DNA of 20,000 nt from an uncultured virus (IMG/VR IMGVR_UViG_3300005201_000018). Its lineage: Duplodnaviria; Heunggongvirae; Uroviricota; Caudoviricetes. Position 1 is the first letter of the stretch. Each line of letters starts with the position of its first letter. This document shows, piece by piece, positions 1 through 20,000 of the stretch. A program made the position numbers and the translations under genes. Where the stretch lies: IMG/VR virus record IMGVR_UViG_3300005201_000018, one strand, 5' to 3'. The notes under the pieces are model-generated. The model made no database searches and was not told the origin of the DNA. It worked only from the letters and a program-made list of their open reading frames with translations.

Positions 1-72
1 CCGGTTGAGTACCCAGAAGACCCGGAAGCCCTGTACACGGAGTTTGAGGCGCAGTTCTCGCCTATAGTATAG
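1..72 (+). CDS. 3' end of a plus-strand gene truncated by the window edge (...PVEYPEDPEALYTEFEAQFSPIV*)
   Basis: Frame 1 is open to TAG at 70-72 and is followed immediately by a terminator-like hairpin. Confidence 0.55.
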   Translation, partial: PVEYPEDPEALYTEFEAQFSPIV

Positions 73-75
73 AAG

Positions 76-119
76 AAAACAGGCCGTATTTATGACAAAT
101 ACGGCCTGTCGGCCTTTTT
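76..119. terminator. Bidirectional intrinsic terminator between convergent transcription units
   Basis: Perfect 13-bp inverted repeat ACAGGCCGTATTT (79-91) / AAATACGGCCTGT (97-109). An A-tract lies to the left and a T-tract at 115-119. It sits between two convergent stop codons. Confidence 0.8.
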
Positions 120-351
120 ACCGTCGATTTCCAAGGGTAACGCCAAGCGTAATCACTGCCAAGGCCACTATTCCGACCAAGGCAGCAATTAGCTTCAGCG
201 GCAGGATAAGCTCAAAAATGGTGACAACTGTCACCACCAGGGCCATAAGCACCAGTGTTGCCACCAGTGTAACAGTCAATACGACAGCTGCTGTAATAAG
301 CCGGTACAGAATACCCACTAAAACCACACCAACGACTTCCTTTACTTTCAT
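118..351 (-). CDS. Small hydrophobic membrane protein (2 predicted TM segments, basic termini)
   Basis: 77 aa, dominated by V/L/I/A/T. Its start overlaps the stop of the upstream ORF (ATGA). Confidence 0.75.
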   Translation of the reverse strand: MKVKEVVGVVLVGILYRLITAAVVLTVTLVATLVLMALVVTVVTIFELILPLKLIAALVGIVALAVITLGVTLGNRR

Positions 352-515
352 TCTTTTACCCCTGTGTCACTGTTATGCGTCAAGTTCTCCTGCCCAACGT
401 CGGCAGTGTTTTTATCAAAGCCGCTCTCGTCATCCACAATTCTCGGGAGCTCCTTCACCCGCCCCCAGTCCCATTTCGATTGTGGCGTCCGTTCAGACAC
501 CCATGGATCATGCAT
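348..515 (-). CDS. Small hypothetical protein, 55 aa (MHDPWVSERTPQSKWDWGRVKELPRIVDDES...GVKE), not in the ORF track
   Basis: Translated by hand. AGGAG RBS upstream, 8-nt overlap with the preceding gene, ATGA coupling to the next gene. Confidence 0.65.
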   Translation of the reverse strand: MHDPWVSERTPQSKWDWGRVKELPRIVDDESGFDKNTADVGQENLTHNSDTGVKE

Positions 516-1623
516 CTTTGCTCTCCTTACTTCTTTTCTTTTTTCTGTCTGTTAACAACAGCACTATAGACAATGCAAACGGCGCGAGTATGTCGTACAG
601 GCACGCTGGCGCTGCGTATACAAAAAAGCGCGCAACATCCTCCGGTATTTTTAATAGACGTGCCAATAATGTGTAGACCGTCTCTTGCGATTTAACAGCT
701 TGCTTGACCAGTTCCGGTCTTGATGACTCAAGATCAACTCTACGCCTCCGTAAATCGCTCTGTTCACTCTGAACGGCGACAATCTGTTCCTGGAACTCAT
801 CGTATCGTCGCCATGACTGACTTCGCCAGTACTGTGATTCAACCGTAAGCTGTTCTAATCGCCTTTCCGTAGCATTGAGCGCCTCCTGATTTTCGAGCAG
901 CAGTTTCTCATGAGCCACCAGAGCTTCATTGTCTTCAACTGCGACAGATACTTTCTCATCGGCAATCCGCTTAAACTGGTTATAATTAACCGTCAATGTT
1001 GAAAAAACCGAATATGCTATGATCGCAAATCCGGCAACAACAAATAATACACCAAAAAACTTTTGTGCGCCTTTTTCCTGAAGAAAGTATCTTGCTGCTG
1101 TAAATGCTGTTCCTGAAAACAGTATAAACATAACACCTGTCATAATACCGGTCCACGCCGGCTTGCCGCCCTCGATGAGAAAGATTGACGTATGATATGC
1201 CGACATAATTGCGCTCCCTACACCCACCACAGCCATCACAACAGCGACAAGAAAAACAGAAGAAAAGAAACCTGGCATTTTACCCTGTTTCTCTTTCGGC
1301 GGCTGTTCAGCAGTTATAGCTTCAGCCTCCTTCATTCTTCGGCGCTCGGTGCGAGCATGTGCTACAAGATCGGCAGTGCCTTTTTTACGGCGCAGTATGC
1401 CCGTCGTACATCCATAAGCAAAATCGAAATTGCAGTGTAGCGGATCTTGTGCGAGCTCCGTGAGCTTCTCTGTAAGGCCGCCGTTCTCGAGCTTATCAAA
1501 CTCTTCGCGGGAGACAATGACACCCGTCTCAAACAAGACGTGCTTTGTCCCTCGTATAAACCGTAAGCCTGTGCCTGTGTGAGTATGCACTGTCGGTTTC
1601 TTTACCGTTACGTCGTCAGCCAT
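508..1623 (-). CDS. Membrane protein with 3 TM segments, a long coiled coil and a C-terminal TM segment (DUF4407-like architecture)
   Basis: 371-aa ORF. Hydrophobic segments FLVAVVMAVVGVGSAI, IMTGVMFILFSGTAF and FFGVLFVVAGFAIIAY, then a heptad-rich E/Q/R region, then LAPFALSIVLLL and a basic tail. Confidence 0.75.
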   Translation of the reverse strand: MADDVTVKKPTVHTHTGTGLRFIRGTKHVLFETGVIVSREEFDKLENGGLTEKLTELAQDPLHCNFDFAYGCTTGILRRKKGTADLVAHARTERRRMKEAEAITAEQPPKEKQGKMPGFFSSVFLVAVVMAVVGVGSAIMSAYHTSIFLIEGGKPAWTGIMTGVMFILFSGTAFTAARYFLQEKGAQKFFGVLFVVAGFAIIAYSVFSTLTVNYNQFKRIADEKVSVAVEDNEALVAHEKLLLENQEALNATERRLEQLTVESQYWRSQSWRRYDEFQEQIVAVQSEQSDLRRRRVDLESSRPELVKQAVKSQETVYTLLARLLKIPEDVARFFVYAAPACLYDILAPFALSIVLLLTDRKKKRSKESKDA

Positions 1624-1916
1624 TTTTCAAACCTCTCTTGGTACCGTGCCCCCTGCTTTGTTTCTTCAGGCTTTGAGTACACCCATATATCAGCCTCGGC
1701 ATCTAAAACCTCCTGTATGTCATTCTTCCACTGTTCACAAAGCCGGTGCGTAGGGGCTATTATAATGACAGGTAGCTTTTTCTCCAGAGCAATGAGGATC
1801 GCGGCCAGTGTTTTTCCGCAACCGCAGTCTACGACAAGTGAAATAATTTTCCGTGCCGCGCCGATAGCAGCGGCCTGTAGCTGCCATTTATATGGAGTAA
1901 GCGTAGTAAACCTCAT
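1608..1916 (-). CDS. Stand-alone N-terminal part of an SF2/SNF2-type helicase (Q motif, Walker A, motif Ia)
   Basis: PYKWQ (Q motif), DCGCGKT (motif I), VIIIAPTHRLCEQW (motif Ia). Has its own GGAGG RBS and ends before motif Ib/II. Confidence 0.85.
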   Translation of the reverse strand: MRFTTLTPYKWQLQAAAIGAARKIISLVVDCGCGKTLAAILIALEKKLPVIIIAPTHRLCEQWKNDIQEVLDAEADIWVYSKPEETKQGARYQERFEKWLTT

Positions 1917-2086
1917 AACTCAACCTCCAATTTAATTTCACAAGCAGAAAGTTTTATGTCTACAAACTCAAACCTGTCTTCTACTTTCAATACGAACTTA
2001 TCGCTATAGTTACACTTTGAAATACTTATAACGCAGTAGTACGTGCGGTAAAGTTCGCCATTGCCATTGTATGTTCTCACCGTCAT
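1913..2086 (-). CDS. Small hypothetical protein, 57 aa (MTVRTYNGNGELYRTYYCV...KLEVEL), not in the ORF track
   Basis: Translated by hand. GAGGGGG RBS; its TGA overlaps the ATG of the helicase N-terminal gene. Confidence 0.7.
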   Translation of the reverse strand: MTVRTYNGNGELYRTYYCVISISKCNYSDKFVLKVEDRFEFVDIKLSACEIKLEVEL

Positions 2087-2101
2087 GCTAGTCCCCCTCT
2101 G

Positions 2102-2383
2102 TTAAAATCCTTCAAATGCCGCCTTGGCTAGATCTGGTATCTGCTGTGTCCTCTCCGCAGTATCAGCCTTCACTCCCTTTAACTCCGCGATAACTTCGGG
2201 TCTGTTGCAGGAAGGGCATAGCTCCTCCCATTCGCCGTCTTTGTCTTTCACACTTGCCCACCCGTTGTCTCTGTCGGTTTTATAATCAACTGCGTCGCGA
2301 AATGTTTCAAAAATCTCGTCACAGTCTTCTCCGCAATAGTCACAGGTAAGCCTAAAGTCATCCACGCCGTGTTTCTCAATCAT
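2102..2383 (-). CDS. Small zinc-binding phage protein
   Basis: CDYC...GW...CPSC cysteine pairs. ATGA-coupled to lar. Confidence 0.75.
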   Translation of the reverse strand: MIEKHGVDDFRLTCDYCGEDCDEIFETFRDAVDYKTDRDNGWASVKDKDGEWEELCPSCNRPEVIAELKGVKADTAERTQQIPDLAKAAFEGF

Positions 2384-2574
2384 TCCGACCTCCTATTCCA
2401 CTCCCTGATAGCTTCGACATCGGTTTCCGCAAAAGGCCCCTGTGCACCACATGAACACATGACAAAACGCCAACGCTCAAGGATAGTTCCATGCTTATGT
2501 TCGCTACCAAATGCAAACTCCTCTTCGTGCTTATTACCACAAAACGGACATTTTTCTTTGTCAGTACTAAACAT
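2380..2574 (-). CDS. lar: Lar-family restriction alleviation protein
   Basis: Signature KCPFCG...VMCSCGAQGP...EAIREWNRR; GGAGG RBS. Confidence 0.8.
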   Translation of the reverse strand: MFSTDKEKCPFCGNKHEEEFAFGSEHKHGTILERWRFVMCSCGAQGPFAETDVEAIREWNRRSE

Positions 2575-2582
2575 ACCACCTC

Positions 2583-3959
2583 CTAATCAAACTTGAAAAT
2601 CTCTTCCCTGTTTTCAGCACCAATTAACTCTTGCCCAACTCGTATTGCTTCCCATTGCCGCTCCTCAATAGACCCTGCCGCATAAATCGCATACGCAAAC
2701 TTTGGAGCGCGAAGCTGTCCCCGCAGTACGCGAGACATAGCCTGATGATATTTTTCAACTGAACCGTCGATACAGGTCCAGATGACGTAGGAACAGTCAG
2801 ATAAGCAGTTAAGGCCGTACGCACCAGACGCTTGGTTCGCAAGAAAGACTTGCGCCTCACGGTTCTTAAACCTTTTTTCCGCTTCCTCTTTTTTATTATC
2901 TTTCGCACTACCGTCGTATACCACATAGGAGATGCCTGCACCTGTAAAGGCGTCTGCGCACGCACGTAAGAACAGTTTGCGAGAACTCCAAACAACGACT
3001 TGATTTTTTCCCACATCAATTTCCTCCAATAGTTCCATGAGTTCATCTACTTTCGCGTTTTCCTTAAACGGACGATGCGCAACCTGCCGATCTGGTTTGT
3101 TATCCTTATCAGCCCAATCCTTCTTATCATAGTCAGAATCAATATTTACAGGTTCAAACCCGTTGCAAATGTCCTGTAAGCGCATCTGGAGTTCCAATGC
3201 CGCAGCTTTTCCAAGCACCAGGTTATCCGTAAAGCCAACCTTAATAAGTTCATTGCCTATCCTTTTTGCCTCTTTCGACAGCTCTACAGGGCGCATAATA
3301 GGCTCTTTCACAAATTTGTCGTGCTTAATGTCAAAAATGTCTTCCCGCTTGACAAATATAGTGTCCGGTGCGATACGACGCAACAGCTCGTTCTTGTTCA
3401 AGAAAGGAGTGTATTTCCGATGCCGTATAATATGCTCTTGTTTCGCGTAGTCTATAGTGTATTGTTTAAAAAGGCTTGACTTTGCTGCTTCAAGCTGCGT
3501 TTCACCGCCTCGATTATACGCATTAACAAGTCTGCTCCGTATATTTTCATAGTCCTTTTGACCAATACACACTCGCCTACCGCGACCAACACGAATAGTC
3601 TCTCTTACGCTGTACTTTTCGGCAAACTCCCACATACTTTCAGGGAAGTAACCTTCTTGAAGGAACTCGTATTGGTCATACACATTCACCGGTGATTTTG
3701 ACATGAGTGTTCCTGTCATAATGCAGCGGTCGCCGTACTTATTAAGTTGTTTTATGAGCCGGGTTCTACTTGATTTCTTCTCTTCCTTCATCGGGTCGTT
3801 GACCTTGATCTTTGATGATTCATCAAGCACGATGAACGGACGCGTAAAAACAGAAAGAAACTTCCGTACAACCCATGGGAGGTCGTTGAAGGATACCGTT
3901 TTTTGCTGCTTTACGCCTCTAGGAGAGAAAGCTTCGGTGTTAATTATTAAGAACTTCAT
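2583..3959 (-). CDS. SNF2-type helicase lacking the N-terminal Walker A segment (motifs Ib-VI only)
   Basis: Starts at MKFLIINTEAFS (Ib region). Contains IVLDESSKIK (II), IMTGTLMSKSP (III), VVVWS (IV), LANQASGAYGLN (V) and QAMSRVLR (VI). No GxGKT. Confidence 0.88.
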   Translation of the reverse strand: MKFLIINTEAFSPRGVKQQKTVSFNDLPWVVRKFLSVFTRPFIVLDESSKIKVNDPMKEEKKSSRTRLIKQLNKYGDRCIMTGTLMSKSPVNVYDQYEFLQEGYFPESMWEFAEKYSVRETIRVGRGRRVCIGQKDYENIRSRLVNAYNRGGETQLEAAKSSLFKQYTIDYAKQEHIIRHRKYTPFLNKNELLRRIAPDTIFVKREDIFDIKHDKFVKEPIMRPVELSKEAKRIGNELIKVGFTDNLVLGKAAALELQMRLQDICNGFEPVNIDSDYDKKDWADKDNKPDRQVAHRPFKENAKVDELMELLEEIDVGKNQVVVWSSRKLFLRACADAFTGAGISYVVYDGSAKDNKKEEAEKRFKNREAQVFLANQASGAYGLNCLSDCSYVIWTCIDGSVEKYHQAMSRVLRGQLRAPKFAYAIYAAGSIEERQWEAIRVGQELIGAENREEIFKFD

Positions 3960-4252
3960 TGTTTCTTCCCTCCTTTCCCCGATTTCTTCTCGATCTTCTC
4001 AAAGCCCATTGTCGTAACGGCAAACTCTGCTATCTCGGAAGCCGTTATAATAATTTCTCCTGCCATGTCATAGGTGTGCTGCGTCTTTCGCAGCTGTATA
4101 GACTCATAAAGATTGAACAACTTATCCTCCAACCACGAGTACAGCTGGTCAAAGTCGTGCGGGTAATTACCAATCCGAGGACGACAAGACAACCGGCCTC
4201 GCGCCGACTTCATGCCTGCGTTCAGGATCTGACTGCCTCGCTTCTTGTCCAC
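3956..4252 (-). CDS. Hypothetical protein
   Basis: 98-aa ORF, GTG start with GGAGG RBS, ATGA-coupled to the large helicase gene. Confidence 0.7.
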   Translation of the reverse strand: MDKKRGSQILNAGMKSARGRLSCRPRIGNYPHDFDQLYSWLEDKLFNLYESIQLRKTQHTYDMAGEIIITASEIAEFAVTTMGFEKIEKKSGKGGKKQ

Positions 4253-4278
4253 GTTAGTTTCCCCTCCACATTAGTCCG

Positions 4279-4530
4279 CTAAACAGCAGGCTCTTTCCAG
4301 TCTTTGCCAAGTTCTTTATGAACAGTTTTATGACAGGAATCGCACAACCACGATACATCAAGCGGCCTTGCGTAATCGTTATGGTGTGCCTGTAACTTAC
4401 TTGAAGGAATAGATGTCCTGCATCTCTGGCAGTAGGCGGGTTTTACTAATTTGCCGCGCTGGACGGCTTTTTGTACAAGCCATTTAGCCCTTGCCTGCTC
4501 TGGCCACAAGACGTTGTAGTTACGACTCAC
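4279..4530 (-). CDS. HNH-like zinc-finger protein (putative endonuclease)
   Basis: RGKLVKPAYCQRC...QAHHNDYARPLDVSWLCDSCHKTVH matches a common phage HNH-related pattern. Likely GTG start at 4530 (GTGA overlap). Confidence 0.75.
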   Translation of the reverse strand: MSRNYNVLWPEQARAKWLVQKAVQRGKLVKPAYCQRCRTSIPSSKLQAHHNDYARPLDVSWLCDSCHKTVHKELGKDWKEPAV

Positions 4531-4688
4531 TTTTCCACCACCACAGCTAATAGTTTTACCGCACAAAACTTCTCACAAGGTTTCTCGGTACCGCCCAGCT
4601 TCTTACACGCCCTACAAGGCATGCCTATCTCAAGGCTAAGTTGTTGCGGAAGAACACCAATCCGTTCAGCTAATTGTTTCAATGTCAT
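4527..4688 (-). CDS. Small Cys-containing hypothetical protein
   Basis: MTLKQLAERIGV...CRAC...CEKFC; GGAGG RBS before the start at 4688. Confidence 0.6.
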   Translation of the reverse strand: MTLKQLAERIGVLPQQLSLEIGMPCRACKKLGGTEKPCEKFCAVKLLAVVVEK

Positions 4689-5061
4689 CAATATCCTCCG
4701 GTATTGCAAATTTCAAGTCTTTACGTTCCAAGACCTCTAAAGGACTTATATGTACAACACGCTTGCGTGGTACATCCCATGCAAGTATCTCTATAAGAAG
4801 TTCTTTGTTACGCTTATAGAACAATGGCTGCGTTGGCTGGAACTCAATTACACCTTTCTTATCAGACATTTTGAACTCGGAAAAATAGGCTGGCAGTATA
4901 CCTGACATGGCTAAAACATCCGGCATACCAGGCTCTTTTTCCTCATTCTCGATCTCAAAATGCTTAAATACAGAAGTTTTCTTCCATGCCTTCAACACTG
5001 CCGCTTTGAAGGCAGCCTCATCCTTGAAAGGACCAGTCACCAACCCCTTAATAACTTTCAT
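4666..5061 (-). CDS. VRR-NUC / Holliday-junction-resolvase-like PD-(D/E)xK nuclease
   Basis: E...PGMPDVL...FSEFK...FQPTQ pattern. Start at 5061 follows a GGAGG RBS. Confidence 0.75.
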   Translation of the reverse strand: MKVIKGLVTGPFKDEAAFKAAVLKAWKKTSVFKHFEIENEEKEPGMPDVLAMSGILPAYFSEFKMSDKKGVIEFQPTQPLFYKRNKELLIEILAWDVPRKRVVHISPLEVLERKDLKFAIPEDIDDIETIS

Positions 5062-6007
5062 ACATACCTCCGTAGTATCCATCTTTTGTGGTAGGGAACA
5101 CAGTCTTCTGCCATTTATCCCGGTTGCCAACAAAATCCTTGGCTTCTTTAAGCACCTTCTTCTCCTCTTCCATTCTTTTTCTCTGTTTGTTCATTTCTTT
5201 TTTGTCAACGTAGTATTCAATGGTGTTTGCGATAAGCCCGTCAAGCTGTGTTGGTTCAATAGCGTCTAACTCCCAAGATGTTTCCCCGTACTTCTGCATA
5301 TATTTTGTAAAGCGCGAGTCCGTTATTTTTGCGGGGTTAGGCGGCGGATTATACGTCTTTATCTGGTCCATGTTGAGCGCGACACGGTTGATAGTCAGAT
5401 TTATATTATCAGAAAACAGCTCTAGACGTTCTTGTATATCCCGTGTCATGTCTATACCAGACGGATCATGATCACCCAAATGAATAATAGTGCACGGCCT
5501 TTCACCGCCAAAAGAAGCAGACGAGAGCCGTTGTGCAGCTGCCCACATTTCTGACTGCGATGTATAACCACGGCACGAGAAGCAGGGTACATCAAAACGT
5601 TGTGCAACCTGCTCTACAATGCCGATGAGCGCGTCTTTCTCCACCCACACTTCTATATACTGCGGCTGTGTGTCCCACAGGTCAATACGATAGCTGTTTA
5701 CGGCGCTGCTTATAATATCAGCAGGGTTATCCCAGTGGCTCAAGCGCCGTATGTACCGCGTTCTGTCCTCAATTGCGTGCCAGTCGATAAGCCCTGCAAG
5801 CCTGCCATGAGACATATAGTCGCCGACCATTTTGTAGGAACGCTCATTGTTGGGGATTATGCCACGAGCGACGAGCTGGTAATAAACTTGGCGTAGTGTA
5901 AGGCTATACCCGGCAGCGTCGTACTCCGCAATAATGCTGTTCATTTTATTTATCAGCACAAGGCCAGCCCCACGGATTTTAATATCTTGATACTTAATAC
6001 ATGGCAT
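5048..6007 (-). CDS. Spo11/topoisomerase VI subunit A-like protein (winged helix + Toprim)
   Basis: TLRQVYYQL (catalytic Tyr motif), EVWVEKDAL (Toprim Glu), CRGY, HLGDHDPSG (DxD), WELDA. Confidence 0.8.
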   Translation of the reverse strand: MPCIKYQDIKIRGAGLVLINKMNSIIAEYDAAGYSLTLRQVYYQLVARGIIPNNERSYKMVGDYMSHGRLAGLIDWHAIEDRTRYIRRLSHWDNPADIISSAVNSYRIDLWDTQPQYIEVWVEKDALIGIVEQVAQRFDVPCFSCRGYTSQSEMWAAAQRLSSASFGGERPCTIIHLGDHDPSGIDMTRDIQERLELFSDNINLTINRVALNMDQIKTYNPPPNPAKITDSRFTKYMQKYGETSWELDAIEPTQLDGLIANTIEYYVDKKEMNKQRKRMEEEKKVLKEAKDFVGNRDKWQKTVFPTTKDGYYGGMYESY

Positions 6008-6022
6008 CGTTGTTTTCCCTCC

Positions 6023-6319
6023 TCAATCAATTAGTTCTGAAAAATCTGTCCAGCCCTTCGACACACACAACAGCGTAAGGTAGCCAAGAATATCCGCTAT
6101 GTCGTTCTTCCTTAGTTCAGTCGCGTTCATAATCCTACTGCACTTGTCATCAAGGCGAATAAGGATACCCTCCTCTGCTGGAAGCCTTGAAAATATTCTG
6201 TGTGGGTTAACCGCAGAATCACCATACCGCCTATTCTTTTCAAGAAGAAGATCTGCAAGTGACTTACACACTTGTTTAATATTTTCTTGAGTATTACTTA
6301 AAACTTTGCTGTCGGTCAT
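6023..6319 (-). CDS. DUF1599 / nucleotide-modification-associated domain 1 protein (MazG-like all-helical fold)
   Basis: LLEKNRRYGDS...IRLDDKCSRI...DIADILGY signature. Confidence 0.75.
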   Translation of the reverse strand: MTDSKVLSNTQENIKQVCKSLADLLLEKNRRYGDSAVNPHRIFSRLPAEEGILIRLDDKCSRIMNATELRKNDIADILGYLTLLCVSKGWTDFSELID

Positions 6320-6993
6320 TCCGTGTCCCCCATATCAAAAACGAGCGGGCATGCTTTCCTGCACTCCTCATACAACGGTATCATCAACGCACGCATGTCA
6401 GGATGTGCGGCTTTGCTTATCGCACGCAGCTTAAATATGTGCCGCCATTCACGAAAGTTTGCTTTAACGACGATTTCTGTTTTAAGGCAGTTTGGTAATA
6501 CTGCCCTTGCCTGTTGTGGCACACAGCCATTGCCAAGTAGTCCAAAGTAATCCCTTTCAGCACTTTCCATCATCCTTTTCCACGAGATGAACTGTAAATT
6601 AAACTCATCGGGATGATCATCGGAAGAGAAACTCGGACGAATAAAACTACACTCATTACCAAATTTGTCCGCACTGTAGTTACAGTACCTTGTTGATTCC
6701 TGCACAAAAGAGCAAAGCCTGTGTCGGACAAGCTCGTGTGATATTCCTCTATCCGTCACAAAGCGCACAACCATGTTTCCAAACTCAAGTACTGCTTCAT
6801 GGCCACGTTTAATGATCATTTCAATAAACGCTTTGTAGGAATTATCGGTTATTCTGTCCTCGGACTTGTACGCTGTCCGTCCTGCCAGCTCTATGAGACG
6901 GCACTCATGTTCCCAGGGAGAGTTGTCGTGAAGAATGTCTATCCGCGTCGGGTATAAAATCTCGTGTACCTGTTCAACAATTTTCATTCTCAT
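6316..6993 (-). CDS. thyX: FAD-dependent thymidylate synthase ThyX
   Basis: ELVRHRLCSFVQESTRY ThyX motif, plus GHEAVLEF, QQARAVLP, NFREWRHIFKLR and AHPDMR. Confidence 0.95.
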   Translation of the reverse strand: MRMKIVEQVHEILYPTRIDILHDNSPWEHECRLIELAGRTAYKSEDRITDNSYKAFIEMIIKRGHEAVLEFGNMVVRFVTDRGISHELVRHRLCSFVQESTRYCNYSADKFGNECSFIRPSFSSDDHPDEFNLQFISWKRMMESAERDYFGLLGNGCVPQQARAVLPNCLKTEIVVKANFREWRHIFKLRAISKAAHPDMRALMIPLYEECRKACPLVFDMGDTE

Positions 6994-7420
6994 CCTCCTT
7001 TGCTCCTACCAGTGCGGTATGCCCTATAGGAGTCAAACCGCCAAAGATACGCTGCAATTTTTTCTCCACCTGCTTCCAGTCAACAAACGGCCTATCAGAT
7101 AATCTGATGTCATACTTTAACGGACAGCCAAGAGCAGCGTCGTCAATATATATTTGAGCGTATGCCTTAGGCGATGTTGACCAGTCCTGTTTAGGATTTC
7201 TGTTAATACCATAAAGCGGTATGTCGTGGTCTTCAAACCAGTACAACGCAGCAACGAGATCAAATTTATACGCGTCATTATTGCTCCGCGTTGTCCATAA
7301 GATAATCTTGTGTCCCGCGTCAGTTAACCTCTTCAGCACCGGAGCAGCGCCAATCTCTTTCCCAACATCCGGGTAGTCGTGTGTAACGCACGTCCCGTCG
7401 AAATCAACCGCAATTATCAT
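6974..7420 (-). CDS. HAD-superfamily hydrolase/phosphatase (BT0820-like)
   Basis: MIIAVDFDGT (motif I), ILWTTR, SPKAYAQIYIDD. True start is probably 7420, after a GGAGG RBS. Confidence 0.88.
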   Translation of the reverse strand: MIIAVDFDGTCVTHDYPDVGKEIGAAPVLKRLTDAGHKIILWTTRSNNDAYKFDLVAALYWFEDHDIPLYGINRNPKQDWSTSPKAYAQIYIDDAALGCPLKYDIRLSDRPFVDWKQVEKKLQRIFGGLTPIGHTALVGAKEDENENC

Positions 7421-7511
7421 TTCTACACACCTCCGTGAACACTTTTTCAATGAGTTCCGTAATCTTTTTAACCTCTTCATCGTTAAAGTCAATTGATACT
7501 GTCACTGTCAT
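7404..7511 (-). CDS. 35-aa hypothetical protein (MTVTVSIDFNDEEVKKITELIEKVFTEVCRNDNCG)
   Basis: Translated by hand. GGAGG RBS and ATGA coupling; fills the gap in the operon. Confidence 0.55.
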   Translation of the reverse strand: MTVTVSIDFNDEEVKKITELIEKVFTEVCRNDNCG

Positions 7512-7651
7512 TTTATGTCCTCCCGCTTGATAATTTTTGTTTCCTTACACGCCACACACTTGAAAGTCCTAACGATGCTTCCTGTAGAAACAAGCTGCAT
7601 TGGTTTCTTGCATTTAGGACAATTTTGTTTTTTAGTTTCTTTTTTGTTCAT
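7508..7651 (-). CDS. 47-aa zinc-ribbon protein (MNKKETKKQNCPKCKKPM...FKCVACKETK...)
   Basis: Translated by hand. CPKC and CVAC pairs; ATG overlaps the polymerase stop codon. Confidence 0.7.
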   Translation of the reverse strand: MNKKETKKQNCPKCKKPMQLVSTGSIVRTFKCVACKETKIIKREDIK

Positions 7652-9858
7652 GCCGCTCTAGCCTCCTTGACGGTTCTTTCAATAAAGCCCTTCATACTCT
7701 CCATTTTTAACACCTTCCCGGTTTCTTTATCTTTCTTTTTCCTTCGTCCTTTGACATGTCCCCAATCATCCCCTGTTTCAGGATCAACGCGGATAGGCAC
7801 AGATAGTGGGAACGTATGCTCCATGACTTCCTGTATTTCAGGGAGACGTTGTATAACGTTTGCTTTTTTTGGTATCCCAAAATCCAGCTCATCATGGACG
7901 GTAAGATACAGCGGGAAAATGTCCAGCAGCCCTTTTTCATCAAGCATTACCATTGCCTTTTTGATCATGTCGGACGCTGAACCCTGTATGAGCTTGTTAA
8001 ATCCTTTATAGGCATCACGCTTGTTAGGAACTCCGTTGTACTTTTTTAAGTGGCAGTGCCTACCGGCTAATGTTTTTATGTAGCCACGCCCGACAATAAC
8101 TTCAGAAACTTTATCCATTGTTGCCTTGACAAACGGTGCTCCTTCGTGGAATAAACCGGTAATACGCTCTGCTTCTTCTTTAGTCCAACCAAATGTTTCC
8201 ATCATGGTTAAAATCATCATGCCGTACCCAAGACCAAACACACAATTCTTTGAGTATTTACGCCCGACTTCAATACCGTATTCTTCGTACAATCCAGACA
8301 CGATGCCCATATACTCGTGGAAATCAAGGTCAGGGTTCTCGTTATACTTTCTCCGTATTTCATCTGCGCCTTCGCCAACCGCAAAATGAGCCATTAAACG
8401 GTTCTCCTGCCCTGAATAATCAGCTTTTCCCCACAGGCAATCTTCATCAGGGATAATAATTTCACGACACAATGTATACAGCTTTATTTCATCAGGTGTT
8501 TTAGCAAACAACACTGTTTTTGAAGGAACTTGCTGTAGATTTGGGTTAGCAGAAGAAAAACGCCCTGTTTGCCGTGCGCCAACAATGTTAAAATCTGCGT
8601 GTATGCGATAGTTGTTCTCGCCATGCTTAACGATAAACCGGTCAAACTTTGGCCCCAAGAACTTATCTATAATAGAAGTAACCTGCTTTAAGTCTACAAT
8701 TGCTTTCGCTACTTCGTGTTTTTTCTTCAGTGTGTCCAACGCTTTTTTATCAATACTTGGATTACAAGTTGTCTCATACCCCATGCTTGCTAAATCGTCA
8801 TTAGTGCGGCCTGAATACTGCTTTGGCACGAATAAGACAAGCTGCCCTTTCTGAACCCTTATACTATTGAATACCTCTTTTAGCTGTTTCTTCTGTTCCC
8901 AAAGCTCCGGTCCTGAAAAACAATCGCTCTTTTTAAACTTCCTTTCACGAACCTGCCAGCCTTTTACCCTTACTTTGCAGCGATAAGGAATACGCTCTGA
9001 ATCAAACAGCGCAGCTAACTGTTTTGTGGAGTTGAAGTTGACCTTGCCGTATTTATCCTCAAAATCAGACTGCAGTTTGTCCTGTATTCCTTTTAGCAGC
9101 TCATAATTCTTTTTCCGTTTCTTCATGTCTATACGGACGCCGCGCTGTTTCATGCCGAGGATAACCTTTATAAGTTTGAAGTTCGTTTCAAGTGCAGTTT
9201 CAAGGTTGTAAAAATCAAAGTTAGTTAGTGCCTCTGAAGCCTTTCCTGATGTAATAATTTTCTTTATCAGCTTTTTTTCTAAACTTTTTATAAGCTCACA
9301 ACGTTCATTAAACATAGTATCGTGGATAATTTCGCGCTGCTTTTCCCAAATCCGAACCGGCTGATCCGCATCGGAGATGACATATTCTTTTATTTCTTCT
9401 TCGTACCCCGCGTCCCACAGTTTTTTAATATGTTTCCTGAAATCGCCTTTAAGGCCAAGCCCTTCAGCAATAGCTTTTAACGGCTCCGATCCTTTCTTCT
9501 CGTTCAGATATTTCCAGGTGAGCGCGTCTAAGCTGTACACCTGGTATTCATCAATAGATGCTTCGGCCATAGCAACGTCAACCAAGGCGCATTTAACGTC
9601 TTTCGCTTTTAGCTTATGTTCATAACACAGCCATCCGAGGTCGTATATGATGTTCGTGCCGACAAGCGTAACATTTGCGTCAAGCAGCAAGTCTTTTACG
9701 GTCTTGCCACCATTACCTACCAAGGCCCTTTTAGTACCTGTTTGCGCGTTGTACAGGCCGGTAACAATGATCTCTCCTTCGCCATAAACCCAAGAAGTGC
9801 CTTTGTCGGTCAGATGAGGATCGTATGTTTCGATGTCAATGCCGTACAACTTAGTCAT
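7648..9858 (-). CDS. polA: Family A DNA polymerase with 3'-5' exonuclease domain
   Basis: Exo I DIETYD, Exo II NIIYD, Exo III YVISD; TGRFSSANPNLQQVP; motif A DYSGQENR; motif B RKYSKNCVFGLGYG; motif C VHDEL. Start at 9858 follows AGGAGG. Confidence 0.97.
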   Translation of the reverse strand: MTKLYGIDIETYDPHLTDKGTSWVYGEGEIIVTGLYNAQTGTKRALVGNGGKTVKDLLLDANVTLVGTNIIYDLGWLCYEHKLKAKDVKCALVDVAMAEASIDEYQVYSLDALTWKYLNEKKGSEPLKAIAEGLGLKGDFRKHIKKLWDAGYEEEIKEYVISDADQPVRIWEKQREIIHDTMFNERCELIKSLEKKLIKKIITSGKASEALTNFDFYNLETALETNFKLIKVILGMKQRGVRIDMKKRKKNYELLKGIQDKLQSDFEDKYGKVNFNSTKQLAALFDSERIPYRCKVRVKGWQVRERKFKKSDCFSGPELWEQKKQLKEVFNSIRVQKGQLVLFVPKQYSGRTNDDLASMGYETTCNPSIDKKALDTLKKKHEVAKAIVDLKQVTSIIDKFLGPKFDRFIVKHGENNYRIHADFNIVGARQTGRFSSANPNLQQVPSKTVLFAKTPDEIKLYTLCREIIIPDEDCLWGKADYSGQENRLMAHFAVGEGADEIRRKYNENPDLDFHEYMGIVSGLYEEYGIEVGRKYSKNCVFGLGYGMMILTMMETFGWTKEEAERITGLFHEGAPFVKATMDKVSEVIVGRGYIKTLAGRHCHLKKYNGVPNKRDAYKGFNKLIQGSASDMIKKAMVMLDEKGLLDIFPLYLTVHDELDFGIPKKANVIQRLPEIQEVMEHTFPLSVPIRVDPETGDDWGHVKGRRKKKDKETGKVLKMESMKGFIERTVKEARAA

Positions 9859-10054
9859 TAGGTATGAGCCCTCCTTGTATAGCTGCTTCAATAGTAGTCT
9901 TCGCTGCGTCTATATAACCCGCAACATAGAATTCAAACTTTGCGAGGTCAACGCTGTACACACAAGATGAACACGTCACCTTAACACAGTGGGTGTCATG
10001 CTCACACTGCATCCTAAAGCACACTCTTGCCTTCTCTGTCTCGCTCATCCCCAT
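9851..10054 (-). CDS. Small Cys-rich hypothetical protein
   Basis: 67-aa ORF overlapping both neighbours, with several Cys. Confidence 0.6.
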   Translation of the reverse strand: MGMSETEKARVCFRMQCEHDTHCVKVTCSSCVYSVDLAKFEFYVAGYIDAAKTTIEAAIQGGLIPND

Positions 10055-10630
10055 TGTGCTGCCATTGCCTCCGCTATTCCTTGGTATGTCTTGCTCCGTT
10101 CAACGCCCTTGCCTTTCCCGCTGCCCCAATGCCACTCGGTATCAGTGCGCTTCTTACCGTTCTTATTCGTGTACTCAATAAGGTTCGGCTGCACCACATT
10201 TGTTGACTTCAATGGCTGTAACTCATTCAACCAGAGACAAGTCGCTTTCCGCGTAGGATGCCCAAACTGCAACGGCTGCACAATCTGATCCGGTTTCCGA
10301 TAGTGCGTTGACATAATACCAATAGGGTTCTCGATAGCCCAGCGACATTTTAATTTGGTAAACAGAAGAAAAAATTTCATGCCTTCTCTCTGCTCCTTCT
10401 CTTTATCTTTGAACCACCGCGCGCCAGAAACGCATAAATGGGTGCATGGTGGAAACGCGAGAACCAAGTCCCAATCTGCGTACATGAGCTTACGCACATC
10501 GCACTGGAAGTGCCATTCAGGATGCCCCCCGCTTGTGGGGAGTAAATCACATGAAAACGCCTCATGCCCCCCCCCCTCTAAACGCGGCTGTAACTCTACC
10601 TGACTCCTCACAGGCGACAAGAACTTTCAC
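10045..10630 (-). pseudogene. Short phage C5-cytosine DNA methyltransferase-like gene, frameshifted at a G10 tract (possibly phase-variable)
   Basis: GTG at 10630 gives MKVLVACEESGRVTAAFR, the typical N-terminus of this family. After G10 (10567-10576) that frame stops. HEAFSCDL...FPPCTHL...AIENP...RSKTYQGIAEAMAAQWG continues in another frame. G9 would fuse the two. Confidence 0.85.
10567..10576 (-). repeat. G10 homopolymer within the MTase coding region
   Basis: Ten consecutive C on the plus strand. Confidence 0.95.
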
Positions 10631-10761
10631 TCTTCATCAACTCCTATAACAAACCCGTTTTCAGCCACCTGCTGTTCATACTCCTCTACTGCTTTTTCAT
10701 ACTCTGCCATTTCTTCGTCATACTGCTCCCAATCACTAAATGAAAAATCCGGTTCATCCAT
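10627..10761 (-). CDS. 44-aa highly acidic protein (MDEPDFSFSDWEQYDEEMAEYEKAVEEYEQQVAENGFVIGVDEE)
   Basis: Translated by hand. AAGGAG RBS and GTGA overlap with the MTase start. 17 D/E residues against 1 K. Confidence 0.7.
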   Translation of the reverse strand: MDEPDFSFSDWEQYDEEMAEYEKAVEEYEQQVAENGFVIGVDEE

Positions 10762-10764
10762 TAG

Positions 10765-11307
10765 TTACTCCTTCTTCAACTCAACAAACAAATGCGGCTT
10801 AGGCAACACCTTGTGGCACACATAACAACTTTGAAACGGAGGTGACTTCATCGTTACGCCGTTCTGATCTATGTAGGCTACACGCGGTTTGAGCCACATT
10901 ATTTCAAGTTTCTTACCCTTGAACAAAGAAAAACGCTTCCCCTCAAACAACCCGGCAGTAGCGCCCATGAGCACAGCAAATGGCCTACCAAGGTAAAATA
11001 AATGTTCAAACACCTGATCCTTCAACGAGTAGGGCGGGTTAGATATTATGTAGTCGTACTGTTCTACAAATTTTGGTGATAAGTTAAAAAAATCTTCTTC
11101 ATAGAAAGAATCGTGTGCGTTTATATGTGTGCAAAGAACAGTATGTTGCTCCTTCAAAACTGTGTTAAAAGAACTTGTCTCATGATCAAACGGGCAGAGA
11201 ATCACGCTGTTTGGCTTCAAGTACGGTAATAGCGGCCTTACCGCGTACTCAGGCGTCATCCATTCATCTTGTTTTTTTGTTGCACGCAGCATTGTGGTAA
11301 CACTCAT
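10765..11307 (-). CDS. N6-adenine (amino) DNA methyltransferase
   Basis: DEWMTP...ILCPFD, DFF, IISNPPYS (motif IV). Confidence 0.85.
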   Translation of the reverse strand: MSVTTMLRATKKQDEWMTPEYAVRPLLPYLKPNSVILCPFDHETSSFNTVLKEQHTVLCTHINAHDSFYEEDFFNLSPKFVEQYDYIISNPPYSLKDQVFEHLFYLGRPFAVLMGATAGLFEGKRFSLFKGKKLEIMWLKPRVAYIDQNGVTMKSPPFQSCYVCHKVLPKPHLFVELKKE

Positions 11308-11308
11308 A

Positions 11309-11404
11309 TTATTCCCCCCACCACTTATAGATAACTACAAATATAACAGCGCAAATAACCCAGACTGCTGTGAACGCACCACTAACAAATGAACGCCAAT
11401 CCAT
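11309..11404 (-). CDS. 31-aa single-TM protein (MDWRSFVSGAFTAVWVICAVIFVVIYKWWGE)
   Basis: Translated by hand. GGAGGAG RBS and TGATG coupling. Confidence 0.6.
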   Translation of the reverse strand: MDWRSFVSGAFTAVWVICAVIFVVIYKWWGE

Positions 11405-11553
11405 CACTCTCCTCCCTCATAATTATCATCTTCAATAAGTTGGATATTTATTGCCGTTTTGGTAATTTTCAACACAATTCCTACACCAAGTAGACCGCCA
11501 ATGATAAACACGCCAATATATGACAAGATGAGATTACTTAAAGTGATACTCAT
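11404..11553 (-). CDS. 49-aa single-TM protein (MSITLSNLILSYIGVFIIGGLLGVGIVLK...)
   Basis: Translated by hand. ATGA overlap with the helicase stop codon. Confidence 0.6.
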   Translation of the reverse strand: MSITLSNLILSYIGVFIIGGLLGVGIVLKITKTAINIQLIEDDNYEGGE

Positions 11554-13055
11554 GCTACCTGCTCCTTTACCAAATCAACAATTCTATCAAGGCCGTAACG
11601 CCCTTTGCTTTCCACCAGGTACAACCCCTGCTTTGCGCGGGTGCACGCTACATACAAAACCCTTAGTTCTTCGTCGATATTGACGAGCGCATTTTTATCA
11701 ACGGACCTGGTACAATCAAGAAAAACTGTTACAAAATCAGCCTCACCGCCTTTTACACGATGTGTTGTCGAAAGCAGAAGAAAAGGCTCCTGCTTCGCTA
11801 ACTCCTCAAGCTTGTCAATCCCATGTTTCTGTATATAGTCAAAATACACATAGCGCCGTTCAGACGGTATTAAGTCACTCTCTATAAAGTCGTCGTTAAT
11901 ATCTTTGATTTTATATTTAGTACAAAAATCCTGCAGGGTTTCTTCACTGCTGAAACCTTTCTTGCGAAAATTGTAGTACCGCTTTATTTTCATAACATCG
12001 CGCTCGGCAACACAAAAACCTTTTGCCGTGTGGTAGGGAATAGTGTACTGTTCAAGACAGTCTATTATCTCGTCCATAAGGCAGTTGTTGCGGAACAAAA
12101 GATACCAGCGGTAAGGTGTAAAACCGTTTTGCTTAATATCTTTTTGTATCCTTCGTATTAAAATACGGCTGTCTGACAATTCGTCAACAAAACCCTCAAC
12201 GTCTTTAACCGGCCTAAAGTCTTTATCTATCTTATCTGTTATAAGCGCAGTAATGCCCTTGGCGAACTTGTATACCGCAATAGGAAGTCTGTAGGACGTT
12301 TCAAGTTTCACTGCGTTGTATTTTTTTGCGAGGCAGATGAGCGTTTTCGGTGACGCACCGGCGTAACTGAAGACACACTGATAGTCGTCTCCCGCTATTA
12401 CTATCTTTTCACAGAGCGAAAATGCTATCTGGCAAACTTCCCACTGAAGGAGTGTCAAGTCCTGCGCCTCGTCGATAAAAGCTACTTTTACGTTTACCGG
12501 TTTGTTTCTTTCCCTGAACCGCGTTAAACAGTCATGGAAGTCTACCAAGCTATTTTTTGCCTTAAACAGCTCAAAAGCTTTTACAAGCAGTCTATATCGT
12601 TCCTCGTCATACGCAGTATCATGTATGAAAACTCCTTTTGTGCTGCCGCTTCTTTTAACATCATACCGTGTCAACAGCCTGTCATCCGATGTTTGTTCTT
12701 CATAGGCATCTCGTAAACTGATATTGTAGCCGTACTCTTTATTGAATTCTTCTATCTTTGCCTTTGTGATTATTGAAGCGTGCTCTAGCCCTAATTCCTT
12801 GAAACAAAGCGCGTGCAGTGTCTTAAAGTGCACAAGATCATCTGCTGAAAGTTGCGGATTTGCCTGTAGCGCCCGTTCAATACCGTGCGCGACGCCTTTA
12901 CGGGTATATGTCACAAACGCAATCTCATCAGGCCGGTAGACTTCTAACAACCTAGCCATTTCGTCCATGATCGCAGAAGTCTTACCGGCACCGGCAGCGG
13001 CAAGGCAAACAGTAACATCATTTGTATTGAACGAAAGCGTTTCAGGTGTTATCAC
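11550..13055 (-). CDS. UvrD/Rep-like SF1 DNA helicase
   Basis: AAAGAGKT, VTYTR, TLHALC, IDEAQD, AGDDYQ, SYR, TTHRVKGGEAD, LYVACTRAK. Confidence 0.93.
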   Translation of the reverse strand: MITPETLSFNTNDVTVCLAAAGAGKTSAIMDEMARLLEVYRPDEIAFVTYTRKGVAHGIERALQANPQLSADDLVHFKTLHALCFKELGLEHASIITKAKIEEFNKEYGYNISLRDAYEEQTSDDRLLTRYDVKRSGSTKGVFIHDTAYDEERYRLLVKAFELFKAKNSLVDFHDCLTRFRERNKPVNVKVAFIDEAQDLTLLQWEVCQIAFSLCEKIVIAGDDYQCVFSYAGASPKTLICLAKKYNAVKLETSYRLPIAVYKFAKGITALITDKIDKDFRPVKDVEGFVDELSDSRILIRRIQKDIKQNGFTPYRWYLLFRNNCLMDEIIDCLEQYTIPYHTAKGFCVAERDVMKIKRYYNFRKKGFSSEETLQDFCTKYKIKDINDDFIESDLIPSERRYVYFDYIQKHGIDKLEELAKQEPFLLLSTTHRVKGGEADFVTVFLDCTRSVDKNALVNIDEELRVLYVACTRAKQGLYLVESKGRYGLDRIVDLVKEQVA

Positions 13056-13471
13056 TTTTTACTCCCTATGATAGCTAAAAAATCTGTACCTAATCGTTTT
13101 CGCATATTCCACAAATAAAAACGTTGCTTTGCAGGAACCTCCTCATGCAAAACAAGCCAACGATACAAGTACAACTGCTCGCCGATAGTAAGGTGTATAT
13201 CGTCACCTTTCCATGTATAGTCATGCAATGCAAAATTGAAACAATACTTTCCCTGTCGCCATATACACCCGCCGAGATCAGTGAGGCTTTTAAGTTCTGC
13301 TTTTGCCGTCTTCTTCTTCTGCCTAAACACACCGAGACGATCCAATGTCACAGTCAATCTGCAATCATCAAGCTTCCGATCAGCGTTTCGGAACCATTCA
13401 ACTATATCGTCAACCGGAATGTCTGCGGTTTTCGGGATAAAGAATGTTTTAGAACTTAGTATCGTCGCCAC
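13052..13471 (-). CDS. Hypothetical protein
   Basis: Probable GTG start at 13471 after GAGGAGG. GTGA overlap with the helicase start. Confidence 0.65.
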   Translation of the reverse strand: MATILSSKTFFIPKTADIPVDDIVEWFRNADRKLDDCRLTVTLDRLGVFRQKKKTAKAELKSLTDLGGCIWRQGKYCFNFALHDYTWKGDDIHLTIGEQLYLYRWLVLHEEVPAKQRFYLWNMRKRLGTDFLAIIGSKK

Positions 13472-15197
13472 TACCGTCTTCCTCCTCTGCCTTATTCTTC
13501 TGTAAAATATCTGCGTCCCCTTCGTAGATGTCGTCATAGAAAGCATCCATTGCCAAAAGCTCCTCCGTCTCGCTTTTCTTCCAGCACGGTATTTTAATCT
13601 CAACACCCTTTGCTGTCTTATACACTAGTTCTGCTTCCGTACACCCAAAATCTGTCAGCTTTGCATGAAGATTAACCTTATGCAAAGGAATCTTTTCAAG
13701 GTTCAAAAACCGCAATAGACCGTCCGTGGTAAAGTAATACACGCCGTCTGATTTATAAACCTGCCCGACCTTTATTAACGACTGCTGTCCGTTTTGTATC
13801 TGTTTATGCGTTAAATATCGCATAACCGCGTTACGCAGCAACGAATCTTCGGAAGTCTCTGTCCCTTTCGCAACCACTATTTTCCGTTCCTTCAGGCCGT
13901 CCATAGATCGATTTGTTATGTCGATCCAGTCCGCTTGTTTTACAACGTTAGGCGACCAATGAAGATCACGACGGCAAGCAGTCCGTATTTTTGCCTGATT
14001 CTCAAAATCATCCACACAATCAATACGTACCGGCCTATAGTCTTCACCCTCCTTGACTCGAATTTGCCAGATGTAATACTGCGCTTCATCTGCTGTATCT
14101 ACAACTTTCGTTAACTCTCCCCAGGAATCTGCCCCGGTAAGATGGTTGCCTTTATCACGTCCTACCCCAAACTCACGTTGTTTACACAACCTCTTATCGC
14201 AATAATCAGCACAAGGCGATTTCTTACACCAGTAGTTGTCCCAATTCTTCTCTTTGTCGGTAACTGACGAATAAATTGACGTTACCTCTTTTTCTTCTAA
14301 AGGCGCTTCAAGACAGCCATTCATCTCATCGAGAAGACCACGAAAATCCTCCCGATATTTCTTTTTCAGGTATATCGCCGCAGAAAATAAAAAACAGTTG
14401 CGTCCATCGTTTTCTGCAAGAGCGCCTGTTAGCAGAATCATCTGTATGCAAAACGGCGCGTCACTATACGGCAGATTCTCCAATGCACCGCGTATCTCCC
14501 GTACTGAAGTAAACATGCTTTCGATGATCGGAATAGCTTTTTCTATGCCTATAAGCTTTCCTTCGGCAGTAAACATCTTATTCTTACAGCCTTTTGCCGT
14601 ATTATAAAAAGGCAGAAAAAGACAATTAACATTCCGGTCGCCGGGTATGAATGTAGCCTGCTTGGGGAACACTTCAACCTTGCTCTTGTTCTTGTCGTTT
14701 ACATACAGCCTGTTTAGCCCAAACACCTCCACAATTTTATTAAGCGCTTCAATAACTTTACCGCCTGGCTCTGCTTCTGAAAAAAAGAAATACAGATGCA
14801 GGCCGCCTGATTTTGACCGAAACGCCGCAAACTTAAACCCGAACTTGTATAACTTACGAACAAGCCCGGTAAAAGTTGTATCATACACATCAATGTCAAT
14901 CGCCGCAAAATAGCAAACATTGTTCTTGTCTTTCGTGTTGCACAACGGCGCTATGGCAACACCATTACCGCCGTTCAAGTGTTCCCTGTAGTGTTCTTTC
15001 GTAACCGGTACTAGGTCCCCCTTCTCAAAACCTTCCGGTATGTTAGGGAAACTCTTTGTCCCATAGGCTGCAAATCCGCACCACGAAGCCTTTAATTTTC
15101 CTTCCTTCTCTACGAAAGGCGCTTGGTGGTGAACATAAAACGCAGGATTGCCCTGGAAAAGCCGGTAGAACGCTGTGAGGGTGTTCTCTGTGGACAT
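13449..15197 (-). CDS. Archaeo-eukaryotic-type primase (AEP) with PriCT-like and Cys-cluster regions
   Basis: AAIDID (motif I), RSKSGGLHLY (motif II), GRNCFLF (PriCT-like), and four Cys in CKKSPCADYCDKRLC. Confidence 0.88.
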   Translation of the reverse strand: MSTENTLTAFYRLFQGNPAFYVHHQAPFVEKEGKLKASWCGFAAYGTKSFPNIPEGFEKGDLVPVTKEHYREHLNGGNGVAIAPLCNTKDKNNVCYFAAIDIDVYDTTFTGLVRKLYKFGFKFAAFRSKSGGLHLYFFFSEAEPGGKVIEALNKIVEVFGLNRLYVNDKNKSKVEVFPKQATFIPGDRNVNCLFLPFYNTAKGCKNKMFTAEGKLIGIEKAIPIIESMFTSVREIRGALENLPYSDAPFCIQMILLTGALAENDGRNCFLFSAAIYLKKKYREDFRGLLDEMNGCLEAPLEEKEVTSIYSSVTDKEKNWDNYWCKKSPCADYCDKRLCKQREFGVGRDKGNHLTGADSWGELTKVVDTADEAQYYIWQIRVKEGEDYRPVRIDCVDDFENQAKIRTACRRDLHWSPNVVKQADWIDITNRSMDGLKERKIVVAKGTETSEDSLLRNAVMRYLTHKQIQNGQQSLIKVGQVYKSDGVYYFTTDGLLRFLNLEKIPLHKVNLHAKLTDFGCTEAELVYKTAKGVEIKIPCWKKSETEELLAMDAFYDDIYEGDADILQKNKAEEEDGSGDDTKF

Positions 15198-15213
15198 AGC
15201 AGCCCCCCCCCAG

Positions 15214-15723
15214 TTAATTTTTAAGCGTTACTACAATCGGACTATCTATACGCACATCCACTGCGTTAAGTGCAACGTACAAAAAGCCGCATACCTTTAT
15301 TGCGGCCATTTTCGGCACCATTCGGTACTTCTTGTTCTCCTTAAAATCACGAACCCTAAAAAATGTTACCTGCCGGTACTTGTACCATTCAGACACGATA
15401 TTCGGGCTCACTGTTAACAGCGTCGCGTTAGGCAGAGAAGAACTTTCACCGCCTTTTTTTAGACGGCTTAGGACATTTCCTTGAATGACATTAAGATGCT
15501 TAAAGAAATCTTCAAAGTCCTGTGTTATAGGAGAATAATCGAGGCATCTTTTTTCCTGCTCTTTTGTCAGCAAGTACAAAGTCTGATCGAACAGTGTTTT
15601 TCCAACAAGTTCTTTATTAGCCAGCATCTTTGTAAATGCCCTATCCCCTCCAGCTATCGCGGCAGCAAATAGCTCATCGTTAGCATATTTGCCACCGTCA
15701 TGCGTAATCAAAAAAAACGCCAT
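15214..15723 (-). CDS. Hypothetical protein
   Basis: 169-aa ORF with GAGGAG RBS. Confidence 0.7.
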   Translation of the reverse strand: MAFFLITHDGGKYANDELFAAAIAGGDRAFTKMLANKELVGKTLFDQTLYLLTKEQEKRCLDYSPITQDFEDFFKHLNVIQGNVLSRLKKGGESSSLPNATLLTVSPNIVSEWYKYRQVTFFRVRDFKENKKYRMVPKMAAIKVCGFLYVALNAVDVRIDSPIVVTLKN

Positions 15724-15747
15724 AATAAACTCCTCGTCCAGTAGGAT

Positions 15748-15774
15748 TTAACTTTCCGGCAAAGATGCCGATAT
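15748..15774 (+). promoter_or_regulatory. Sigma28 (FliA/SigD)-like promoter
   Basis: TTAACTTT-N11-GCCGATAT compared with the consensus TAAAGTTT-N11-GCCGATAA. The ATG lies 6 nt downstream of the -10 box. Confidence 0.65.
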
Positions 15775-15780
15775 AGAAAC

Positions 15781-15960
15781 ATGAACAATAATCAAGAACT
15801 ACGTGTCAAAGCCCTTGAAATCGCGGCTCTCATAATAGGTCCTCTTTCTCCTGGTGACCGTATTAAGCTTCTTACGGATAACCGCGAGGCAAATACTACG
15901 CTTGGTCTCTATGTACCCCTTGCAGAAGCAGTAAAGAATTACATTTCTGAAAATCTCTAA
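15781..15960 (+). CDS. 59-aa counter-oriented protein (MNNNQELRVKALEIAALIIGP...PLAEAVKNYISENL), probably leaderless
   Basis: Translated by hand; just below the ORF-track cutoff. Amphipathic helical pattern, directly behind the promoter, no SD sequence. Confidence 0.7.
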   Translation: MNNNQELRVKALEIAALIIGPLSPGDRIKLLTDNREANTTLGLYVPLAEAVKNYISENL

Positions 15961-16171
15961 GGCTGTACCCGAACTTAAATGTTGTAGAAACTAACCAGTC
16001 CTCTACAGTTAAAGATTTAATGTTAGGGCAGTGTGCTCGTACCTCTGTGTCCTCTACGCCGTAAATACGGACGCCATACTTTGCAAATACACCGGTCAAC
16101 TCTTCTGCAAATGCCGCAGAAGCCGCTATTGCCTGTAGGTATGGTTCTTTCAACGTAGTACCATTGTCCAT
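15896..16171 (-). CDS. Hypothetical protein
   Basis: 91 aa with AAGGAG RBS. Its 3' end overlaps the plus-strand ORF convergently. Confidence 0.65.
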   Translation of the reverse strand: MDNGTTLKEPYLQAIAASAAFAEELTGVFAKYGVRIYGVEDTEVRAHCPNIKSLTVEDWLVSTTFKFGYSLRDFQKCNSLLLLQGVHRDQA

Positions 16172-16282
16172 AAACTACTCCTTCTTCAAAACGTTGGCAT
16201 ACATAACACGTCAGGTATGCCAGCTGACTATGAAAACTGCCGTGCCCAGGTCCGTTCATACTACATGCGGCAGCGTGTGTTC

Positions 16283-17209
16283 TTAAAAACTGACAGCGTC
16301 GTCTTCATCTTCCTCATAGGCTTCTTGCCTGGTGCCAATTGCCTTGCGCCCGGCAGGGGCGGGGAGCGCGTGGACACTCTGCCTGGCGACCATCCGCATT
16401 TCCCGGTACGCCTTCTGCACTTTGTTAGATCGAGTAAGGATCTCCCTAAGCGTTTCTTCGTCAACGTCGCTGTCTTTTGCTTTAACAACCTTGCCGTCTT
16501 CAGTGAGCTTGTAGTTGTGCCCGGTAATTTCAAACTTCGGATAGTAGTCAGTCTTCTTGTACCCATCGTTGTATATGTCCTGGTTGGTTACCTTAAACCG
16601 GAGTTCCGTGCATACCTTGCTCTCGGCTTTGATAAGCTTCTCAAGCTCGACGTAAATCTTGTTGCCTTTCCCGCCGAAAGCGATAAGCCCATCTGTGATT
16701 TCAGGGTGTTTATGCAGGTACAGGAAAACCCAGTGGCGTGGCTGAAGAATATTGCCGTTTGGAAGCGGACGATCAAAATAGCCCTCAACAGGATACTGCA
16801 TCGCGTCGTCAGGGTGCCAAAACTTGACTGTCTTCGGCATATCAGATTCTTTTTCCTTCGCCGCGACTTCGGCGTACAACTTGAACATACCGATAATTGT
16901 CGCGTCAAGCTCCTTCCCAAGCGCAAGCTTCTTTGACGATATGGCGTAGTCAAGCGGCTTGACCCCCTTGATGTAATTAGGATTGTTCTTGTCGATAATG
17001 CCGCTGTTCGCCTTTACCAGCGTAATAAAGCTGCTCTGGCTGCCGGTCTTTGCGCGCTCTGCGTCTTCCATTTCCTTGTTGGACAACACCAACGAAGAAA
17101 GATCGCTGCCTCCTGTGGATTTCGCCACCTGTTTTTTCCCTGCGTCAGGAAACCTTGTTGCCGTCCGCTTTGCAGGGGCAACATCCGTCTTTGTAGCTAC
17201 TCTAGCCAT
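16283..17209 (-). CDS. Putative phage single-stranded DNA-binding protein
   Basis: Acidic C-terminus ending in Phe (EEDEDDAVSF), aromatic-rich core, and location in the replication module. Confidence 0.6.
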   Translation of the reverse strand: MARVATKTDVAPAKRTATRFPDAGKKQVAKSTGGSDLSSLVLSNKEMEDAERAKTGSQSSFITLVKANSGIIDKNNPNYIKGVKPLDYAISSKKLALGKELDATIIGMFKLYAEVAAKEKESDMPKTVKFWHPDDAMQYPVEGYFDRPLPNGNILQPRHWVFLYLHKHPEITDGLIAFGGKGNKIYVELEKLIKAESKVCTELRFKVTNQDIYNDGYKKTDYYPKFEITGHNYKLTEDGKVVKAKDSDVDEETLREILTRSNKVQKAYREMRMVARQSVHALPAPAGRKAIGTRQEAYEEDEDDAVSF

Positions 17210-17239
17210 CTCTTTTCTCCCTTGCGGCTTTGCCGCTGC

Positions 17240-17491
17240 TTATTTTTCCGCGTTAGCGGTTGAGTCTTGTTTCATAAGATCAATTTGATCCGCCATATTC
17301 CGTAGTATTTCCGGTGTAACAAGCCTGCTCATAATCGAAATTAAGTTAGACTCTCTAGGGTGCGAATTTTTAATGGAACACACCTTTTGGAACGCGCACC
17401 CTTCATGCTTCGTTGTCGGGTCAAAATACTTCTCGCACACACTGCTCATTGTTCCGGGTACTCCAGCACCTGAAGAAATGCTAAAAGACAT
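17240..17491 (-). CDS. Hypothetical protein
   Basis: 83 aa with AAGGAGG RBS. Confidence 0.65.
   Translation of the reverse strand: MSFSISSGAGVPGTMSSVCEKYFDPTTKHEGCAFQKVCSIKNSHPRESNLISIMSRLVTPEILRNMADQIDLMKQDSTANAEK
17272..17303. repeat. 32-bp direct repeat, copy 1
   Basis: TCATAAGATCAATTTGATCCGCCATATTCCGT; 31/32 identical to 19083-19114. Confidence 0.9.
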
Positions 17492-17503
17492 GAATACCCC
17501 TCC

Positions 17504-17677
17504 TTACACTTTTTTGTTGCGCATCTTAACGGTATACTCGTCTAACCGTGTAATAATGTCTTCCACTACGTCTTTAGGTCCAACAGTTGCCGTAAGACCC
17601 AGCCGAAATGTCTCATAGTTCCCAAGATTGAACACTCTTTCAAAGTACACCTCGGTTATTTTATCCTTTATTTCCAT
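17504..17677 (-). CDS. 57-aa phage protein with NLGNYE motif (MEIKDKITEVYFERVFNLGNYETFRLGLTA...)
   Basis: Translated by hand. The NLGNYE motif recurs in small phage proteins. GGAGG RBS and TGATG coupling. Confidence 0.8.
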   Translation of the reverse strand: MEIKDKITEVYFERVFNLGNYETFRLGLTATVGPKDVVEDIITRLDEYTVKMRNKKV

Positions 17678-18015
17678 CACACCCTCCCTTGCAGATAAAT
17701 ACTCTGCTTTCTGTTGTCATTGATGACCTGCCTTGGACTCTGCGTCATAGCGTCTACAAGCCTGTCATTACGCAGGTCCTCATAGAACTCATGCGCTTCT
17801 GCAATCTCATCTGCTGCAATGTCAGAACAAAGCTGTCGGTAATCGTTACGGTCTTGTACATAATCAATCGTACCGCACACAAACGAGGCTATTAGAGTAA
17901 ACGGAAGACCACATAAAAAGATAAATACTCCGGCAACAAGGCCAAGAATTGCTATCTTAGACGCAACGCCAACAATAAGCCCGATAATAAACGAAACAAT
18001 AGTCAGTCCCAACAT
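17677..18015 (-). CDS. Membrane protein (2 N-terminal TM segments)
   Basis: 112 aa; hydrophobic N-terminal half and acidic C-terminal half. Confidence 0.7.
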   Translation of the reverse strand: MLGLTIVSFIIGLIVGVASKIAILGLVAGVFIFLCGLPFTLIASFVCGTIDYVQDRNDYRQLCSDIAADEIAEAHEFYEDLRNDRLVDAMTQSPRQVINDNRKQSIYLQGRV

Positions 18016-18980
18016 TAAAACGCTACCTCCTCTTTCAAAGCTTTAATCTTGATACCGTATGAACGGAGCTTCTCGAACAGTTCCGTCAAAGCATCCCCAA
18101 CATCGCACGGATAAGTGATTTTGATTTTCATCTCCCGTGTACGACCGGGGAAGTCAGTGCTGAAATCAATTCCACCGGCTAAACCGATAACGACTTTATT
18201 GGTTTCGTCACTCGTACCTTCACTACCATCTTCGCCAGAAACAGAAGAAACACCCGCCGTTTCAGTTGTAGTCTCTGACGCAGACTGGTTGTCAAGGTCA
18301 TGCAACCGTTGCTTCTCGGCGTTGATTTCTTCAATAATTGTCGCAACATCGCTTGACTCCAGGTCACGTATGTATCGCTCTACATTTAGGCGCGGTTCAC
18401 CATTACAAGCATTGTTAATCAGCCGGATATTGGCGGCATGGGCGTCCTGGGCTTTTTTCAAATCCTTGAACTGCTGCTCAAGATCGTCCTTCCGGGTCTT
18501 CTCGTCCATACCTTTGTTGTAGTAATTTTTCCGGTACTCAAGATGCGCCAAGTGCTGTGCGTCAAGCTGGTACGTTTTTTGGAACTTTTCTTTATAGTGG
18601 TCAAGGACTTCATTTATGCTTTCACAGCGTTCTTGCTCTATCTTGTCGAGCACTGCATCTGCCTTGGTCTCAACCTCGGCGATAAGCCCGAATAGTGATT
18701 TTACCCGTGCTTCAAAGATCTTTTTTGGATCATTGAAGAGCGCCTTTTTCGTCGCCTCTACGGTACGGTCAAGTCCATTGCGGACAGCGACAGCTGCGCT
18801 CTTGATAGATTGCACTTCAGCCAAATTATCTTTGGTTAGGGTCATCTTTGAGACTTTTGCTCTCCACTTTTCCAGTGTCTTTTCAATCGTCTCGTAGTTC
18901 CCGGTTATAGCCGGTGCCTTGTCGGGTGTAATTACCAGCGCCGGTACATCATACACTTCTGCGTCTTTTGTCTTAGCCAT
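18015..18980 (-). CDS. DUF1351-like phage coiled-coil protein (recombination-module associated)
   Basis: PAITGNYETI...KKALFNDPKKIFEARVK helical pattern resembles DUF1351. Confidence 0.7.
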   Translation of the reverse strand: MAKTKDAEVYDVPALVITPDKAPAITGNYETIEKTLEKWRAKVSKMTLTKDNLAEVQSIKSAAVAVRNGLDRTVEATKKALFNDPKKIFEARVKSLFGLIAEVETKADAVLDKIEQERCESINEVLDHYKEKFQKTYQLDAQHLAHLEYRKNYYNKGMDEKTRKDDLEQQFKDLKKAQDAHAANIRLINNACNGEPRLNVERYIRDLESSDVATIIEEINAEKQRLHDLDNQSASETTTETAGVSSVSGEDGSEGTSDETNKVVIGLAGGIDFSTDFPGRTREMKIKITYPCDVGDALTELFEKLRSYGIKIKALKEEVAF

Positions 18981-19260
18981 TGTTTACTCCTTGTTTCTCT
19001 CTTTCCGCAAGCATTGCATCTGCTATAAAATATGCTTCTTCTGCATGCTGTTGTGCTCCCACCTTACTGGTAATATAGTCAGTCATGAGATCAATTTGAT
19101 CCGCCATATTCCGTCCTGATACAGAACCTGCCAATACTTGCCCAGCAAAATAATCACGTAAGCTAATACCTTCCGACTTTGTTCCCAAGCCAGCGAACAT
19201 TCCAGTCTTAGCATCGTGTATTATGTCGTAGGACGGGAACACCGGTCCACCGTTTTTCAT
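18973..19260 (-). CDS. Conserved phage hypothetical protein (GGPVFP...SLRDYFAGQ...AYFIADAMLAER family)
   Basis: Recognisable motif set of a widespread small phage family. Confidence 0.85.
   Translation of the reverse strand: MKNGGPVFPSYDIIHDAKTGMFAGLGTKSEGISLRDYFAGQVLAGSVSGRNMADQIDLMTDYITSKVGAQQHAEEAYFIADAMLAEREKQGVNNG
19083..19114. repeat. 32-bp direct repeat, copy 2
   Basis: TCATGAGATCAATTTGATCCGCCATATTCCGT; 31/32 identical to 17272-17303. Confidence 0.9.
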
Positions 19261-19613
19261 TTGCTTATAACTCCTTTCAAAATGTCTAACATGTCATGAA
19301 TCTCTTTGCTAACCTCGCCTACGGCTTCAAGCCCTACTGGAACAACATAACCGGCAATTTCTGGTTTTAAGACTACGTTTGTGAGATAACTAGCCTTAAT
19401 CGCAGTTACAATGCTTGCTATAAAGCACAAAGTAAAAACATAAGCCACTATATGCACCCATTGCACAGGTTCATACTCTAGAGACGCAATCCAGAAAAAT
19501 AGTGCGGCAACCACAAAAATGAGAGACAATACAATACCAGTGCAAAACCAAAAATGGTATAACTGATAGCGTGCAAACAAACCCACAATTACTTCCACTG
19601 AAACATTTTCCAT
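19257..19613 (-). CDS. Membrane protein (2 TM segments), first gene of the operon
   Basis: 118 aa with AAGGAGG RBS. Confidence 0.75.
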   Translation of the reverse strand: MENVSVEVIVGLFARYQLYHFWFCTGIVLSLIFVVAALFFWIASLEYEPVQWVHIVAYVFTLCFIASIVTAIKASYLTNVVLKPEIAGYVVPVGLEAVGEVSKEIHDMLDILKGVISK

Positions 19614-19773
19614 ACTTCCTCCTTGTTGAAGTAAAATAGGGATAAGGGAGCGCCGGTACGCGCCGAGCGCTTTCCCCCTTAGCGTAGTTCCCTATGCCGC
19701 ATTACCTTAATCAGGCGCAAGCGCACTACGTTGCTGCACCCGCTAAACCCTTTAGTGCCGAAGCGACCTGGCA

Positions 19774-19816
19774 AGGGCGTAAAGGGAATTGAACCCTTCT
19801 TAGACCTTTTACGCCC
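19774..19816 (-). ncRNA. Minimal tRNA-like element (acceptor stem + T-arm only)
   Basis: Minus strand reads GGGCGTA-AAAGGTCTAAG-AAGGG-TTCAATT-CCCTT-TACGCCC-T. Confidence 0.55.
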
Positions 19817-19941
19817 GTTTTGACGACGAATTGTCTCAAAAACGTGTCTCAAAAACAGCTAATTCTTTGTAGGATAAGGAGTTAGGTTAGTACGTAGGTT
19901 CCCCGCCGAAGAGACCAGCGAGAAAAAGAAAGACTTTGAAG

Positions 19942-19980
19942 AAAAAAGCCCGAGAAAAGGTGCCAGGCACCTTTTCCGGG
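19942..19980 (-). terminator. Intrinsic terminator of an upstream minus-strand unit
   Basis: GAAAAGGTGCC-A-GGCACCTTTTC inverted repeat (19954-19976), extended by CCC/GGG, followed by a T6 tract on the minus strand. Confidence 0.7.
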
Positions 19981-20000
19981 GAGCCTATCAGAAATTTTGT

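What the first reader, a model, noticed from the sequence alone, without database searches (positions are those of the whole stretch)
1608..3959. SNF2-type helicase split into two intact genes in permuted order
Seen: ORF 2583-3959 carries motifs Ib-VI but no Walker A. ORF 1608-1916 carries exactly the missing Q motif, GCGKT and motif Ia, and ends (...ERFEKWLTT) about where the large ORF begins (MKFLIINTEAFS). Both have good RBSs and are translationally coupled to neighbours. The N-terminal part lies downstream in transcription, ~670 bp away and separated by three genes (lar, a Zn-finger gene, a 57-aa ORF), so a frameshift, nonsense mutation or simple insertion cannot explain it. No intein ends are visible. 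Established: Walker A and Walker B belong to the same RecA-like lobe and both are needed for ATP hydrolysis. Inference: the enzyme is a heterodimer that rebuilds lobe 1 in trans, which could allow stoichiometric control or partner swapping.
Basis: partly seen in the sequence, partly recalled or inferred. Interest (0 to 1): 0.85.

Follow-up and report, generated by a model that had tools for sequence, protein, structure and literature searches.

The report
Phage SNF2 helicase in two swapped genes
An uncultured phage encodes its SNF2-type DNA motor as two separate genes in reversed order, with the ATP-binding piece downstream, and a whole clade of related phages keeps this layout under selection, so the enzyme is most likely assembled from two proteins.

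Summary
ORF 2583-3959(-) is an SNF2-like ATPase lacking motif I. ORF 1608-1916(-), 666 nt downstream, supplies the Q motif, GxGKT and motif Ia. Against a profile of 21 single-chain relatives, the pieces cover positions 6-98 and 109-522 without overlap.

It is neither an artefact nor decay. All 25 places with enough downstream DNA (the window plus 24 related loci, 35-80% identity) have the small gene downstream on the same strand. In 7 loci it overlaps the large gene's stop codon. dN/dS is 0.04-0.18 for both parts. None of 120 large-part homologues carries GxGK[TS].

New here:
- Adjacent, translationally coupled genes look like the basic state; the window's three intervening small genes look like later inserts.
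- One clade with a normal fused gene (P0201, L034) is nested inside the split clade (AU p=3e-12), implying re-fusion.
- A single unverified protein (P0205) is fused in the permuted order.
- Some relatives carry an intein in Walker B.

Physical assembly is inferred: the complex predictor was unavailable. I found no description in print. This is a new variant of known kinds (split phage enzymes, permuted P-loop proteins).

The parts
2583..3959 (-). Large helicase subunit (458 aa): motif Ib strand, Walker B (LDESS), motif III (TGT), RecA lobe 2 with motifs IV-VI. It has no Walker A.
   Evidence: Its homologue family has at least 120 members, none with GxGK[TS].
1608..1916 (-). Small helicase subunit (102 aa): Q motif (WQ), motif I (GCGKT), motif Ia (IIIAP), and a terminal helix ending in WL.
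   Evidence: Its family has 76 stand-alone homologues of about 100 aa.
2380..2574 (-). Lar-like restriction-alleviation gene (64 aa), inserted between the two helicase genes.
   Evidence: Pfam Lar_restr_allev 37.9 bits and phrog_599. The 80%-identical relative L001 has a different 62-aa gene at this position.
2102..2383 (-). 93-aa four-cysteine (zinc-ribbon-like) gene between the two helicase genes.
   Evidence: No family hit. By eye, similar small genes lie between the two parts in L001, L005 and L006.
1913..2086 (-). 57-aa ORF whose stop overlaps the small subunit's start codon (ATGA).
   Evidence: A 59-aa counterpart is present in L001.
3956..4252 (-). 98-aa upstream ORF whose stop overlaps the large subunit's start codon (ATGA).
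   Evidence: It is not a diverged N-part (hhalign probability 0.1%).
508..1623 (-). 371-aa downstream gene overlapping the end of the small subunit by 16 nt.
   Evidence: By eye (shared stretches at both ends of the listed translations, not aligned or searched), a similar gene follows the small subunit in L001; L059 has a 313-aa ORF at that place whose likeness I did not test. It is not a helicase remnant (hhalign probability 0.2%).
3968..3975 (-). Shine-Dalgarno sequence AAGGAGGG, 8 nt before the large subunit's ATG.
1924..1928 (-). Shine-Dalgarno sequence GGAGG, 7 nt before the small subunit's ATG.

Best explanation
The phage makes its SNF2-type ATPase as an obligate two-subunit enzyme.

The 458-aa protein provides half of RecA lobe 1 (the motif Ib strand, Walker B, motif III) and all of lobe 2. 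The 102-aa protein, translated from the same operon further downstream, provides the other half of lobe 1 (Q motif, P-loop, motif Ia; three strands and four helices in the model of a fused relative). The two chains fold together without covalent joining, so that Walker A and Walker B meet and ATP can be hydrolysed.

The reversed gene order is an inherited feature of a whole clade of uncultured phages. The basic arrangement is large gene then small gene, abutting and translationally coupled. The window's lineage later acquired three small genes in the gap.

The enzyme most likely acts as a dsDNA translocase in the replication/recombination module in which it sits.

Shown: gene anatomy, conservation, selection, contiguity with single-chain relatives, fused relatives, and the SNF2 fold of a fused relative.

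Inferred: assembly, activity, cellular role, and origin by tandem duplication followed by loss of the outer halves.
For: Contiguity: the two pieces give contiguous, non-overlapping coverage of single-chain homologues (HMM positions 6-98 and 109-522 of 536; alignment A6; phrog_62 positions 694-777 and 790-1127).

Conserved layout: the small part lies downstream on the same strand in 25 of 25 places with enough downstream DNA. These are the window, 23 IMG/VR loci and one MAG contig. Five further loci are cut off and cannot be assessed. The gap ranges from -4 to 3449 nt. Seven loci have start/stop overlaps preceded by AGGAG.

Complementary motifs: 0 of 120 large-part homologues carry GxGK[TS], and 120 of 120 carry QxxxRxxR. 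Of 76 small-part homologues, 69 carry GxGK[TS], 5 carry SCGKT and 2 are truncated.

Selection: dN/dS was 0.042-0.175 in the 12 of 22 comparisons where dS could be estimated. For window versus L001 it was 0.07 (large part) and 0.16 (small part).

Intein: 9 of 120 large-part homologues carry an intein exactly in Walker B (LDE|C...HN|C). They still start at the split point.

Fused relatives: P0201 and L034 are natural fused relatives in normal order. P0205 is one relative fused in the permuted order.

Structure: the AlphaFold model of fused P0201 has mean pLDDT 94.2 and pTM 0.89. The break falls in a 3-residue turn between helix 84-97 and strand 101-105. All 50 top PDB fold matches listed are SWI2/SNF2 ATPases.

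Co-divergence: the two parts co-diverge with Mantel r=0.94.
Against: There is no direct evidence of binding or ATPase activity.

The window's own large part does not reach Pfam SNF2-rel_dom at E<=1, and the small part scores 15.2 bits against a cut-off of 24.9. The SNF2 assignment therefore rests on relatives and on fold.

Co-divergence and co-occurrence are expected of any two linked genes.

The model of the permuted fused chain P0205 gave only pLDDT of about 50-60 for the small-part region, which had no alignment depth. It says nothing about packing.
Confidence: 0.78

Rival explanations
1. Assembly is regulated. The large subunit is an inactive apo-motor, and the supply of the small P-loop subunit switches it on. 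Supply would be set by translation through the intervening genes, or by timing.
For: The small gene is always translated after the large one. In several lineages 1-10 small genes sit between them.
Against: In 7 of 25 places the genes overlap (ATGA-type coupling), and in 2 more the gap is 7 nt. That arrangement favours equimolar synthesis, not control. No terminator-like site lies on the coding strand between the two genes, and promoter-like matches are at chance level (8 found against 6.2 +/- 2.7 in shuffles).
Confidence: 0.1
2. The pieces work apart. The large protein would be an ATPase-dead DNA-binding scaffold, and the small one an unrelated small NTP-binding protein.
For: Neither piece alone has a complete active site, and nothing here measures activity.
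Against: Walker B, motif III and motif VI are conserved in the large part, and GK[TS] is present in 74 of 76 small-part homologues. This is hard to explain unless the sites combine. The pieces exactly tile single-chain relatives, and a fused clade descends from split ancestors.
Confidence: 0.07
3. The pieces are joined into one chain after transcription or translation, by a split intein, trans-splicing or RNA circularisation.
For: Split inteins join fractured phage genes (PMC2677866, abstract read). Relatives of this gene do carry an intein.
Against: The intein in relatives sits inside Walker B, not at the break. The window's pieces have no extra residues at the junction and no intein domain. 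Rfam found no intron or other RNA family at E<=1 in the 20-kb window. Each ORF has its own Shine-Dalgarno sequence, start and stop.
Confidence: 0.03
4. The arrangement is a misassembly or a decaying pseudogene pair.
For: None found. No sequencing runs could be listed for read mapping.
Against: The same layout occurs in 25 of 25 places, some of which may be near-duplicates (L010/L011 and L007/L020 have identical small parts). dN/dS is 0.04-0.18.
Confidence: 0.01

Closest known systems
Single-chain SWI2/SNF2 ATPases (for example Sulfolobus SsoRad54 1Z63, E. coli RapA, ZorD of the Zorya defence system, CSB, ISWI, INO80)
   Same: They share the two-lobe SF2 core and motif set. The fused relative P0201 matches them by fold: all 50 listed matches are of this family, with E from 5e-20 to 7e-16. 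It also matches Fft3, Fun30, INO80 and SsoRad54 by sequence.
   Different: Here the core is encoded by two genes broken between motifs Ia and Ib, with the P-loop piece downstream. There are no accessory chromatin or RNA-polymerase domains.
Phage enzymes split into two genes: the fragmented NrdA of Aeromonas phage Aeh1 (PMC3045599, search listing and start of abstract seen), 'fractured genes' with split inteins (PMC2677866, abstract read), and T4 topoisomerase gp39/gp60 (recalled)
   Same: A replication-related phage enzyme is made from two polypeptides that must assemble.
   Different: In those cases the gene order is colinear, and the break holds a homing endonuclease gene, with split inteins or element-derived docking peptides. 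Here the order is reversed, many loci have nothing between the genes, and no intein or docking tails are seen at the junction in the window.
Circularly permuted SF2 helicase domain of GREB1 (Pfam PF20692; PMC7968844, passages read)
   Same: It is an SF2 core in which the order of the segments is permuted.
   Different: GREB1's domain is a single chain and is described as catalytically inactive. Neither the window proteins nor P0205 gave a hit to that Pfam family at E<=1. Here the catalytic motifs are kept and the pieces are separate genes.
Circularly permuted GTPases (YlqF/YjeQ type) and permuted or two-subunit DNA methyltransferases such as M.AquI (both recalled, not checked here)
   Same: They are precedents for P-loop or Rossmann enzymes that tolerate a re-ordered or split core.
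   Different: They belong to different folds and families, and none is a helicase.

Membership tests
SWI2/SNF2 family of SF2 ATPases | SF2 motifs Q, I, Ia, Ib, II, III and IV-VI are all present | tested here: met
   The full set is present only when the two ORFs are taken together. WQ, GCGKT and IIIAP are in 1608-1916; LDESS, TGT and QxxxRxxR are in 2583-3959.
SWI2/SNF2 family of SF2 ATPases | Pfam SNF2-rel_dom (PF00176) at or above the gathering score of 24.9 bits | tested here: inconclusive
   The window's large part has no hit at E<=1, and the small part scores 15.2 bits. Relatives pass: P0231 69.9, P0250 56.1, P0205 49.6, P0219 35.3 and P0201 25.0 bits.
SWI2/SNF2 family of SF2 ATPases | SNF2-type fold of the ATPase core | tested here: met
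   This was tested on the fused relative P0201 (43% identical to the large part), not on the window's proteins. The model has pLDDT 94.2, and all 50 listed Foldseek PDB matches are SNF2-family ATPases.
SWI2/SNF2 family of SF2 ATPases | DNA-dependent ATPase / dsDNA translocase activity | not testable with these tools
   This needs biochemistry.
Fractured gene with split intein | An N-intein at the end of the first piece and a C-intein at the start of the second | tested here: not met
   The small part ends at residue 97 and the large part begins at residues 99-100 of the fused relative, with no extra sequence. No intein domain is present in either window protein.
Fractured gene with split intein | A free-standing homing endonuclease gene in the break | tested here: not met
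   The break holds a Lar-like gene and two small ORFs without an endonuclease match. In 9 of 25 places the gap is 7 nt or less. An HNH-like gene (4279-4566, phrog_2340) lies upstream of the large part, not in the break.
cpSF2-GREB1 (Pfam PF20692) | A match to the family profile | tested here: not met
   No hit at E<=1 for the window's two proteins or for P0205 or P0201.
Intron-interrupted or trans-spliced gene | A group I or group II intron RNA at the break | tested here: not met
   Rfam scan of the whole window, both strands, gave 0 matches at E<=1.

The most novel reading that the evidence does not exclude
Splitting inside a RecA lobe with reversed gene order is a stable and reversible evolutionary state of a motor enzyme. 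One ancient fission and permutation founded a large clade of phages. The clade has kept a P-loop subunit supplied in trans for long enough to fall to about 35% identity. At least one lineage rebuilt the normal single gene from the two pieces, and possibly one fused them in the permuted order. If the large subunit is made first and stays inert until the 100-residue P-loop piece inserts its strands into the shared sheet, this would be a natural 'fold-complementation' switch for a helicase.
Probability: 0.3. Interest if true: 0.75.

Novelty: new variant of a known kind. Interest (0 to 1): 0.62.

Why it matters
Helicase textbooks treat each RecA lobe as an indivisible folding unit. Here nature appears to have cut lobe 1 between motifs Ia and Ib, swapped the gene order, and kept the result working across a deep phage clade.

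If the two proteins do assemble, three things follow:
- There is a natural, evolution-tested split site for SNF2/SF2 motors, useful for split-protein engineering and for studying how a P-loop sheet assembles from two chains.
- There is a rare documented case in which gene fission with permutation was later reversed by re-fusion.
- Annotation pipelines need a warning. They currently label the two genes separately ('SNF2 family helicase' and 'superfamily II helicase'), and the large one could be misread as a dead ATPase.

Tried and rejected
Complex prediction: complex prediction (both chains as alignments) was not available and nothing was folded. Binding is therefore untested.

Fold of the permuted fused protein P0205: the large-part region was confident, but the linker (436-479) had pLDDT below 50 and the small-part region about 50-60. 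MAFFT would not place the small parts on that region when large parts were also present, so that region had no alignment depth. The result is uninformative about packing.

Search for more permuted fused forms with P0205 residues 425-550: only P0205 itself was found. Its DNA was not found in IMG/VR or in the JGI metagenomes. It remains a singleton from one 6.6-kb contig, and a sequencing or assembly error cannot be excluded.

Read mapping: no sequencing run could be listed for window:1400-4400 (none was listed). No RNA holder was listed either.

Whole genome: none is held for this window.

Remnants expected from a duplication origin: the upstream 98-aa ORF versus the small-part profile gave hhalign probability 0.1%. 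The downstream 371-aa ORF versus the large-part profile gave 0.2%. No remnants were detected.

Flanking repeats around the three inserted genes: only short two- or three-copy matches of 15-20 nt were found.

Cultured relatives: there was no megablast match in 50,697 phage records. The best tblastn hits of the large part were 22-23% identical over 82-94% of the query, and of the DNA polymerase 31%.

Literature: searches found no paper describing a split, order-swapped SNF2 or SF2 helicase. Subscription journals are not covered.

Earlier findings: a search by sequence found nothing. A search by words gave the GREB1 permuted-helicase lead and the split-UvsW 'clasp' notes.
Full report
**What is in the window.**

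All genes in the region run on the minus strand as one tight block. In transcription order they are:
- a 98-aa ORF (3956-4252);
- the 458-aa helicase piece (2583-3959);
- a Lar-like gene (2380-2574);
- a 93-aa four-cysteine gene (2102-2383);
- a 57-aa ORF (1913-2086);
- the 102-aa helicase piece (1608-1916);
- a 371-aa gene (508-1623).

Starts and stops overlap or lie 8-15 nt apart. Both helicase ORFs start in an ATGA overlap with the ORF before them. Both have Shine-Dalgarno sequences: AAGGAGGG at 3975-3968 and GGAGG at 1928-1924.

On the coding strand, no terminator-like site lies between the two pieces. Promoter-like matches are at chance level, with 8 found against 6.2 +/- 2.7 in shuffles.

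The surrounding window is a phage replication module. It holds an AEP-type primase, a UvrD-like SF1 helicase, two methyltransferase-like genes, a family A DNA polymerase and ThyX.

**Are the two ORFs halves of one helicase?**

Yes. The large ORF matches Pfam Helicase_C and phrog_62 at profile positions 790-1127. The small ORF matches DEAD and ResIII, and phrog_62 at positions 694-777.

I built an HMM from 21 single-chain homologues only, with no split sequences in it. The small piece aligns to positions 6-98 and the large piece to 109-522 of 536.

In a 56-row alignment headed by the fused relative P0201, the 21 small parts mostly end at about residue 97; three reach 98, 99 or 164, and four with long tails are strung out further. 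Of the 20 large parts, 17 begin at residue 99 and one at 100; two with a longer N-terminus start earlier. The break point is a variable linker in single-chain relatives.

The motif content is complementary:
- The small piece has WQ, GCGKT and IIIAP.
- The large piece has LDESS, TGT and QxxxRxxR.

**It is not an artefact or decay.**

The large piece has a big family. At least 120 proteins are listed at 50-100% identity, most of about 445-460 aa. Of these, 76 start with the MK(W/F/Y)L... motif at residue 2. None of the 120 contains GxGK[TS], and all 120 keep QxxxRxxR.

The small piece has 76 stand-alone homologues of 56-125 aa. Of these, 69 have GxGK[TS], 5 have SCGKT and 2 are truncated.

At DNA level, 28 IMG/VR loci and one MAG contig encode relatives of the large piece at 35-80% identity. 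Five of them (L008, L021, L025, L027, L028) end at or just after the large gene and cannot be assessed.

In all 24 remaining loci, and in the window, a profile of the small piece finds it downstream on the same strand. Some loci may be near-duplicates: L010/L011 and L007/L020 have identical small parts.

dN/dS by NG86 was computed for 11 pairs and both parts. In 10 of the 22 comparisons dS was saturated and no ratio could be given. The other 12 gave 0.042-0.175. For window versus L001 the values were 0.07 (large part) and 0.16 (small part), at dS of about 1.7.

**The basic arrangement is adjacency.**

The distance from the large gene's stop to the small gene's start is as follows:

| Gap (nt) | Loci |
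|---|---|
| -4 or -1 | 7 (L012-L018) |
| 7 | 2 |
| 47 | 1 |
| 143-156 | 5 |
| 222-252 | 2 |
| 365-666 | 7, including the window at 666 |
| 3449 | 1 (L019) |

In the seven overlapping loci, the start and stop overlap behind an AGGAG.

So the reversed order is the conserved feature. The window's three intervening genes are lineage-specific cargo. L001, 80% identical in the large part, has a different first gene in place of lar. A small four-cysteine gene similar by eye to the window's 93-aa ORF recurs in the gap in L001, L005 and L006.

**Fused relatives and direction of change.**

A search of 1.84 billion representatives found three kinds of relative:
- Split-type large parts down to about 35% identity.
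- Ordinary single-chain relatives: P0201 (549 aa, 43% identical; query 2-458 aligns to 100-547), the truncated P0200, P0219, and many more distant ones.
- One protein, P0205 (550 aa), in which the large part comes first and a small-part sequence with GTGKT follows after a linker of roughly 30 residues.

The normal fused form is confirmed in DNA. L034 has one 550-codon ORF, 73% identical to P0201. It lies behind a family A polymerase and a 169-aa gene that, by eye, shares a short EPGMPD stretch with the window's 4666-5133 ORF.

P0205 is a singleton from one 6.6-kb contig. I could not retrieve its DNA, and no second example was found. It may be real or an error.

I built a tree of the large-part region with IQ-TREE (quick search, SH-aLRT support). 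It has 43 rows and is rooted on 5 distant single-chain proteins. I left out:
- L011 and L020, as near-copies of L010 and L007;
- the five truncated loci;
- L059, which was fetched only later;
- fragmentary proteins.

The tree places the fused clade P0200/P0201/L034 inside the split clade, within groups supported at 98 and 100. Forcing all split forms into one group costs 114 log-likelihood units, with AU p=2.9e-12. The group was defined after seeing the tree.

A tree of the small-part region puts the N-terminal region of P0201/L034 next to the split small part of L005, with support of 89.

The simplest history is therefore one fission with permutation near the base of the clade, followed by a later re-fusion into the normal order. 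The alternative is eight or more independent identical fissions. A tandem duplication of the large-small pair would create a small-large junction that could fuse. This is inference, and I found no remnants.

**Family and fold.**

The window's own large part does not reach Pfam SNF2-rel_dom at E<=1, and the small part scores 15.2 bits against a cut-off of 24.9. Relatives pass the cut-off: P0231 69.9, P0250 56.1, P0205 49.6, P0219 35.3 and P0201 25.0 bits.

P0201 matches lobe 2 of Fft3, Fun30, INO80 and SsoRad54 by sequence.

Its AlphaFold model (alignment A6) has mean pLDDT 94.2 and pTM 0.89. Residues 1-97 form helix 6-15, strand 20-25, P-loop, helix 31-39, strand 45-50, helix 52-64, strand 72-74 and helices 77-82 and 84-97. 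Then comes a three-residue turn and strand 101-105. The natural break therefore sits in that turn. The large part adds the Walker B strand (139-144) and the motif III strand (175-180).

All 50 listed Foldseek matches in the PDB are SWI2/SNF2 ATPases, including CSB, Mot1, ISWI, INO80, ZorD, SsoRad54, RapA, Rad54 and Rad5.

From general knowledge of the ASCE P-loop fold (recalled), the P-loop strand lies between strands contributed by the later part of the lobe. The two chains would then have to interdigitate in one sheet rather than dock as domains. That fits co-translation from neighbouring genes.

**Other joining mechanisms.**

Nine of the 120 large-part homologues carry an intein (Pfam Intein_splicing). 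It is inserted in Walker B (LDE|C...HN|C), and in the six whose sequences were fetched the protein still begins at the split point: four with the MKWL-type start, one with a 16-residue leader before it, one cut at the contig's end.

The window's two proteins have no intein domain and no extra residues at the junction. Rfam finds no RNA family at E<=1 anywhere in the window. Covalent joining is therefore unlikely.

**What remains open.**

Binding and activity are inferred, not shown:
- The complex predictor was unavailable.
- The model of P0205 was uninformative for the small-part region.
- No sequencing runs could be listed.
- The idea of partner swapping has no support: the two parts co-diverge (Mantel r=0.94, 0 of 5000 permutations as high), and the profile search, which listed only matches with E up to 0.01, gave one small part in the window and one in each of the 24 other loci.

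**Comparison with what is known.**

Phage enzymes split into two genes are known, but with colinear order and a homing endonuclease, split intein or docking peptides at the break. Examples are PMC2677866 (abstract read) and PMC3045599 (listing and start of abstract seen).

A circularly permuted SF2 domain is described in GREB1 as a single, inactive chain (PMC7968844, passages read). The proteins here do not match its Pfam family.

My literature searches found no description of a split, order-swapped SNF2 helicase. The phage itself has no close cultured relative.

I rate this a new variant of known kinds. It is well supported as an observation and moderately surprising to a helicase specialist.

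Noticed in passing
Relatives P0032, P0042, P0049, P0066, P0077, P0118; window equivalent 3816-3830 (LDESS): Nine of 120 homologues of the large part carry an intein of about 200-350 aa, inserted exactly in Walker B (LDE|C...HN|C). The window's copy has no intein.
   Followed up: partly
L007:7560-7904, L012:7428-7778, L013, L014-L018 (small parts): In one subclade the small P-loop subunit has a C-terminal extension of roughly 13-22 residues (L018 to L017). It is acidic and ends in V/I-V/I-F (for example ...EETDDDEEVIF). This is reminiscent of the acidic tails of single-strand-binding proteins that recruit partners (recalled). The window's copy lacks it.
   Followed up: no
window 2102-2383 (-); L001:7525-7806, L005:3244-3489, L006:7365-7589: A small four-cysteine (zinc-ribbon-like) gene with no family match recurs in the gap between the two helicase genes in several lineages (likeness judged by eye, not aligned). 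It may be a conserved companion rather than random cargo.
   Followed up: partly
window 508-1623 (-); L001:8305-9432; L059:5884-6822: A gene of about 370 aa follows the small subunit in the window and in L001, and the two look alike by eye (shared stretches at both ends of the translations; not aligned or searched). L059, a distant relative, has a 313-aa ORF at the same place whose likeness was not tested. It has no Pfam or PHROG match.
   Followed up: no
window 4279-4566 (-): A 95-aa HNH-like endonuclease gene (phrog_2340, E=1e-21) lies two genes upstream of the large helicase part. It is outside the break between the two parts.
   Followed up: no
window 13449-15197 (-): The primase-like protein matches the AEP domain of the TOTE conflict system (Pfam PF22548, 41.3 bits) and phrog_21866.
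   Followed up: no
window 5048-6007 (-): A 319-aa protein matches phrog_6247, annotated 'DNA topoisomerase' (E=9e-113), but has no Pfam match. The PHROG label may be unreliable.
   Followed up: no
L019:6708-10158: In one relative the gap between the large and small helicase genes has grown to 3.4 kb and holds about ten ORFs. The inter-subunit gap appears to act as an insertion hot spot.
   Followed up: partly
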